Below, in pieces: positions 1 through 64,000 of a stretch of 64,000 nucleotides of DNA (positions within the stretch are counted from its first letter, which is position 1; the number at the start of each line of letters is the position of its first letter). The translations under genes were made by a program, and so were the position numbers. The stretch lies in the IMG/VR virus record IMGVR_UViG_3300011113_000784, positions 1 through 64,000 of that record; one strand, written 5' to 3'. The DNA comes from a virus. Below the pieces are notes generated by a model. It was not told where the DNA came from, made no database searches, and saw nothing but the letters and a program-made list of their open reading frames with translations.

Positions 1-2
1 TT

Positions 3-539
3 TCTGGAAAGTATGTTAAGACTGCAAACAGACCTAACATCTCAATCGATGATAGCGCCGAAATTAACTTCTTGAACGGAAAGACTTGGCTACCCGGCAA
101 AGCAACATTTGAAACACTTGAGTTCACTTACTATGATGTTGCTGTTCAGGGCGACCCAACTGTTACCAATCTCTTGAGATGGGTTAACAGAGTCTACAAC
201 TTCACATCTCCTGCCGGTGGCGTTGCTAATTCTACTGAAATTGCCGCTACCCAAAGAAGCTATGCAGTTGATCCAACTGGCGGTGGTAATGGATATGCTG
301 GAACCGGCAAACTCCTTCTCCTCGACGGTTGCGGTTATGTTCTAGAAACTTGGACATTAGTGAACTGCTGGCCCCAAACTATCAACTTTGGTGACCTTGC
401 ATATGATTCATCTGATGTCTGCGAAATATCATTGACACTCAGATATTCATACGCTAACTACATCAACAACTGTACTCCCGGCGTTCAAGAACTCTGTGGA
501 GTACCAGTTTGCGGTGCAGCTGCTGGCGCAAATCTATAA
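3..539 (+). CDS. Tail tube protein, T4 gp19-like (5' truncated by window edge)
   Basis: Frame open from nt 3 (SGKYVKTANRPNISID..INFLNGKTWLPGK); W-L-NCWPQTINFGDLAYDS..ISLTLRY pattern of gp19-family tube proteins. Confidence 0.85.
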   Translation, partial: SGKYVKTANRPNISIDDSAEINFLNGKTWLPGKATFETLEFTYYDVAVQGDPTVTNLLRWVNRVYNFTSPAGGVANSTEIAATQRSYAVDPTGGGNGYAGTGKLLLLDGCGYVLETWTLVNCWPQTINFGDLAYDSSDVCEISLTLRYSYANYINNCTPGVQELCGVPVCGAAAGANL

Positions 540-543
540 TGAT

Positions 544-566
544 TTATCAAGTGAGGACACGCTTCT
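544..566 (-). repeat. Solitary degenerate CRISPR repeat handle AGAAGCGTGTCCTCACTTGATAA
   Basis: 17/23 identity to the 3' 23 nt of the array repeat; 3' stem arm weakened. Confidence 0.55.
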
Positions 567-592
567 ATTACAATTAGAGTGGCGTGTCCTCA
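552..592. promoter_or_regulatory. Intergenic inverted repeat (TGAGGACACGC / GCGTGTCCTCA) overlapping a CRISPR-repeat-like 23-mer
   Basis: 11-bp perfect arms at 552-562 and 582-592 between the two tube genes. Confidence 0.7.
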
Positions 593-648
593 TAATAGAT
601 TAAGGTTAGCTATATTAGAAATCTTATTGAGGATTATAAAATTTAATT

Positions 649-1230
649 ATGGTTAACATGGGTGTTGGTTTTGCCTCTTACGCAGTATTTAAGAGGCAAA
701 ACCGTTTTATCATGAACATACCCGATGTAACTCATGTTGGGAAAGGTTCATCTAGAATTTACAACAAAGTTTTAGTGGAGGAAAGGTCTGCAAGACCAAG
801 TATATCTTTTGAAGAAGTAAAAGTGCCACATTTAATAGAAACTGTAACTTATGCAGGAAGACCAGTTTGGAATGATTTAAAAGTTACACTATATGATATA
901 GCAAGAACAAATCCTATATGGCAATGGATTGGCGCTAATTATTATGTTAAGAAAAATGACGGTGCAGGAAAACCGGGAATAAATTATTTTGGTAGCGTTA
1001 ACAATAACTTTAAAAGAGATATAAAAATATTTATGCTAGATGGTTGTGGTTATGCTTTAGAAGCATGGACATACATGAATGCATTTCCAAAAGAAGTTGA
1101 CTATGGCGATACAGACATGGAAAGACAAGAAGCCATGAGAGTGAATGTCACTTTTAAATATGACAGAGCATATTGGGAAGCCTGTGATGCCAATATGGTC
1201 AACTTAGCTGCCCAATATATGATAAGATAA
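649..1230 (+). CDS. Second tail tube-like protein (gp19 paralogue)
   Basis: KRQNRF..ARPSISFEE..AGRPVWNDLKVTLYD..MLDGCG..WTYMNAFPKEVDYGD..VTFKYD; shares LDGCGY-LE-W with the upstream ORF. Confidence 0.8.
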   Translation: MVNMGVGFASYAVFKRQNRFIMNIPDVTHVGKGSSRIYNKVLVEERSARPSISFEEVKVPHLIETVTYAGRPVWNDLKVTLYDIARTNPIWQWIGANYYVKKNDGAGKPGINYFGSVNNNFKRDIKIFMLDGCGYALEAWTYMNAFPKEVDYGDTDMERQEAMRVNVTFKYDRAYWEACDANMVNLAAQYMIR

Positions 1231-1231
1231 T

Positions 1232-1501
1232 TTATTCTTCGTCTTGTAACTCTGCGTATTCACCAGCATCTAAAAACTGAGCTACTTCAAGTATTTTGCG
1301 ACATTCCTCAAGGAATGTTTCTAATTCCTTGTTTTTCATGTTGAGAATGCGACAAGCACCAGACTTATTAAGTCTGCCCTTTTTGGTGTAAACTAGATTT
1401 TCATTTGAAAGTAATAAATTAATTTTTTCTTTTAGATAACTGTTTTCGAGCATGTAGAGCAATTCGCCATTTTCTATATCTTCCAGAAACTTGTTCTTCA
1501 T
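1232..1501 (-). CDS. Hypothetical protein with probable C-terminal HTH
   Basis: ATG at 1501 with SD AGGAG; GRLNKSGACRILNM helix-turn-helix-like segment. Confidence 0.65.
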   Translation of the reverse strand: MKNKFLEDIENGELLYMLENSYLKEKINLLLSNENLVYTKKGRLNKSGACRILNMKNKELETFLEECRKILEVAQFLDAGEYAELQDEE

Positions 1502-1514
1502 GAAAATCTCCTGT

Positions 1515-1536
1515 GTGTCATATGGGACACGCTTCT
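1515..1536 (-). repeat. Solitary CRISPR repeat handle AGAAGCGTGTCCCATATGACAC in a 5' UTR
   Basis: 19 of 22 nt match an array repeat with one gap; intact GTGTC/GACAC stem; 2 nt before the SD. Confidence 0.75.
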
Positions 1537-1595
1537 GGCGTGATGCGAACAAGAATAAATTAGTTATACTAATAAAACATAAATTTCAATTTAGA

Positions 1596-2084
1596 TCAAA
1601 TTCTTTTTATGGGAATTTCTTTGCTAACTTTAGTAAAATAAAATTCCTGATATCGCTTTTTTAATTCTTCGAAGTTTTTATTTGATCTGTAAATTTGTCG
1701 TAAATGGTGAATTAGACAAGTGGTTAGGAAATTAAAAGCTTTGCTTCCACGATGAGGATCAAATCGTTCTATCTTAGCAAAACAGATAAAAACGCCTTCT
1801 TGAACGGCATCATCATAATCAATTTTTTGGAAATTTCTAAAACGAACAATATTTTCCGCAAGTGTAAAAAATTCTTTAGCCAAATTATCCTGACTTTGTT
1901 TTAGCTTTTTTTCGTTTTCTATTATTTTATTTTCATCAATTTGCAATGTTGGTTTATCGACATATTGACGATGAATTTCATAATCTTCTTTTAAAAGTTC
2001 ATATTTTCTTTTATTCTTTTTAGCTTGTTGGAAATCAATAATATTTTTTTCTAGATACTTATTATCAAGATAATGGTTACTCAT
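1596..2084 (-). CDS. Sigma factor, T4 gp55-like late transcription sigma
   Basis: N-terminal HYLDNK; region 2 DDAVQEG..C..KIERFDP-RGSKAFNFLT; start reassigned to MSNHY at 2084. Confidence 0.75.
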   Translation of the reverse strand: MSNHYLDNKYLEKNIIDFQQAKKNKRKYELLKEDYEIHRQYVDKPTLQIDENKIIENEKKLKQSQDNLAKEFFTLAENIVRFRNFQKIDYDDAVQEGVFICFAKIERFDPHRGSKAFNFLTTCLIHHLRQIYRSNKNFEELKKRYQEFYFTKVSKEIPIKRI

Positions 2085-2106
2085 ATTAAAAATATAGTGT
2101 GAGTTC

Positions 2107-2871
2107 ATGAAAATAAATTGTGCAATAATAGTAGATTCTATCGAAGAAAAAGAAAGTTGTTTAACTAAATTTAAAAATTTGGAAAATAAAACATTTTTTA
2201 CTTTCAATAATGCTATCAATAAAATTAATAAACTAAAAAGCAAAAAAAACTTTTTTGTAGAGTTAGAATCATTTTACAAAAAAGAAATATTTTATATAAT
2301 TCATCCAGATGAAGAGTTAGTATTTTTTGATGAAGATGAAGCATTAAAATCACATTTTAATTTGATTGTTGATGATTGGGTAATAAAGACAAGAAGAAGT
2401 AGCGCAAAAGAAATAGCTGTGTCAAAAATATTCATTAAAAGCAGTTTTAAAAATATTAAAAAATTTGACAATGAGTGGTGTGATATTTACCAAAATAATA
2501 AAAACTTTGCTTCTAAATTAAAAGAATATATTTACATATACGATTTAGAACCAAATGAAATATTTGTAATATACCAATATGTTTTAGAACAATTAAAATT
2601 AAAACAATATAATAAGGAATTATTTTATTTAATAAAATCATTTTTGGAAAAACATCCTACATTTTTAGAATTAATTAATCTTTGGGGAGACTATCTTTAT
2701 GAAATAAATTTATTTTTTGATGCAAAAAAATGTTATGAAAGTGCTTTAAAAATCGCCGGTGATAGAAATTTATATGATTTTCTACCAATGATTCCAAGCA
2801 TGCACAAAACGCATCCTGAAAAAATGATTTCAAATATAGAAAAAATAATTTCTAAATACGATGCTATTTAG
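2107..2871 (+). CDS. Hypothetical protein with C-terminal TPR-like repeat
   Basis: LWGDYLYEINLFFDAKKCYESALKI TPR-like helix pair. Confidence 0.5.
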   Translation: MKINCAIIVDSIEEKESCLTKFKNLENKTFFTFNNAINKINKLKSKKNFFVELESFYKKEIFYIIHPDEELVFFDEDEALKSHFNLIVDDWVIKTRRSSAKEIAVSKIFIKSSFKNIKKFDNEWCDIYQNNKNFASKLKEYIYIYDLEPNEIFVIYQYVLEQLKLKQYNKELFYLIKSFLEKHPTFLELINLWGDYLYEINLFFDAKKCYESALKIAGDRNLYDFLPMIPSMHKTHPEKMISNIEKIISKYDAI

Positions 2872-2873
2872 TA

Positions 2874-3278
2874 TCAAAATATACTATCTAGTTCATTGAT
2901 AATTACGGTTACTTGGTCTTCATACCTTGCCATTGCAATTTGTTTGCGTCCTGCTGGAAGCTTTTTCATTTCCTTTTCAAGATCGCCAATTGAGCAGCTT
3001 ATAACTCGCCAGTTGTTTTTAGCCAATCTTTCAATTTCTTCTTCTTGAGAAAGGACTTCTTTACCGGGAAAAAAAGCAAGAACTTGATCTTTAGCCTCTT
3101 TGATAATTTTCTTGTAAAGAGGGACATTACAAGAACAACTAGGATTATTGATGAATTTCTGAACTTCTGGAGCTAAAGATTCTGGCAATGTAGAACGAAA
3201 CTTTTCGTCTTTCATTGCAGCCTTGATATCCATCAAGGAGACATAACTTTTAGATTTTTGGTTGTTCTGGTCGCTCAT
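2874..3278 (-). CDS. Hypothetical protein
   Basis: 134-aa ORF in a tightly packed minus-strand operon. Confidence 0.7.
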   Translation of the reverse strand: MSDQNNQKSKSYVSLMDIKAAMKDEKFRSTLPESLAPEVQKFINNPSCSCNVPLYKKIIKEAKDQVLAFFPGKEVLSQEEEIERLAKNNWRVISCSIGDLEKEMKKLPAGRKQIAMARYEDQVTVIINELDSIF

Positions 3279-3513
3279 ATGTTCTCACCCTTAATGCATG
3301 TCCACATGATCTACATCTATACAGAGTTACTTGTTTTTTAATTTTTTCTTTATCAGAATCTTTTTTGATTGTATTTTGAATATCAGATCTTTTTGCCTGA
3401 TAAAGATTCTCTAAATCTTTATCCAAGTATTTTTTGCCACAGTTAGCACAGATAATTTGTGTTTCAGTCCGATATGACACTATTAGCTTCCAAATAAGTT
3501 TGAAGAAATGCAA
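3250..3513 (-). CDS. Small zinc-ribbon protein (true start probably internal)
   Basis: CANCG and CRSCG pairs. Confidence 0.6.
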   Translation of the reverse strand: MHFFKLIWKLIVSYRTETQIICANCGKKYLDKDLENLYQAKRSDIQNTIKKDSDKEKIKKQVTLYRCRSCGHALRVRTYERPEQPKI

Positions 3514-3778
3514 AGAAAGTTGCTAGGAAACTAGTTGCACACCCACCTAGAAAAATTAAATGGAGCTTATCTGTGCCCCAGCCATTAAAGATATGCAATA
3601 GTGTTGTTGTGAACACTCCAGACCAAAAGCCAGAACATTGATAACAATTTAATGCCTTCATGAAAAATTCTGGCAAATATGGCTTGATCTTATCTTTAAC
3701 TGCCTTGGCAATATCAGACTCAACAATGATGTTGGTCATGCCGATAGATCCAAGTAGCCAAACAACAATTTCAAACAT
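3464..3778 (-). CDS. Membrane protein, DUF1360-like
   Basis: Hydrophobic helices and LNCYQCSGFW motif. Confidence 0.6.
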   Translation of the reverse strand: MFEIVVWLLGSIGMTNIIVESDIAKAVKDKIKPYLPEFFMKALNCYQCSGFWSGVFTTTLLHIFNGWGTDKLHLIFLGGCATSFLATFFAFLQTYLEANSVISD

Positions 3779-3780
3779 GT

Positions 3781-4149
3781 TTACCTCGTTGATATAAGGA
3801 CAGAGACTTTGTCTTTATTCCTATAAACACACAAATCGTTCACATTAATATTAAGAGGTAGTTGTAATTCAAAATCATCAACATAACCAGAAATATTTTT
3901 GTAAGAATTAATTTCTATTTTCATTATTTCGATGGGAGACTTGAATATTTTAGATATTTCTTCTATTTCATTTGCATTAATTGAATTAAGAAAATCTATT
4001 ACAGATCTGATTCCAAGACTTCGCATTTGAGGAATTTTTTGTGCTAATTCCCAAGAATCAAAAAGATGCTTAAATCTTGGCATTGAATTTTTGATTAATT
4101 GGTTCTGAAAAAGCAATTCAGCTGCATTGTGAAAACCAATTTGTATCAT
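3781..4149 (-). CDS. Hypothetical protein
   Basis: ORF with SD AGGAG. Confidence 0.7.
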   Translation of the reverse strand: MIQIGFHNAAELLFQNQLIKNSMPRFKHLFDSWELAQKIPQMRSLGIRSVIDFLNSINANEIEEISKIFKSPIEIMKIEINSYKNISGYVDDFELQLPLNINVNDLCVYRNKDKVSVLISTR

Positions 4150-4228
4150 AAAAATTCTCCTGTAATAATATAGTTTTAAATAAATTACACTAAATTAAAA
4201 TTAAGTTTTGATGTAAAAAGGGGAAATT

Positions 4229-5317
4229 ATGTCTGATGAAATCTACAGACCACAAAAATCTGTGAATGCTAACATTAACAATATGCAAAATATTCCAAGA
4301 GAACAACCAATTGAACTTCCAGAAAATCATCCTTTAAGAAATCAGCAATATCAAAACCCTCATATGCAACCACAAATGGAATTAGGTGGATTGCCTCCCA
4401 ATGTTATTACAGGCAACATTCCCCCACAATTTAAAGCTCAAATTACTGGTGATACGAGTTCTGTCCCACCACAAAACAGAACGCCTGTAGATGTCCCCAC
4501 TGCAATGGTGATGATGAATGCCAATCCAGAATTGAATGCGATTCTTAATGCTTTAAAGCAACATAGCACACAGTATGAAGAGGTGTTACTCCCAAGCAAG
4601 GGAAGGTTTTATGACGGAACAGATGGACCAGTAAATGGAATTGTTAATATTCGCCCCATGACCGGCGAGGAAGAGCAAATTTTGGCAACTCCAAGATTTG
4701 TTAAAAAGGGTACTGCCTTAAACATGATTTTTAGCAAATGTATTCGTGAAAATATCAAGCCTGAAAATCTTTTGTCACAAGACAGAACTTTTCTTTTGAT
4801 TTATTTGCGTGGTATTAGTTATGGAACGGACTATGAAGTTCAAGTTCGTTGCCCAGATACTGATAGGCAATTTTCTACAACAGTTGATCTTGATAGCTTG
4901 ATTGTTACAAGATGCCCTGATGATTATGGTCCAAATTCTCTTCAAGGGGTTTTGCCCAAGAGCGAATTGCCATTTACCTATAGACTTGCTAAAGGGAAAG
5001 ATGAGAGCGATTTGCAACAATATAGAGAAACAAGGATGAAGTCATTTAGCGATAACAGCCTAGATGACACATTGATATTCAGAATTGCTCAACTGGTTAA
5101 CAGCGTTAGGAATATCACTGATAAAGAAGAACTTAAAGTTTTGATAAGAAATTTACCTATTCAGGATGTTAACTATATAAGGAACCTGATCAACGAACCA
5201 CCTTTTGGGATGCAGACAAAGGTTAGCATTTTGTCGCCTTATTCCAATGAAGAGTTTGAAATTGATCTGCCTTTGGACAGCGGTTTTTTCTTCCCCCGGA
5301 ACAAGAAGGCGAACTAA
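4229..5317 (+). CDS. Baseplate hub / tail assembly chaperone, T4 gp26-like
   Basis: LPSKG-FY, IRPMTGEEEQIL, DRTFLLIYLRGISYG..Y..CP, C-terminal LPLDSGFF. Confidence 0.75.
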   Translation: MSDEIYRPQKSVNANINNMQNIPREQPIELPENHPLRNQQYQNPHMQPQMELGGLPPNVITGNIPPQFKAQITGDTSSVPPQNRTPVDVPTAMVMMNANPELNAILNALKQHSTQYEEVLLPSKGRFYDGTDGPVNGIVNIRPMTGEEEQILATPRFVKKGTALNMIFSKCIRENIKPENLLSQDRTFLLIYLRGISYGTDYEVQVRCPDTDRQFSTTVDLDSLIVTRCPDDYGPNSLQGVLPKSELPFTYRLAKGKDESDLQQYRETRMKSFSDNSLDDTLIFRIAQLVNSVRNITDKEELKVLIRNLPIQDVNYIRNLINEPPFGMQTKVSILSPYSNEEFEIDLPLDSGFFFPRNKKAN

Positions 5318-5514
5318 GTCCAAGCCTGAAGTTATGGCAAGCATTGATGGATGAGTTTTTCTTTTTCCTCTATCATCTGCATGTCAAAAAACAAGACTTC
5401 ATGCAACTGACAATTGCCGAAAGGAAATATTTAATAGAAAAATTCATTGAGCAAAAGAAAAAAGAAAGTGAAGAACAAGAAAAGGCATTTAGAAACGCAA
5501 GATCTAGGAGATAA
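5284..5514 (+). CDS. -1 frame extension (GT-like / gp51-like) of the chaperone; not in the ORF track
   Basis: Slippery T TTT TTC at 5284-5290; -1 frame open to TAA 5512-5514 (..LWQALMDEFFFFLYHLHVKKQDFMQLTIAERKYLIEKFIEQKKKESEEQEK..). Confidence 0.75.
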   Translation, partial: FFLPPEQEGELSPSLKLWQALMDEFFFFLYHLHVKKQDFMQLTIAERKYLIEKFIEQKKKESEEQEKAFRNARSRR

Positions 5515-5516
5515 GT

Positions 5517-6254
5517 ATGGCGACTAAAGAAAGATATCAAAATCCAGTTCCTAATGACACAGTTGTTTTAAGATTATTTGTTTATAATCAAAACACTTTT
5601 TCTAATGTACAATCAATTCAAAAAGTAGAAATTTACAAGATTCCTGATAACGCTTCAATTAATGATCTCTCCCAAGGAACACTTGTTCAAACAATTGGTT
5701 CTGAAAATGTCAAACAAGACTCAACGGGAAAGTATTATGTTGATCTTGTTGCGGAATATCCTTTATTTACTGTCGGCAAGTATGTTGATGTTTGGTATAT
5801 AACTTTTACAACTGATGAGGGTACAAGCGAAATAATCAATACTTTCAATTTGTACCCAGATCTTTGGTACACGACACCAATTCCTGTTGTTTACGATTTC
5901 AGCTTCGTATTCCGTCCAAATCGTTTCAGGAAGGGATCGAAACAATATATCATTTGCCAAATCACGCCAAATGTTCCCAGAGGCACAGATTTGGGTCGTT
6001 ATTATGAAAACCTAATTATCAATTCCAATGTCATGATAAGCTTGGAAATGAACTGTGGCGATTGTGTTCCAGCTGAACAAGATCTAAGGCTTGTTCTTGA
6101 TCAAGTGCCTACTGACTACAGAGAAAAGAATTACGCCTATTACTTGCTAGATACAACCGATTTGGAACCGGGCATTTACAATGTTTGGTTCACAATGGAA
6201 ATGGGTGAAAACACATTCATCTCAGACCGTATGAACCTTCAAATCTTTACTTAA
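5517..6254 (+). CDS. Hypothetical protein, probably virion beta-rich
   Basis: Two G-Y-x-x-W beta-sandwich-like segments; follows the tail chaperone. Confidence 0.55.
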   Translation: MATKERYQNPVPNDTVVLRLFVYNQNTFSNVQSIQKVEIYKIPDNASINDLSQGTLVQTIGSENVKQDSTGKYYVDLVAEYPLFTVGKYVDVWYITFTTDEGTSEIINTFNLYPDLWYTTPIPVVYDFSFVFRPNRFRKGSKQYIICQITPNVPRGTDLGRYYENLIINSNVMISLEMNCGDCVPAEQDLRLVLDQVPTDYREKNYAYYLLDTTDLEPGIYNVWFTMEMGENTFISDRMNLQIFT

Positions 6255-6289
6255 CAGATTATTAAAAAAAATAAATAATTTGTTTTTGG

Positions 6290-6339
6290 TTGCGTTGTCA
6301 GATAACGCCCTTGACTACGCAATAAAATTTATTTATTGT
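6290..6339 (+). promoter_or_regulatory. Sigma70-like promoter overlapped by an inverted repeat
   Basis: TTGACT(6311)-17 nt-TATTGT(6334); arms TTGCGTTGTCA (6290-6300) / TGACTACGCAA (6312-6322). Confidence 0.55.
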
Positions 6340-6365
6340 GTACTCGGACAAGCAAGGAGGTTGCT

Positions 6366-7769
6366 ATGAATCTTGTCGAAAGATTGAAGAAACATTTTGA
6401 ATGTGAAATGAATGTTCTTCTTGTAGGAGAACACGGGGTTGGAAAAACTTCCATTATCAAACAAGTGTTTGAAGATGAAGGTTTAATTCTAAATGAATCG
6501 TGGTTGTACTTTTCAGGTTCTACACTCGATCCTTGGGTCGATTTTATCGGCATACCCAAAGAAGTCGAATACAATGGTAAAAAGTGCATAGAAATTGTAC
6601 CACCAAAGGCTTTTGCTGATGAAGGTAAGATTCAAGCCATTTTCATCGATGAGTTTAACCGATCACCTAGCAAGATTAGAAACGCTCTACTTGAATTATG
6701 CCAATTTAAATCAATCAATGGCAGAAAATTCCCTAACCTTAAAGTTGTTTGGGCAGCTATCAATCCAGAAGACGAGAACAATACATATGATGTGGAAAGA
6801 CTCGATCCAGCCCACAAGGATCGATTCCATGCTAATCAAATTGTTGTCCCATATGCTTGTGACATGGAATATTTTAAGGGCAAATACGGGGAAGATGTCG
6901 CATCTGCTAGCATTTCTTGGTGGAATGCTCTTCCCGAATTGATTAAAAAGCAAATATCTCCCAGAAGATTAGATTATGCTCTTCATTTCATGAGCAAAGG
7001 CATTCCTTTGGAAGATATTTTGCCAAAAGATAGCAATATCTCAAAGCTAAGACAAGATATCAGCAATGGACCAGTGGATAAGAAATTATCAAAGCTTTTT
7101 GAAACCAAAAACTTCAAAGAAGCAAAATTGTTTCTAAATGTTGAAAATAACTACTTGTCTGCTATCAAAATAATTGATGGTAACAAGAAATATATGGAAT
7201 TCTTTATTCCATTGCTCAAAAAAGAAAAAATATGTTTATTGATATCTGATGATAATATGGCATCATCGGATTTCATTTTGTCGAACAAAGATAACAATAC
7301 TGAATTCAAGTCTGCAATAGAAAGCATATTGACAGCTAGTGCGAATCCAAAAGCTTTGATGAAAATAAGGTCTTATTTCGCTAACACAAGTGCTAGCGAA
7401 GTGGTAAAAAACAAAGATATATCTGTTGATTCTGTTCTAGCACCATTGTCTAATGAAATCTACTTAGAAAGAATTAACAAAGCTGATAAAAAAGATCAAA
7501 TAAAAATTGTTTTAAGCAATTTTCCTGATAATCCCACTAGCGTTGTCAGCGAAAAGACAATGAGTATCATTGCAAATTTCATTATTGAAAAATGGGAAGC
7601 AACTATTAAACAACAAAACTTAGAATTAATCATAAAGATTTGGAATACTTGTTACAAGCAAGCTGATAAAATGTTTGTTGCCAAGAATTTCAGCAACAAA
7701 GAATTATGTCGCAAATGTTTTAATCTTGGGATCATAACGCAAATGGAAGGTATGGCAAATGGATATTAA
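6366..7769 (+). CDS. MoxR-like AAA+ ATPase
   Basis: Walker A GEHGVGKT, Walker B IFIDEFNR, AAINP, LDPAHKDRF; SD AAGGAGG before ATG 6366. Confidence 0.9.
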   Translation: MNLVERLKKHFECEMNVLLVGEHGVGKTSIIKQVFEDEGLILNESWLYFSGSTLDPWVDFIGIPKEVEYNGKKCIEIVPPKAFADEGKIQAIFIDEFNRSPSKIRNALLELCQFKSINGRKFPNLKVVWAAINPEDENNTYDVERLDPAHKDRFHANQIVVPYACDMEYFKGKYGEDVASASISWWNALPELIKKQISPRRLDYALHFMSKGIPLEDILPKDSNISKLRQDISNGPVDKKLSKLFETKNFKEAKLFLNVENNYLSAIKIIDGNKKYMEFFIPLLKKEKICLLISDDNMASSDFILSNKDNNTEFKSAIESILTASANPKALMKIRSYFANTSASEVVKNKDISVDSVLAPLSNEIYLERINKADKKDQIKIVLSNFPDNPTSVVSEKTMSIIANFIIEKWEATIKQQNLELIIKIWNTCYKQADKMFVAKNFSNKELCRKCFNLGIITQMEGMANGY

Positions 7770-9042
7770 TTCTGATTGGGAGTCATTGAAGACTCAATTG
7801 GCTTGCCATTATGGGATATTCTACAAAATCATTGAGATGGGTAGACCATGCCTAACTAATGCTGTCCCAACAGCAGCAGTTCAATTCAATGCTGAGGGGA
7901 AGTTCATTAACTTTCTTTTCAATGAAAAATTCTGGAAAGAATGTGACGAATACAAAAAGATGTTTGTAATTTGTCATGAAGCACTTCATATTGTGCTTCA
8001 ACATGGAAGTAGATTTTTGAAAAATGTTGATAACAATAATGCTAATATTGCTATGGATATTGTTGTAAATCATTCTCTTGTTAGAGATTTTGGTTTTATA
8101 AGAGAACATGTAGATGCAAAAAATGAATACTGTTGGGTAGACACTGTATTCAAGGATAAAAAGTATTTGGGTTCTTGTTACCCAGATGATGAATCAACGG
8201 AATTTTATTACAACGAGCTTGATAAAAAGCAAAATAGTGGAAGTGGAGGCGGGAATGGATCTAAAGGTAGTTCCGATTCGGAAAACAATGAATCAAATGG
8301 TAGTGGCAATAAGCTTGTAGATGATCATGCCGGAATCAAAGGAAAAGAATTAGAAGAAGCTATAAACAAGGTCATCGAAGAATTGGATGACAAAGAAAAG
8401 CAACAACTTAAAGATGCTATTTCCAACATTAAAAATGCTGGAACAGAATCTGGACATTGGTTCAATATCGGTAAAGTCAAACAACTGAAGAAGCGTAAAT
8501 GGGAAACCATCATTAAAGATTGGTCTACTAAGGTGCTTCGTTTTTCTGAAGCAGAAAAAGAACAGTGGATTAGAAAATCTAGAAGGATGGGAACATTCAA
8601 CAATGGTTTGATTCTACCATCAAATGTAGAAGTTGAATGTTTTAATTATAGCAAAGGCAAGATAAATGTATTTTTCTTTTTGGATACATCTGGAAGCTGT
8701 ATTAATTTGGCAGAAAGATTTTTTACAGCTGCTAACAGTTTACCAAAAGAAAAGTTTGATATAAGACTTTTTTGCTTCGACACGAATGTCCAAGAAACCC
8801 AGTTAACTGATCAAAAAGTGTATGGTGGTGGAGGAACAAACTTCAGCATAATAGAAAGCCATATTCAAAGCGAAAAATCAAAAACAAATAAATATCCTGA
8901 TGCTGTCTTTATTATAACTGATGGCATGGGAACAAAAGTTGATCCAGAACACCCAAATAAATGGCATTGGTTTTTAACCAGTGATTATAAAAAATTTATA
9001 CCAAAAAATTCTCGTACTTATATGTTATCTGATTTTGAATGA
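7759..9042 (+). CDS. Metallopeptidase-like (HExxH) + VWA protein, DUF2201 type
   Basis: HEALH, NIAMDIVVN; VWA motifs LDTSGS, GGGT, ITDG. Confidence 0.85.
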   Translation: MDINSDWESLKTQLACHYGIFYKIIEMGRPCLTNAVPTAAVQFNAEGKFINFLFNEKFWKECDEYKKMFVICHEALHIVLQHGSRFLKNVDNNNANIAMDIVVNHSLVRDFGFIREHVDAKNEYCWVDTVFKDKKYLGSCYPDDESTEFYYNELDKKQNSGSGGGNGSKGSSDSENNESNGSGNKLVDDHAGIKGKELEEAINKVIEELDDKEKQQLKDAISNIKNAGTESGHWFNIGKVKQLKKRKWETIIKDWSTKVLRFSEAEKEQWIRKSRRMGTFNNGLILPSNVEVECFNYSKGKINVFFFLDTSGSCINLAERFFTAANSLPKEKFDIRLFCFDTNVQETQLTDQKVYGGGGTNFSIIESHIQSEKSKTNKYPDAVFIITDGMGTKVDPEHPNKWHWFLTSDYKKFIPKNSRTYMLSDFE

Positions 9043-9575
9043 TCATCATAAAAGAAATCATTGTCAAGTTTGAGTAGCGTTTCTAATGCTACTCCAGTCC
9101 ATTCTTTGTATTTAATTGAATATTCAAACTCATAACCAATTAAATCTTTGGTTAAAAGAAAAGCTAACCAAGGTTTACGATTTCTTTTCCAACACACCAT
9201 TGGCTTTCTACCACATCTTTTGCTATCATCAGTTACTTGTTCCATGAAACTGTCTAGTTCTGAATTTCCCTTAATGAATATGGAATTAATATCAATTCCG
9301 TCATAGCCACCTTTGCTCTCTAAAACAAATTTAAAACCTTTAGGGACAACTAAGTCGCCACTAAAAACTTGAGTGGCTTGTTCTGTCATCTTTTCAACTT
9401 GACCCCAACGATTGCCGCTGCCAATAGAACGGGTAAAAGGCATATTAAATCTATTAGACAATATCTTAGTCAACTCCAATTCAGTTCTATTTCCCTTTTT
9501 CTTTCCATTTACTTTTTTAGGTTTTCTTGGTTGTATATCTTCTATATCAAGACCTGAAAAATCATTAGTACTCAA
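9018..9575 (-). CDS. Holliday junction resolvase, PD-(D/E)XK family
   Basis: KKKGNRTELEL, SGD..ESK. Confidence 0.7.
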   Translation of the reverse strand: MSTNDFSGLDIEDIQPRKPKKVNGKKKGNRTELELTKILSNRFNMPFTRSIGSGNRWGQVEKMTEQATQVFSGDLVVPKGFKFVLESKGGYDGIDINSIFIKGNSELDSFMEQVTDDSKRCGRKPMVCWKRNRKPWLAFLLTKDLIGYEFEYSIKYKEWTGVALETLLKLDNDFFYDDHSKSDNI

Positions 9576-10356
9576 GAATCACCTCTTTATACATTTTAAT
9601 TGAGTGAAACTTTCTTGATATAGATTCATTATCATATGTGAATTCACACAACCTGTATGGATTCACTTTATAAAACATGCACTGATCTGTGATTGAATCA
9701 TAATTTTTATAATAAGATAAAGCATGTAAAAATATTTCCAGAGTAGAACAAAAGAAAATTTGACCAGTAACTTTTGTTAAATCAAAGAAAAATAACGGTC
9801 TGGCGTGATTTCTATACAAGTATAATTTTATATTGTTATCATCTAGTTCGCACATTGATATGGCAAATTGACTCTTTGGAATCAAACCAGTTAATTTACT
9901 AAATGACTTAATGGTTGTTTCAGGATTATTTTCAATAAATCTAAGAATTACTTCTGAATCACAAGTAGACTCTGTTGGAAACATTTCTATCAGGGATTCA
10001 TATTCTGCCCTATCGATTATTCCATTGTGTATTAATATTTTTTTATTATCTTTGCTAATAAAAGGATGGTTATTGAGATTGTTCTCTGGCTCTCCACAAT
10101 TGGCAGTAGCTTGCCTTGCATGAAGCAAACAAACTTTTAAATTAATATTTTTAAGGTTTTGGAAAAAATCAGTTTTAACAAAATCAGAAGATGGAATAGG
10201 TTCTTTTTTGAAATAAGTTTTATTGTTTTCATCAACGCCATACATGCCGGATGCGTGTACACCACGGTACTCAAGAAGCCTAAATATTCTTTTCGACAAA
10301 TTAAATGTGAATTTATTATTATTAGACTTGCCTATAAAACCAGCAATACCACAAAT
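9565..10356 (-). CDS. Class II glutamine amidotransferase (Ntn) protein, ATT start
   Basis: ATT-TGT-GGT-ATT-GCT-GGT (xCGIAG), RGVHASG, HARQAT, NNHPF, HNGII, CDSEV. Confidence 0.85.
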   Translation of the reverse strand: MCGIAGFIGKSNNNKFTFNLSKRIFRLLEYRGVHASGMYGVDENNKTYFKKEPIPSSDFVKTDFFQNLKNINLKVCLLHARQATANCGEPENNLNNHPFISKDNKKILIHNGIIDRAEYESLIEMFPTESTCDSEVILRFIENNPETTIKSFSKLTGLIPKSQFAISMCELDDNNIKLYLYRNHARPLFFFDLTKVTGQIFFCSTLEIFLHALSYYKNYDSITDQCMFYKVNPYRLCEFTYDNESISRKFHSIKMYKEVILEY

Positions 10357-10370
10357 AATGCACCTTCCTT

Positions 10371-11000
10371 TTATAACATTTTATAACGATTGTTTTGAAT
10401 TTTATTATTTGGTTTTTTTCTTTCTTCAATCAATTTGTTTTTTATTGATTTAGTAGATGACACATCTGATAAATTATAAGTAAATTCTCTTACATTAAGA
10501 AATGTATTAATGTCATTGAACATTTTTATCGGACTTGATATTAATTTATCATTTTCAACAATCATAAAGTTTTCGACTTTGTCTTTAAGTTTCATTGCAC
10601 TAGTGTAACATGCATCATATGATTTTGATTTTTCATCATAAGATGAATTTCTAAATTTTGGATTCACATATGAATTGTGTGCTGACCAACTCTTTATTAT
10701 GCTTTCTTTGCTTTTAAGGCAATAAACATAATAAGCTTTTGGCATATTTTCAATTAGCCAATCTGTGTGATTGTTTTCAACCCAAGGTCTTTTCAATATG
10801 ACTCTTTTTTCTTTTTGAGTTAAGGTAGCTATTTTTTCTGCATTGGCATTTAATAAAAAATCATTTTCTAAAATGAAACCCATTGATCCGTTATTGAATA
10901 AAATGAAATCAGGATGTTGTCTCAAAATATGCGCCACAATAGTGGTGCCAGAATGAGCCATTCCGCATATGATAATTAATTTATTGTTTCCTTCTATCAT
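10371..11000 (-). CDS. Sulfotransferase-family (P-loop) protein
   Basis: IICGMAHSGTT..LRQHP PAPS-binding loop. Confidence 0.7.
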   Translation of the reverse strand: MIEGNNKLIIICGMAHSGTTIVAHILRQHPDFILFNNGSMGFILENDFLLNANAEKIATLTQKEKRVILKRPWVENNHTDWLIENMPKAYYVYCLKSKESIIKSWSAHNSYVNPKFRNSSYDEKSKSYDACYTSAMKLKDKVENFMIVENDKLISSPIKMFNDINTFLNVREFTYNLSDVSSTKSIKNKLIEERKKPNNKIQNNRYKML

Positions 11001-11479
11001 TTTTGTGGATACTGACTTATTGGAGCAGCCTGAGACATGTCAAATCCACTTGCTTGAGGTGTCTCTGGAGCAAGATCTTGTGTTGCCACATCTTTTGGTT
11101 TTTCTGTCTCAGGTGGCTTTTCTGTTATCTGGAAAGCGTTGACAGGAACACCCATTTTAGTAATAACTTTTTGCAAAGTATCAATTGTGCTTTTTAAAAC
11201 TTCTTCAATATTATCATTCTCATCAATTGACTTGGCTAATGCCACAGCACACTTTTGCAATGATTTTAAAAACTTTCTATTTTCATTGCCCCAGTGTCCT
11301 TGAAGAATACCTCTGGCTTTGTTGACAATGATTTGTCCGTATCGAACCAAATTTCTTGTTCCAATCTTATTCACTTCATCAGCTAGTTCTTGTGATGAAT
11401 TAAGAATGTCACCAATTTCTTTGGCTAAATAAACTTTGTTTTCGTTCAAAACATATGTTCTAAAATTGAAATCTGTCAT
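10997..11479 (-). CDS. Hypothetical protein, possible internal head protein
   Basis: N-terminus MTDFNFRTYVLNE. Confidence 0.6.
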   Translation of the reverse strand: MTDFNFRTYVLNENKVYLAKEIGDILNSSQELADEVNKIGTRNLVRYGQIIVNKARGILQGHWGNENRKFLKSLQKCAVALAKSIDENDNIEEVLKSTIDTLQKVITKMGVPVNAFQITEKPPETEKPKDVATQDLAPETPQASGFDMSQAAPISQYPQK

Positions 11480-11518
11480 ATTTCTATTTATTAACAAAGT
11501 ATCAAATGTTGTTTTTTA

Positions 11519-12379
11519 TTAGATCATTTTTATTGGCAAATTTGCATAATGTTCTTCCAATCCCGGTATTATTTTCCTCATAAAATAATTATTCTTCAAA
11601 ATATCTTTAAAATATTTGGAATTATAAACAGCCGATGGTATTCCTTCTGGTGAAGCTGACATTAAATGTATGTTATTGAATCGTTTAGCTAAACCATCTT
11701 GTTGAAGAATTAGCAAGCCAGAAGTGCCATTGTTACGAACCGTAATGTTATAAAAGATGTCCATAAATCTTGCTTTATCTCTTCTTCTGAAATTTCTTAA
11801 CATGGTTTCTTCTTGAATGCTGCACCTTTGATCACAATGTGGATAAACATTTTTAATATAATTTATTTTATCGTATTTACCATTCATTATGTCATTGTAT
11901 TCATCATCAATAAATTGTGTATATTTTTCAGTCGCATCTTTGGTTGAATCAAAATAAATTATGCCACCATTGACACCTAATCCATCAGCATTCAAAATAC
12001 CAACTTTGTCCCAATTAAAATTTGAAAATTTATTAAGTAGAAATACATCTGCATCTAAATATATTCCTTTATCTTTGTTTTGTTTGGCATGAAGATAACA
12101 ATTAATATGTCTTGAAAACATTTTCCAATTCATATTTGGTTGATTGCATTTTTCATAAATTGGTTTTTGTGAAACAATTTCAAAGTTTAATTGTTTAGAA
12201 GATTCATAAACCAAAGCGGGAGCATCATCATTTTCATATGTGATGACAACTATTCTATTGTTTGGATAAAAATGACGCAACACTATGATGGAAGTTAAAA
12301 AGCAACCCCAAAATTTATGAAAACCTTTAGACGGAGAATTTGTGTAAATTGCATAATAAAACACTATTTCTTCTTGCAT
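11519..12379 (-). CDS. GT-A fold glycosyltransferase-like protein
   Basis: IYLDADVF (DxD), VNGGIIYF. Confidence 0.65.
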   Translation of the reverse strand: MQEEIVFYYAIYTNSPSKGFHKFWGCFLTSIIVLRHFYPNNRIVVITYENDDAPALVYESSKQLNFEIVSQKPIYEKCNQPNMNWKMFSRHINCYLHAKQNKDKGIYLDADVFLLNKFSNFNWDKVGILNADGLGVNGGIIYFDSTKDATEKYTQFIDDEYNDIMNGKYDKINYIKNVYPHCDQRCSIQEETMLRNFRRRDKARFMDIFYNITVRNNGTSGLLILQQDGLAKRFNNIHLMSASPEGIPSAVYNSKYFKDILKNNYFMRKIIPGLEEHYANLPIKMI

Positions 12380-12428
12380 GGATTAATTTAGTATTTTTAT
12401 ACTATTTTGATTTAGTAGCAGGGTCATC

Positions 12429-12608
12429 GTGTCATCTGGGGACACATTTCTGAGTCATTGCTAGATTGCGGCTGCTTTTTCTGGCGACTCCAACATGATC
12501 GTGTCAACTGGGGACACATTTCTGAGTCATTGCTAGACTAATCTGTCCAGACTCACGACCAACATACGACTGTGTCAGCTGGGGACACAATTCTGAGTCA
12601 TTGCTAGA
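12429..12608 (-). CRISPR. CRISPR mini-array: 3 x 37-nt repeats, 2 spacers, type V-I (Cas12i)-like; no cas genes adjacent
   Basis: Repeats at 12429-12465, 12501-12537, 12572-12608 = TCTAGCAATGACTCAGAA(A/T)TGTGTCCCCAG(A/T/C)TGACAC on minus; unique spacers of 35 and 34 nt; 3' GTGTC/GACAC stem. Confidence 0.92.
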
Positions 12609-12636
12609 AGACCGATAAGGACATACAAAGTCAAAA

Positions 12637-15087
12637 TTATCCACATTTGCTCCATCCACAAGATTTACACAAAACACAACCATCATTACGCTCAACCTGA
12701 TTGCCTTGACATGAAGGACATTCTTCACCATGCACCTTCGTTCCATCCTTGATGTACTTCTTCAAGGTTCGTGCCAACACCTTACTAAGACTAACAAGGT
12801 CACCCTTAGTTTTTTCTAGTTGGTGAACAACAAAACTAATGTCAGCGCCATGTCGTAAAGATGTGCTGACCATGCGACACAAGGCATCGCCATTTTCATG
12901 ATTATGAATGTTAGAAAGATTAAATTCTTCTTCCGCAACTCTGAAAACATATTTGCCACGATTAAGCTTTTTAAGAGTTCCCTTGTGTTCTTTTGACTTA
13001 ATTAACGGTTCGCCATTTTCTAAATTCAAGCCAGCAAATACTTCGTATGGATCGCCGCCAAGCAAGCCAACAACAACATAATATGGCTCACCCTTGACTA
13101 CAGAGAAATGAACCTCTGCATTAATGTCAGCAGGACGCTTGGGCGAGTCGTTCTTGATAATCTTAGCATCCTTCTTTTCTTCCTTCTTGGGCTTTTCAAC
13201 CAACACACCAGTACGACAGTTCTTGCGATATACGGTCATACCTTTGCAACCATACTTCCACGCTGCTTCATAAATCTTAGCGACTTGCTCTTCAGTAACA
13301 TCTTCTGGAAGGTTTACAGTCTTGGAAATAGCATGGTCAATATACTTTTGAGCTTCTGCTTGCAGTTCTACAGCAGCAACCCAGTCGATATCTTCTGCAC
13401 AACAACCAAACCAAGGTGATTTTTTGAGATCTTTTTCACCTGTAACATCCATCCACATTTTGACTTTGGGATGGTAGACTTCAAATTCCTGCCAATGATC
13501 ACCATTTTGATCAACGAAGTCTGTACGGGCATTCTTATCAGTTGGATTAATCTTTTTTCTGCGAGTGTACGGAAAAAGCATGAAAAGTGGTTCAACACCT
13601 GATGTAGTCTGAGTCATGATAGACACAGAGCCAGTAGGAGCAATGGTAAGATTGGCAATATTGCGTCTTCCATGCTTCATGATATCGTCATACAACTGAG
13701 GATCAATTTCTTTGAGCATCAAAAGGAATTCAGAATCTTTTTCCTTTTCCCTATCCCAAACAGGGAATGCACCAAGAACCTTTGCCATCTCAACACTAGA
13801 GCGGAATGAGCCAAGACACAAAGCTTTGCAAATCTTACCTGTCAACTTAACGCTTTCTTTGCTGCCATAAGCTAAACCAAGAGCAGCAATAGTATCACCA
13901 AGAGCAGTCAAACCAGTACCAGTTCTTCTGCCATTTTCGCATTTCTTGTGTACTTTTTCCCACAATTCCAATTCGTTTGCCTTAATAGTTTTAGATTCTG
14001 GATCTGATTTTATTTTCTTGATAATGGCTTCAACTTTTTCAAGCTCAAGATCAATCATGTCGTCCATTAGACGCTGACAAATCTTGGCATGTTGTTCAAA
14101 CAACGGAAAATCAAAGTGTGCATTCTTCTTGAAAGGATTGACAACATATGAAAATAGATTCAAAACCATTAAGCGGCAGGAGTCATAGCTGCATAATGGC
14201 AATTCGCTGCAAGGATTTGTTGATATGGTTTTATATCCTTCATCAGCATAACAATCAACAGCGTTGTACTTGGTAATACGATCCCAGAAAAGGAGTCCGG
14301 GTTCAGCACGAAGCCATGCATTATGAATAATCTTCTTCCACAATTCTCTTGCATCAACATAGACATCGTTATCGCTTGGTGGGGCATCGACAGGAAAACG
14401 CAAACGGAATTGCTCACCCTTTTCAACGGCTTGTAAAAATTCATCACTCAACAAAACAGATACATTTGCTCCAGTAACTTTTGTATCATCGTTCTTGATG
14501 GTGATAAACTTTTCAATATCTTTGTGAGCAACATGGATAGAAAGCATGAGTGCGCCACGACGACCAGCCTGACCAACTTCACGAATGGTGTTGCTATAGC
14601 GTTCCATCCAAGATGGAATGCCTGTGCTAGTACGAGCAGCGTTCTTTACGGATGCTCCAGATGGACGAAGGGTGGAAATATCAACGCCAATGCCACCTCG
14701 TCTCTTTGAAATTTGAGCAAGCTCTTCATCGGCTTTGAGAATACCACCATAGCTATCGGCTGGACTTTCAACGACATAGCAATTAGACAAAGAGATAACT
14801 TGATGGTTATTACCGATGCCAAACATCGGACTTCCTTGGGGCACAATATATTTAAACTTATGCAATAATGCATAAATTTGATCTTCAGTTAAAGGATCTC
14901 TATGATTAATTTTTTCAATTCTTGCAAATTCCCTTGCAATTCTACGATGCATTTGATCAGGAGTTTCTTCAAGAAGATTGCCATTGTTATCTTTTAAGGC
15001 ATACTTATCAAGAAAAACTTTGGCAGCAAGCTCATCTCCTTCAAAATAAGAAACACACTTTTCAAAAGCATCGCTGTACTGGTACAT
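12637..15087 (-). CDS. nrdJ: Class II (B12-dependent) ribonucleotide reductase
   Basis: SLSNCYV, TNPCSELPL, IAPTGSVS, KGMTVYR, C-terminal TSCPD-like domain and CPSC..CKSCGWSKC; no beta subunit nearby. Confidence 0.93.
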   Translation of the reverse strand: MYQYSDAFEKCVSYFEGDELAAKVFLDKYALKDNNGNLLEETPDQMHRRIAREFARIEKINHRDPLTEDQIYALLHKFKYIVPQGSPMFGIGNNHQVISLSNCYVVESPADSYGGILKADEELAQISKRRGGIGVDISTLRPSGASVKNAARTSTGIPSWMERYSNTIREVGQAGRRGALMLSIHVAHKDIEKFITIKNDDTKVTGANVSVLLSDEFLQAVEKGEQFRLRFPVDAPPSDNDVYVDARELWKKIIHNAWLRAEPGLLFWDRITKYNAVDCYADEGYKTISTNPCSELPLCSYDSCRLMVLNLFSYVVNPFKKNAHFDFPLFEQHAKICQRLMDDMIDLELEKVEAIIKKIKSDPESKTIKANELELWEKVHKKCENGRRTGTGLTALGDTIAALGLAYGSKESVKLTGKICKALCLGSFRSSVEMAKVLGAFPVWDREKEKDSEFLLMLKEIDPQLYDDIMKHGRRNIANLTIAPTGSVSIMTQTTSGVEPLFMLFPYTRRKKINPTDKNARTDFVDQNGDHWQEFEVYHPKVKMWMDVTGEKDLKKSPWFGCCAEDIDWVAAVELQAEAQKYIDHAISKTVNLPEDVTEEQVAKIYEAAWKYGCKGMTVYRKNCRTGVLVEKPKKEEKKDAKIIKNDSPKRPADINAEVHFSVVKGEPYYVVVGLLGGDPYEVFAGLNLENGEPLIKSKEHKGTLKKLNRGKYVFRVAEEEFNLSNIHNHENGDALCRMVSTSLRHGADISFVVHQLEKTKGDLVSLSKVLARTLKKYIKDGTKVHGEECPSCQGNQVERNDGCVLCKSCGWSKCG

Positions 15088-15129
15088 AAAAACCCCATAA
15101 ATTTAAAAAGCCTGATAAGATTTATAATA

Positions 15130-15200
15130 ATAATGGTGAATTACAAAGCAAGAAAAAATAGATGTTTTTCTTGCTTATTCTAAAAGTTTACCATTATAAA
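15130..15200. promoter_or_regulatory. Long imperfect hairpin between sbcC-like gene and nrdJ
   Basis: Inner AAGCAAGAAAAA/TTTTTCTTGCTT, outer ATAATGGT/ACCATTAT. Confidence 0.55.
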
Positions 15201-15210
15201 TTTGAAAATT

Positions 15211-17214
15211 TTACCCATTATGTATGCACGAAATCCCATTTTCCATCTTTAATTTTAAACGACTTGAATTAGATAAAAGTTGTAATAATTCTTGGTCATG
15301 CGTAGTAACAAAAACTTGCTTATTTTTAGCTATATTTTTGATAAGTTCGTAAATTGCATTGTTTCCTTGTGAGTCCATATTAATGGAAATTTCATCCAAG
15401 AAAACAATGTTTGGAGTTGATCCACTGTTCAATTCTCGCACATGGGCAAACGCTTGCGATACGGCTAAATTAATTCTTCTTTTTTGTCCATTAGAAAGCA
15501 AATCGTAGATTATTGGACTGGAATCGGTTATCTTCTGAATCTCTTCGTTAAACTCATTGTCGAATTTAAGAGTTAAATTACCATCAACCAATATTGAAAG
15601 CATGCTCTTTATAGAATTGTTAAGCAAAGGCAATATTTGATCTATTACGAATTTGCGTACTCCCTTATCACCAAAAGCATCAACCCAGAAGTTAAGATAA
15701 GGCAATTTGGCGACAAGGGTATCAAGTTTGACTTGACTTGTCTTTTTGTTTTCTTTTGCTTCACCAATCTTAGTTTGAGCAGTTTCAATGATCTCGCAAA
15801 ATGGTGATTTGCCAATAATTGAGTTTTCTTTCTCCATGATGGTTACTGCGTTAACCGACATCTTGGTTTCTAGTTTGTCGATCAAATTCAATGTTTCAGG
15901 TTTTTGAATTTTATTTAGATTTTTATTTTCTTCCTGAAGAGTATGAATTTTATTTTTGTTATCAGTCAAAGATGTGACAATTTTATTTTTCAATTCTATA
16001 ATTTTTGCCAAATCTACTTTGACATTGGCAATTTTATCAAATAATTCTTTTTGTCTTTTTTCTTTTTCAATTTTGTTGTTTTCTAATTCCTGTTGTTTAC
16101 TCTTACATTCACCTTCGATGTGAAAATAACTATTTTTGTCTATTGTGGAGAGGCAATGATCACACGCAACGCCATCCTCAAGCTTAAAAATTTTATCAAT
16201 TTTTTTCTTATTTTCATTTATTTTGCTATCTATTGATAGTATTTCATTCTTAATTTCATTAAGATTTCCAGCGTGTTCCAGTAATACATTTTTGCCTTCT
16301 TCTATTTTACCATCAATTTGATCTTTATTTAAATCAAGTTTGGCAACTTTATTGTTTAGATCTTCTATTTGAGAGTTGTTTTTTTCTATTTTTGCCTGTG
16401 CGTTATTATACTTTTCAACTTGGGGGTCAAAAGCTTTCAAGTCTTCAATTTGTTTTTTCAATATGTTTTGTTCATTTTGTAAATTTGCAATTTCCTGCTC
16501 TATTCCTTTTTTCCAAGCATTTTTCTTTTCTACAATTTGGTTAAATTGTAATGTCAAGCTATCAATAGTAGATTGGTTGTGATTATTATCTTTTTCTGTC
16601 AAAGATATTTCAGTCTTTGTTTCTTTTAATATTTCCTTTGTCTTATCATTATAGATTCTATACTTCTCTAAACCCAATAGGTTCTCTACAATAATTCTTC
16701 TTTCAGAAGCATTGGCTTCCAAATAACTATCTGTATTTGAATCCGTGAATACGCAAATAGACTTGAATGTCTCATAATTAAAGCCAAGAATTGACTCAAT
16801 CATATCTTGAGTCTGTTTGATTTCTCCTCTTGTTAATTCAGTCGTTTCATCAAACACGCCTTCTTTTGAACGCCAAAGTTTTAATCCATCGGGTTTTCTA
16901 GAACGCAATATCTTAACATCATCAAAATATATTTCAATTGACATCTTTTTGTTTGTTTTGTTATTAATGACATCCTTTACACCAATTTTTTTAGGATTTT
17001 TAAGTGTTTTGCCAAAAAGACCATAAAGAATAGCATCCATAATGCTACTCTTTCCGCTACCATTGCTTGAATTTAGATCTCCATCTTTAACATCTAAATT
17101 TTTGCCTGTTACAACAACAATTGAATCGTAATTGAGAAAATCAATCTCAATTCCTTGCTCTCCAAAGCACAAAAAATTTTGTGCTTTTATTTTCTTGAAT
17201 TCAATCTTACGCAT
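15211..17214 (-). CDS. SbcC/Rad50-like recombination ATPase (T4 gp46-like)
   Basis: NGSGKSS, coiled coils, CDHC zinc hook, LSNGQ signature, FLDE, TTH. Confidence 0.93.
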   Translation of the reverse strand: MRKIEFKKIKAQNFLCFGEQGIEIDFLNYDSIVVVTGKNLDVKDGDLNSSNGSGKSSIMDAILYGLFGKTLKNPKKIGVKDVINNKTNKKMSIEIYFDDVKILRSRKPDGLKLWRSKEGVFDETTELTRGEIKQTQDMIESILGFNYETFKSICVFTDSNTDSYLEANASERRIIVENLLGLEKYRIYNDKTKEILKETKTEISLTEKDNNHNQSTIDSLTLQFNQIVEKKNAWKKGIEQEIANLQNEQNILKKQIEDLKAFDPQVEKYNNAQAKIEKNNSQIEDLNNKVAKLDLNKDQIDGKIEEGKNVLLEHAGNLNEIKNEILSIDSKINENKKKIDKIFKLEDGVACDHCLSTIDKNSYFHIEGECKSKQQELENNKIEKEKRQKELFDKIANVKVDLAKIIELKNKIVTSLTDNKNKIHTLQEENKNLNKIQKPETLNLIDKLETKMSVNAVTIMEKENSIIGKSPFCEIIETAQTKIGEAKENKKTSQVKLDTLVAKLPYLNFWVDAFGDKGVRKFVIDQILPLLNNSIKSMLSILVDGNLTLKFDNEFNEEIQKITDSSPIIYDLLSNGQKRRINLAVSQAFAHVRELNSGSTPNIVFLDEISINMDSQGNNAIYELIKNIAKNKQVFVTTHDQELLQLLSNSSRLKLKMENGISCIHNG

Positions 17215-17218
17215 TGAA

Positions 17219-18298
17219 TCATTCCTGTGATTTGTTAATGATGTCTAAACCACACTCAACAAGCAAATTCTTGTCTAAATCTGTTATAGACATTTCTACA
17301 AACTTTCTAACCATAATGTCAGATTGGCTCAGAATATCTTTTGCTATCTCCATTTGTGCCAATTCATTTTCTTGATTCTTTTCTGAAACATTTTTCTTAA
17401 TTTTTATTGTTCTGACACCTTTTTCTTCTAATAATTTTATGTTTTTTGAAATTCCATCTTTTTCTTCTTCGTCAACAAGAATTGAGACAAAAGATTTCTT
17501 TAAAATTTCTGGGTCAAGGCTCATCAAATTATCAATCGTGCCCTCAAAATGTTGAGGACTAAAAGTATTTGTTACATAGTTTGTGATATAATCATCTTCC
17601 ATCACTTCCAAAATAATAATATTTTTTGTGTCTTCAAGCTCTCCAAATGATAATTGTAATGGACTTCCAATGTATTCTGCATTGCTTGATATCATTTGTG
17701 CGTTATGGTAGTGCCCAAGAAACACATGTTTATAATTTTTGAATATGTTTGAACTAACTTTTGTCATTTCACCATCATGTTCAATTTCAACATCTGCTGT
17801 TGATCCTTTAGAATTCAGTTTCGCCCCATCAACAGCTAAATGACCAAGTAGAAAAGAATTCTGCGGATTGTGTTTTTCTAAATTATTTATATCATCAATT
17901 GGGTCGTGTGTGAATGGAACGAAGTGCCAGCTAACATTATCGATAATAATTTGTTCTGGTTTATCAATAATGTGAACATTTGGAAAAGCAGCCAAAGCAC
18001 TTGCTGAACTAATAGATGTCTTTTCAAAATACCAGAGATCATGGTTACCTAGAAGAACATAAAAATTGACAGAGCCATCAAGATATTTTTTTAAGATAGC
18101 AAATGTTTCATGCAATACAAGTGATTCAATTTTACTGCGGTCATGAAAAAAGTCACCACCAAATAATATGTTCTTGATGTTGTTCTTTTTGGCTGTTTCA
18201 AAAACCCATACTAGACAATCTAAACAATCACGCAATCGCTCCTCACTTTTCTTATGAGAATGCAGATGTATATCTGTGAACAATAGAAATTTAGGCAT
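17219..18298 (-). CDS. SbcD/Mre11-like nuclease (T4 gp47-like)
   Basis: TDIH, GGDFFH, GNHD, LGHYH, YIGSPLQLSFGE. Confidence 0.93.
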   Translation of the reverse strand: MPKFLLFTDIHLHSHKKSEERLRDCLDCLVWVFETAKKNNIKNILFGGDFFHDRSKIESLVLHETFAILKKYLDGSVNFYVLLGNHDLWYFEKTSISSASALAAFPNVHIIDKPEQIIIDNVSWHFVPFTHDPIDDINNLEKHNPQNSFLLGHLAVDGAKLNSKGSTADVEIEHDGEMTKVSSNIFKNYKHVFLGHYHNAQMISSNAEYIGSPLQLSFGELEDTKNIIILEVMEDDYITNYVTNTFSPQHFEGTIDNLMSLDPEILKKSFVSILVDEEEKDGISKNIKLLEEKGVRTIKIKKNVSEKNQENELAQMEIAKDILSQSDIMVRKFVEMSITDLDKNLLVECGLDIINKSQE

Positions 18299-18334
18299 GT
18301 GGTTCCCGATTAGTGTCGGGGGATTATACCGAAA

Positions 18335-18703
18335 TTACAAATAAGCTTCAAGCGGATCTTCTGGCTTAACCTTATCGCTAAAATATTTTTCTAATAAATC
18401 CCAAGCATTCAACTTTTTGATATCAGTAATTGGAGTTTGAGCAGCACCAGTAGCGGTTGCTCCTATTCCACCACCAAGACCACTAAGATCGCCACCGGGA
18501 GCGGATAGAGGAGGAGTTGCGCCTCCCAGTGATCCGCCCAAACCACCCAAGTCTGCTGGAGGTGTAGTGCCAGCGCCTGCGCCTGCTGGTGGAGTTGCTC
18601 CTAAACCAGCAGCATCACCACCAGCAGGCGGTGCGCCACCAGCAGCAGGAGCATCCTGTTCAGTTAAAAAATATTTTTCTTTAAATTGATGAATTGTGAT
18701 CAT
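18335..18703 (-). CDS. Gly/Ala/Pro-rich protein, possible internal head protein
   Basis: Start MITIHQFKEKYFLTE at 18703; low-complexity core. Confidence 0.6.
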   Translation of the reverse strand: MITIHQFKEKYFLTEQDAPAAGGAPPAGGDAAGLGATPPAGAGAGTTPPADLGGLGGSLGGATPPLSAPGGDLSGLGGGIGATATGAAQTPITDIKKLNAWDLLEKYFSDKVKPEDPLEAYL

Positions 18704-18718
18704 ACAAAATATATATGT

Positions 18719-19222
18719 ATGATGAAAACATTTTGGGAATATTTGCACAACGAACAAATAAGTGAACCTCAAGTGTCTGAGCGTCCAACTTCTGAAGTTC
18801 CTGCTACGGAAACACCTGTGGCAGCAACAAGAAATATTGCCACGCCAGCAGTTGGACAACCTGTTGCTCAACCCGCTGCACTTCCTCAGCCAGCAACCCA
18901 AAGTTTTAAACCTAGAATTAAACCTTGGAAAGCTAAAAAAAGCGAAATATTATCTTTTTGGAAAGCATTGGCACCAGATATTCCATTGCAATTACAGCCA
19001 ATTGATTCAGCTCACAAAGGTAGTACTTTACAACAAGACACAATTAGAGTTACTGGTACAAAAGAATTTATTACAACTATTTTGTCAAGATTAAAAGATT
19101 TTGTTGTTTATGAAAATCCTGATACAAAGTTAGTATTAGATTATAGACAAAATCAAAAAAGTTTAAAACCCGGAGAAAAAAATAGCTATTTATTTTATCT
19201 TAATGTCAGAAAGAGGAAGTAA
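18719..19222 (+). CDS. Hypothetical protein with capsid-targeting-like N-terminus
   Basis: MMKTFWEYLHNE, Pro/Thr-rich linker. Confidence 0.7.
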   Translation: MMKTFWEYLHNEQISEPQVSERPTSEVPATETPVAATRNIATPAVGQPVAQPAALPQPATQSFKPRIKPWKAKKSEILSFWKALAPDIPLQLQPIDSAHKGSTLQQDTIRVTGTKEFITTILSRLKDFVVYENPDTKLVLDYRQNQKSLKPGEKNSYLFYLNVRKRK

Positions 19223-19387
19223 TTTTTTTCTAACTTTTGTTTTAGCGTGTTCTAGTTGTTCCATCTTTTCATCTAATTTCTTTTGTCTTTCGGCAACTTC
19301 TTGAAGTTTTTCATCGAGACTCTTTACAACAAACAATGTTTCATCAATAATATTGTCTATCATAATGAAATCTCCAAAAAACGACAT
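19190..19387 (-). CDS. Small coiled-coil hypothetical protein
   Basis: Heptad-like sequence; GGAG before the internal ATG. Confidence 0.5.
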   Translation of the reverse strand: MSFFGDFIMIDNIIDETLFVVKSLDEKLQEVAERQKKLDEKMEQLEHAKTKVRKKLLPLSDIKIK

Positions 19388-19459
19388 TGGTATCTATGTT
19401 TAATCTTGACAAATTATTGAAAAAAGAATAATTTATTATGATACTCATGAGAGGAAATC

Positions 19460-20878
19460 ATGGCTACTTTAATAACAGTTAATAATGATTTTTGCCAACT
19501 TCAAACTGATAATCAAGAAATTTTAAATTACCTTATTGCAAACTTAAAATTTAGGCAAAAGGGTTATCAATTTACACCACTTTATAAATCAAAAAAATGG
19601 GATGGATTTGTTAATTTTTTCTCTGCAAAAACAGGAAAATTTTTAACAGGCATACTTCCAGAAATTTGCATGATTTTGAAAAAATTTCAAGAAACATATG
19701 AATTTGACGATCACAGAACACCAATCAAGTTTAAGTTTGACAAAATTGATGAACACTTTTTGCAGTATTACAACGAAGACATGAACACAAAGATCGAACT
19801 AACTGATTATCAAGTGGATCTCGTCAACCAAGCTATTAAACATAAGCGTGGAATCATTGTTGCTCCTACAGCTTCAGGCAAAACTTTTCTTATGTCGGCT
19901 TTGTTAAAAGCTTTAGGTGAACATGAATCAACACTTGTTTTGCAAAATCGCAAATCTCTTGCAGAACAAAATTACGATGAAATATCCAGATGGGGATTTA
20001 AAAAAATCGGTTCTTGTTGGGGTGGAAACCATAACCCTAACAAGATCACTGTAGCAACAGCCCAATCAATTCATCATATGGAAGATCAACTGGATAAGAT
20101 TAGAGTGCTTATCGTTGATGAAGTTCATGATATGGTTTCTGATACAGCAAAAGACATATATAAAAAGCTTAAAAATGCTGTAATTAGAATAGGGTTATCT
20201 GCTACACCATTCAAGCATGGTGAAAGTGACAAGGTTCACAAATACATGGTCAAAGGTTTTTTTGGACCAGTAATTAAAACAAACACAACCTCCACAGGGC
20301 GTGTTACAACTTCTGATTTGCAGCAAAAAGGAAGACTCTCTCAATCAAAGTGCATTTTTCATAAAATAACAGAACCAGATATTCAACTATCAATCTATAG
20401 CGAAGCTGTAGATTTAGGTATTGTTAACAATGTGACGCTTCACAATAAGGTTATTGAAATTACCAACACGCTTTCTGGAAGAACTTTAATTTTGGTTGAT
20501 AGGATTGCACATGGAGATCAATTGAAGAAACTAATTCCAACTGCTTATTGGATCACTGGAAAAGATGACAGTGAATCCAGAAAAGAAGTTATTAATATGC
20601 TTCAAAGCTCAAAAACAAGTTGTATAGCAATTGCTACGCAACAGATATTTAATACTGGTATCAATGTAAAGATACATAATTTAATTAATGCTGCTGGTGG
20701 ACAGGCTGATCACCTGATCATTCAGAGAATGGGTCGTGGTTTAAGAACAGCCGACGATAAAAAAGAAGTTTTATATATTGATTTTATGTTTGAAAACAAT
20801 CCATATCTTAAAAAGCACTCGGCAAAAAGGGCTAAGATTTTGGAGAAGGAGGGACACTCTCTTCAGTTTCTCGACTGA
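19460..20878 (+). CDS. SF2 DNA helicase, UvsW-like
   Basis: YQ, PTASGKT, DEVH, SAT, QRMGRGLR; N-terminal WDG motif. Confidence 0.9.
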   Translation: MATLITVNNDFCQLQTDNQEILNYLIANLKFRQKGYQFTPLYKSKKWDGFVNFFSAKTGKFLTGILPEICMILKKFQETYEFDDHRTPIKFKFDKIDEHFLQYYNEDMNTKIELTDYQVDLVNQAIKHKRGIIVAPTASGKTFLMSALLKALGEHESTLVLQNRKSLAEQNYDEISRWGFKKIGSCWGGNHNPNKITVATAQSIHHMEDQLDKIRVLIVDEVHDMVSDTAKDIYKKLKNAVIRIGLSATPFKHGESDKVHKYMVKGFFGPVIKTNTTSTGRVTTSDLQQKGRLSQSKCIFHKITEPDIQLSIYSEAVDLGIVNNVTLHNKVIEITNTLSGRTLILVDRIAHGDQLKKLIPTAYWITGKDDSESRKEVINMLQSSKTSCIAIATQQIFNTGINVKIHNLINAAGGQADHLIIQRMGRGLRTADDKKEVLYIDFMFENNPYLKKHSAKRAKILEKEGHSLQFLD

Positions 20879-21143
20879 CTTTTTGATAGAAAGCGTTGTA
20901 CAGATCAATAATTTTAGATGATTTATTTCCAAGTATTTCTTTAACGCCTTTTTTATCAGCGTCATTCATTTTAGTATAGCGATTCCAAGTTTTCATTCTT
21001 TCTGTAATTTTTTTCGGATCGAAAACATTTATATTGGCATACCAACCTTTTTTGTCATCTATGTTAAGTTGGAAATGATTTATAAATGCTTCCTTTTGAG
21101 CATCATCTTGTGCGCTTTCCAAAAATTGAATGAAAGTAATCAT
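20832..21143 (-). CDS. Hypothetical protein with capsid-targeting-like N-terminus
   Basis: MITFIQFLE. Confidence 0.65.
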   Translation of the reverse strand: MITFIQFLESAQDDAQKEAFINHFQLNIDDKKGWYANINVFDPKKITERMKTWNRYTKMNDADKKGVKEILGNKSSKIIDLYNAFYQKVSRETEESVPPSPKS

Positions 21144-21172
21144 ACGACTATATAGTTATAAGGAGATTATTT

Positions 21173-21982
21173 ATGAGATTTGTTGAATGGGCTGGCAAAT
21201 CACCTGATGTCGTTTTTGGTTTTGATAAAAGTATTCCATTGAAAAAAGAACTTCGTTACAGCGAAGAACCAATGGAGCCTTTACAGATTGAAACAACTTT
21301 GGATGAAATTGTTAATCTCGGAAAAATTGGAACAAAAGATCCAGTGAAAGATTTTGGTTCAATGGTAACTTATGGAGATCCAAATCAAGTCGGATCTATT
21401 CAAATCAAGTTTAGTCCATTTGGTTCTTGCCGTGCAACAATCATGCGAAGAATTAGTGACCTTGAAGGAGAGCCAACATGGATCACAAGATATTCTGTTC
21501 CAGTTATTAATGATTATCAACATGCATCTGAGGAAGATATCGCAGTTGAAAAAATGCTTGCTGTTAGAGTTCATGAAATAGCAGACTATCTTGACAAAAC
21601 AACATTAGAATCTCCTAATGCCAAATATGAAAGATTACAAGAACTAGTTGTAATGATTGCCGCTAACATGAAACTTAAACATCCAAAAGTCATGAATTTC
21701 CAAGGTGTAATGAAACAAGACGAAAATACATATATCATTTATTTTTCATATAACGGTTATGGAATTGAAGCTCCCGGTCAAAGGAAGGTAAATCAATTCA
21801 ATGTTTATGTTGAATTTGTAAAACAGAAGGGATTAATAAGATCATGGGGAGCAGAATATTCTGCACCTCATTTGCTGTATAACTACGAGCCTCAATCGCC
21901 TGAATGGGATGAGTATTTCTCTCCTGATCAAAACAAGAATGAGATCGTAACAGTTCTTGAAAACATTTTCAAGACTTATTGA
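21173..21982 (+). CDS. Hypothetical protein
   Basis: SD AAGGAG, N-terminus MRFVEW, 269 aa. Confidence 0.75.
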   Translation: MRFVEWAGKSPDVVFGFDKSIPLKKELRYSEEPMEPLQIETTLDEIVNLGKIGTKDPVKDFGSMVTYGDPNQVGSIQIKFSPFGSCRATIMRRISDLEGEPTWITRYSVPVINDYQHASEEDIAVEKMLAVRVHEIADYLDKTTLESPNAKYERLQELVVMIAANMKLKHPKVMNFQGVMKQDENTYIIYFSYNGYGIEAPGQRKVNQFNVYVEFVKQKGLIRSWGAEYSAPHLLYNYEPQSPEWDEYFSPDQNKNEIVTVLENIFKTY

Positions 21983-21983
21983 T

Positions 21984-22006
21984 GTGTCAGCTGGGGACAC
22001 ATTTAC
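21984..22006 (-). repeat. Solitary CRISPR repeat handle between convergent genes
   Basis: GTAAATGTGTCCCCAGCTGACAC, 21/23 to the array consensus. Confidence 0.88.
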
Positions 22007-22332
22007 TGATCAAGTTCTAGCAACTTGATATAACATTCTCCAAAGACTTCAATTTCTCCCATAAGGGCTTGAAATTCTTTTTGGGTATCGTTGATGAAAT
22101 CAAGTTCTCCCATCACACGCTTGGTTTCACTTTTAGAAAACTTGATAGCAGCTTTCAATCCATCATTCTTCAGGACTTTCATAACTTCAGCATAAGGTTT
22201 GTCCTTAGCAGCAAAGTGATAATATGAAAGTATAGCATCACCTTCTTTTGCCTTAGCTTTGGCAGCGATGTCGGCTGCGCCTTTACGGCGGTTGATAAGA
22301 AATTCCAAGGGATCGTCTGATTGTGGTTTCAT
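22003..22332 (-). CDS. Hypothetical protein
   Basis: 109-aa ORF whose stop overlaps the solitary repeat. Confidence 0.7.
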   Translation of the reverse strand: MKPQSDDPLEFLINRRKGAADIAAKAKAKEGDAILSYYHFAAKDKPYAEVMKVLKNDGLKAAIKFSKSETKRVMGELDFINDTQKEFQALMGEIEVFGECYIKLLELDQ

Positions 22333-22370
22333 AATTTTATATATTGCTGATAAATATTTTAGAGGTGAAA

Positions 22371-22742
22371 ATGAAATCTTTTTTAGAATTTATTTTTGAA
22401 AATAATTTTTATGAAACTTATCCAAAAGAATTATCTTCTGAAGATATAATTAAATATATTTCTAAACATCATAAAGAAAATTTACATCAAGATTATATTG
22501 ATTATTTGAATACATTTAAAAAGTTTGTTTTAAAAGATATTGATTTAGATAAAATTGAAACAAATTTACCAGCTTTGGATAAATCAAAAGTTGAAGAATA
22601 TAAAAAAATGAACTTCAATCAAGCTCCGCCAATTGTAGTAGCAGAAAAATATATTTTAGATGGATACCACAGAACAAATGTAGCAAAATTTTTAGGATTG
22701 AAAACCATAAAAGGATATGTTGGCATTAATAACATTGATTAA
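22371..22742 (+). CDS. ParB/Srx-like domain protein with capsid-targeting-like N-terminus
   Basis: MKSFLEFIFE; PPIVV..ILDGYHR. Confidence 0.7.
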   Translation: MKSFLEFIFENNFYETYPKELSSEDIIKYISKHHKENLHQDYIDYLNTFKKFVLKDIDLDKIETNLPALDKSKVEEYKKMNFNQAPPIVVAEKYILDGYHRTNVAKFLGLKTIKGYVGINNID

Positions 22743-22747
22743 TAATT

Positions 22748-23476
22748 TTAATTAATGTTAAATTTATTAAATCTTTCATTATAAATTTTTTTTATATCAT
22801 CTACATTGTAATCTTTATACTTTTCACATTCTGTCAAACTTATTATTTCTTTCTTTAAATCTTCTGGCAATTTTTGAATCCATTCGCTGCAAAAGCACCA
22901 AATTGGATCAATTTGTTTTGCTCTTATTTGCAGCATAATTCTTCTTATATTTTTATAAAAATTATCATATGTGAAATTATCTCCAAGAGTATCTTTAAGT
23001 GATTCTATTGTTTTGTCTAAAGCAGATGATATAATTTTATCATCAAGCTTTCTTGTAATAGTTTTTGTGACCATTTTGGTTTCTGCCATCTTTTTTCGCC
23101 AGACAAAATAGCGTTTTTCTGCTTTTTCTCCGATCAAAATGCTTGGACCAATGATCGGATTTACAGATTCCAAAAGTTTAATAATTTCCATTTGCGCTTT
23201 TATAAAAATGAAATACTCTGCTGGTGAAGTAAAAACACTTCTTTTGTCTTTGACATATTTTAATAAAAATTTATATGCAGATTGATTTTTTACAGGTTTT
23301 AAATCATTGAATTTTGTGTGAACATAATCTGGGAAATAATGATATTCACAATTGAGATAATATATCAGCAAATGATATGCAAATATCATATCTTCATCGC
23401 CAGAAAGTTTGAGAAGTTGGTCGGTTGAAACTTTATAAACCTCACGCATTTTTACCCTAGTATTAATCGAGGTCAT
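22748..23476 (-). CDS. Hypothetical protein
   Basis: 242-aa ORF diverging from the putative origin. Confidence 0.7.
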   Translation of the reverse strand: MTSINTRVKMREVYKVSTDQLLKLSGDEDMIFAYHLLIYYLNCEYHYFPDYVHTKFNDLKPVKNQSAYKFLLKYVKDKRSVFTSPAEYFIFIKAQMEIIKLLESVNPIIGPSILIGEKAEKRYFVWRKKMAETKMVTKTITRKLDDKIISSALDKTIESLKDTLGDNFTYDNFYKNIRRIMLQIRAKQIDPIWCFCSEWIQKLPEDLKKEIISLTECEKYKDYNVDDIKKIYNERFNKFNIN

Positions 23477-23619
23477 GGTTCGGTTGCCACATGCCGTTTA
23501 CTTTCGAATAAACGGGTCTGTTTCTAATTATTTAAACCAATTTGGGTCTGAAGTCAAATTGTAATTTTAAGTGCCTTAAAAGCAAAATTTGAAAGACAAA
23601 AAAATCTCAATTTTTCTTT

Positions 23620-23850
23620 CTGATTGGCACGGCGTTTGCGAATTAATAATACTAAGTATTTATATTAATACTTAAGAGAAAATAATTTCAATTAAGAAAA
23701 CCTATTTTTATTAAGTGGTACTAAATTACTCTGAGCGAAGCGAAGAGTAATTTATGTACCACTTAACTTAAAGAAGACCTAAGTACGAAGTACTTAGGTC
23801 TTAAATAAGAATAAATAATTTAATACGCACGAAGCAAAAACCGTGCCAAA
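23620..23850. other. Multi-hairpin non-coding element, putative replication origin
   Basis: Closing arms 23624-23632 / 23841-23849; internal hairpins 23653-23674, 23711-23766, 23774-23802. Confidence 0.6.
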
Positions 23851-23902
23851 ATTCAAAAAAATAATTTTTGACTTGATTTGGAAAAATGGTTAAGTTTTTT
23901 TT

Positions 23903-25213
23903 GTGACCATTGAAAAAAATATTTTTGAAAGCATCTACGACACTTTTCGTGTCGAGCCATTCGTTTATTTGCAAATTTTAAATGAACCGGATTTGACAGA
24001 CAAAAAAAGTCTTTTATTACACATAAAGTTAATTGGACCAAAGGGTTCTAATTTTGAAATAAAATTACATCAAAATAACACATGCACATTTGTACATTAC
24101 ATTGCCAGTTGTTTGGAGCAATATAATCGCCCAATAATTTGCTTAAATTCCAAGCTTTTTCATTCATTTTGCTTAAGACAAAATTGTTCAAAATTAGTTG
24201 ATTTTAAATTTTTTTTTGATTTGAGTTGGTACTGTGATTATAACGAATCAAATTGTTCTTTTGATAAACTAAGTGATATCGTTTCTATATTTCTCCAGTT
24301 TATTAAATCAGATAATACTAAAATTTATAAAAATGTATTTCAAGAACTTATTTGCAAGACAGTTCCACATATGGAAAATCAAGGTATAATTTTAGATGAT
24401 GAAGCTACATTTACTTATCCTCATTATTCATCCAGATTTCAAGATAATGGAAGATTGAACTCTAAAGTTATTTCTAATAGAAATTTTAATCCACACACTT
24501 TGACTCATGAAGTTAAGACAAACTTTGTTTTAGCTGAAGATGAATTATTCATATCGTTTGACTTTAAAGCACTTGAGTTATATGTGTTGGCATTTTTGAG
24601 TAATGATGCTAACTTAAACACACTGTTATATAATACATGCCATCCATATGAACAAATTGCACAATATGTTCTTGATTTAAATAATTTTAAGAATGAGAAC
24701 TATAAAGATTTAGGTAAGAAATTATTCTTACCAGTTGTTTATGGCATTTCAGCATCAAAGTTATCTGAGTCTTTAGGTTGTTCTATTTTTGAGGCTAATT
24801 CTTATCTAAGAAAAACAAAGACTTTATTTAGCAAAGCATTTGATTATGTAGATCAACAAATGGCTCAAGCAGTCAACTTTGGTCATTGTTTCGATTACTT
24901 CAAAAGAAAAAAAAGTTTTGCCTCAGATGAGTGCTACAAAGCAATGAATTTTTCTGTTCATTCACCTGCTGCTGTCTTTTGTTTTATGAAGATGAACGAA
25001 ATTAATTCTTTGGTTAATAAAGATTTCCGCCTATTGTTCTCAGTGCATGACTGCTTTGTTTTTGCAACAAAGAAAGACAAACTAAATTCATCAGTGGTAC
25101 AAATTAGAGATATTTTACAAAAAGAATTTTCTGAATATAGACCATTGAGACTTATGGTCGATGTAAAATTTGGTGAAAATTTAGGATTTTTAAAAAATTA
25201 CTCTGAAATTTGA
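23903..25213 (+). CDS. Divergent family A DNA polymerase-like protein
   Basis: NGRL, motif A SFDFKALEL, motif B KDLGKKLFLPVVYG, motif C SVHDC. Confidence 0.75.
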   Translation: MTIEKNIFESIYDTFRVEPFVYLQILNEPDLTDKKSLLLHIKLIGPKGSNFEIKLHQNNTCTFVHYIASCLEQYNRPIICLNSKLFHSFCLRQNCSKLVDFKFFFDLSWYCDYNESNCSFDKLSDIVSIFLQFIKSDNTKIYKNVFQELICKTVPHMENQGIILDDEATFTYPHYSSRFQDNGRLNSKVISNRNFNPHTLTHEVKTNFVLAEDELFISFDFKALELYVLAFLSNDANLNTLLYNTCHPYEQIAQYVLDLNNFKNENYKDLGKKLFLPVVYGISASKLSESLGCSIFEANSYLRKTKTLFSKAFDYVDQQMAQAVNFGHCFDYFKRKKSFASDECYKAMNFSVHSPAAVFCFMKMNEINSLVNKDFRLLFSVHDCFVFATKKDKLNSSVVQIRDILQKEFSEYRPLRLMVDVKFGENLGFLKNYSEI

Positions 25214-25266
25214 CTCTTTTAAATTTAAGGCTAATATTATGCCTATTGCTCAAGGAGGTAAATGAA

Positions 25267-25821
25267 ATGAAGATATTTCAGATGTTTAAGATTAACTCAG
25301 ATGAATTCAGGGAACTTGAAGATAAATTTGGTCAACTTTGTTTATATGCCAGTTGGCAATTAATGTCCAACAATTCTCGCAATAATCACCAGTTAGATGT
25401 TGATGATATTAAGCAAGAGTTACTTATGGCAGTTATTAGAGCCGGAAGTTATTATAAGAGACAAACTTACATCGAGGCATCATTTGAGACTTTGGAGAAA
25501 CATGTTCCGACTGATGGGATTTTCAGAGAAGTATTTGACTCGTTGAAGAATTTATGGAAAAATAAGACCCATCATGGTGCCTATCGACGCAAATTTGGCG
25601 ATCCTCAAGAAGAGATTCTTGAGAAGTTGGTTAAGAAATTTGTTCCGCCCTCGCACCGCCCCGATATAAACTTAAAACTTAACATCAACACGAAATTTGT
25701 TATTTACACGAAGCAGATTATCTGGAATGCTGCTCGTCATGTCGGGAAGAAGATTACCAAAGAGAAGAGCATTCGGGTTGGTCAGGTCTCTCTTTCCGAA
25801 CATGAACACCTCTACATCTGA
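25267..25821 (+). CDS. Hypothetical protein, weakly sigma-region-2-like
   Basis: SD AAGGAGG; DVDDIKQELLMAV..KFVIY. Confidence 0.5.
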   Translation: MKIFQMFKINSDEFRELEDKFGQLCLYASWQLMSNNSRNNHQLDVDDIKQELLMAVIRAGSYYKRQTYIEASFETLEKHVPTDGIFREVFDSLKNLWKNKTHHGAYRRKFGDPQEEILEKLVKKFVPPSHRPDINLKLNINTKFVIYTKQIIWNAARHVGKKITKEKSIRVGQVSLSEHEHLYI

Positions 25822-25829
25822 GGTCTAGG

Positions 25830-27359
25830 ATGACTCAACTCACGGAAGATCAGCAAAAGCTGCTGGAAAATATGCTCCAGCAGCAAAACACTCAAGCTAA
25901 ATTTCGTTGGGATGAAAATTTCCAACGGAGAATTCTTGGCATTCTTTTAACAGATCGCAATTTTCTCCTACAAGGCAAAGCTCTTATTTTGCCTGAATAC
26001 TTTGCTAATGAAGTTCATGTAGAAACTTGCAAAATTTTATTCAAACTTTTTGAAGAACATCCTTACGGAATTCCAGACAAGATGATCATGGAAAATGATC
26101 TTCTTGAAAAAGTAAAGGATAAGCCCGATTCTGTAAAAATGTATTACAAATCGGAACTGCAATCTTTATATGAATTTTTTATTCCCAACCAAGCATCAAG
26201 AGATATACTTTATAATAAACTTGTTAATTTTTCTAAGATTCAAAGCCTTCGCATTGCAATGGAAGAGAGCCAAAGAGATCTCAAGAAAAATCCTGATTCA
26301 GAAGAAATATGGTCTAAAGTTTATGAGAGATTTCGCAATTGTATGCTTATTTCTAAGAATTTTGATGCAGGCTTCCAATACTTCACGCAGATTGATCAGT
26401 TCTTCAACGAGATCGTAAAAGATGAAGAAAGAGTTGATAAATTTACATCAGGATTTTTGTCTATAGATTTTGAAATATCTGGCGGCGGTCCTCGCCGTGG
26501 TGAGATTTATGCTTTCATAGCACTTCCCGGTGTTGGTAAAAGTTTGGCTTTAGTAAAAGCAGCCGTTGAAAATGTTAACAAAGGATTCAAGGTAGCTTTT
26601 GTATCCGTTGAAATGGATTGGGTTTCCATTTCTAAAAGATTCACTTCAGCTTATGCAGGAATGCCATACGCCAAACTTGTTAGTCAAAAAGAAGAAATTA
26701 AAAATATTCTTGAATACAAGACGCTTGAATACGAAGATAAGAATAGATTGGTTGTTAAACAATTTCCTGCTGGAAGTATTGATGTCAATGATATTAGGGC
26801 ATATCTAAATCAGCTTGAACTTTATGGATTTGTGCCGGATGTTTTAATCGTTGACTATCCCGGCGAAATGAAAGATACTCCCGGTGTTGCTGTATGGGAA
26901 TCAAAGTATCGCATCATCAGAGATTTGAGAGGTTTAGCTTGTGAAAAGAAAATGCTTGTTTTCACGGCGATGCAACCTAACAAGTCTGCTTCAGAACTTT
27001 CAGCTTCAGAGTTTATTGAGGAGGGTAACATCGGTGCGTCATTTGACATGTTTAAGCCTCTTGATGGGTTATGGTCTATTAACAGAACTACCGATGAGGC
27101 TAACGCTCAAGTTGGCAGAATATTCGTTATCAAAAGTAGAAATGGTAAATCAAGATACCATTTCCCAATAGAATATAATCAAGATATGCTTACAATATCT
27201 GAAATTGATTTCGAAAAGTATAAAACAAAAATGCACAATAAAGCTCAACAGGATGCAAACACTTATAGTGTTGCTACAGACACAGCTAATATCTCAAGTA
27301 ATGAACCACCTAAGAAGGGTAAGAAAAAGGTTCAAGACCCTTCAAATCCGATTGACTGA
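25830..27359 (+). CDS. Replicative DnaB/gp41-like helicase
   Basis: ALPGVGKS, VSVEM, VKQFP, IVDY, TAMQ-N, KSRNG. Confidence 0.92.
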   Translation: MTQLTEDQQKLLENMLQQQNTQAKFRWDENFQRRILGILLTDRNFLLQGKALILPEYFANEVHVETCKILFKLFEEHPYGIPDKMIMENDLLEKVKDKPDSVKMYYKSELQSLYEFFIPNQASRDILYNKLVNFSKIQSLRIAMEESQRDLKKNPDSEEIWSKVYERFRNCMLISKNFDAGFQYFTQIDQFFNEIVKDEERVDKFTSGFLSIDFEISGGGPRRGEIYAFIALPGVGKSLALVKAAVENVNKGFKVAFVSVEMDWVSISKRFTSAYAGMPYAKLVSQKEEIKNILEYKTLEYEDKNRLVVKQFPAGSIDVNDIRAYLNQLELYGFVPDVLIVDYPGEMKDTPGVAVWESKYRIIRDLRGLACEKKMLVFTAMQPNKSASELSASEFIEEGNIGASFDMFKPLDGLWSINRTTDEANAQVGRIFVIKSRNGKSRYHFPIEYNQDMLTISEIDFEKYKTKMHNKAQQDANTYSVATDTANISSNEPPKKGKKKVQDPSNPID

Positions 27360-27397
27360 GGTTTGCTTTTTGGTAATAGTTTTTCAGGAGGTGTGGC

Positions 27398-27823
27398 ATG
27401 GTTGAGAAGATTAACTTAGGTGATCAGATTTGGACAATAGATTCTAAAGATCTTAGTTTTACAGATGCTACACTTAATACATTTTTTGAAAAAGTTGGCA
27501 GTATTATTGATTATGTCGGAGCAGGTCATGCTTTGGCGATGAAATTACACGCTATCGCAGAACTTGAATATAAAAAGAAATATATTGAAAAATTCAAAGA
27601 TCAAAAAGATCAGGGTAAATCTGATAAAACAGCAGAGCTTTCTGCTGAAGGTGATCAAGAATCAGTTGATCTAAAAATGCAAACAATTGAAGCAAAGTAT
27701 TGCAAAGATAGACTTTACGCTCACCTGTCTGCATTGAATGCGGCACGGGAAGATGGACACAATCGTGGACATTTTTTGCGTAAGGAGATGGACAAGCTCA
27801 ACATGGATATTGAAAGGGCTTAA
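27398..27823 (+). CDS. UvsY-like recombination mediator (helical)
   Basis: Size, helical content and position among helicase, gp32 and recA genes. Confidence 0.45.
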   Translation: MVEKINLGDQIWTIDSKDLSFTDATLNTFFEKVGSIIDYVGAGHALAMKLHAIAELEYKKKYIEKFKDQKDQGKSDKTAELSAEGDQESVDLKMQTIEAKYCKDRLYAHLSALNAAREDGHNRGHFLRKEMDKLNMDIERA

Positions 27824-27824
27824 A

Positions 27825-28409
27825 TTGTTTAACATTGAGTTTGTCCGCAAATACATGATCACCGCCAAGTTGTTTGGTGATCTAAAAAATCCATGTTATT
27901 CAAGAAAAATTGGTGTTGTTATTGTGAATAATTTGTTAACAAAAGTTGTCAGCATGGGATATAATGGACCACCAAGAGGTGCGCCTCATTGCGATTCACC
28001 TGAACATTTAAAAAATATTTTTCTCCCATTATTGACCGTGGAAGACAAAAATAAAATTGATCCTGATTTTGATGATGAGAAATTTGTCAAAGATTATGCT
28101 TATGAAAAACAATGTCCAAGGAAAATTCTTGGATGTAAGTCTGGTGAGCGTTTAGAGTTATGCTCATGCGCTCATGCTGAAGCAAATGCTATCGTTAATG
28201 CATCTGATGATTTAAATGGAGCGCATATGTTTGCATGGTGTACTTTACCATGCATAGAATGTACAAAATTAATTATAAATTCTGGTATTAAAAAATTGTT
28301 CTGCTTGACAAATAAGGATAAGGACTATTCTGTCGGCAGTAGATTTCTTTTTGATAAATGTGGTGTCGATGTAGTAGAACTTGATGAAAAAACCATTCTA
28401 GAACACTAG
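27825..28409 (+). CDS. dCMP deaminase
   Basis: RKIGVVIV..GYNGPP, HAEANAI, PCIEC..IINSGI; start set at TTG 27825. Confidence 0.9.
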   Translation: MFNIEFVRKYMITAKLFGDLKNPCYSRKIGVVIVNNLLTKVVSMGYNGPPRGAPHCDSPEHLKNIFLPLLTVEDKNKIDPDFDDEKFVKDYAYEKQCPRKILGCKSGERLELCSCAHAEANAIVNASDDLNGAHMFAWCTLPCIECTKLIINSGIKKLFCLTNKDKDYSVGSRFLFDKCGVDVVELDEKTILEH

Positions 28410-28417
28410 GTTAACAT

Positions 28418-29152
28418 ATGTTTGAAGTAGAATTTAAATATTATAAACAAAAAGAAGATCTCGATTATAACAAAGATGAGCCACTTGTTTTTAGAAACAA
28501 GTTTGGCAAAATCGATGAAGATTATCCAAAAGAAAAATTGGCTAAATATATTTTAACCCAATTAGCTCGGCGTGATATTTTTATCTACGATGTTGATGTT
28601 TATGAATTTACAAAAAAGAAAGTGAATTTTAAACTTGGTAAAAATGGTTTTTCAATTGCTGGAAGTAAATTTAACAATTCTGATTTAGCTGAAGATTGCA
28701 ATCTTGAAAATGATGTTCCAGCAGAGCCACAAGAAATTCCTCATGCGCCCGGTCCTCATTCACCAAAACCACCGATTCAGCAACCTCAACAAAACAAATT
28801 TGTTAATTTGGCAAATAGGATAAACGACACAAAGACAAGAAAGATTATGCGAAAAGTGGCGTTTGTTCCGCCCTTAAGGATGGATAAAACTAAGTTTCCT
28901 TATAAGTTTACATTAAATAAAGTATATCCAGTATATTCTGAAAGATATGTTACAAATGGTGTTGGCATGTATATTACAACTGTTGATGATAATGATAATG
29001 TGTTAGAAGTTATTGATGAATATTTTGTTCCCGCCAATGCTGCGTTAGAATTTGAGAATGAGATGGATGCTGGTAAGCGTGGAAACAATGATTTGTTAAA
29101 CTGGCAAGGTGATAGATCAACAGGACCGATGATTAATTTAAGGGGAAAATAA
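28418..29152 (+). CDS. Hypothetical protein
   Basis: 244-aa ORF in operon. Confidence 0.7.
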   Translation: MFEVEFKYYKQKEDLDYNKDEPLVFRNKFGKIDEDYPKEKLAKYILTQLARRDIFIYDVDVYEFTKKKVNFKLGKNGFSIAGSKFNNSDLAEDCNLENDVPAEPQEIPHAPGPHSPKPPIQQPQQNKFVNLANRINDTKTRKIMRKVAFVPPLRMDKTKFPYKFTLNKVYPVYSERYVTNGVGMYITTVDDNDNVLEVIDEYFVPANAALEFENEMDAGKRGNNDLLNWQGDRSTGPMINLRGK

Positions 29153-29156
29153 AAAA

Positions 29157-29444
29157 ATGAATCAGCGAGAACGAGATCAGAAGAAGAAGGCTCGTAAAAT
29201 CCAAGCAAAAAAAAGAGTTCTTGCTCGTAGAGAAGAACTTAGGAAAACACGAAAAGAAGAAGCAAGATTAGAGAAGGAATTTGAGGCTAGAGAGTCTAAA
29301 TACTTAAGCAGAGAAGAGATTACGCAACGATTGGAGCATAATCTCAAAATTCTTGAGCAGTATGAAAAGTTGTTAGCAGAGCAAGATGAATCACTTGACA
29401 AATCTTCCCCTTCTGACAACAATAGCAGTACACCTGTGGTGTGA
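29157..29444 (+). CDS. Basic coiled-coil hypothetical protein
   Basis: K/R/E-rich; SD AAGGGG. Confidence 0.6.
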   Translation: MNQRERDQKKKARKIQAKKRVLARREELRKTRKEEARLEKEFEARESKYLSREEITQRLEHNLKILEQYEKLLAEQDESLDKSSPSDNNSSTPVV

Positions 29445-29506
29445 ACCTTTGGGACAGGTTAAGTCCTAGCAGTGCGGTGTGAAATATCACCCAGAAAGGC
29501 AGTAAA

Positions 29507-30448
29507 ATGGCAGACTTTGAATTTGATACTTTAGATATTAATGATATTCGTAAGGAAGCCAGCAAGCTTACTAAGGAACAAGGTGGTGCGAACGATGATT
29601 ATGTTCGCATGCCCGAAAAGGATGGATTCGTTCTTCTTCGTCTTCTCCCCAAGCTTAAGAACAAGCCATTTTTCCATGCAGTCAGGATTCACCGTCTTGG
29701 TGAATATCCGAACGCAAAGACTATATTTTGCTTGAAGAAACAAGTTCAAACCCCAAAGGGTGAGCAATGGCGAACAATTAGTCCTGAAACTGATTGTCCT
29801 ATTTGCAAGCGTTATAACGCTATGTGGGAAAAGTCCAAGAAGATGCCTCCCGCAGCAGCAAAGGATCTTCAGGACGCAGCAAGATCTATTAAGCCAATCG
29901 AACGATATTATTACAATTGCATCGTTCGTTCTCAGATGAATCCTAAGACCAACCAGATTGAAAATAATGTTGGTCCTAAGATTCTGAGTGTCGGCAAGAC
30001 CATTCACAATATTATTTGGGTTTCAATGTCTGGCAATGAGACAACCGGCAAGAAAGGTCTTGGCGATGTTTCGCATTACCAGAATGGGCGGGACTTCAAG
30101 ATCGTAAAAATGGTTAGGGGTGTCAACGGATATCCCAATTATGATCAATCATTTTTTGAAGATCCTTCACCGTTGGGTACAAACGAACAGATCAAGGGTT
30201 GGTTAACCAAATACCATGATCTTGAAGCTATTCCGACATATCTCAATGTTGAGCAAATCGAGGAGGCATTGACCAGCTTTCTTGATGGGGGCGAGTCAAA
30301 CGCACAAGCTCCAGCAGCGGCATCAAAGGCGGCATCACCGAAGGCAGCTGCGCCAAAAGCTCAAGAAAGCATTTTAGATGATGTCGAAGGCTTGATCGAT
30401 GAAGATATCGAAGCACAACTTGGCAACATTGGATTTGGCAAAAAGTAA
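29507..30448 (+). CDS. Single-stranded DNA-binding protein, gp32-like
   Basis: LRLLP, CPIC, GPKILSVGK, GRDFKI, GYPNYDQS, acidic tail. Confidence 0.85.
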   Translation: MADFEFDTLDINDIRKEASKLTKEQGGANDDYVRMPEKDGFVLLRLLPKLKNKPFFHAVRIHRLGEYPNAKTIFCLKKQVQTPKGEQWRTISPETDCPICKRYNAMWEKSKKMPPAAAKDLQDAARSIKPIERYYYNCIVRSQMNPKTNQIENNVGPKILSVGKTIHNIIWVSMSGNETTGKKGLGDVSHYQNGRDFKIVKMVRGVNGYPNYDQSFFEDPSPLGTNEQIKGWLTKYHDLEAIPTYLNVEQIEEALTSFLDGGESNAQAPAAASKAASPKAAAPKAQESILDDVEGLIDEDIEAQLGNIGFGKK

Positions 30449-30471
30449 AATTTGCTGAATCATAAAAAATT

Positions 30472-30503
30472 AAACAGGGGGTTTTTTAGCCTCCTGTTTT
30501 TTT
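30472..30503 (+). terminator. Rho-independent terminator
   Basis: AAACAGGGGG / CCTCCTGTTT stem followed by T run. Confidence 0.75.
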
Positions 30504-30558
30504 ATTTGCTTACTCTATTAATTTGAAAAGCATCGTCGTCTGCAAGGAGTAAGCAAAT
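30504..30558 (+). promoter_or_regulatory. RBS-sequestering inverted repeat before recA
   Basis: ATTTGCTTACTC (30504-30515) / GAGTAAGCAAAT (30547-30558) covers SD and start. Confidence 0.7.
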
Positions 30559-31756
30559 GGCTAAGGCAAAGAAAGACGCTACATCTGATTTGTTCGCTGA
30601 TATCGCCAAGGAAACTGGCGCAGAACTTGTTTCTGAATTAGATCAGGCAAGATATTTTGTTGATACAGGCAATTTTGCGATCAATTATTGTTGTTCTGGA
30701 AAATTCTATGGTGGCGGTATTCCCGGTGGCAGATTAACCGAAATCTATGGTCCATCCGCTTCTAGCAAGAGTTTAATTGGCAGCAACATTCTTGCTGGCG
30801 TTCAGCGTATGGGCGGAATTGGTGTTATTCTCGATACCGAAAATGCTATTAACGGCGAATTTATTCAACAAGCTACAAAGTGTGATATTTCTAAGATTCT
30901 TAGATACACTCCTGAGACTTTAGAAGATTGTTTTGGCACAATGTATCGTGTCATTAACTACATTCGCAAAACTAAAAAAATAGAAGTTCCTGTTTGCATT
31001 GTTTACGACTCAATTTCTGTTTCTCCATCTGCAAGAGAATTTAGGGAAACAAAACTTCCTGAAGGATATTCAAAGGCTGATTTCAAGCGCATTGTTGGTG
31101 CAAATGAGCAGCCGGGCGAAAGAGCTAAGATTTGTTCAAAGGAATTAAGGAAACTCAACACTGAAATGGAGCAGAACGATGTCACAGTTGTGGTCCTCAA
31201 TCAAATTCGTGATAAGATTGGGGTTCTTTACGGTAATCCTGAAACTACTGCTGGCGGTGGACAAGGACTCCCATTTTACGCTTCGCTAAGAATGCGTAGC
31301 CAAACGCAGAAGAAAATTGAGCAAAGCGTTCCCGGTTCAGCTAAGAAGAAGATTCTTGGAATCAACATTAAGATTCAGAACAAGAAGAATAGGTCATATA
31401 GACCATTTGTCGAAGTGGACAATATTCCTCTTTATTTTGATCGAGGAATGAATCCACTGGGTGGTGTGCTTGGTGCTTTATTGGATTCTGGCAGAGTGAT
31501 TGCTGGCGGCGCTGGTAATTTCACAGTGCATCCAGATTACACAGGTGGCAAGGAAGTAAAGTTTAAGTCTTCAATTGAGAGGAATGACATCCCAATGGAT
31601 ATTGCTGAACAATATCCGCAGATTTTGGATGCCAATGAAGAGCAAATGAGGGAATATTTGCAGTTATATGCAGATGTGATAAATTACAAAGTTACGGGAG
31701 AGACTGTAGACGCAGATGAAGAATCTGATGTCGAGGTTGACGATCTTCTTGGCTGA
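30557..31756 (+). CDS. recA: RecA/UvsX recombinase
   Basis: GGIPGGRLTEIYGPSASSKS, DTE, YDS, NQIRDKIGVLYGNPETTAGG-GL-FYAS. Confidence 0.92.
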   Translation: MAKAKKDATSDLFADIAKETGAELVSELDQARYFVDTGNFAINYCCSGKFYGGGIPGGRLTEIYGPSASSKSLIGSNILAGVQRMGGIGVILDTENAINGEFIQQATKCDISKILRYTPETLEDCFGTMYRVINYIRKTKKIEVPVCIVYDSISVSPSAREFRETKLPEGYSKADFKRIVGANEQPGERAKICSKELRKLNTEMEQNDVTVVVLNQIRDKIGVLYGNPETTAGGGQGLPFYASLRMRSQTQKKIEQSVPGSAKKKILGINIKIQNKKNRSYRPFVEVDNIPLYFDRGMNPLGGVLGALLDSGRVIAGGAGNFTVHPDYTGGKEVKFKSSIERNDIPMDIAEQYPQILDANEEQMREYLQLYADVINYKVTGETVDADEESDVEVDDLLG

Positions 31757-31769
31757 TTGAGGATACAAC

Positions 31770-32237
31770 ATGACACCGTCTTATGTCATGCTTAAATGCC
31801 CGGATGGCAAAAAAATAGTGACAAGTTACAACAACTTGTTGTCATTATCTGAGTTTATTGACTGTTTCAACATTAAGGTTGAAAGTTGCAAGACTGACGA
31901 CGCAGACAATGCAGTCAGTCTTGAGGAGATCGCAAATATATTTTGCGACTCCAATTATGTGAAAAATTCTACTATGATTACTGAGGAGACGACAGAATCT
32001 CCTGATAAAAATATGACAAAAGATAAATCTTCTCGTTATATTCGTAACAAAATCAAAGAAACTATTCTTGAGAAGAAGGAAATTTCTTTTTCTCAAATTT
32101 GCAAGATGTTTTCTAGTTTTAATTATTCTATTCCGGGTTTAAACAATAATTTTAAATTGGCAAGACAAGAGCTTGAATCAGATGGCTATAACTGCGTTCG
32201 TTTAAAAAGAGGTGTCTATAGATTGGAAGGCAGATAA
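31770..32237 (+). CDS. Hypothetical protein, possible C-terminal winged helix
   Basis: Ends ..VRLKRGVYRL. Confidence 0.55.
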   Translation: MTPSYVMLKCPDGKKIVTSYNNLLSLSEFIDCFNIKVESCKTDDADNAVSLEEIANIFCDSNYVKNSTMITEETTESPDKNMTKDKSSRYIRNKIKETILEKKEISFSQICKMFSSFNYSIPGLNNNFKLARQELESDGYNCVRLKRGVYRLEGR

Positions 32238-32726
32238 ATGAATGAGCAAATAATCGTCAACCGTGTAAACGGCTTAAAAGAAGCTGTCAAATATGGAAGG
32301 TTGATGGGATATGTGCTACAAGATTATTCAAATTTAAAAGGAAATCCCGATCTAGAGTTGGCAACAAAAGAATTTAAAACATGGTTGTTTAACATCGACG
32401 GATACGATGTTCAATTTTATTTCAATAGTGTTAAAACTGATTATTTTGAAGAAGAAATCAATATAATTGAAACATTACAAATATGGTCTGAAGATTTATT
32501 TTTTTTACCTATTTCTGTTGCAATAAAAGTTGCTATTGCTTTTTTCGGTTCTAATAATATAATTTTAACTCAAATACTCACGCCTAATAAATTTATATAT
32601 TGTTGGAATAAAATGTATTCAGAAAATGGAGAAAGTTTAACTCCTAACAATCGAACTTGTATAATAAAGAATTTTTCAAAGTATAGTTATTATTTGATAA
32701 AAGATGTTCCATCATTTATAGAATAA
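32238..32726 (+). CDS. Hypothetical protein
   Basis: Abuts the previous gene. Confidence 0.65.
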   Translation: MNEQIIVNRVNGLKEAVKYGRLMGYVLQDYSNLKGNPDLELATKEFKTWLFNIDGYDVQFYFNSVKTDYFEEEINIIETLQIWSEDLFFLPISVAIKVAIAFFGSNNIILTQILTPNKFIYCWNKMYSENGESLTPNNRTCIIKNFSKYSYYLIKDVPSFIE

Positions 32727-32784
32727 GTGGCTATTTAATAAATATTTATATTCCTCTGGAGCAGCAATAACATGCTGAAACATT

Positions 32785-33099
32785 ATGACAAATCAAAAGC
32801 CATCAACCAGCAGGATTCAGGCATCTCTTATAAAACATTTGGAAAAATACGGGTCAATTCAATTACAATTGCCCGATAATTTTGTTGTAGAGATAGGAAT
32901 TACTAATGAAGATGATGCAGGGAATATTAAAAAATCTGAAAATTATTGCTATGTAATTGTTAAAAATGATCTTAGAGCAACAGTGATTGATAAATATAAT
33001 ATTGGTATCCGTTGTGAAGACAATGATAAAGCAGTTATTCTAGATGATAAATTTGTTGACAATGATGGTAATAAAGTTCGTTCTATAAATGTTGTTTAA
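32785..33099 (+). CDS. Hypothetical protein
   Basis: 104-aa ORF. Confidence 0.65.
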   Translation: MTNQKPSTSRIQASLIKHLEKYGSIQLQLPDNFVVEIGITNEDDAGNIKKSENYCYVIVKNDLRATVIDKYNIGIRCEDNDKAVILDDKFVDNDGNKVRSINVV

Positions 33100-33122
33100 T
33101 AACTAATTTAATTAGGGTATCA

Positions 33123-33404
33123 ATGTTATTTGAGGATTTGATTGTGAAAAAGATTCCTTCTTTTTTTGTTAAGATGAGTGATTATGATTTAACATACCTT
33201 TATACAAGGTTGTTACATCGTTATCAAGATGATTTGGTTCAAGCTTTTGATTTGATTGGAAAGAAATTTTTAGAAATTAATGAGTATTTAACAAATGTAG
33301 ATTGCTCATCTGATTTCCATTCTAACTTGGAAGATTTTACTGTGTTAGTTTTTAATGAGGTCAAACGCCGAAAAATAGCAGACCCTGTTCTAAACCCGTC
33401 TTAA
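33123..33404 (+). CDS. Hypothetical protein
   Basis: 93-aa ORF followed by a terminator. Confidence 0.65.
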   Translation: MLFEDLIVKKIPSFFVKMSDYDLTYLYTRLLHRYQDDLVQAFDLIGKKFLEINEYLTNVDCSSDFHSNLEDFTVLVFNEVKRRKIADPVLNPS

Positions 33405-33429
33405 GGGGGTGATTTCAAGGGTTGGAACT

Positions 33430-33461
33430 GTAACCCACCAGAAATGGTGGGTTACTTTTTT
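33430..33461 (+). terminator. Rho-independent terminator
   Basis: GTAACCCACCA-GAAA-TGGTGGGTTAC followed by T run. Confidence 0.9.
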
Positions 33462-33501
33462 ATTTTATACAAATATATAAAATTCAAACATAATTATAAT
33501 T

Positions 33502-34362
33502 ATGACAATTGATGAGATTGAAAAATTATTTGTTATTTATTTGTGGAGAAAACCTCATAAAGGCGATATAGAATATCATATTCATAAAAATCCAAATGAT
33601 TTTAGAAAAGAAATAGAAAATTGCTCTGAAAGAAAACAACTTGTATCTGGACCTAGAATAATAAACAAAAACAATTATCCTGATAATAAACCAATTGATG
33701 AAAATGAAGTTAAAATAATAATTGGAAGTAATGAAAATTTTTATAAAAAAACAATTCCAGTGATAGTGCCATCTTTATTGATGGCTGGAATAAAAAGAAG
33801 CAACATAATAGTTTTCATAGCAGGCAGTCATGTGAAATATCAAGAAATTATTGGTGATATTAATTTCAGATTTCTTAATCATAATTCTTTTGAAAATTCT
33901 GCTTTAATTGATATTGTAGAATCTGATCTAACAAGTAAATTTTGGTTTTTTATTCATGATACATGTAAAGTTGGAAAAAATTTTAAAAATATTATGCTTG
34001 ATATTCCTACCCATATTGAAAAAGTAGCTTTACGAAGTTTTCCATCTATGTCAATAGGTTTATACTCACATGAATATTTGTTAAAACATAAAGATGAGAT
34101 AATGAAAACAAAAAACACAATTTATGATTACGATGTTTTGGTTGAAAGGAAATTGTGGGGAATACCTAATGAAGATTTATTTTTGTGGCTAATTGAACCA
34201 GAAAAAACATATTGTTATAATTTCGGCAATTGTCGCATTATAGATAACAATAATTGGTATGGAGAAAAAACAAAAAGATTCACAGAATATTATCCAGATC
34301 TTGATTTATACAAGAATAAATCAAATTGGCATTCTTACTTTGGCAAAAACTTGGAATTATAA
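33502..34362 (+). CDS. Hypothetical protein, possibly GT-A-like
   Basis: WFFIHDT motif; very AT-rich. Confidence 0.45.
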   Translation: MTIDEIEKLFVIYLWRKPHKGDIEYHIHKNPNDFRKEIENCSERKQLVSGPRIINKNNYPDNKPIDENEVKIIIGSNENFYKKTIPVIVPSLLMAGIKRSNIIVFIAGSHVKYQEIIGDINFRFLNHNSFENSALIDIVESDLTSKFWFFIHDTCKVGKNFKNIMLDIPTHIEKVALRSFPSMSIGLYSHEYLLKHKDEIMKTKNTIYDYDVLVERKLWGIPNEDLFLWLIEPEKTYCYNFGNCRIIDNNNWYGEKTKRFTEYYPDLDLYKNKSNWHSYFGKNLEL

Positions 34363-34413
34363 AATTCAACAAGTTAGTTCAAATTTGACAGGCAATTTAT
34401 AATACATATAATA

Positions 34414-36201
34414 ATGGACATGATAACTTTGACTGAAGAAACCGAAGAAAAGGATTCTTCTTTATTTTCATATTACAAATATCCCTTTGAAAAATTCAAT
34501 GTTGTTCAAAGCACTGTCTTAGAACATTATCAAACTCCTAATAATTTTATTATCGCTTCTGCCACCAACAGTGGAAAAACTGTCATGGCAGAGTTTTTCT
34601 TGTTCGACGCTTTAACTGCAAAGAATAAAAAAGCCATTTATTTGTGTCCTCTTAAGTCTCTTGCAGCTGAAAAGCATACTGCTTGGTCAGATGAGTCTCA
34701 TCCATTCCACAAAAGCAAAATCAGACTTATGGCAGGAGATGAAGAAAAGACACATACCGGCAATCTTATTGTCGCAACTATTGAAAGTTTTTGTCACAAG
34801 GTCAGAACAGAACCAAATTGCTTTGATGATGTGGAAGTCATCATTGTAGATGAAGCCCACATGCTTGGCACTGATGATCGTGGTGCTACACTTGAGTTTG
34901 CTCTAACAGAATTTGCTAGAAAGAATAGTGCCAAGATTGTGTTCTTAAGCGGCACATTGCCAAATGCTAATCAAATAGCAGAATGGCTATCTGTCCTCAA
35001 TAAAAGAAAAACAATGGTTCTTAATTCCACATATAGGGCTGTTCCTCTCAATATTCATTATCGAAGATATGACACTTCCTTGAATCAAGGAACTAATCCT
35101 ATTGATATGTTTGATTCGATAATCAAAATTTGTGATAAGAACAGTTCAGACAAAATACTTGTTTTTGTTCATTCTAAAAATTTGGGGAAAAGGTTGGTTA
35201 AATACATTGGCGAAAGAGGCTTAGAAGCAAAGTTTCATTCCGCCGATCTTGTTGCTTCTAAAAGAAAGGCGCTTGAGAAGGAATTCAAAGAAGGCTCTCT
35301 CCGATTACTTGTTGCAACAAGCACTCTTGCTGCGGGCGTGAATCTTCCTGCCAGAAGGGTAATTATTGCTGGTGTTGTGAGAGGAAATCAATTAGTAGAA
35401 AAGTCTGAAATATTTCAGATGATTGGTCGTAGTGGCAGAAAAGGAATTGATGAACAGGGCGATGCTTATATCTTTTTTCCTGACAACAAAATCACTTTGG
35501 TAAATGAATACAAAAAGGTTGATAATGTTGTTTCAAAGTTATTTATAACAAATGATGATCTTGAATATCATAAGCTTGCTGGTCACATTCTTTCTTTAAT
35601 CTATTTAGAGAAAAAACTTAGCTTTAATAAGATATGGAATGTTTTAAACAATACATTTGGTGCTTGCTCTGGCAAGATGAAATCTGATTACTTGCAGAAC
35701 ACATTAGATCGATTAGTATCAATGAAATTCATTGAACTTATAAATGATGATTACAAGATAAGAAAGCTAGGAATTCCAAGCGTATTGTTTTTCATTGACC
35801 CCTATGACATGAATGTTTGGGTTAAAAGTTTTTCTCGTTATTTTGCTGGATCTTTGAGAAAAGACTCTTTAGTCACTTATTATCTTTCGTTGATACCATC
35901 TAATACAAAATCATTTATTACAGAAGAAGAGAAATTGTTCTGTCGTCAATATTCTGACAGGCTTCGTGAGTTGCTTGGAAACAATTTTATTGAAACTTCT
36001 GCAATAAAATATGGTTATCTTTATTATTGCCTATTAAACAATAGATCTACAGCAATGTTGTCTCCTTTGATTCCTGCTGCGGCTAAGGATTTTGGCAGGA
36101 TTTGTGCTTGTTTAAACATGCTTTCCAAGATTTGTCAATGGAAGTGCGAAAACAATTTCTTCACAGATCTTAAGGAAAGATTTCATCGCAAAAAAGTTTA
36201 A
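34414..36201 (+). CDS. Ski2/Hel308-like SF2 helicase
   Basis: FNVVQ, ATNSGKT, PLKSLA-EK, DEAH..DRGATLE, ATSTLAAGVNLPARRVII, QMIGRSGR. Confidence 0.9.
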   Translation: MDMITLTEETEEKDSSLFSYYKYPFEKFNVVQSTVLEHYQTPNNFIIASATNSGKTVMAEFFLFDALTAKNKKAIYLCPLKSLAAEKHTAWSDESHPFHKSKIRLMAGDEEKTHTGNLIVATIESFCHKVRTEPNCFDDVEVIIVDEAHMLGTDDRGATLEFALTEFARKNSAKIVFLSGTLPNANQIAEWLSVLNKRKTMVLNSTYRAVPLNIHYRRYDTSLNQGTNPIDMFDSIIKICDKNSSDKILVFVHSKNLGKRLVKYIGERGLEAKFHSADLVASKRKALEKEFKEGSLRLLVATSTLAAGVNLPARRVIIAGVVRGNQLVEKSEIFQMIGRSGRKGIDEQGDAYIFFPDNKITLVNEYKKVDNVVSKLFITNDDLEYHKLAGHILSLIYLEKKLSFNKIWNVLNNTFGACSGKMKSDYLQNTLDRLVSMKFIELINDDYKIRKLGIPSVLFFIDPYDMNVWVKSFSRYFAGSLRKDSLVTYYLSLIPSNTKSFITEEEKLFCRQYSDRLRELLGNNFIETSAIKYGYLYYCLLNNRSTAMLSPLIPAAAKDFGRICACLNMLSKICQWKCENNFFTDLKERFHRKKV

Positions 36202-36238
36202 TCATGCTCCTTTAGTTAAAGGCTTTTAGGAGCAATTT

Positions 36239-36862
36239 ATGTCAGCAGAAAAGTTTTACACAGGAAAATTGGTAAAGCCCAAGCTGATTAAGTTCACCCA
36301 TGAAAATTCAGAAAAAATTGCTTATAAAGTTTGTATAGAAGCAGATGAATATAATCTTTGTGTAGAAAGTGCCCGTAATATGTGGGCTAATAAGAAAAAA
36401 GGATCATATGGTAAAGGATTGGTTAATACCGAAGATGATCCCTATCGTACAGAAAGAACGGGAAAACTTGGAGAAATGGCTTTTTCTAAGATATTTCAAT
36501 TTCCTGTAGATCTCACCTATCGTGAAGGTGGAGATGACCAAGACTTTCTTTGTAATGGAAAGAAGATCAACATCAAAACCAGTACGAAGAAACCTTGGTA
36601 TGCCGCTGGCTTGGTCACTGCTGGACATTATCGAGGACAAGACTTTGTGCCTTTAGAAATCAAACATGATTATTATGTGTTTGGTTATATCGAAATGGAA
36701 GACAAAAAAGCCAACATCGCTTCAGTTGTGTTTGTTGGAGGTTGTGATAAAAACACATTAATCAATAGAGAAATTAAAAGAGCGATTAAAGGGCATCACA
36801 TGAACTATCAGATTTCTTATTCTGAATTAACAGACATTAATAAGATTTCTTTTAATCAGTAG
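36239..36862 (+). CDS. Putative PD-(D/E)XK nuclease-fold protein
   Basis: GKLGEMAF..GGDDQDF..INIKTS. Confidence 0.5.
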   Translation: MSAEKFYTGKLVKPKLIKFTHENSEKIAYKVCIEADEYNLCVESARNMWANKKKGSYGKGLVNTEDDPYRTERTGKLGEMAFSKIFQFPVDLTYREGGDDQDFLCNGKKINIKTSTKKPWYAAGLVTAGHYRGQDFVPLEIKHDYYVFGYIEMEDKKANIASVVFVGGCDKNTLINREIKRAIKGHHMNYQISYSELTDINKISFNQ

Positions 36863-37091
36863 GTTTTCCGAAAAAGTTTTCTGGATATTCCATTTTAACT
36901 ACTTTTTCGCCTTTGACTTCTTCTTCCCAAAAGCGTACCTGCTCCACAGGTACGCCTAGTTCAATATAATGACAATTGTCGTTTGCGTTAACTGGCATGT
37001 TAACATTTTTGCCTTCATATAATATGTTTACTTTGCAAGTTTTATTGTTTTTGTCGAAACAAAAACAATTTTTGCATTTTTTGTTATTCAT
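36852..37091 (-). CDS. Small Cys-rich protein
   Basis: CKNCFCF..CKV..NCH. Confidence 0.65.
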   Translation of the reverse strand: MNNKKCKNCFCFDKNNKTCKVNILYEGKNVNMPVNANDNCHYIELGVPVEQVRFWEEEVKGEKVVKMEYPENFFGKPTD

Positions 37092-37096
37092 GACTA

Positions 37097-37119
37097 GTGT
37101 AGTCTGAGTACACGCTTCT
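37097..37119 (-). repeat. Solitary CRISPR repeat handle AGAAGCGTGTACTCAGACTACAC in a 5' UTR
   Basis: 17/23 identity, same length, compensatory C-G to A-T stem pair; 5 nt before ATG 37091. Confidence 0.75.
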
Positions 37120-37167
37120 CATTTATTTATGATAGTGTGTCAAAGTAAAAAGTCAAAGGGTTTCAAC

Positions 37168-37815
37168 ATGAAGAACATCATTATTGGTTTGTTCGGACAA
37201 GCAGCTTGTGGCAAAGACACGATTGCTAACATTTTGACACCAAGGCTTTGGCAATATATTGATTATGAAAAGCCATTAGTTAGAAAAGTAGCTTTTGCAT
37301 ACAATGTCAAAAAAATATTTTGCGATTATTTCGATGTTGACATGGATTTTATTGAGCAATGGAAAAGGAATCCAGAACCACCTCCCGGTTTTTTGATGAA
37401 TGTTAGGCAATCACTTCAGATGATTGGTGATGGATTCAGAAAGATCAAAAGTTCTATATGGATTGATAAAGTGATCGACAAAGTAGCAAATGTTGTCATC
37501 ACAGATGGTCGCTATCTTAACGAAGCAAATACTATTAAACAAAAAGGTGGAATAAATATTTTAGTTAATCGCCCTTCACATAGAAATAATGACCAAAATG
37601 ATAGCGAAAAGATTATGGGAGAAGTATCGGAATATTTTACAACCAAGAATGTTTGCGGATATTTAGTTAGTGAAAAATATCCAATGTTTGATTACTGTTT
37701 GAACAATAATGGAGACATACAAGACCTTGAAAAAAAGGTTGTCAACAGCTTGATTCCTTTTATTATTAAAAAATTTGAATTAGAAGAGGTTTTACTTGTG
37801 GAAAAGGGCAAGTAA
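37168..37815 (+). CDS. Deoxynucleoside monophosphate kinase (T4 gp1-like)
   Basis: IIGLFGQAACGKDT, FA..K, RQSLQMIG, ITDGRYLNE. Confidence 0.85.
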   Translation: MKNIIIGLFGQAACGKDTIANILTPRLWQYIDYEKPLVRKVAFAYNVKKIFCDYFDVDMDFIEQWKRNPEPPPGFLMNVRQSLQMIGDGFRKIKSSIWIDKVIDKVANVVITDGRYLNEANTIKQKGGINILVNRPSHRNNDQNDSEKIMGEVSEYFTTKNVCGYLVSEKYPMFDYCLNNNGDIQDLEKKVVNSLIPFIIKKFELEEVLLVEKGK

Positions 37816-38439
37816 TTATTTTAACTTTTTCAAAGCGTTTTCAGTCATGACGATGAATTCCCAATTTCTTTTTTTGCAGTAGATATTTGCTGCTTTCCAT
37901 TTGGCAATGTTTTTATCCCATTTTGTTTGTGATTTAGGTTTTATTTCCCACAATTCTATTTTACCGTCAACATATTCTACTAATATATCAGGAATATAAT
38001 TGTGTGTTCCTCCATTGAAGGAATATTCTATTTGTAAGCTTTCAGCTTTGTATCTTTTTACTTTTTTGTTCTTTTCTAAATGTTTTATGAATTTAAGTTC
38101 TAAGCCGCTTCGAAAAAAGATATCGCAATGGTTTTTTTCTGAATAGAAATTTCCTTGCTTAAATTTAGTGATCTTTTTGCCAGTCTTTTTTCCTTTTTTT
38201 TTTATATCACGAATGATAAGCGCCCTTGTTTGGGTTCCGGGCGGGATGACTTCGCTTATGTGTTTGGAACGGTAATGAGCAATTAAATCTCTTGTGGGTA
38301 TTTCACAAGAAGGACAAATAACATAATCATCGCCTTCTTTATGTTCGGTGACAATATGTGCCCTGAGAAGATCTAATTGATCGTAACTTTGTTCACAAAC
38401 GAAACAACAATAGTTTCTATTTAGAATTTTTTTGTCCAT
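37816..38439 (-). CDS. Head-completion gp4/TnsA-like endonuclease with two N-terminal C2H2 zinc fingers
   Basis: CFVC..LRAHIVTEH, CPSC..HYRSKH; FRSGLE, YIPDILV, EIKP, KWKAA..WEFIVMTE. Confidence 0.8.
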   Translation of the reverse strand: MDKKILNRNYCCFVCEQSYDQLDLLRAHIVTEHKEGDDYVICPSCEIPTRDLIAHYRSKHISEVIPPGTQTRALIIRDIKKKGKKTGKKITKFKQGNFYSEKNHCDIFFRSGLELKFIKHLEKNKKVKRYKAESLQIEYSFNGGTHNYIPDILVEYVDGKIELWEIKPKSQTKWDKNIAKWKAANIYCKKRNWEFIVMTENALKKLK

Positions 38440-38457
38440 GTAATAATATATATTTCT

Positions 38458-38823
38458 GTGAAAACTTTTATCCAATATATTACCGAAGAAAGAAAGAATT
38501 CAGACTTTATGACAAGTTTGAATCTTTTGAACATTGATCCTAAAACAGCGGAAAAAGCTATTGAAAAAGTACCTTCTGTATTTTCACAAGCTATTTATGG
38601 TGATGATGAAATTGGCACTTCCGTTTTTGATGTGAAAAAAGTTGGTAAAAACTACATCATGAAAAACAGAAATGTTTTTGGTAATTTAACTTATAAAAAT
38701 CATGTTCCATCAAAATTGAAAATTAACACAATAGTAACGCCAACTTTTGTTGATTATTTGAAAAACCAAGGAATTGTTGGCGCTGAAAAATATAATGATT
38801 TTTTAAAAGGTAAGAAAGCATGA
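38458..38823 (+). CDS. Hypothetical protein with capsid-targeting-like N-terminus
   Basis: MKTFIQYITEE. Confidence 0.7.
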   Translation: MKTFIQYITEERKNSDFMTSLNLLNIDPKTAEKAIEKVPSVFSQAIYGDDEIGTSVFDVKKVGKNYIMKNRNVFGNLTYKNHVPSKLKINTIVTPTFVDYLKNQGIVGAEKYNDFLKGKKA

Positions 38824-39032
38824 CAGGGTTTAAAAAATGGTTACAGGTGGATGAAGTGGCTACTAGCACAGCAGATGTAGCTCATTTTGCTATGCCTATC
38901 GGTGCTGGCATGATAACCAGAAAATTCCCTCAGTTTTTTAGTGTTGGACAATATGGATTTGGCGGACCTCTTCAACAATTGACCGATACGGATTATGTCA
39001 AACCAAAGAAAAAGAAGAAAGGCAATTCATGA
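38820..39032 (+). CDS. Small protein with capsid-targeting-like N-terminus
   Basis: MTGFKKWLQVDE, basic C-terminus; ATGA overlaps. Confidence 0.65.
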   Translation: MTGFKKWLQVDEVATSTADVAHFAMPIGAGMITRKFPQFFSVGQYGFGGPLQQLTDTDYVKPKKKKKGNS

Positions 39033-39652
39033 GAAGTTTTATTGATTTTATAGAAGATAAAGACATTAATCAAATTTCTGAAGAAATTTTGCATCATTTG
39101 GCTTATCAGAGCAATTTTGTTAACATTTACAATGTTCTTGAAGAGATATTTGTCGCCCAATATGGCGAAAAGAACAAAATACATATTGTTGAAGCATTTG
39201 AAAATCAGCCATCTGCTGCTTCACAAATGGGTCGTGGTGCCCTTGGTTTAGGAAAAGCTGCTTTAGGCGGTCTTGGCGCTGGTATTGGCGGTTTTGCAGG
39301 CGGTATCGCAGGCGGCATAGGTGGTGCCCTTGGTGGCGCTTATAGAGGTATGTTTGGCGGTAAAAGCCAACCAGAATCAAAAGGAGGAGTAGCCGCAGGA
39401 GCCGCACCCGGTATGCGTATGGCAAAAGCTGGTATAGAACAAGCTAAAAAATCATGGCAAAAACTTGGTATGCAAGAAATGATTGGAAAGTATAGAATTG
39501 CTGCTAAAGCTTTGTCAGATTATCAAATGGCTTTGAAGAACATGCCAAATATAGAAGGATTGAGAAAGCAAATAATTGATTTAAAAAATCAACTTGTTTA
39601 TGTGACAAGCAATATTGAACAATCACTCAAAAAACAAGGTCTTTTAGATTAA
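39029..39652 (+). CDS. Glycine-zipper protein, possible internal/ejection protein
   Basis: MRSFIDFIE; GxxxG repeats. Confidence 0.7.
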   Translation: MRSFIDFIEDKDINQISEEILHHLAYQSNFVNIYNVLEEIFVAQYGEKNKIHIVEAFENQPSAASQMGRGALGLGKAALGGLGAGIGGFAGGIAGGIGGALGGAYRGMFGGKSQPESKGGVAAGAAPGMRMAKAGIEQAKKSWQKLGMQEMIGKYRIAAKALSDYQMALKNMPNIEGLRKQIIDLKNQLVYVTSNIEQSLKKQGLLD

Positions 39653-39765
39653 AATTATTTGAGTTGCTGCATACATAATTATGGAGGTTTCGATCTCCGT
39701 AATGTTAAAATCTTAATAAAAAATACTTAGAAAATTTTACAATTAGTCATATGACAGGTTTCTTG

Positions 39766-39798
39766 GCGGGGGTTCCTAAAAACCCCCGCTTTTTTTTT
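39766..39798 (+). terminator. Rho-independent terminator
   Basis: GCGGGGGTT / AACCCCCGC followed by T9. Confidence 0.9.
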
Positions 39799-39848
39799 GC
39801 ATTGTTTCTTTACTATGCTATAATGTCGAATCTACAGAGGATTATGTA

Positions 39849-40718
39849 ATGGATGCTTTTTCGCTTCTGCCCACCACCAAAATTGATTGTTTGGACAAAG
39901 GGTTTGTCCAAATTGTTGATGTGATGCCACGGGAGATCCCCGAAGGTCAAACCTGCGATTACGCAATCTGTCAAGCTGCAAGAGTTTCGTATGGAGATGG
40001 AACTAAAACTGTAAATGAAGATAAAGGATTAGATCGTTATTTGATGAGACACAGCCATACGACTCCAAATGAAATGATTGTTTTTAAATACAGAATTAAA
40101 GTTCCCATTTTTATTGCTAGACAAATGACACGGCACAGAATGATTTCGCTGAATGAGGTGTCAGGAAGATATTCCGTTATGAAAGATGATTTCTATATTC
40201 CAAGATCTGAAGAAATAAGGGCACAATCAAAAACAAATAAACAAGGATCTGATGGCGCACTAGAAAAAGATCAAGCAGAAATTTATGCTCAATCTATTGA
40301 AAAACATTGTCGTGATTCATATGATATTTATTTGAAAATGATTGAATCTGGCGTATCGAGAGAACAAGCAAGAATGGTTTTACCTTTAAATTTGTATACT
40401 GAATTTTACTGGAAGCAAGATTTACATAATTTATTGCATTTTTTATCGTTAAGAACAGATTCACATGCTCAATACGAGATTCAAGTTTACGCCAATGCTA
40501 TGTTAGATTTAATAAGACCTCTCGTTCCTTGGACAATTGAGGCATGGGATGATTATCATGTCATGCGTGGAGCTGTTAAATTAACACGATTGGAAAAGGA
40601 AGCTTTAATTGAATTTATGCAAAACAAAAATTGTCAGGCTCCAGATATAAAAACGGACAACAAAAGAGAACAGGCTGAATGGAAAGAGAAAGCAAAAAAA
40701 TTAGGATTCAGTGATTGA
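39849..40718 (+). CDS. thyX: Flavin-dependent thymidylate synthase
   Basis: AARVSYG, RHRMISLNEVSGRY, REQARMVLP, LRTDSHAQYEI. Confidence 0.95.
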   Translation: MDAFSLLPTTKIDCLDKGFVQIVDVMPREIPEGQTCDYAICQAARVSYGDGTKTVNEDKGLDRYLMRHSHTTPNEMIVFKYRIKVPIFIARQMTRHRMISLNEVSGRYSVMKDDFYIPRSEEIRAQSKTNKQGSDGALEKDQAEIYAQSIEKHCRDSYDIYLKMIESGVSREQARMVLPLNLYTEFYWKQDLHNLLHFLSLRTDSHAQYEIQVYANAMLDLIRPLVPWTIEAWDDYHVMRGAVKLTRLEKEALIEFMQNKNCQAPDIKTDNKREQAEWKEKAKKLGFSD

Positions 40719-40770
40719 TTTTTGCTATATACAATAATTCCCCTAACTAATTTAGTTAAGGGGAAAAATT

Positions 40771-41199
40771 ATGAGCTTTGATAATTTCTATCGATATGTT
40801 TCTCTTGGTTTAAGTTCATTGACGCTTTTTGGTGTTATGATCTTGGTAAGCGCCAAGATGCCAAATAATTCTGGTTCAAAAATTAGTGAAACAGAATTAC
40901 AATCTCAACTTGCAACAAAAACATTGTATCTTGACAATGTAAACTGGATTCTTTCTAAGAATCCAGAGATTACAATTGTTGACAATCAGGTGTCAGATGG
41001 AATCAATGTCATATTTCATGAAGTGAAAGACACAAAGAATATTAGACTTGCTGATCCTAAGTTTTCCATGAAAGAAGATGATAAGACCGATAATGTTTTG
41101 GTTAAGATGCGAGCTTTTTGTAAGTCTTTAGCTGAAAATGTAAAGGGAAGGATGATTGTCACTAAGACATCTGTTATTGATTCAAGAATTTCAGAATAA
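40771..41199 (+). CDS. Membrane-anchored hypothetical protein
   Basis: N-terminal hydrophobic helix; RBS in a hairpin at 40738-40765. Confidence 0.65.
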   Translation: MSFDNFYRYVSLGLSSLTLFGVMILVSAKMPNNSGSKISETELQSQLATKTLYLDNVNWILSKNPEITIVDNQVSDGINVIFHEVKDTKNIRLADPKFSMKEDDKTDNVLVKMRAFCKSLAENVKGRMIVTKTSVIDSRISE

Positions 41200-41228
41200 T
41201 TTTGCTGACCAGCAAAGGATTACTATGG

Positions 41229-41513
41229 TCATGTCGGGCACAATAGTTTGGATTTGTTTTTCTTAAAATAATATTTGGAGGAAGATGGACGATTTTGAAG
41301 AGGAAGAAAGTTTTGAGAATTATTTAATTGTGATGGTTCTGACTTTTCTTTTTTGGCTTCTTCTTCTTTACTCTTTGCATCAAGTGTTTTGATCAACTCT
41401 TTGATTTCAGCTTTTTCAATTTCCTCTTTGCTAGGAAATTTTACGACTGGTGGCTCTTGAGCTAAGCAAATGCTTGATGCAAAGAGACATGTAAGAATTA
41501 TTCTATTTATCAT
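41229..41513 (-). CDS. Small secreted protein
   Basis: Signal-peptide-like MINRIILTCLFASSICLA. Confidence 0.6.
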   Translation of the reverse strand: MINRIILTCLFASSICLAQEPPVVKFPSKEEIEKAEIKELIKTLDAKSKEEEAKKEKSEPSQLNNSQNFLPLQNRPSSSKYYFKKNKSKLLCPT

Positions 41514-42793
41514 TCCTCGATGCCTTCAACGGCATTTGTCACAGTTTTTACTATCGCATCAAGAATGTCTTGACCATACAATTCAACTATTTTTGGCAGG
41601 ATGTTTTTAACTACCAGCTTTAGAAGCACGGTAGAAATTCCACCCATCTTTTGGTCTTTGAGCATTTCTTGCACTTGTTCTTTGCTAAGGGCACTAGCAC
41701 CCAAAGTTTTTTCGGTTTGATAATTAGCTTGCATTTTGATTTCAGACAACATGCTGAGTAAGAAATCAAGCACATTTGGACCAAATTTCTTAATCATTTC
41801 CATGATGAAGGATACAGAAAAATTACTTCTTAATCCTTCAGCAATAGTTGAAAGAACTTCTGGACCATATTTGCCCACTAAATCGGTCACATCGCTTGCT
41901 GCCATGCCTTTGCTGATGGCATCGTTCTTAAGGTCTTCTACTTCATTTTCTGGATAAAAGTACTTCGTAGTTGACATGTCTGACTCCATAGAGGTTTTAA
42001 CTACTGGAACATCATCTGCTTTGTTTGGATCGTTTGGATCATCCAAAACTCCTTGGAATGCAAAACAATCTAGCTCTCTACCACCAAAAGCTTCTTTTCT
42101 TAGATAGCAATAGCCTTTGATACCAAAATTAGAACCCCAGCTATTTTGGACTTTTACTAACCAGCCATACTTGGGGTGGTTTTTTAAACCACAAGCAAGC
42201 ATTGAGTGTCCACCAAGAACACCTCTAGCAAGAGGAGCAATGCCTTCTGAATCTACGCTAGTAAAATTATCGCCAACATTGATTCCTATGTTGACGACAA
42301 AGCCAAGATTCAAGGCTTGACAAATTTGATTAAATGATGTGCATTTATAGGCTTGATCTAGTTTAAATCTTGCTGCATTATCATATGCTGCCTTGGTCAA
42401 GCTTTTCTTGTAATAAACTTTATCACTTGGGAATGCATCGGTCTCACAAATGCCATATTTCATAGATGCGCTCATGGCATCAGAAATATAAGCACCATCA
42501 TCTGCTCCACCATTAATCAATGCATACATGAAAAATGGGTTGAAATTCTTTTCAACATTTTGACGCTGCTTATAAAGTATTTCCATGCCTGTAGCTGTGG
42601 CATGAGCTACGCAACTACTTGTATTTCTTTGATTTAAAATTCGGTGGCTTTCCCAAGACAGATCAATATCTCTAAGGGGCAAGGGATCTGCACCCATGAA
42701 AGTTGTGCCGAATAGAGGCAAATCATTTTCTGGGCTAGGCTTATAAGAAAGTACACGATAATATCCATCAAAAAATATTGCTGGAAAACTCAT
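41510..42793 (-). CDS. Papain-like (C1) cysteine peptidase with helical C-terminal domain
   Basis: Q..SSCVAHA, GGHSML, VQNSWG..G..GY. Confidence 0.88.
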   Translation of the reverse strand: MSFPAIFFDGYYRVLSYKPSPENDLPLFGTTFMGADPLPLRDIDLSWESHRILNQRNTSSCVAHATATGMEILYKQRQNVEKNFNPFFMYALINGGADDGAYISDAMSASMKYGICETDAFPSDKVYYKKSLTKAAYDNAARFKLDQAYKCTSFNQICQALNLGFVVNIGINVGDNFTSVDSEGIAPLARGVLGGHSMLACGLKNHPKYGWLVKVQNSWGSNFGIKGYCYLRKEAFGGRELDCFAFQGVLDDPNDPNKADDVPVVKTSMESDMSTTKYFYPENEVEDLKNDAISKGMAASDVTDLVGKYGPEVLSTIAEGLRSNFSVSFIMEMIKKFGPNVLDFLLSMLSEIKMQANYQTEKTLGASALSKEQVQEMLKDQKMGGISTVLLKLVVKNILPKIVELYGQDILDAIVKTVTNAVEGIEE

Positions 42794-42794
42794 T

Positions 42795-43556
42795 TTATTC
42801 TCCCTTTGTGATCTTGTTTAGGACTTTGATTACATCTGCATCAGTCTTTGGGATTGCGCTGTAATACAATACTGTTCCGTCACTTTTCTGAACAACAAAC
42901 AAAGTGTTGCCAGTCTTTTTCAAAAGCGTGTCCATATTTTTTTCTTTTACAATTTTGCTATTAATGTCATAGACTTTATAAAAACTTTTAGTGTTATTGA
43001 TAATATCTCTTATTTCTTTGCTGTTTAACACAGATGCTATTTCAGGAGAAGATTGGTTGTAATCCGTTAGGAAGGTTACATGTATGCCTTCTGTTACTTT
43101 TTCAGGAGTTACTTCTGGATCAACTGGTACTGGCTTAACAGGATCAGGCTTAATAGGATCGGGTTTTACAGGGTCTGTTCCTTTAATAGTAATGTCTGTT
43201 CGTGCAAATTCAGTTAATTTGCCATCAGCTAAAGCAATTGCAAAAACATTAACAACGCCAGATGGTGGTACGGAAACAATTAGACTGTTGGTAACATCAT
43301 TTGCAACAAATTTTACTTTGCTATTTCCGATTACAAACCATTTTACTTGACCCTTTGATTTCGCTTGAATAAGCATAAATCCTTCATTTGGATCAACTGT
43401 AACTGGCTCAGGCAGTTCTAATCCTTCAACTTTATTGGGTACGGAGTAAATTGGTGATTTGGGTACGGCTGGAGGTTCTGATGGTGCAAGAACACCATCA
43501 GCGAAAATATTTGTAGCTAAAGTTAATAAACAAAAAATTCGAAGCAGAATATTCAT
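42795..43556 (-). CDS. Secreted protein with Pro-rich (KPDP) linker
   Basis: Signal peptide; DPVKPDPIKPDPVKPVP. Confidence 0.7.
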   Translation of the reverse strand: MNILLRIFCLLTLATNIFADGVLAPSEPPAVPKSPIYSVPNKVEGLELPEPVTVDPNEGFMLIQAKSKGQVKWFVIGNSKVKFVANDVTNSLIVSVPPSGVVNVFAIALADGKLTEFARTDITIKGTDPVKPDPIKPDPVKPVPVDPEVTPEKVTEGIHVTFLTDYNQSSPEIASVLNSKEIRDIINNTKSFYKVYDINSKIVKEKNMDTLLKKTGNTLFVVQKSDGTVLYYSAIPKTDADVIKVLNKITKGE

Positions 43557-43619
43557 AGCATCTCCAAATTATTGGATTATTCTTTCGATAACACAAAATA
43601 ATTGCGTTAATCTAATCGT

Positions 43620-43642
43620 AGTAATGTGTGCCTAGATCATAC
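43620..43642 (+). repeat. Solitary CRISPR repeat handle AGTAATGTGTGCCTAGATCATAC
   Basis: 18/23 to the repeat at 12429; compensatory C-G to G-C pair plus a G-U wobble keep the 5-bp stem. Confidence 0.65.
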
Positions 43643-43652
43643 TGCTGTTAAT

Positions 43653-45014
43653 TTAGTGTGTTTCTTTATTAAATAACCACTCAGAAAAATTAAAATTTTT
43701 ATTTTCTTTTAGTTTTTTCAGTAGTTTTTCTCCACCTTTTTTGCCTTCGGGGGCACATTTTTTAGGATTTCTTTCACAGAAGGTATCAAAATATCTCGAT
43801 ACCTGTCTCAATGCAGCAATTAATTTTTTCCATTCAGGATTTTTCCCCAAATCTCTTACCAAGCCAGTATAGTAACCTCCAATTTCATAAACTTCATTGA
43901 AGGTATCAATAATAGCTTTGTCATATTTTTCATTTCCAAAATTGCATCCATTTGTTTTTAAAATGCCCACAACATCGTTCATAATTTTTTTCCAGTTGTT
44001 TTTTCCTAAATGCTTTATATTTTCAGGATGTTCTTCATAGTAAGACATTTTACGAGGTAATGCTTTAAATTTGTATAATCTCTTTATAGTGTCTAAAACT
44101 GAGAACGGAAATTCTTTGTTGGAGACTTTATCTAATATTTGCACTGCCATGTTGTCAAAACTACTTATAAAGTTTTTACCAACTGTCCCGCTCATAATTT
44201 TTTCTTCTTCTGGTTCAGGTGCTGGTCCTTTACGGAACATTTCGCCAGCAATTGGTTCACCAGCAGCCAGAGCCCTTCTTCTTTCTTCTTCTTCAGCCAC
44301 TTCTCTTTCTTCTGCTTCTCTTCTTTTTTCTTCAGCTTTTTTAACCTGCTCTTTTCTCTTTGTTTCTGTTTCTGTTTCTTTCTCTATTTCATCTTCTGCT
44401 TTTGGCTTTTCTAATGCATAAGCATATGGAGATATTCTTTCTGGGAAACCAGCACCAGTTCTTATGTCTGGAGCGCCATAACCTTTCATTTCTGGTTTTG
44501 ATTCTGGTTTTGATTCCTTGGGTGTTTGCACATCTTTTTTAGTTGATGCAGTGCTACTACTAGCAGATCTTGTTGTTGTCTTTCTTGTGCTGGTTGGAAT
44601 TGTTTCAGATTGCTTTTCAACTTCTGCTGGTTTCAGACTTTTCTTTTGTATTGAATATGTGACAAAATTATCTGTATTGTTTCTCAAATTTTGCAGAACT
44701 GTCTGGGCTTGCAATTTGTCGCCAGTATATTTTTCCACACTGTTGGCAAATGTTCTATAAGCAAAATCTAATTGATTTCTTAATGTTTGTTCTGCTTGGT
44801 CGATATCAGCAGTTCCATAACCTGCTCTGAATCCATGATAAAGACCTTTTAACGCACCACCAATACCACTAAAAATATCTTCTGATAAAATTGCACCAGA
44901 ATTTATTTGTTGTGATAATTTCAATAAATGTGAAGGATGAATTTTTTTCTCCACCAAAAAATCAATAAATTTTTTGTCGAATACTTTTTTATCTAAAGCG
45001 TTAAGCATTTTCAT
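43653..45014 (-). CDS. Hypothetical protein, probable virion internal protein
   Basis: ILSE before a Gly-rich helix; charged low-complexity middle. Confidence 0.65.
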   Translation of the reverse strand: MKMLNALDKKVFDKKFIDFLVEKKIHPSHLLKLSQQINSGAILSEDIFSGIGGALKGLYHGFRAGYGTADIDQAEQTLRNQLDFAYRTFANSVEKYTGDKLQAQTVLQNLRNNTDNFVTYSIQKKSLKPAEVEKQSETIPTSTRKTTTRSASSSTASTKKDVQTPKESKPESKPEMKGYGAPDIRTGAGFPERISPYAYALEKPKAEDEIEKETETETKRKEQVKKAEEKRREAEEREVAEEEERRRALAAGEPIAGEMFRKGPAPEPEEEKIMSGTVGKNFISSFDNMAVQILDKVSNKEFPFSVLDTIKRLYKFKALPRKMSYYEEHPENIKHLGKNNWKKIMNDVVGILKTNGCNFGNEKYDKAIIDTFNEVYEIGGYYTGLVRDLGKNPEWKKLIAALRQVSRYFDTFCERNPKKCAPEGKKGGEKLLKKLKENKNFNFSEWLFNKETH

Positions 45015-45041
45015 ACCTCTGTCTATAACTCTATTTACTTT

Positions 45042-46424
45042 ATGGACAGATTTTTTTCTAATTTTTTTGATAAGCTTTATTCGTCAAATTTAACGATAAA
45101 TGTCATTGGCGATGTGTTAATTGATGAATATTATCAGGTAGAAGTTGATCGTATTAGTCCAGAGTTTCCAATCCCAATACATTCTTCCCAAACAGAGGAA
45201 GCCTCCAAAATTCTCTGTGGTGGTGCTGCAAATGTTGCCGCACAATTTAAAAATTTTGGCGTTAAAGTTAATCTTATATCATTGATTAATCCAAAAACTC
45301 AAGAAATATGTGAATTTAGTGGAATCAACACAAATAATTCAATTGTTGACCCATTAATTAAAAATCCTATTAAAAAGAGATTCTATAAAGATTTTCATCC
45401 TTTAATCAGATGGGATGTAGAACAAATCAATTTTGGTTTACCCAATGTTGGCGATTATCTTGAAAAAATTGATATTCCTGATGCGGATATTAATATTTTT
45501 TCTGATTATGACAAAGGTTTGTTTGCCACAAATTGGCATCAAAAGTTTTTCAAGAAAACAAAGTCTTTAGTTGATCCAAAGAAAAAATTTAATATATGGG
45601 AAAATTGTTATTTGTTCAAACCCAATGCTATTGAAGCTCAAAGTTTTGTATCAAAAAATAATGTGGAAGATCAATTAAAGTGGATAAAATCACTTCTTAA
45701 TTGCGAAAATGTTGTAATTACTGATTCTGGAAATGGTGTAAGCGCAATAGACGATAATGATAATTTGTATTATGTGACTCCACATAAAAAGGTTATAAAG
45801 CCAGAATCAGTTATTGGCGCTGGTGATTGCTTTATGGCTTTTCTTGCCATGTCAATTGGATTGAACATCGATTTGATGGATTGCTTAAGCATAGCATTTG
45901 AAGCTGGAACTAATTATGTGGCAAACAGATACAATAAGCCGCTAAATCCTTGTGATTTCTTTTTAGAAGATAAAGTCATCACTAATCCTGCCATTTTGAA
46001 AAACAGAGATTTTAATTTAGTGTGGAGTAATGGTTGCATGGATATCATGCACAGCGGACATATTCATTCTTTAAAATATGCAAAATCTTTAGGAGACAAG
46101 CTTTGTGTCGGAATTAATTCTGATGAAAGTATTAAACGATTGAAGGGCAATAATCGTCCTATTGTTTCTTTGCAAAACAGAATTGAAATGTTGAAGGCTC
46201 TTGATTGTGTTGATTTTATTGTTGTTTTAGAAGATGATTATCCACAAAAAATAATAGAACAAATAAATCCGAATGTTTTGGTAAAAGGAGAAGATTGGAA
46301 AGGTAAAGATGTAGCGGGTGCAAACATTGTTGATCGTGTTGAATATTTCCCCTTGGTTCAGGGGATGTCAACAACCAGCATAATTGAAAAAATTATTGAT
46401 GTTTATGGACAAGGTGATTCTTAA
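45042..46424 (+). CDS. hldE: Bifunctional ADP-heptose synthase (kinase + adenylyltransferase)
   Basis: VIGDVLIDEY..RISPE-P-P, GGAANVA, SDYDKG, GAGD; NGCMDIMHSGH, NSDESIKRLKG-NRP, VKG-D, STTSII. Confidence 0.93.
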   Translation: MDRFFSNFFDKLYSSNLTINVIGDVLIDEYYQVEVDRISPEFPIPIHSSQTEEASKILCGGAANVAAQFKNFGVKVNLISLINPKTQEICEFSGINTNNSIVDPLIKNPIKKRFYKDFHPLIRWDVEQINFGLPNVGDYLEKIDIPDADINIFSDYDKGLFATNWHQKFFKKTKSLVDPKKKFNIWENCYLFKPNAIEAQSFVSKNNVEDQLKWIKSLLNCENVVITDSGNGVSAIDDNDNLYYVTPHKKVIKPESVIGAGDCFMAFLAMSIGLNIDLMDCLSIAFEAGTNYVANRYNKPLNPCDFFLEDKVITNPAILKNRDFNLVWSNGCMDIMHSGHIHSLKYAKSLGDKLCVGINSDESIKRLKGNNRPIVSLQNRIEMLKALDCVDFIVVLEDDYPQKIIEQINPNVLVKGEDWKGKDVAGANIVDRVEYFPLVQGMSTTSIIEKIIDVYGQGDS

Positions 46425-46521
46425 TAAATGGGCAATAGTGACATTGTCCAATAATTGTGGCAGTAATGCCAGTGAAAAGACCAAGAATAAAGGCAACTAA
46501 CAAAGTAATAAGCGTTTTCAT
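46393..46521 (-). CDS. 42-aa membrane peptide (not in ORF track)
   Basis: SD GGAGGAG; MKTLITLLVAFILGLFTGITATIIGQCHYCP.. Confidence 0.55.
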   Translation of the reverse strand: MKTLITLLVAFILGLFTGITATIIGQCHYCPFIKNHLVHKHQ

Positions 46522-46549
46522 TTTTGTCTCCTCCATTCTAAATATAGAT

Positions 46550-46873
46550 ATGTTATCATTTAAACAGTTTTTAAATTATATTGAAGAACAGACAACTACT
46601 GTTCCTGTTGTTCCGACTAAACCTACTTCTACTGGAACAAAGCCAGCAACAACAGCACCTAAGATTCCTGATGCTACAAGAAAAAAATTAGATTCTGCTG
46701 CCGTCCGCAATACTGCTGCTATTAGGTTATATCAAACAGGCAAAACACAACAAGCAGTCGATGCATTGAGAAAAGACCCAAATTTTTTGCTGGCAATGCA
46801 AGATTTAACTAAGACAAGCGCCCCGGCTACCGCTTCTCAGTTGGTAAATGTTGCATTAGGTGGAAATCCATGA
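46550..46873 (+). CDS. Protein with capsid-targeting-like N-terminus
   Basis: MLSFKQFLNYIEE, Thr/Pro linker. Confidence 0.7.
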   Translation: MLSFKQFLNYIEEQTTTVPVVPTKPTSTGTKPATTAPKIPDATRKKLDSAAVRNTAAIRLYQTGKTQQAVDALRKDPNFLLAMQDLTKTSAPATASQLVNVALGGNP

Positions 46874-47016
46874 CTTTTAAAGAATTTTTAAAATTGGAAG
46901 AAGCTAATGGACATGGAGGAAAACGCCATAACTCTTTCACTGTTCTAAGGATGAATTATCGTAATCCTCAACCGACTTCTGCTAAAAAGCAAATGAAAAA
47001 ACTATTTAAGATTTAA
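46870..47016 (+). CDS. 48-aa basic peptide with capsid-targeting-like N-terminus (not in ORF track)
   Basis: MTFKEFLKLEEANGHGGKRH..; ATGA overlap. Confidence 0.6.
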   Translation: MTFKEFLKLEEANGHGGKRHNSFTVLRMNYRNPQPTSAKKQMKKLFKI

Positions 47017-47603
47017 TGCTTCTCTTTCCAAAACAAAATTATCAAAAGTTTAATTTGGGTATTATTGTACCTCCTCGTAAGCCCCACGATATTCTTTCGT
47101 TTCTTTGTTGGTTCTCATTTTTTAAGTTTTTGCCAAAAGTAAAACCAATTATTATTGTTGCAGGTAATCCACCTGTTGACTTTGCATCTTGGGCTAGAAA
47201 ACTTAATTTTCCTGTTTTTTATGCACACGAATGCTTTCATCCAAATCAAATAGTAGATCTCGATATATGGGATGAATCATATGCAATAGTTATTTCTAAT
47301 GTTTTTTGCATGAGGAAGTTCCAATTAAATAAAAATTTTGATAGTGATTTTATGGTTCTTAGATCAAAAACTCCAAATAATAAGGATTTTTTGATAGAAG
47401 ATATAAAAAATAACAATTATTGTCATGCTGTTTTCTGGGATATCAAAAATAATTTTGAAGAAGTTAGAGATAGTCTAATAAATAATATCGGCATATTCCC
47501 TAAAGATAAAAGTTTAAATCAAATTAAACTGGAATCTATATGGGAAGATGCGAAAAACATAAGAACTCTTTTAAATCAGGAGGTTCGCCATGAAGAGATT
47601 TGA
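47016..47603 (+). CDS. Hypothetical protein
   Basis: 195-aa ORF coupled to its neighbours. Confidence 0.6.
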   Translation: MLLFPKQNYQKFNLGIIVPPRKPHDILSFLCWFSFFKFLPKVKPIIIVAGNPPVDFASWARKLNFPVFYAHECFHPNQIVDLDIWDESYAIVISNVFCMRKFQLNKNFDSDFMVLRSKTPNNKDFLIEDIKNNNYCHAVFWDIKNNFEEVRDSLINNIGIFPKDKSLNQIKLESIWEDAKNIRTLLNQEVRHEEI

Positions 47604-47862
47604 GTTTACTTATGGCGATGGCGAGTTCGATGATGAGGACGAAGATCAAGAAGATCAAGAAGGAAACTTTATTGATTCTCAAATGCTTGCCATGCAGATG
47701 GAACAAAATGTTCTTATAGAACAAGAAATACAAGCAAAGCTTTTAGAAGAAGCTTATAAAATTTGTAAAGGATCTTGGATGTGGTCGTTTATGTCGATAC
47801 CTTCCAGAATGAAAAAAGTAAAAATTGTATACGAGGAAATAAAAAAAATTATTAACGAATAA
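47590..47862 (+). CDS. Acidic hypothetical protein
   Basis: SD AGGAGG. Confidence 0.7.
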   Translation: MKRFEFTYGDGEFDDEDEDQEDQEGNFIDSQMLAMQMEQNVLIEQEIQAKLLEEAYKICKGSWMWSFMSIPSRMKKVKIVYEEIKKIINE

Positions 47863-47908
47863 ATTTTTTAGACTATATTAATTTAATTATGGTCTAAGGG
47901 TTATAATC

Positions 47909-48235
47909 TTGCCTACATATAATTTCGAATGCAAGAACTGCAATAAAATCTATGAGACACTAGCATCATTCGACCAAACAGGCAAGTATGCTAGTGTCTC
48001 TTGTCCTCATTGCAATTCTAAGAAAAAGAAAAAATTGCTTAATGACGCTAATATCAAATTTGCTCAACCAAAAGATACGAGCAAGTTTGATAATTTCAAC
48101 TATCGTGCAGGCTATAACTTAGAACAAGCACAGAATCTTCGTAGGGATGCACAAGCTGCATCGCACATGGGCACAGATCCATATAGAGCGATTGATGATA
48201 TTAACAGTGGTGAAAATTTTGGCGAAGTGAAATAA
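47909..48235 (+). CDS. FmdB-family zinc ribbon protein
   Basis: MPTYNFECKNC..FE-like..CPHCNS..KLL. Confidence 0.85.
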   Translation: MPTYNFECKNCNKIYETLASFDQTGKYASVSCPHCNSKKKKKLLNDANIKFAQPKDTSKFDNFNYRAGYNLEQAQNLRRDAQAASHMGTDPYRAIDDINSGENFGEVK

Positions 48236-48304
48236 TTGACACTAATTTATGGTGCATTATATTAAGTTTAAGTATTCTTGAATTACACGGAGAGGTAAAT
48301 CGAC

Positions 48305-50380
48305 ATGGTTACTTTGAGCCAATTTGTAGATAAGAGCAAGTTAGAACAATTTAATAAATTAAATGAAGTGATTGGTTTTGAGGAGTACCTTAACAGGTGC
48401 TATGCTAATCCAAAACTTGTCAGAAATTCACATCAAAGAATTTATGACATGATTGTCTCGCAAGGCACATCTGAAATTGAAAAATATCGCAAGAAGGTGA
48501 CAGTTTATAACTTCTTTGAAAAGCATGAACAAATTAAAGTGTTCGGCATCGAAGAGCAACTTGAATCACTTGTTGCTCACTATAAGGGCGCTGCTGGTAG
48601 CTATGGACCAGAAAAGCGCATTCTTCTTCTCTGCGGTCCTGTAGGATCTGCAAAGTCTACAATCGTTCGTCTCATCAAGCGCAGCATGGAAGATTATTCT
48701 CAAACTGATGCTGGCACATGGTTTACCTATCGCTGGATTAATCTTCCTACTGGTGGCGATGGTATTTACACATCTGACACTTGTGAATGCCCAATGAATG
48801 AAGAGCCTTTAAAGCTTCTTCCATTTGATGTTCGCAAGAAGATTCTTGATGAACTTAATGCTATTCACAAAGAGCAAGCTGACGCATCCCAGCGCACAAC
48901 GCTCTACTCACTTGATGTTAAAGGCGAAATTAATCCTAAGTGCAAGTTCTTCTACGACAAGCTTCTTGAAAAGTATAACGGTGATTGGTCACAAGTTATT
49001 TCTAATCACATTGAAGTAGTTCGTAAAACTTACAATGAAGCCAAGCGTGTCGGTATTGCTTCTTTCCAACCAAAAGATGAGAAGAATCAAGATAGCACTG
49101 AATTGACTGGCGATATTAACTTTGCGTTGCTTCCAACATTTGGTAGCGATTCTGATCCAAGGTGTTTTAACTTTGATGGTGAGTTTGAAGTTGCCAATCG
49201 TGGCATCATTGAATTCATCGAAATGTTAAAGCTTGAAGTTGCATTCCTTTACGATCTCTTGGGTGCTTCACAAGAGCAATCTATTAAGCCCAAAAAGTAT
49301 TCTCAAATTTCAATCGATGAGTCGATCATCGGGCATACAAACATGCCTGAATATGAAAAGTTAAAGAATAACCAGTTCATGGAAGCTCTCAAGGACCGTA
49401 CTGTTCGTATTGAGATTCCTTATCTCCTTGAATGGAGCAAAGAACTCAAAGTTCTTGAGCAAGATTATAACTCCGATAAGATTAAGCAGCATATTGCTCC
49501 TCATACTCTTGAAATTGCTGCTTTGTTTGCTGTCCTTACCAGACTTGAGGACGATAAGGACAACAAGATCACTATTACGGAGAAGGCTGATCTTTATGAT
49601 GGCAAGATGCTTCCCGGTTGGACTGTAGATAGAGTTAAGGAACTACGAGACAAGAACCCAGCCGAAGGCATGGTCGGGCTTTCTGCTCGTTATGTTCAAG
49701 ACAAGGTTTCTTCTACTTTGTCTAGCCGACATGATTATATTAATCCATTCATGGTCCTTAATGCTCTTAAGAGCGGTCTTGATAACCACTCGTTGATTAC
49801 AAACAAGGATCTTGTTCGCAAGTATCAGAACTGCATTACTTTGGCTACAAAGAAGCTAGATGATATTCTCAAGAATGAGGTTCAAAAAGCCTTGGTTGGT
49901 GACGAAGAAGCTATCGTGAGGTTGTGTGCTAACTATATCGATAACCTCATGGCTTATATCAACAAGGCAAAGATCCTTAATAAGATTACTGGCAGGGAAG
50001 AAACTGCTGATGAAAAGTTGATGCGATCAATTGAATCTAAGATTGATGTGCCAGAATCAACCTGTGATGACTTCCGTAGAATGATTGCAGCTTTCATCGG
50101 TGACCTTGCGGTTAAGGGCAAGACTTTTCGATGGGATAGCAATCCCCTTCTTAAGAGAGCTTTGGAATCCAAGTTGTTTGAAGATACAAAGGATCATATT
50201 AAGCTAAGTGCTTTTTCTTCTGGCGCAAGTACAGTTGATCCTGATGTTCAGAAGAAAATTGATGCTGTAAAGCAGCGTTTGGTTGATAAATACGGTTATA
50301 ACGATCAGTCTGCCACAGATGTTCTAGATTATGTTTCTAGCATCTTTGCCAGAGGCGATCTTGCAGACGATAACGACTAA
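48305..50380 (+). CDS. prkA: PrkA/YeaG AAA+ serine kinase
   Basis: KRILLLCGPVGSAKST, PKDEKNQDSTELTGDI, SDSDPR-F-FDGE..ANRG..EF-EMLKL. Confidence 0.95.
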   Translation: MVTLSQFVDKSKLEQFNKLNEVIGFEEYLNRCYANPKLVRNSHQRIYDMIVSQGTSEIEKYRKKVTVYNFFEKHEQIKVFGIEEQLESLVAHYKGAAGSYGPEKRILLLCGPVGSAKSTIVRLIKRSMEDYSQTDAGTWFTYRWINLPTGGDGIYTSDTCECPMNEEPLKLLPFDVRKKILDELNAIHKEQADASQRTTLYSLDVKGEINPKCKFFYDKLLEKYNGDWSQVISNHIEVVRKTYNEAKRVGIASFQPKDEKNQDSTELTGDINFALLPTFGSDSDPRCFNFDGEFEVANRGIIEFIEMLKLEVAFLYDLLGASQEQSIKPKKYSQISIDESIIGHTNMPEYEKLKNNQFMEALKDRTVRIEIPYLLEWSKELKVLEQDYNSDKIKQHIAPHTLEIAALFAVLTRLEDDKDNKITITEKADLYDGKMLPGWTVDRVKELRDKNPAEGMVGLSARYVQDKVSSTLSSRHDYINPFMVLNALKSGLDNHSLITNKDLVRKYQNCITLATKKLDDILKNEVQKALVGDEEAIVRLCANYIDNLMAYINKAKILNKITGREETADEKLMRSIESKIDVPESTCDDFRRMIAAFIGDLAVKGKTFRWDSNPLLKRALESKLFEDTKDHIKLSAFSSGASTVDPDVQKKIDAVKQRLVDKYGYNDQSATDVLDYVSSIFARGDLADDND

Positions 50381-50395
50381 TATGAGGACTAACAA

Positions 50396-51589
50396 ATGCC
50401 TCGCCGTATTGATTCTGACCATAAAGACTTCAGAGATGTAGTCAGTGGCAGAATTAGAAAAAATCTAAAAAAGTTTATCAAGAGTGGCGAAATATTTCGC
50501 CACCGTGGTAAAAATGGCAAAGTATCAATAAAGATTCCTGCAATTGATATCCCTCACTTTCTTCACGGCAAGAACCCTAATGGGGTAGGTCGTGGAGAAG
50601 GACAAGAAGGAGATACTGTTGGCAAGGACAAGGGGCAAGGTCAAGGACAAGGAAACGGCGCTGGTCAGGATGAAAGCGAAGGCGTAATTGTTCAGCTAGA
50701 TATGGAGGACATCCTTCACTTCATGAAGGATGAATTGATGCTTCCTAATCTCAAACCTAAGCAACAAGCCAACCTTGAAGATGTAAAAATTAAGTATAAT
50801 AATATCTCTCTAGTTGGTCCAGAATCACTTAGGCATACTCGTCGCACAATGTTAACTGCGATGAAGCGCCTTTGCGGTACTGGCGAAATCAATAATTTAT
50901 ATGAAATTCCCGGCATTAAAGATAAAGTCAAAATGATCAATCCGATTAATTCGGATAAGAGATATCGTCAATATAAAGAGATTAGATTTCCTTCCAGCAA
51001 TGCTGTTGTTATTTTTGCTCGTGATGCCAGTGGATCAATGGATGATCGTAAAGTGGCAGTTGTTTCTGATATGGCTTATTGGATTGATGTTTATATTAGG
51101 AATTTCTATGAACGAGTTGAGAGGCTTTATGTTTGGCACGATGTAGCTGCCCATGAAGTTGATGCAAAAGATTTTTATCGAATCAGAAATGGTGGTGGCA
51201 CTACTTGTTCTACTGCTTTAGAATTAGTTGCCAAACAATTTGAAAACAGATTTCCTCCTAAAAATTGGAATATTTATTTCTTTTATTTCACTGATGGTGA
51301 AAATTACGATAATGACAACGATGTTTTTACGACTTTGTTAAAGAAAGAGTTTCCTCAAAATATTGTTAATCTTGTTTCTATAACTCAAATTGGTGCTTAT
51401 TCTTACAAAAACAGTGTTGCTGAGGTAGTTGAAAAAGAAATTGTTGAAGGTGGCTTAGATGATAATGTAATTGTTACAGAAATTCCATTTGATGCAATTA
51501 ACAATGAAGAAAAAAGAAATGAAGCTATATTAAAAGCAATAAAAGATATATTGGGCAACCCGTTTAAAAGCGCCAATGAGGTTTTCTAA
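50396..51589 (+). CDS. yeaH: YeaH/YhbH (DUF444) VWA-like protein
   Basis: LPNLKPK, SNAVVIFARDASGSM, GGT..S, NIYFFYFTDGEN. Confidence 0.9.
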   Translation: MPRRIDSDHKDFRDVVSGRIRKNLKKFIKSGEIFRHRGKNGKVSIKIPAIDIPHFLHGKNPNGVGRGEGQEGDTVGKDKGQGQGQGNGAGQDESEGVIVQLDMEDILHFMKDELMLPNLKPKQQANLEDVKIKYNNISLVGPESLRHTRRTMLTAMKRLCGTGEINNLYEIPGIKDKVKMINPINSDKRYRQYKEIRFPSSNAVVIFARDASGSMDDRKVAVVSDMAYWIDVYIRNFYERVERLYVWHDVAAHEVDAKDFYRIRNGGGTTCSTALELVAKQFENRFPPKNWNIYFFYFTDGENYDNDNDVFTTLLKKEFPQNIVNLVSITQIGAYSYKNSVAEVVEKEIVEGGLDDNVIVTEIPFDAINNEEKRNEAILKAIKDILGNPFKSANEVF

Positions 51590-53184
51590 TGTCAGACAAA
51601 TTCTTATTTGGTTCGCCTGTTCTTTTCGGATCTGCTACTACTCCCGGCGTACCTATTCCTGAAGAACTCAACAAACATATTCCAACTATTTTTCAAGCTT
51701 GTAAAGATTTTGGACTAGATTTTTATCCAACAATTGTCCAGATGCTTTCTCATGACGAAATGAGTGAAGTTGCAAGTTATGGTGGATTTGCATCGAGATA
51801 TCCACATTGGAAGTTTGGTGCTGAATATGAAGAGATGCAAAGAGGTTATCTTCACGGAAATCATAGAATATATGAAATGGTGGTAAATTGTAATCCGGCT
51901 TATCTATATTGCCTGAATTCGAATACATTGCTTGACAATATTACAGTAATTGCTCATGCGCTTGGTCATGTTCATTTCTTTAAGAATAATATTCATTTTT
52001 CTAGAACAAATACAAATGCACATAACGAACTGGCAAATAACGGTTCTAATGTAAGAAAGTATATGTCTCGTTATGGTAGAGAAACTGTAACAGAATTTAT
52101 GGATCATTTGTTCCGAATTGAAACTCTTGTTGATCCAATGAATATCTGGAAAGAAAGAAAAGCTAAAGAAGTTGTCATTAGGGACAAAAAAGACTATGTA
52201 TTTCCTAAAAGGATTAAGACAAATCAAGATTATATGGAAAACTGGATTAATACTCCAGAGTTTATAGAAGCTCAAAATAAGAAAATTGAAGAACAAGAGA
52301 TCATGAGAGATCTCAATGCATTCGCTTCTCCTGAATCAGATATATTTGGATATATCAAAGACAATGCGCCATTCAAACCTTGGCAGCGTGATATTGCTGA
52401 GATTTTGTACAATGAAGCTATTTATTTTAGTCCACAAGGCAAAACCAAGGTAACTAATGAAGGTTTTGCTAGTTATTGCGATTATCATCTTATCGCTAAA
52501 CAAGGATACGCTTCTTTAGGACAAGATAATGAGGATGGGGGTATTGTTGAGTACTCTATTCATAAAGCTGGTGTATTGGGCGGCAAATATAGCATGAATC
52601 CATACAAGCTTGGATTTATGTTATTAATGGATATCGAAGAAAGATGGAACAAGGGTAGATTTGGATCAGATTATGCCAATTGCACTAATCCAATTGAAAG
52701 GGAAAATTGGGATCTTAATCTTGGACTTGGTAAGGAAAAAGTTTTTGAGGTTTGCAAGAACTACGATGATTATCAATTCATAAATGAATTTTTTACCAAG
52801 GAGTTCTGTGAAAAGAATGAGTTCTTTGAGTACAAGCGTTATCCGACTGGTGAAATAAAGTTGGAAAGCAGAGATTACAAAAAGATCAAAAGAGAGTTGT
52901 TGCGTAAGCATATTAATCGTGGTTTGCCAAATATTAAGCTTGTTGAGCCTAGATTTAAAGGCAACATGTTTTTCATGGAGCATAAGTGGCAAGGTGTAGA
53001 ACTTTATAAACCTTATGCTTACGAAGTGATGAAGTCTATTTGTTATCTTGTGAGACAACCTGTTGTATTGCAAACCAAGAATCATAATGGGGATGAAGCA
53101 TTTTATTATTGCCAAGATTTGAACGGGGATTATGCTGCGGCTGATCCTAAATCTTTAACAAGAGATCAATTGAATAAACTATGA
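51589..53184 (+). CDS. spoVR: SpoVR/YcgB family protein
   Basis: RYPHWKFG, IYEMVVN-NP, AHALGHVHFFKNN, TKVTNEGFASY, NPYKLG. Confidence 0.93.
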   Translation: MSDKFLFGSPVLFGSATTPGVPIPEELNKHIPTIFQACKDFGLDFYPTIVQMLSHDEMSEVASYGGFASRYPHWKFGAEYEEMQRGYLHGNHRIYEMVVNCNPAYLYCLNSNTLLDNITVIAHALGHVHFFKNNIHFSRTNTNAHNELANNGSNVRKYMSRYGRETVTEFMDHLFRIETLVDPMNIWKERKAKEVVIRDKKDYVFPKRIKTNQDYMENWINTPEFIEAQNKKIEEQEIMRDLNAFASPESDIFGYIKDNAPFKPWQRDIAEILYNEAIYFSPQGKTKVTNEGFASYCDYHLIAKQGYASLGQDNEDGGIVEYSIHKAGVLGGKYSMNPYKLGFMLLMDIEERWNKGRFGSDYANCTNPIERENWDLNLGLGKEKVFEVCKNYDDYQFINEFFTKEFCEKNEFFEYKRYPTGEIKLESRDYKKIKRELLRKHINRGLPNIKLVEPRFKGNMFFMEHKWQGVELYKPYAYEVMKSICYLVRQPVVLQTKNHNGDEAFYYCQDLNGDYAAADPKSLTRDQLNKL

Positions 53185-53927
53185 ACCACCCCTCTTTTAG
53201 GTTTGTTTTTCAAAATGCTCCCGGTTTGCCATTTACTAAGTGGTACAAACAATTTGATGAAAGTTTAAGTGATAGAAATTCTAAAACATTTTTATTTGCT
53301 GACAGGTCAATTGCAAATTCTTGTTTTGTCAAAAGTATTCTTAGCCACAAAATATTTTTGAATATTTTTTGTTCAGAAAATATATTTGAAGAATTATCTT
53401 TAATACAAGAAAATATTAAGAAGCATTGCGAATCAATGCTTTTGAGAGGTATGTTTTCTGAATGTAAAATTGATTTCAATAGTGAAAAACATAAAGATTT
53501 TGTTTTAAGAGATTATAATCAAATTAATATAGGTGATATGTTTGGAGAAGAGTGGCAATTTTACTCTCAAAACAAAGCTAGATTGTTTTACAAACTAAGT
53601 GATTATTATTCAAATCTTTCTTTTGGATATATTTGGTCTTTCTTTTTTACAGAAAGTGATACAGAAGCACTTGTAGCAGACGAGTATGTAAAAAAGAATT
53701 TACATATTTTCAGTCGTCATATGAAATTAAACTATGAACCAGAAAACAATAAAAAATATAAAATAATTTATTTGGATACAATGGGTAAGAGAATAAATAT
53801 CAATACATTTATGGAAAAATTGGAGCAAAATGGTTTGTTGTTATTAAAAAACCTTGATGTTGAAGGACCAAACATGGTAGGATGGCGTGATCTGAAAAAT
53901 AAAATGATTGGACTGGTGAAGATTTAA
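53181..53927 (+). CDS. Hypothetical protein
   Basis: 248-aa AT-rich ORF. Confidence 0.6.
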   Translation: MNHPSFRFVFQNAPGLPFTKWYKQFDESLSDRNSKTFLFADRSIANSCFVKSILSHKIFLNIFCSENIFEELSLIQENIKKHCESMLLRGMFSECKIDFNSEKHKDFVLRDYNQINIGDMFGEEWQFYSQNKARLFYKLSDYYSNLSFGYIWSFFFTESDTEALVADEYVKKNLHIFSRHMKLNYEPENNKKYKIIYLDTMGKRININTFMEKLEQNGLLLLKNLDVEGPNMVGWRDLKNKMIGLVKI

Positions 53928-53928
53928 A

Positions 53929-54039
53929 ATGGCACAACTTATGTTAGAATATGTTTTATTTTTAATTTTAGTTTCTGCAATGTTAGGTTTTATTGCGTAT
54001 TTTTCCTATCAAGATAGAAGGAGAGATTTAGATGAATAA
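53929..54039 (+). CDS. 36-aa membrane peptide (not in ORF track)
   Basis: MAQLMLEYVLFLILVSAMLGFIAYFSYQDRRRDLDE. Confidence 0.5.
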   Translation: MAQLMLEYVLFLILVSAMLGFIAYFSYQDRRRDLDE

Positions 54040-54373
54040 TAAAAAAGAAATTAGTTATCAAGATCTCGATGAAATGGAAGAAATTATCGAAGCGTCTACG
54101 GATGGACCGTGGGAGATTTCTTCTCCAGAAGGAGAAGAATGGAGGCAACAAGCTAAAGATTTTGCTTTTATTGCAATGGCTAGAAATGAAATGCCTCGTT
54201 TAATCAAACAGTTGCGCTTGTATATGAAATGCAATGAAGAATTGCAATCATTAGATGGAATGCAACAGATGGCAATCGAAAGACTCAATAAGGAAGTTTC
54301 TCTTCTTCGTGAATCTTTGCGTGTACTTGAACAGCAACATAAATTGATGCTTGTGCAACAAGCAGGCTTGTAG
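54032..54373 (+). CDS. Ead/Ea22-like small phage protein
   Basis: ASTDGPW..DFAFIAMARNEMPRLI. Confidence 0.55.
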   Translation: MNNKKEISYQDLDEMEEIIEASTDGPWEISSPEGEEWRQQAKDFAFIAMARNEMPRLIKQLRLYMKCNEELQSLDGMQQMAIERLNKEVSLLRESLRVLEQQHKLMLVQQAGL

Positions 54374-54415
54374 TATAATTATCGAATACTAACCCTCTTT
54401 CTAACGGTGACGATC

Positions 54416-55800
54416 ATGGAAGAATTGAACAAGGAAGGAGGGCAGCACAAGCAGATGAAGATTGTTGGTTATGAACATCTTCATCTGCACTAGGTCAAAC
54501 AGAATACTCTGTCCTCGACGGTTTTGGTAGCGTTCAGGATTATATTGATAGGTGGTCACCGCATGGCGATTATCTCTGTGTAACAGATCATGGATTAATG
54601 GGTGCTATACCAAGCTTAATCACAAAAACAGAACAAGCAGAAAAGAAATTAAAAAGTTTGTACGGGTGCGAATTGTATGTGAACCCAATTCACAATGAAC
54701 CAACTGAGACTGAAGAAGCTAGAGACAAATTTATAAAAAACTTGTCACCACAAGAATTTGAAGATTTCAAAGTCTCTAGCCACATATTAGCAATTGCCGT
54801 AACCAATAAAGGTTATGAAAACCTAACAAAATTGTGTAGTCTTGGCTGGAGCCAAGGATTTTATCGTAAGCCTAGAGTCAATCACAAAGTTCTTCAACAA
54901 TATAAAGAAGGCATTGTTTTCACTTCTTGTTGTTGTGCTTCTGAAGCAGCAAGAGCTTTGCGTGTACATGGCAAAGAAGTTGCTGAAGCGACTATTCTTA
55001 AATACAAGCAAATGTTTGGAGATAACTTCTATCTTGAAATGATGCTTCTCGATTTTGAGTATCAACATGAGTATGATCAATTTTTAGTTGAGATGCACAT
55101 CAAACATCAAATTCCAATGATCATTACCAATGATGTTCATTACGCATATCAAGAGGATAGCAAGTATCAAACATTAATGATGTTGGTTAATACCAAAAGG
55201 ACATTGGCTGAGATTGAGAAGTTAAAAGCTGAGAATGCTGATGTGTTTGAATTGCAAGATAGAAATTTGTGGATGAAAACAGAGGAAGAATTGAATCAAA
55301 AGTGGGCTGAAAAGTATTCCGATGTAATTCCTTTAGAAATTTATGAACAAGCTAAAATGAATACTGTTAAGATATGCAGAATGGCATCTGGCTTAAAATT
55401 AGATAGAAGTGTAAAACTACCAAGGCTCAATGATGATGAAGGCGTTTTAAAAGATTTGGTTTTAAGAGGAATGACATATAGGGGAATATCAAAATCTAAT
55501 CGTATTTACACAAAGCGTATTGCAGAAGAATTAGATCTTATTTTTAGGAAACAGTTTGCTAGTTACTTTCTCATAGTTAAGAGTTTTACAGATGAAGCTA
55601 GAAGAAAGTGTCAAGAGATTACTGGGTTGGATGGCGTTTATGCGGTTGGACCCGGTAGAGGGTCTGGTGCTGGTTCTCTTGTGTTATATCTTCTTGGCGT
55701 TACTGATGTAGACCCAATAAAGCATGAACTTCTGTTCTCACGATTCTTATCGGAGAACAGAGGTTCACAAGCAGTATTAAAATTTAGTCAAGGTGACTGA
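54416..55800 (+). CDS. dnaE: DNA polymerase III alpha N-terminal part (PHP + partial palm), interrupted by 8 nt after HLHLH
   Basis: EHLHLH-TAG at 54491, then TEYSVLDG, VTDHG, GCELY, GFYRKPR, TNDVHY, GPGRGSGAGSLV-YLLGVTDVDPI..LLFSRFL in the frame of ORF 54598. Confidence 0.88.
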
Positions 55801-56077
55801 CTTCATAGTCATCAAAGTTACTTCCTTTAGAGAAGTCAACATTTGGTGTTCCAAGATCGCCAAAAGGTTTGTCAGTATTATAACCTTTTGCACGATATGC
55901 TTGGCTCTTTTTGCCTTGTAGTGGGAAGCTATAATGCTTTCCTTTAACGCCAGTATCTTCAGGGGCTTCTGGTTGGGGGAAAGCATAAGATTTCATGATA
56001 TCTTGAAGTTTTTTCTGAGAATCGCTAATTTCTAGATCTTTTTTATATTGCTCTAAAGTCTTAATTTTCTTTGCCAT
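55784..56077 (-). CDS. Hypothetical protein inserted between the dnaE halves
   Basis: SD GAGG; 97 aa. Confidence 0.65.
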   Translation of the reverse strand: MAKKIKTLEQYKKDLEISDSQKKLQDIMKSYAFPQPEAPEDTGVKGKHYSFPLQGKKSQAYRAKGYNTDKPFGDLGTPNVDFSKGSNFDDYEVSHLD

Positions 56078-56142
56078 GATTCACCTCTACTTTATTTAGA
56101 TTTTCACATTGATTTTTACCGCTAAATGCTTAAAATCATGGT

Positions 56143-58614
56143 ATGAATACCATATCTGTCGAAGATTTTAATAAAATTATCAACAATCAATTCAAGAAAT
56201 TTCCTTTTCATGATGATCCACGATATCAATTCAGGCTTAGATATGAGCTTTTAGAAATAGAAACACAAAATTGTTGTGATTATTTTATAGATTTGGTCAA
56301 ACAAAAGAAAAAATTTCTTAATGAAAACAATTTACTTGTCCCAGTGTTACTGGGAATTTGCAATGAATTCAATATTGATGAAATGCCCAAAACTAAAACA
56401 AATGAATTCCCCGATGTTGATATCGATTTCTTGGCAGATGTTCGTGATTATCTAAAAAACGAATATGCTCCCAATCAATATAAAGCTGAAAATACATGCT
56501 CTATTGGTACTTACGGCAGATATGCTTTAAAGAGCGCCATGATTGATATGGCAAGAATCTATGGATATGACCGACAAGAAGTTTTAAATATTACAACAAA
56601 TTTGAGAATGAAAGACGAAGATGGAGATGAATTGACATATGAAGAAGCTTTAGAAATGTATCCTGAGTTGAAATCTTATATGGACAAGTATCCAGAATTA
56701 GCATTAGCTGTTCAAAAGCTTATTCACAGAGTACGCAATACCGGCAAACATGCTGGCGGTGTAATTGTTGCCAAGGACGAGATTAATAAGTTTGTTCCAT
56801 TGATGAAAACCACAGGTGGTGACCAGCTTGTATCACAGTTTGTAGAAGGTTTGGCTACACAAGAATTAGGACCAATAGGTCTGGTAAAATTCGACTTGCT
56901 TGTTGTGTCTGCGTTAGAGCAGACGGGTCACGCAGTAAAAATGATAAAGGATAGGCATAATATCAAATTAATTTCAGGTGACAATCACGATTGGGACAAC
57001 ACAGATTATTTGAATGACCCCAAGGCTATTGCGAATGCCAACGAAGCAGATTTGATTGGCATATTCCAATATGATAGCAATGGGATTAGAGAAGTTGTAA
57101 AAGCTTCTGGTATTGATAGTTTTGATGACTTGGTTGCGATTGTCAGTTTGTATCGTCCCGGTCCATTGAATGCAGAAATGGATCAAGTGTTCATCAGAAG
57201 AAAAACAGGACAAGAAGAATATACAATCAATCCCGTGCTTGAACCTGTTCTTAAATCAACTTATGGAATTATTATCTACCAAGAACAAGTAATGAGGATT
57301 CTGAATGTTGTTGGCAAAATCCCTCTGAAAGATTGCGAAACAATCAGAAAGGCTATTTCTAAAAAGAAGATATCAAGTTTCATCAAGTATAAAGAACAAT
57401 TCATTGAAAACGGTGTTAATGTTCTTGGAATTTCCAGAGAAGAAGTCGCTGATATATTTCAGAATATTGAATTCTTCTCAGCTTATGGTTTTAACTTAAG
57501 TCATGCCACCGCTTATACTTACATCAGCAGCCGACAATTATATTTGAAAACTTATTATCCATTAGAATTCTTTACTGCTTTGTTGATGTTGGAAGGTAGT
57601 GAAGAGAAGAAGCGCATTTATATTACAGATGCTCAAAATCATGGAATTGAAGTTCGGGCAGTTGACCTAAACACAAGCAAAGCCAATTTCTCGATACAAG
57701 ATAATGCCATTTACATTGGTTTTGGCAATATTAAAGGTATCGGAATGGATACTGCCAATAAGATTGTAGCCTTGCAACCGTTTAAAGACATAGATGATTT
57801 TCTTCGTCGGTTTGGCACAGACTCTAGTGTTTTGAAAGCACTGATTCCGTTGAAGGTCTTTGGAGAAGACACAAAGAGAGCTTACAACTATTGGCAAGCT
57901 TTTATGGCTAAGAACAAAAAGGTTGTTGACAAAAATAAGAGATCTAATAAGTCTTATCTCGATCTGAAGAAGACAGTGTTATATCTGTTGCCTGAAAAGT
58001 ATAGGAATTTGGAATTGTCTGAAGAATTGTTTTCAATTCTTAAATCAATTAATGATTCTGCTGATGTGAACAAGCTGCATAAGAAATGGGTGAGGATGAA
58101 TTCTAAAGAAGAAGCAAAGATTGAAATTTCTTATGAAGACTTTGATGATGATGACATTGTCATCGAAGATAAAGAGTTGCTGCTTGAATTAAATGATATT
58201 TGTGTGGCTGAGAGAAAGTATTATGGGTTTCAGTTTACTTGCAGACTAAGAATGCTAAAGATGTACAGTGAGAACTGTACATTTGACCGTGTTATTAATT
58301 CTCATGCCTTGGGTGCGACTAAGCACATGGTTCAAATTGAAATATTGGATGTCAATAAAAGATATTCAAAATCTGGTAAGCCCTATTGCCAGTTAGTTGC
58401 TATGGATAGTAATTTCAGAATTGAGAGGATTAATGTGTGGGAAGATGATTACGCTATATTCAAACATTTGCTTGAGGTTAACAAATGTTTGTCAATGCAG
58501 GTCAAACCACCTTCTAATGGATTTTCTACTTATAGCCTAAATTCTCCTCCTAAAAACAGGAGATATTTACTTCCATCATCAGAGATGGATTTCAGAATTG
58601 TTTTAATGGACTAG
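56143..58614 (+). CDS. dnaE: DNA polymerase III alpha catalytic part
   Basis: PDVDIDF, GKHAGGV, GLVKFDLL, GIFQ, LYRPGP, TYGIIIYQEQVM, YGFNLSHATAY, IKGIG, OB-like end. Confidence 0.93.
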   Translation: MNTISVEDFNKIINNQFKKFPFHDDPRYQFRLRYELLEIETQNCCDYFIDLVKQKKKFLNENNLLVPVLLGICNEFNIDEMPKTKTNEFPDVDIDFLADVRDYLKNEYAPNQYKAENTCSIGTYGRYALKSAMIDMARIYGYDRQEVLNITTNLRMKDEDGDELTYEEALEMYPELKSYMDKYPELALAVQKLIHRVRNTGKHAGGVIVAKDEINKFVPLMKTTGGDQLVSQFVEGLATQELGPIGLVKFDLLVVSALEQTGHAVKMIKDRHNIKLISGDNHDWDNTDYLNDPKAIANANEADLIGIFQYDSNGIREVVKASGIDSFDDLVAIVSLYRPGPLNAEMDQVFIRRKTGQEEYTINPVLEPVLKSTYGIIIYQEQVMRILNVVGKIPLKDCETIRKAISKKKISSFIKYKEQFIENGVNVLGISREEVADIFQNIEFFSAYGFNLSHATAYTYISSRQLYLKTYYPLEFFTALLMLEGSEEKKRIYITDAQNHGIEVRAVDLNTSKANFSIQDNAIYIGFGNIKGIGMDTANKIVALQPFKDIDDFLRRFGTDSSVLKALIPLKVFGEDTKRAYNYWQAFMAKNKKVVDKNKRSNKSYLDLKKTVLYLLPEKYRNLELSEELFSILKSINDSADVNKLHKKWVRMNSKEEAKIEISYEDFDDDDIVIEDKELLLELNDICVAERKYYGFQFTCRLRMLKMYSENCTFDRVINSHALGATKHMVQIEILDVNKRYSKSGKPYCQLVAMDSNFRIERINVWEDDYAIFKHLLEVNKCLSMQVKPPSNGFSTYSLNSPPKNRRYLLPSSEMDFRIVLMD

Positions 58615-58622
58615 TTTAATTC

Positions 58623-59060
58623 ATGGAAGATGACATTATAATTGATGATAGCAATTTTCATAAGTATTTTCGTAATACCAGAAATAGCAAAAAGCAAAAA
58701 AATGACATCGTTGTTATGTTCTATACTTCAGCTGTTTTTGCAACTGGGAAATTAAAGGAAGAAATTGTTGATTTGTTGGCAACAGAATTTAGCAGTGTGA
58801 ACAAATGCTTAGGCAAGTTGTTTAAATTTGCTTATGCGCCACATGTAGAAGGCATGAAAATTTGTAAAAGTATAATAAAAGATTATATCGATGGCATGTC
58901 TAAGGATGATATAATAAATAAAGAATATCCTTTTGTATTGCAGATGTTTTTTTACACGAAGGAGAAATATATTCCTAGGAATGATAGGCGTTGGTTGGTG
59001 GTTCCAGATGAATTCAGAAAAAATAATACGAATTTTGCTGCCCTACAAAGAAAAGACTAA
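58623..59060 (+). CDS. Hypothetical protein
   Basis: 145-aa ORF. Confidence 0.65.
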   Translation: MEDDIIIDDSNFHKYFRNTRNSKKQKNDIVVMFYTSAVFATGKLKEEIVDLLATEFSSVNKCLGKLFKFAYAPHVEGMKICKSIIKDYIDGMSKDDIINKEYPFVLQMFFYTKEKYIPRNDRRWLVVPDEFRKNNTNFAALQRKD

Positions 59061-59550
59061 TGCTTTCAGCGTAGCGCTTTCTAAAAGAAATGATTTTTTT
59101 GTTGTAGAGCAATTCTACAATTGTAGGGAAATATTTCATGAAGACTTTCCTACAACTAAAAATTTGCTTATTTGTGTGCCATCTTATAAAAAAAATAGAA
59201 TTATAAAATTGTTTGAATATTTAGAAAACAAATTAAATGTTTTGAAAAAATCAAAAGTATTCATTACACAAAGAAAGAACATATTCTTTGTAAAACTAAG
59301 TGTTTTTTGGCAATCAAGAATGAAGTTCAGTTTATTAACACTTTTGATAAGGGCAGGATTAAGGATTTCTGATGGCTTGTCATTGGATAAAATTATGAAC
59401 AAGTCATCTTATTTAAAGAAAACTTCCAATGCTTTTTATGTTTTCTTTTCAGGAAATACTAAATATTCTGGAAAAAAAAATTCTTGGTTTAAAGAATTTA
59501 GAAATAAAAGCATGGAAGAATGTGAAAAATTGTTAAAAAAGAGGCGATAA
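59008..59550 (+). CDS. Hypothetical protein
   Basis: ORF, start set at MNSEK. Confidence 0.6.
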   Translation: MNSEKIIRILLPYKEKTNAFSVALSKRNDFFVVEQFYNCREIFHEDFPTTKNLLICVPSYKKNRIIKLFEYLENKLNVLKKSKVFITQRKNIFFVKLSVFWQSRMKFSLLTLLIRAGLRISDGLSLDKIMNKSSYLKKTSNAFYVFFSGNTKYSGKKNSWFKEFRNKSMEECEKLLKKRR

Positions 59551-59565
59551 ATAATATATAAATGG

Positions 59566-60309
59566 ATGGAGGGCGATATGTCTGAAATTACTGAATGGGA
59601 AAAGCAAAAGAATTTCATCAAAGATCTTTGTGACACTTGGGAAAAGTCTAAGCAAGAGAAAACCGTTGATACAGATAAAATCGTTGAAAACAAAGCATAT
59701 TGCACACTCAAAGAATCATTTGATTACACCAGTGCAAATTACATGAGTGATTGGGACAGGATTTTCAATCATCAGTCAAAATTTATTTCAGAAGATGGCG
59801 ATGGCAGCATTCTTAATGAAGCAACCAAGAAATCCGCTAAAAAAAAAGTAAGTAAAAAGAAAGCTCCTTCAGCTAAGAAAGCTATCATGAAGGAGAATAA
59901 GCCAAATAAGAAACCTTATGATTTACTAAATCCAGATGCTTTCAAGTATGTGGATTTGAAATCAAGCATCGAAGAACCTTATTCCGATGACACTGCTCTT
60001 ACCCCCAAGGTTAAGAAGTTGGCTAATCTTCCTAACAAGGTTGATTCTTACACTTATGGCAGAGATGGTTCTGACAAGAGTGGCAAGACCAAAGTTGCTG
60101 CTGGTTGGACCGAAGATCCTAATATGCGTAAGTTAGAAGATCTCAAAAAGAAGCTTTATGATCTTGAGTGCAAGATGAGTAAACCAGATGGTCTTGATGA
60201 AGTAAAAGCAAAAAAAATGCAAAAGCAGTTTACTAAGTTAAATAATGACATCGCTGATTTAAGCGATAAGTTTGCTGGTGATTATAAGACCAATCATTAT
60301 TATGGATGA
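59566..60309 (+). CDS. Hypothetical protein with Lys/Ala-rich segment and coiled coil
   Basis: KKSAKKKVSKKKAPSAKK; preceded by TATATAAAT. Confidence 0.7.
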   Translation: MEGDMSEITEWEKQKNFIKDLCDTWEKSKQEKTVDTDKIVENKAYCTLKESFDYTSANYMSDWDRIFNHQSKFISEDGDGSILNEATKKSAKKKVSKKKAPSAKKAIMKENKPNKKPYDLLNPDAFKYVDLKSSIEEPYSDDTALTPKVKKLANLPNKVDSYTYGRDGSDKSGKTKVAAGWTEDPNMRKLEDLKKKLYDLECKMSKPDGLDEVKAKKMQKQFTKLNNDIADLSDKFAGDYKTNHYYG

Positions 60310-60502
60310 TTTAGAAAAAAAATTCATGATTCGTTGTTTGAAATGCCGGTGGGCTGAAACCTCCACCGGCATTTCTGCTGATTTGACTCATTTAACAGAG
60401 ATACCTCGTACATGCATGAATTGCGGTACTCCTCGTCAATTTAAATGTCCCAAATGCGGTCGTCCTGCCAAGATGATGCGGATCAAGAAAAGTGCCCCTT
60501 AA
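60302..60502 (+). CDS. Small triple-CxxC zinc-finger protein
   Basis: CLKC, CMNC, CPKC. Confidence 0.7.
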   Translation: MDDLEKKFMIRCLKCRWAETSTGISADLTHLTEIPRTCMNCGTPRQFKCPKCGRPAKMMRIKKSAP

Positions 60503-61631
60503 ATTCATTAAAAAAGAAACAAATAGAAAAATATTATTTAACGAGTTATCGTTTAATAAACATATTTTCAATGAGGAAAAAGATTTCCAAAAAAAGCTAT
60601 TTTATCTTTCATTTGGTGAATTCGGTTGTGAAACATTATTGCCATCATTTTTGATTCCAAGAGTTAATAATAATTTCCCTGAATACAGAAAGATAATTGT
60701 CGGATGGAGCAATAGGGAGTATTTTTATCGTGAGTTGTGTGATGAATATTGGGAATTAGACTCTAAGTACATGTCTTTGAAAGATTATTCATATGCTTTT
60801 GAAAGCACTGCTGTTGAAATTTTAAGTATTTATAAAAGACTTAGTCCTCTTGGCGTTGTAATCGATGGCACAAAGATTGGTAAATTGTGTGTTAGGGCTA
60901 AATGTAAAAAATGTGCTTTTGAATTTGAAGTTGATCGTGGAGATATTTATTGTCCAAAATGTTATTCAGATAATATTGAAAAGTCTTTGTTTCAAGGATC
61001 AAAAATTTATAGAAAGTACGCTGTTCCTTTACCACATATTAGCAAAAAATATGAAGATTTTGCCAATAATTATGTTCCAGAAAATACTGTTGCATTGTTT
61101 GCTAGAAATAGAAAAACATATAAAAGGAATTTGACTGTTAATCATTATGAAAAACTGATAAACATGATAACATCTTTAGGTTATAATATTGTTTTGCTTG
61201 GGGAAAATGTTTCTTCTTATAATTTGAAAAATGATAAAATAATTAATTTTATGGATCATCAATTAGCTGGCAATTTGGAAGCTGCTTTTGCAATTGTTAA
61301 TCGTTGTGTTTTTTCTTTGCAATTTTTTACAGCTTCAAGTCGAATTAGTAGTATGTTAGGAAAACCTTTTATTTTATTCGAATCAATTGATCAAATATAT
61401 GGAAGAGGTCAAGAGGGAATGAGATTATCTTTGATGACAAAAAACTATAATAATAAGAAGATAGTATTAGCTAATTTTTTAGATGTTTTTGAAAATACAG
61501 ACGAATCAATTGAATTAGCTAGAAAGGCTATACATGAATTGATCGTAGAGAACAATGCTAATGATTTGTTTTTGCGACCAAGTGCGTATGCCTCTTCAAT
61601 ACAAGAAAGCAGCATGAAAAGATTATGGTAA
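60492..61631 (+). CDS. GT-B / GT9 (heptosyltransferase)-like protein with inserted zinc ribbon
   Basis: GEFG, RNL..YEKLI..LGYNIVLLG, ISSMLGKP; CKKC..CPKC insert. Confidence 0.55.
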   Translation: MPLKFIKKETNRKILFNELSFNKHIFNEEKDFQKKLFYLSFGEFGCETLLPSFLIPRVNNNFPEYRKIIVGWSNREYFYRELCDEYWELDSKYMSLKDYSYAFESTAVEILSIYKRLSPLGVVIDGTKIGKLCVRAKCKKCAFEFEVDRGDIYCPKCYSDNIEKSLFQGSKIYRKYAVPLPHISKKYEDFANNYVPENTVALFARNRKTYKRNLTVNHYEKLINMITSLGYNIVLLGENVSSYNLKNDKIINFMDHQLAGNLEAAFAIVNRCVFSLQFFTASSRISSMLGKPFILFESIDQIYGRGQEGMRLSLMTKNYNNKKIVLANFLDVFENTDESIELARKAIHELIVENNANDLFLRPSAYASSIQESSMKRLW

Positions 61632-62770
61632 CACAAATTGATATCAAAGAAATTATTGAATCTGCCGCAGTTAGAGGTGATTTCAATAGAGAAAAGTTTG
61701 ATTCTAAAAACATACCTGACAATATGCAAAAAATTATTGTTATGCCAATATTTGGTGACATTAATCATGTGATTGTATTTGCCAATTTTATTTTTCCAAC
61801 TATTAGGAATGACATTAATCTAAAAGATAAATACATTATCATTGTTACTTGGAAGGGATTCTCAAAGTTCTTTGCTGATGCTGATGAAGTATGGTCTATT
61901 AAAAGCAATGAAAACATTGACAGGTTCTATGAGAAAAGCGAAGGATTTTTTAATAAATCTGAAATGTTAAATGTGGTATACAGAAGTCTCAACGAATTTT
62001 TTAGAAATGTAATTGATCCAGCAAAATTCTCCAATCAATTTCATTTTGGATTCAAAAAAGATAACATTAAGAATAAAAATGTTGAAATAATTAAAAATAA
62101 ACTGCCAAATCTTAATTATTTGAATCAAGCAATTCTCAATCAAATCAATAGTCTCGGTGATAAAAAAGTTTTTATAACTCCATTTAAATTCTTACGACAA
62201 TGGAACTTAGGAAAAGTTAATAATTATAAATTGTCTTCAACATTTTATATTAATGTAATTGATTCTTTAATAAAAAGAGATTATAAGTGTGTAGTAATTA
62301 AGAATTATTTAACTTTTGATGTATCAAATAATTATTTGAATAATCCTAATGTTGTTTTTGTGCAAGAAGATGATTGGTTCATGGTGATGGCATACATGCT
62401 TGCAACTAAAATGTATGTTGATTTGTTTTGTGGTTTGAATTCTCTAGCTATTTATTGTGGTTGTCCCAGTGTAACAGTGACTGAGAGGAATATGTATATT
62501 TCATCTAATCATAAAGAGATAGAAATGTGCATGAGTAATAAAATATTTGATCATAAAGTCTTTTCATTTTTTGAGTTAAATTACAATTTACTTGATAAAA
62601 AATTGTTTTTCATAGATAAATTAATTTGTCAAATTGAGGAAGCTAGTTCGAATAAGATTGATTTTGTTGAATCAAGATACAATATTGATCTTAATGCTGC
62701 TGTTGTTGAAAAAACAAAAAAGTTGCAGCCTAGATTTATTGGTTTGAATAAAAAGGTAATTGAGGATTAA
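61625..62770 (+). CDS. Second GT9-like protein
   Basis: IFGD, ADEVW, GLNSLAIYCGCPSV. Confidence 0.5.
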   Translation: MVTQIDIKEIIESAAVRGDFNREKFDSKNIPDNMQKIIVMPIFGDINHVIVFANFIFPTIRNDINLKDKYIIIVTWKGFSKFFADADEVWSIKSNENIDRFYEKSEGFFNKSEMLNVVYRSLNEFFRNVIDPAKFSNQFHFGFKKDNIKNKNVEIIKNKLPNLNYLNQAILNQINSLGDKKVFITPFKFLRQWNLGKVNNYKLSSTFYINVIDSLIKRDYKCVVIKNYLTFDVSNNYLNNPNVVFVQEDDWFMVMAYMLATKMYVDLFCGLNSLAIYCGCPSVTVTERNMYISSNHKEIEMCMSNKIFDHKVFSFFELNYNLLDKKLFFIDKLICQIEEASSNKIDFVESRYNIDLNAAVVEKTKKLQPRFIGLNKKVIED

Positions 62771-62773
62771 AAT

Positions 62774-63049
62774 ATGTCACGCAAGGCTAATGTTAGGGTT
62801 GTTTCAAAAGATAACGGTTATGATGATAACAGAGAGAAATCATTTAAATCTCTTCTTAGTGCATTTCGTCAAGCTGTAAACAAGGCTGGCATTTTGAGAG
62901 AGTATAGGCTTCGTGAATCTTATGAAAGTCCTGCTCAAAGAAGAAGGCGTAAGGAAAGAGAAAAAGAAGCTACTATTCTTAAAAATCAAATGCGTGAGAG
63001 TTTTCCTGTTAAAAAGAAAGAAAAGCCATGTCCGAAAAACAAAAAGTAA
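62774..63049 (+). CDS. rpsU: Ribosomal protein bS21 homologue
   Basis: SFKSLLSAFRQAVNKAGILREYRLRESYESPAQRRRRK matches the bS21 pattern. Confidence 0.85.
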   Translation: MSRKANVRVVSKDNGYDDNREKSFKSLLSAFRQAVNKAGILREYRLRESYESPAQRRRRKEREKEATILKNQMRESFPVKKKEKPCPKNKK

Positions 63050-63339
63050 TTACTTTTGGCGTACCTGAATCCTTTTACCAAAAGGTAAATGATGCAGCCC
63101 TTTCAAGGGGTCAAAAAATTTCTGACTACATGAAGAAATTTGTTAATGATTATTTCAATGACGACATGACAGTTTCAAGAATTGTTTTGGATGTTCCTAG
63201 GGACAAGCGTGGTGACAAAGCTTATTTGAAAGCTTGGTTCAAACAAAAATCTGATTATTTAGTTGAGCATTTTTATCAACAATATCAAAACGAACAAAGT
63301 CCAAATAATACTCCAACGGCACATGAGGATGTGGGCTAA
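63028..63339 (+). CDS. Ribbon-helix-helix DNA-binding protein
   Basis: VITFGVPESFYQKVNDAALSRGQKISDYMK. Confidence 0.65.
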   Translation: MSEKQKVITFGVPESFYQKVNDAALSRGQKISDYMKKFVNDYFNDDMTVSRIVLDVPRDKRGDKAYLKAWFKQKSDYLVEHFYQQYQNEQSPNNTPTAHEDVG

Positions 63340-63593
63340 TGCCTCTTAGTTTAGCTCAAGTTTATGATATTTGTTTGGCAACAGATCCAGATGGCAAATG
63401 TTGTCGTTATCTGTCTCAAGATGGTCAAGGTTCTGATTATCATTGTTTAAAAAAATCAAAATTTAAAAAAGAAATAGATGAAGAGACAAGTAGCGGTGTT
63501 TTTAAAGGATTGAAAATTCCACAAGGTGATAATTGCGAAGGTTATCCTATTTTTTCTCATTTAGTTGTAGGATATGACATAAAAAATCCTTGA
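63339..63593 (+). CDS. Small Cys-containing hypothetical protein
   Basis: C..CCRYL..YHCLK..GDNCEGY. Confidence 0.65.
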   Translation: MPLSLAQVYDICLATDPDGKCCRYLSQDGQGSDYHCLKKSKFKKEIDEETSSGVFKGLKIPQGDNCEGYPIFSHLVVGYDIKNP

Positions 63594-63657
63594 CTTCGAA
63601 AATTTTCTTGTTAAACTTCGGCAGTTATGAAGCGAATGGATTTGCGAGGGCTTTAGC

Positions 63658-64000
63658 ATGATGCACAGTCTCAAAAATGTGATGGTTATTGATTGCCAAG
63701 ATGATGTGGAATTCTATGCCGAAGGCAATTATTTAGAAGAAATGTTTGACAAAGTTTTTTTAAATTTAAACGATAGCGATGGAATTCCATTAAAAGGAAG
63801 AGCAAAATATAAAAATAATTTCAATGATATTCTTGAAAAGTGTAATATAGAAAATTCTATAGATTTGGTTTACAAACTTTTAAACAAACATGTTTCCAAG
63901 CAAGATGATGGATATTATGTGGATAATGATGAATCGGTTCCTTCTCCTGATGTATTAAAAGTTCTTGAATTTTTAAGTCATTTGCATGACAAGAAGATTC
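63658..64000 (+). CDS. Hypothetical protein (3' truncated)
   Basis: MMHSLKNV.. open to the window end; TTGACT-16-TAAACT upstream. Confidence 0.55.
   Translation, partial: MMHSLKNVMVIDCQDDVEFYAEGNYLEEMFDKVFLNLNDSDGIPLKGRAKYKNNFNDILEKCNIENSIDLVYKLLNKHVSKQDDGYYVDNDESVPSPDVLKVLEFLSHLHDKKI

Follow-up and report, generated by a model that had tools for sequence, protein, structure and literature searches.

Viruses are known to carry solitary repeat units (SRUs) immediately behind promoters (Camara-Wilpert et al. 2023, PMC10651486, who cite an earlier bioinformatic description of them). The element described here resembles SRUs and the RNA anti-CRISPRs (Racrs) in that it is a single viral repeat-like unit, lies outside an array without an adjacent cas gene, and follows a predicted promoter. 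As for SRUs and Racrs, binding by Cas proteins is presumed. Unlike them, it retains only the 23-nt processed part of the repeat and belongs to the leader of a protein-coding gene, whose ATG follows after 5 nt, rather than forming a stand-alone small-RNA gene. Also unlike them, it occurs in a phage that carries its own evolving array with the same repeat, and at least seven dispersed copies that are rapidly gained and lost. For a phage that relies on this repeat itself, the benefit of inhibiting CRISPR immunity, as Racrs do, would be less obvious.

The unit itself resembles the crRNA handle of type V-I (Cas12i) systems. The processed repeat of Cas12i2 is 23 nt long and consists of a 6-nt tail and a stem-loop; A(-23) is essential for pre-crRNA processing, and G(-22) and A(-21) are important (PMC7567891). 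Cas12i1 likewise has a 23-nt repeat, with a stem G(-17):C(-1) (PMC8190297), and phage-encoded Cas12i has been published for huge phages (PMC7162821). The element has the same 23-nt form, with a 6-nt tail starting in AGA, a stem-loop that ends at -1, and the “spacer” position directly on its 3' side. Unlike the type V-I handle, its inner pair is A-U rather than C-G, a gene follows instead of an acquired spacer, and there is no effector gene on the available DNA.

CreA/CreR, long tracrRNA, scaRNA, and crlRNAs are crRNA-like regulators. In such systems, degenerate repeat-derived RNAs load Cas effectors for regulation, not for immunity (e.g., bioRxiv 10.1101/2024.12.27.630466), and a similar role is conceivable for the element; unlike these regulators, which act in trans, on DNA promoters, and with partial guides, the handle here is fused in cis to a message. 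A resemblance to the PeSL cassettes of T4-type phages is only a lead. The PeSL reports (PMC2839356, PMC4122927) describe a short intergenic sigma70-type early promoter plus stem-loop that varies among close relatives. Here, in contrast, the stem-loop is a CRISPR repeat handle, and gene content is unchanged by the cassette.

The window analyzed here is a stretch of 64,000 nt, the first 64 kb of a 111-kb virus record that is about 23% complete by CheckV. The solitary handle is located near 37.1 kb, and the features that bear on it are the following:

37097..37119, minus strand: solitary handle copy of 23 nt, with an AGAAGC tail, a GTGTA/TACAC 5-bp stem, and a CTCAGAC loop

37129..37156, minus strand: sigma70-like promoter, TTGACT-16 nt-TATCAT (consensus scan, 10/12 matches)

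37092..37167, minus strand: phage-specific intergenic stretch of 76 nt, which is 15-17 nt in 13 orthologous loci

36852..37091, minus strand: small Cys-rich gene of 79 aa, with 13 orthologues at 79-90% amino acid identity

37168..37815, plus strand: divergent dNMP-kinase-like gene (phrog_139, E 1e-28; Pfam DNMK weak)

12429..12608, minus strand: CRISPR mini-array (three 37-nt repeats, two spacers), whose repeat family is the source of the handle

The handle copy keeps the layout of the array repeat. On the minus strand, the order at 37.1 kb is TATCAT-AAATAAATG-AGAAGC-GTGTA-CTCAGAC-TACAC-TAGTC-ATG. ATAAATA occupies 37130-37124, the tail 37119-37114, the two stem arms 37113-37109 and 37101-37097, the loop 37108-37102, TAGTC 37096-37092, and the start codon 37091-37089. 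The array repeat of the window ends in AGAA[A/T]T-GTGTC-CCCAGNT-GACAC, which has the identical 6+5+7+5 layout. Against this array handle, the 37097 copy is identical at 17/23 positions (16/22 specified positions); two of its six mismatches fall in the loop and two in the tail. All five pairs are kept, and at the inner pair both partners are altered, from C-G to A-T. The 5' AGA is intact at 37119-37117, the positions of A(-23), G(-22), and A(-21) as defined for Cas12i2. The hairpin ends 5 nt upstream of the ATG, and there is no GGAG, GAGG, or AGGA between the two. A first-pass annotation of this DNA had described the same order of motifs from ATAAATA to ATG, the architecture shared with the array repeat, the double change at the inner pair, the absence of an SD, and a small Cys-rich gene behind the handle. 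The minus-strand letters, the comparison with the repeat at 12429-12608, and the orthologues of the gene bear this description out. ATAAATA was also considered as a T4-type late promoter and rejected, TATAAATA not being enriched (5 found, 6.9 expected).

The pattern of substitution indicates that the 79-aa Cys-rich ORF is a real, conserved gene. Differences among its orthologues fall mainly at third codon positions (e.g., 8/2/30). It has no match in Pfam, PHROG, or PADLOC, and searches of Pfam, PHROGs, and PADLOC gave no function for the small genes that adjoin handles or for the 286-aa gene beside the array. Transcription from the promoter upstream is predicted to start near 37122, 2-4 nt before the handle; the promoter itself ends 9 nt before the handle. 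It is a consensus match in AT-rich DNA, where 5 matches are found in 600 nt vs. 1.8 expected. No terminator was found between the handle and the ATG of the conserved ORF, which follows after 5 nt, and the unit is not a stand-alone small non-coding RNA of the Racr kind.

The 37097 element is, as judged from its sequence, a true derivative of the CRISPR repeat handle. The motif GTGTA-N7-TACAC occurs once, vs. 0.01 expected. The 10-mer AGAAGCGTGT occurs exactly three times, at the 37097 site and two others, and six sites are found when one mismatch is allowed, vs. 1.9 expected. We built a covariance model (CM) from the array repeats and three other copies, with the 37097 site left out. This model ranks the site as the best non-seed match in the window (19.0 bits, rough E 0.009). 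A structure-blind scan of the 111-kb record, allowing up to six mismatches to the array handle, returned eight non-array look-alikes vs. 0.3 in shuffles. Six of these are intergenic: 544(-), 21984(-), 37097(-), 43620(+), G000:67655(+), and G000:79912(+). The look-alikes at 56652 and 101397 lie inside long ORFs, have broken stems, and are probably chance matches.

Comparison with orthologous loci points to a recent cassette insertion. In 13/13 orthologous loci, the two divergent start codons are separated by 15-17 nt, e.g., catGACTATGTTATAGTCATG. The closest relative (G001) shares about 89% nucleotide identity with this phage, and its BLAST alignment breaks at window positions 37084-37167, where there are 84 nt here vs. 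23 nt in L005. The promoter-handle cassette of ~65-76 nt between the two start codons is thus found in this phage only. Its right border is uncertain over about 8-13 nt, as an alignment of GACTACACTAGTC to the native palindrome is also possible. Its left end puts AAGGG 7 nt before the ATG of the dNMP-kinase-like gene.

A sister cassette is present in the closest relative at a different site, which is empty in this window at about 29.15 kb. It is about 68% alike and reads TTGACT-16-TAAAAT-5 nt-AGAAGCGTGTCCCCAGATGACAC, so that the promoter-then-handle layout is shared. Presence/absence polymorphism therefore runs both ways, the 37.1-kb cassette being filled here and empty in G001. At a third site, the relative has a bare handle insertion of 23-25 nt, again empty in this window. 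Both cassettes (window 37151-37167 and L308:1459-1480) border at their left end on the CAT belonging to a divergent gene, and the opposite strand carries AAGGG or AAGGAG 7 nt before the ATG of that neighbor. The cassette may therefore also supply a ribosome-binding site to the neighboring gene.

The orthologues themselves carry a near-perfect palindrome, TTCATGACTAT-GTT-ATAGTCATGAA (L006:2981-3005, and the same place in L005-L017). It runs from one of the divergent start codons across the 15-nt gap to the other, and as RNA it is predicted to form a hairpin of up to -11.9 kcal/mol in which the AUG is sequestered. The palindrome might serve both genes as an operator or as a hairpin that acts on translation.

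Solitary handles occur elsewhere in the record, and their sites turn over rapidly. There are seven solitary copies plus the array, the further copies being:

1515..1536, minus strand: solitary handle AGAAGC GTGTC CCATAT GACAC, 2 nt before the SD AGGAG and the ATG of an 89-aa gene

21984..22006, minus strand: near-perfect solitary handle; compared with six empty relatives, exactly 23 nt are inserted, and the 4 nt ATCA are duplicated

43620..43642, plus strand: solitary handle AGTAAT GTGTG CCTAGAT CATAC (CM 17.6 bits, E 0.02)

544..566, minus strand: degenerate handle AGAAGCGTGTCCTCACTTGATAA, its 5' part being the 3' arm of a 10-bp hairpin at 552-590 (CM 11.8 bits)

G000:67655-67677 (L301:3655-3677), outside the window, plus strand: solitary handle AGAAAC ATGTC CTCAGAT GACAT (CM 27.4 bits)

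G000:79912, plus strand: doubtful handle, a match of the structure-blind scan

The 1515 copy, which has a 6-nt loop, was found separately from the structure-blind scan. It is the only site common to the window and the closest relative, where the orthologous sequence (L138:3365-3387) is AGAATT GTGTC TATAGCT GACAC. The stem is identical, while tail and loop differ, and identity between the two phages is 75% at the site vs. 93-95% in the flanks. This suggests either that the handle was replaced by another copy or that its unpaired parts evolve fast. In the 32 kb of the closest relative there are three good solitary copies and one weak one, plus an array. We found no handles in the records of eight more distant relatives (444 kb), and these show no array. 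We conclude that solitary handles move, do not persist for long, and are restricted to the array-carrying lineage. For the 43.6-kb and 79.9-kb sites, no relatives were found.

The array of the closest relative occupies the same site as that of the window and has about 12 repeats (L018:5075-5830), with mostly different spacers. Both arrays sit after a ribonucleotide reductase gene and have one spacer and a terminal segment in common. The spacers are much GC-richer than the phage, and one repeat in the array of the relative has an internal deletion.

Other folded elements lie beside some of these copies. At window 552-590, a perfect 10-bp hairpin, GAGGACACGC-N19-GCGTGTCCTC (-21.8 kcal/mol, z -5.7), has as its 3' arm the first half of an AGAAGC-type handle. 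It is kept in the closest relative, is absent from relatives at 58% identity, and shows about 70% identity over 37 nt with 37105-37141. The G000:67655 copy lies 21 nt before a TTG-started 69-aa ORF, and its outermost pair is changed on both sides, from G-C to A-U. At G000:79912, an alternative hairpin of 7 bp is preferred, which makes this match a doubtful handle. Just upstream of it and of a 97-aa zinc-ribbon-like gene, G000:79736-79894 (L301:15736-15894) comprises, in this order, a sigma70-like promoter, a long hairpin of very high stability, and a tRNA-like element. This last element matches Rfam RF00005 with 48 bits, while ARAGORN finds none; the fold of 79735-79960 has a z of -5.7.

The repeat family was not recovered from databases. 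No Rfam family was found in the window or at the 37097 site. A scan of viral contigs with AGAAGCGTGT-N7-9-ACAC gave at least 119 unrelated single matches, about a quarter of them self-complementary, as by chance. In metagenomes, the 17-mer stem-loop returned no arrays, and its 100 matches were single and attributable to chance. GenBank phages hold no match to the 37.1-kb locus or to the array of the relative, the repeat is in none of 185,579 GTDB species genomes, and a literature search by repeat sequence gave nothing usable.

The solitary copies, as a family, keep their stem through compensatory and wobble changes. Among the five diverged intergenic copies, which were found structure-blind, 24/25 pairs are kept (P about 1.6e-4), a signal that weakens if the two coding-region matches are taken as genuine. 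Both partners of a pair have changed in three independent cases: C-G to A-U at 37097, C-G to G-C at 43620, where the inner pair is flipped and one G-U pair occurs, and G-C to A-U at G000:67655. G-U wobbles are also seen. The evidence is good for the family and thin for the 37097 site by itself. At 37097 alone, random placement of the six changes keeps all five pairs in 6.6% of cases (P = 0.066), and the hairpin by itself (-2.3 kcal/mol, z = 0) is no better than shuffles. The first-pass annotation had called this site the strongest single sign that the dispersed copies act as RNA structures. The site does not have that weight; the broader idea finds support in the stems of the family.

A second fold competes with the handle at this site:

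37092..37104, minus strand: competing palindrome GACTA-CAC-TAGTC, next to the ATG and overlapping the 3' arm of the handle

In the predicted leader of 62 nt (37123-37062, minus strand), the pair probability of the handle is about 0.04 vs. 0.86 for the competing hairpin, GACUA-CAC-UAGUC, which extends over the AUG. The orthologues have its counterpart in the strong palindrome that lies across both start codons. Of the six changes that separate the copy from the array handle, T18C and G19T give rise to the GACTA arm of the competitor, and a third, C11A, restores pairing in the handle. The sequence seems to have been shaped to allow both folds.

Our preferred explanation, to which we give a probability of roughly 55%, is that the 37.1-kb element is a young, mobile solitary repeat unit that gives a transcript the 5' end of a Cas12i-type crRNA. 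In the cassette, a sigma70-like promoter stands directly before 23 nt that copy the type V-I-like (Cas12i-type) crRNA handle of the phage itself. The message of the Cys-rich gene would then start 2-4 nt before the handle and thus be crRNA-like, with the first 20-30 nt of the message in the spacer position and the AUG at +6 to +8. A Cas12i-type effector, from the unsequenced part of the phage or from the host, would dock on the handle and trim the 5' end at A37119. The bound effector would hold the start region, which would yield a crRNA-like RNA and probably block translation of the bound copies. No Cas12i gene or Cas12-sized gene was found on the 111 kb available, so that we can only infer effector binding. 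This DNA has only two ORFs of more than 900 aa, and their products look like fibre proteins. Against this explanation also stand the weak free hairpin, its low occupancy in the predicted leader, and the absence of the repeat from the GTDB species genomes.

Alternatively, the solitary handle might turn the adjacent native sequence into a crRNA spacer, forming a self-marking guide or homing-like device. We consider this doubtful. Under such a model, the empty alleles of related phages carry 5'-TTN and would be cut, which would keep competitors out or allow the cassette to copy itself into the cut site through repair; the DNA of the carrier would be safe because the handle (..CAC) occupies the PAM position. 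The 3 nt before the post-handle sequence in the empty alleles are TTA at the 37.1-kb site (13/13 orthologues), followed by TAGTCATGAATAAG, and TTG both at the 21984 site (six relatives) and, in this window, at the G001-6503 site. TTN is thus seen in three of four testable empty alleles (TT frequency 0.127-0.135, P about 0.007-0.009, post hoc), and a 5'-TTC PAM was used in the published structure work on Cas12i2 (PMC7567891). There are only four such sites, however, one of which fails (ATT at the G001-9170 site), and the TTA at 37.1 kb belongs to the conserved palindrome. The guide matches the relative L006 with one mismatch in 31 nt, but the closest relative differs from it at position 5 and at positions 9-13. 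Rapid turnover of handle sites between two phages about 90% alike fits a homing-like device, as does the use of virus-borne arrays in inter-viral conflict, known from work cited in PMC10651486.

No targets of the system were found. The spacers match nothing in the loci examined except the arrays themselves, and the GTDB species genomes contain no target of the shared spacer. The PAM of the system cannot be derived because no spacer target was found; this, together with the lack of an effector gene on the 111 kb, argues against a guide. The handle-adjacent “guides” also have no secondary targets within the 111 kb. The TTN pattern is a lead that two models would predict: a guide against handle-less relatives, or entry of handles at CRISPR-targeted protospacers.

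We also compared the 20-nt “spacer positions” of three empty alleles (L005:1170-1200, window 31757-31790, and window 29125-29153). Between the window and the closest relative, 14/60 of these positions differ vs. about 10% overall. The excess could reflect escape from targeting, or weaker constraint beside indels.

About equally improbable is a cassette with no Cas role at all, that is, a mobile promoter or regulatory cassette with a decaying remnant of a handle, in which the palindrome close to the start codon is what matters. The competing hairpin dominates the predicted fold (86% vs. 4%) and matches the palindrome of the orthologues (up to -11.9 kcal/mol). No other copy is as diverged as the one at 37097 (6 mismatches, 19 bits), and three of its four loop-and-stem differences are explicable without handle function, since two of them (T18C and G19T) make the GACTA arm and the third (C11A) is the pairing partner of G19T. 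Against this, C11A is needed only if the handle stem matters, the AGA and the exact 6+5+7+5 spacing are kept, and the stem is conserved across the family (P about 1.6e-4). At both cassette sites, the AAGGG or AAGGAG that precedes the ATG of the divergent gene by 7 nt would suit a regulatory cassette, and the promoter/stem-loop cassettes of the PeSL type have been described as mobile intergenic modules (PMC2839356, PMC4122927). Where the array is absent, however, no cassettes are found.

A conserved cis-acting RNA structure standing in place of the SD of the gene, as the first-pass annotation proposed, is highly improbable. The hairpin does end 5 nt before the ATG, and an SD is absent. Neither a handle nor an SD was found, however, in any of the 13 orthologous loci (0/13), and the orthologues having neither, nothing was replaced. 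Lack of an SD is also common in this genome, where an SD-like 4-mer precedes only 37/79 long ORFs. In the alignment of orthologous UTRs, the check that the annotation itself had named, the stem is present in 0/13 leaders; read literally, this goes against the proposal, and it arises because the whole element is an insertion specific to the window.

Least probable of all is a chance resemblance of the 37097 site to the repeat: a single 23-mer query is expected to find about 0.3 sites with up to six mismatches per genome, but the exact 10-mer recurs at two other sites, the stem is fully paired with the right spacing, the site is intergenic and at a predicted transcript start, and a sister cassette exists in the closest relative.

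The occurrence of TTN at three of four empty alleles raises the question of whether solitary repeats make guides against relatives without them. If they do, phage populations would contain a natural, “gene-drive-like” element that works through CRISPR-based exclusion or homing. Under our preferred explanation, a solitary repeat unit that lends its transcript a crRNA-like 5' end, docking of a Cas12i-type effector would mean that the phage uses the RNA-binding site of a CRISPR nuclease as a portable module, outside ordinary immunity. The filled and empty alleles of phages about 90% alike provide a natural experiment on how such a module spreads.

Follow-up and report, generated by a model that had tools for sequence, protein, structure and literature searches.

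A stop-initiated gap in the PHP motif of a huge-phage dnaE gene: comparative evidence for a mobile HNH cassette and a possible hairpin-assisted translational hop

To our knowledge, efficient programmed bypassing comes down to essentially one phage system, gene 60 of T4 with its homologues, and one yeast mitochondrial lineage. Two further phenomena enter the comparison made here: stop-hopping, originally reported by Weiss et al. 1987 and O'Connor et al. 1989, and the intronless homing of the T4-like genes mobE and segG, which reportedly goes together with co-conversion of flanking markers. In T4 gene 60, a 50-nt translational bypass lies within an element of the HNH homing endonuclease MobA (10.1101/2022.08.31.505936; 10.1101/2024.12.09.627546). 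The insert protects against self-cleavage, the bypass often persists after the nuclease has been lost, the take-off codon is mostly followed by UAG, and re-pairing in the P site has some latitude (10.1101/2022.08.31.505936). Pairing of the mRNA that leaves the ribosome has been proposed to drive forward bypassing in this gene (10.1101/2024.12.09.627546). The T4 cassette has been called unique, and the members of the gene 60/MobA family are all found in topoisomerase genes (10.1101/2022.08.31.505936). In E. coli, low-level stop-hopping consists of short hops between matched codons across a stop (references in 10.1101/2024.12.09.627546), and the byps of Magnusiomyces capitatus mitochondria are elements of 27–55 nt that contain GC hairpins, are numerous per genome and are not linked to an endonuclease gene (10.1101/2022.08.31.505936). 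No published description of a gap system in dnaE was found, the literature searches turning up only the gene 60/MobA family.

This study focused on such a gap near the start of the dnaE gene of a phage. The reading favoured here, with a rough probability of 0.7, is that the gap is passed by a short, hairpin-assisted translational hop and, jointly with this, that it is the right edge, or scar, of a free-standing HNH homing-endonuclease cassette whose target, in a large clade of huge phages, is the 5' end of dnaE; RNA or protein evidence for the hop is lacking. The window, that is, the whole stretch of 64,000 nt analysed, forms the first 64 kb of a 110,967-bp IMG/VR record (IMGVR_UViG_3300011113_000784) that was rated 23% complete by CheckV. 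The source is a huge phage, since its relatives include a complete phage of 527 kb. A megablast search with the region found nothing among GenBank phages, and the nearest record at the protein level is an uncultured 595-kb phage with 48% identity, there being no close cultured relative. The genome is densely coding under the standard code (table 11), with TAG terminating 12% of long ORFs, and no tRNA genes were detected in the window or in the whole 111-kb record; neither a suppressor tRNA nor an alternative code is indicated for this phage. The splitting of dnaE into two genes is common to the relatives, and the device described below does not involve the C-terminal gene. The features of the locus are collected in Table 1.

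Table 1. Features of the dnaE gap locus, with positions counted from the first letter of the 64,000-nt window.
Feature	Position	Strand	Remarks
Remnant of mobile cassette (leader, dnaE codons 1–12, hairpin, gap)	54374..54498	+	HNH gene absent
Leader and first dnaE exon, 25 codons (MEELNKEGGQHKQ-MKIVGYEHLHLH)	54416..54490	+	From in-frame upstream ATG to take-off codon
Shine-Dalgarno-like purine-rich run AAGGAAGGAGGG	54431..54442	+	RBS for ATG 54455 or signal inside the leader, undecided
Hairpin	54451..54488	+	12-bp core 54451–62/54477–88; bulged T 54463; inner 3 bp 54464–66/54474–76; loop 54467–73
ATG at canonical DnaE start (MKIVGY..)	54455..54457	+	In 5' arm of hairpin; aligns with the start of uninterrupted alleles
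Take-off codon CAC (His, third His of HLHLH)	54488..54490	+	CAC or CAT in every cassette
8-nt coding gap TAGGTCAA	54491..54498	+	TAG 54491–93 first; CAA 54496–98 last, the proposed landing site of peptidyl-tRNA-His
Remainder of DnaE N-terminal gene (PHP from TEYSVLDG, first part of palm)	54499..55800	+	TGA 55798–55800; Pfam PHP, DNA_pol3_alpha
Separate gene for DnaE C-terminal part (palm with PDVDIDF, fingers, HhH)	56143..58614	+	Context only

The reading of dnaE runs to ..EHLHLH, is interrupted by the 8 nt, and continues as TEYSVLDG in a different frame. The upstream ORF (54416–54493) begins at ATG 54416, contains the internal ATG 54455, and translates as MEELNKEGGQHKQMKIVGYEHLHLH, closing on ..MKIVGYEHLHLH with CAC followed directly by TAG. 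The frame of TEYSVLDG opens at 54475 and continues to the stop at 55800, giving 433 codons from 54499, and has no ATG, GTG or TTG before 54598. Sequence and translation bear out the description in the earlier note of an 8-nt, stop-initiated gap after CAC, the removal of which restores HLHLH-TEYSVLDG. The spacing of the joined motif is that of Thermus DnaE (2hpi: HLHQHTQFSLLDG), as judged by the alignment of an uninterrupted relative (P0003, 93% identical). When the downstream piece is taken by itself, its Pfam PHP match starts only at profile position 6 and so leaves out the HxH positions, and all nine PHP metal ligands are present only when both halves are joined. An untranslatable gap, closed by both TAG and a frame change, between two halves that are conserved as protein meets a criterion of programmed translational bypass, and the window also meets that of a stop or slowly decoded codon after take-off.

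The starting point was a single metagenomic contig, so that an error of sequencing or assembly, or an inactivating mutation that arose very recently in one genome, had to be considered, and the earlier note had allowed that the reads might lack the insertion. A contig of 4038 nt from an independent soil-metagenome study (run X4) spans 53500–55788 with no alignment gaps and has the same 8 nt. Three relatives carry 8-nt gaps at the same codon that differ in their letters (TAGCTGAC in L001, TAGTTAAC in L027 and TAGTTGAC in L059), and same-codon gaps occur in dozens of contigs from other samples. The eight nucleotides are real because of this combination of an independent contig and relatives from other samples, and an artefact or a freshly inactivated gene can for practical purposes be set aside. 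Over 45 kb, L001 matches the window with 88% identity at the protein level and about 80% at the DNA level, and the differences between the two just past the gap are mostly synonymous.

For a wider survey, IMG/VR was scanned with a pattern in which a stop-like triplet (TRR) comes directly after G[FY]EHLHLH. It returned 29 loci, all of them dnaE starts, and in these the same His codon precedes 17 different gaps that are 5, 6, 7 or 8 nt long. The first triplet of the gap is TAG in 15 and TGA in 2 of the 17, and never TAA; this stop-first rule was partly imposed by the search pattern, yet it holds for loci that were found by protein and HNH searches. At the other end, 16/17 gaps have a last triplet that agrees with the His codon CAY in at least two positions (binomial 3e-9), the final two bases are A followed by C or T in 13/17, and the triplet is fully cognate (CAC, CAT) in 2/17. 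The CAA of the window matches its take-off codon at two of three positions, the first and second, and is the sole example of this pattern among the 17. Cassettes that are nearly identical carry gaps of 5, 6, 7 and 8 nt, and even sister lineages differ (L104 with 5 nt, L113 with 8 nt). The lengths thus cover all three frame classes, and for this reason only the skipping of the entire gap restores the motif everywhere. The PHP motif is also interrupted in lineages that have an HNH homologue directly before dnaE: by a 7-nt gap in L060; by a 6-nt gap in L068 that has the perfectly matched stop-hop form, CTT TAA CTT; and, in L045–48, L051, L052 and L070, by gaps of 40/42 nt after the Asp codon that contain a GC hairpin, a GC-rich element that is not a dispersed repeat in those genomes. 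An apparent 50-nt gap in L039 proved to be a false alarm, its dnaE start being intact. Gene callers annotate truncated proteins for many of the gapped dnaE alleles (P0009, P0038 and others).

These rules of the gap bear on two other ways in which the motif might be restored. The gap could be partly translated after a programmed +2 or -1 frameshift at CAC-TAG, giving HLHLH-GQ-TEYS or HLHLH-LGQ-TEYS. A shift was among the options named in the earlier note, and 8 nt are indeed equivalent to a shift of either kind, while a stop codon in the A site is a classic stimulator of frameshifting. However, no slippery sequence is present, and tRNA-His cannot re-pair on GCA or CTA. Gaps of 5–8 nt would need three types of shift, including the read-through of an in-frame stop, and the letters after TAG vary freely (3/5 differ between the window and L001) while the adjoining cassette is 98–100% identical. 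In addition, neither Thermus DnaE nor any of the uninterrupted alleles examined has extra residues within the H-x-H-[ST]-x-[YF]-S spacing, so that a frameshift appears quite improbable. Removal at the RNA level, with the 8 nt excised or edited out of the mRNA before translation in the manner of a micro-intron, would account for both the variable lengths and the restored motif, and a nuclease and ligase could be directed to the gap by the adjoining hairpin. The data at hand do not rule out such a removal; the RNA run X20 covers only 55693–55956 and run X7 is without the site, and neither of them bears on excision. Against it, we know of no bacterial or phage mechanism that takes 5–8 nt from an mRNA, the window has no Rfam match to a self-splicing intron or other known RNA family, and an initial stop together with a His-like final triplet is what would be expected of a translational event and not of splicing. 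We give it no more than a slim chance.

The hairpin on the 5' side of the take-off codon is the second conserved element of the site. Its arms are GCAGATGAAGAT (54451–62) and ATCTTCATCTGC (54477–88), with an inner GTT/AAC beyond the single bulged T, and its 3' arm ends on the first nucleotide of CAC. Folding upheld, as 12 + 3 bp, the 15-bp stem with one bulge that had been noticed in the sequence, ending at the take-off codon and burying ATG 54455. The 44-mer of the window folds at -20.5 kcal/mol, and within a 101-nt context z is -3.6, equally good folds being obtained in 0/200 shuffles. The 12-bp core remains fully paired across 19 distinct cassettes, with compensatory double changes at 4 of its 12 pairs (a covariation score reached in 0/500 shuffles) and with 87% pairing in the real register against 31–49% in slid registers. 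RNAalifold returned the hairpin as the only consensus structure of a 140-nt alignment. A long-range pairing between the Shine-Dalgarno-like run and 54510–17, seen in single-sequence folds, was dropped as it was not conserved in this alignment. For the 44 nt preceding the gap, the folding energies lie between -18 and -25 kcal/mol in all 19 gapped alleles but only between -1.7 and -9.9 kcal/mol in 14 uninterrupted ones (Mann-Whitney p = 7e-7), and all 17 gaps sit behind the same hairpin with its four co-varying pairs, the hairpin being absent from uninterrupted alleles. A related check proposed in the earlier note, for relatives with gaps at the same codon and a conserved hairpin, thus came out positive, with 5–8-nt gaps in many lineages and a hairpin that co-varies and belongs to gapped alleles only.

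What the hairpin does can only be inferred. Changes in its 3' arm are synonymous within HLHLH, and the partner changes in the 5' arm alter leader residues. Cassettes without an HNH gene still have the hairpin, complete with compensatory changes, and because of this its role would appear, from comparison of the sequences alone, to be tied to the expression of dnaE and not to the nuclease message. In the gap-less L023 the corresponding stretch also forms a hairpin, though a weaker one (-9.9 kcal/mol), and for that reason part of the role of the hairpin may be the control of initiation at ATG 54455. Also, since the whole cassette is passed on as one unit, linkage could account for part of the association between hairpin and gap. 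In the leader, the in-frame upstream ATG is kept in 19/19 distinct cassettes, so that the nascent chain at take-off would be 20–25 aa long, compared with only 12–14 residues at the equivalent point of uninterrupted alleles, which start 2–3 codons before IVGF. An AGGAG-like run is conserved at the Shine-Dalgarno-like position among the aligned cassettes (alignment A5), and a sigma-70 scan listed no promoter directly upstream of the leader in the window.

It could be argued that the two halves are never joined and that the gap is simply a tolerated lesion, the cassette having severed the first 12 codons from the gene, with a 25-aa peptide ending at TAG and either a truncated DnaE-N made from an internal start (ATG 54598) or a PHP metal site that is dispensable. 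The annotation of truncated proteins for many such alleles would agree with this, the phage already makes DnaE as two separate polypeptides, and there are no protein data to contradict it. However, there is no ATG, GTG or TTG between 54475 and 54598, and the 33 codons of 54499–54597 (TEYSVLDG..TDHG) are conserved with synonymous changes in gapped lineages. The IVG[FY]EHLHLH codons carried by the cassette are also conserved as protein while varying synonymously; over 19 cassettes, changes in G[FY]EHLHLH are almost exclusively synonymous, and IVG[FY]EHLHLH is maintained across cassettes whose HNH proteins share only 45–50% identity. Nor does a tolerated lesion give any reason for the constraints on the last triplet and on the hairpin. 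We consider it unlikely, and return to the hop across a cassette scar as the preferred reading.

The mobility of the cassette is seen most directly in the sibling loci L027 and L028, which are about 94% alike and define its extent up to codon 13, with the gap as the right edge. Both have the promoter-like TTGACA..TAAAAT, and after the gap they are identical for at least 75 nt (the stretch examined). Between these points, 49 nt of L028 (RBS and codons 1–12) are replaced in L027 by an ORF of 391 aa, a leader, a copy of codons 1–12 that uses other synonymous codons, and an 8-nt gap. The ORF matches PHROG 559 'HNH endonuclease' (E 3e-22) and, weakly, Pfam HNH; it has only distant, partial matches in cultured phages, and in other gapped lineages homologues with 39–50% identity are placed immediately before dnaE. 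Among the 29 gapped loci, an HNH gene is directly upstream in about 11, short remnants are present in 2, and about 10 have none although enough upstream sequence is available. Relatives with the gene are L027, L059, L060, L092–96, L105–107, L114 and L117, and those with short remnants are L113 and L115.

In the window, homology to the gap-less sisters L023/L024 ends around 54298–54358 and resumes at 54455, and the 68 nt of 54426–54493 are 93–100% identical to L001 while the flanks are 40–80% identical. A resident 113-aa ORF ends at 54373, and both the window and L001 have the gap with its leader and hairpin but lack the HNH gene, no homologue of which was found in the 111-kb record. An HNH ORF adjoining the target gene, one mark of such cassettes, is therefore lacking in the window itself but present in relatives, and because of this the window is an orphan remnant of an HNH cassette that has since lost its nuclease gene. 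On a DnaE-N tree the presence of the gap needs at least 8–9 changes, and L024, the sister of the window, is gap-less; the sampling was biased, as gapped loci had been sought by pattern. The patchy distribution among close relatives and the replacement of flanking target sequence (L027/L028 and the DnaE-N tree) meet the criteria of a homing cassette. Uninterrupted relatives had been put forward as grounds for rejecting the hop, and the closest ones, L023 and L024, are uninterrupted, but this reflects the mobility of the cassette. Comparison by tblastn among G000, G001 and G002 for other frame-broken genes showed gene-boundary differences only and no further gaps, the method being blind to breaks as near to a start as that of dnaE.

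The following course of events can be proposed. The cassette would insert between the dnaE promoter and codon 13, bringing with it the nuclease gene, the N-terminal leader, a copy of dnaE codons 1–12, the 12-bp hairpin and the stop-initiated gap, and the gap would disrupt the most conserved DNA of dnaE, that of the PHP motif HLHLH[ST]xYS. By analogy with MobA/gene 60, the gap probably makes its carrier immune to its own nuclease, both cleavage and immunity being inferred. This self-immunity scar is a better explanation than the suggestion in the earlier note that recoding gates the proofreading subunit, for which no evidence was found. In translation, a ribosome with peptidyl-tRNA-His on CAC 54488–90 would meet TAG in the A site without terminating, slip forward by 8 nt, re-pair on CAA 54496–98 and resume at ACA 54499. 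The predicted product is ..EHLHLH-TEYSVLDG.. with an intact PHP metal site, and the junction peptide to be expected is ..EHLHLHTEYSVLDG... At take-off the 3' arm of the hairpin would be inside the ribosome and its 5' arm and loop outside, and the hairpin, by re-zipping behind the ribosome, probably pulls the mRNA forward by 5–8 nt. The efficiency of the hop could be low in the window since CAA is only near-cognate (positions 1–2). The idea of a programmed hop with a hairpin, analogous to that of T4 gene 60, is favoured by the comparative evidence, with the mechanism itself remaining an inference in the absence of RNA or protein data.

There are several parallels with T4 gene 60. In both systems the best conserved motif of an essential gene for replication is interrupted by an insert that cannot be translated, UAG or UGA follows the take-off codon, downstream re-pairing of the peptidyl-tRNA is proposed, and an mRNA hairpin lies 5' of take-off. 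In both, the insert is carried by an HNH cassette that adds an N-terminal extension, and loss of the nuclease with retention of the gap is frequent. The proposed hop also fits the exit-pairing model of gene 60 and the latitude of P-site re-pairing. The two differ in that the target is dnaE and not a topoisomerase gene, the gap is 5–8 nt and not about 50, and the landing triplet is in most cases no more than near-cognate. The dnaE gap contains no take-off stem-loop and has no mini-SD 5' of the landing site, for which 8 nt leave no room, and the 5' hairpin is strongly conserved and co-varying, whereas the T4 5' stem-loop is reported not to be conserved between clades (10.1101/2022.08.31.505936). 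BLASTP of the L027 HNH ORF against T4 gp60.1 and the mobA remnant gave E values of 1.3 and 0.11, neither significant. Membership of the T4 MobA/gene 60 element by homology is thus not met, the target being dnaE and MobA similarity being absent; as the HNH protein lacks significant similarity to the T4 MobA remnants, the dnaE cassette is, on the strength of sequence comparison, best taken as an independent invention and not as a MobA homologue.

Other systems are more distant. In common with E. coli stop-hopping, the dnaE gap spans only a few nucleotides, places a stop in the A site and would have the same peptidyl-tRNA re-pair downstream, and L068 has exactly this form; but stop-hopping refers to unprogrammed, inefficient laboratory events, while the dnaE site is natural, lies in an essential gene, comes with a dedicated hairpin and leader that are conserved, and owes its spread to a mobile element. 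Like the byps, it represents mobile, short coding inserts that are skipped in translation with tolerance of wobble or larger deviations between take-off and landing codons, but unlike them there is a single site per genome; the 40–46-nt hairpin gaps (L045, L052, L109) resemble byps more than do the 8 nt of the window. As is reported for mobE and segG, the nuclease gene adjoins a conserved target, the flank is replaced by the donor version and the distribution is patchy, but those elements are said to protect themselves by point polymorphisms in the target, whereas the dnaE cassette would do so by an untranslatable insertion that requires recoding.

Taken further, the evidence inclines us to see in these loci a second, independently evolved phage bypass family built on a minimal device, in which peptidyl-tRNA-His would leave CAY at UAG or UGA and re-pair on a near-cognate NAY or CAN, with a 12-bp hairpin that drags the mRNA by 5–8 nt, and which would serve as a self-immunity module of an HNH nuclease, spread with it among huge phages and outlive it, as in the window. 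Because gene callers truncate or split these dnaE genes, the replicases of huge phages are systematically misannotated at this site. If the reading is true, about 20 natural variants of a much simpler signal, consisting of a hairpin, a stop and a near-cognate landing triplet, are at hand, and they would allow a direct test of the idea that pairing of the exiting mRNA drives forward sliding. The combination of a hop with a homing endonuclease would then be a recurrent evolutionary solution, as an unrelated nuclease cassette would have arrived at it in dnaE.

Gaps in the start of dnaE take several forms among the related loci, and the junction in the window itself may not be uniform in nature. 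In the aquaculture metagenome run X8, the breakpoint between Logan contigs coincides exactly with the junction between take-off codon and gap (window 54489-54492): one contig, at 94% identity, stops at 54489, and its neighbour, at 99%, begins at 54492. This suggests that the sample contains mixed alleles at that point.

Longer gaps occur in other relatives (see the table). One dnaE start (L109) carries two, the first being of the 8-nt type (TAGGTTAT) and following HLHLH, and the second, of 46 nt, lying six codons downstream. The latter begins with TAA, encloses a GC-rich 12-bp hairpin and has an A-rich stretch with GAG at its end, an arrangement very similar to that of T4 gene 60. Gaps of 40 and 42 nt were found in a 55%-identical clade and are linked to the same HNH family. 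Each includes a 10-bp GC hairpin whose loop carries TAA, and this hairpin is present in one copy per genome, with no further copies. Read-through cannot serve both of these gaps, because their lengths differ in frame. The much shorter, in-frame gap of L068 has perfectly matching Leu codons for take-off and landing, with a stop between them, and an HNH homologue upstream; no 5' hairpin accompanies it.

Features of the window and of related dnaE loci
Feature	Location	Strand	Remarks
435-aa ORF	window 41510-42817	-	equals two adjacent genes in G001, G002
SpoVR-like protein gene	window 51589-53184	+	Pfam PF04293, E 1e-96
dnaE split, spacer region	window 55784-56143		break after ..LFSRFLSENRG
Six-nt in-frame gap	L068:2519-2545		CTT TAA CTT, between ..SDFSV and DG
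Double-gap dnaE start	L109:3039-3120		two gaps in one start
42-nt gap	L045-L048, L051		after HLHLHTD
40-nt gap	L052, L070		after HLHLHTD
Tandem repeats, roughly 80-165 nt	L028:3489-4247		after DnaE-N gene

A two-gene dnaE is common to the window and to the related genomes G001, G002 and G005. The split is therefore old and the spacer variable, as the halves are 1.65-2 kb apart in G001 and G002 and ~15 kb apart in G005. In the window, the opposite strand carries a 97-aa ORF between the pieces, which belongs to no known family, and the first ~85 aa of the second piece resemble a decayed copy of the segment before them. Separately, an out-of-frame ..EIFHLHLH.. remnant (L039:1925-1960) sits immediately 5' of an intact, distant dnaE start; one possibility is that an earlier first exon was displaced there.

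Elsewhere in the window, the SpoVR-like protein, encoded two genes 5' of dnaE, is unusual phage cargo. The counterparts of the 435-aa ORF are separated by a stop, SD and ATG, and are fused or read through in the window, because a sense codon replaces the stop. In the sibling pair with and without the HNH cassette, L027:3374-3476 matches seven places in the tandem-repeat run of L028.

Finally, some loci (L044/L065, L064 and L066) have an uninterrupted dnaE with an HNH homologue directly 5', and their motif is altered (HLHCHSHYS; HLHLHSDRS). These may have immunity via point changes, with no gap needed.
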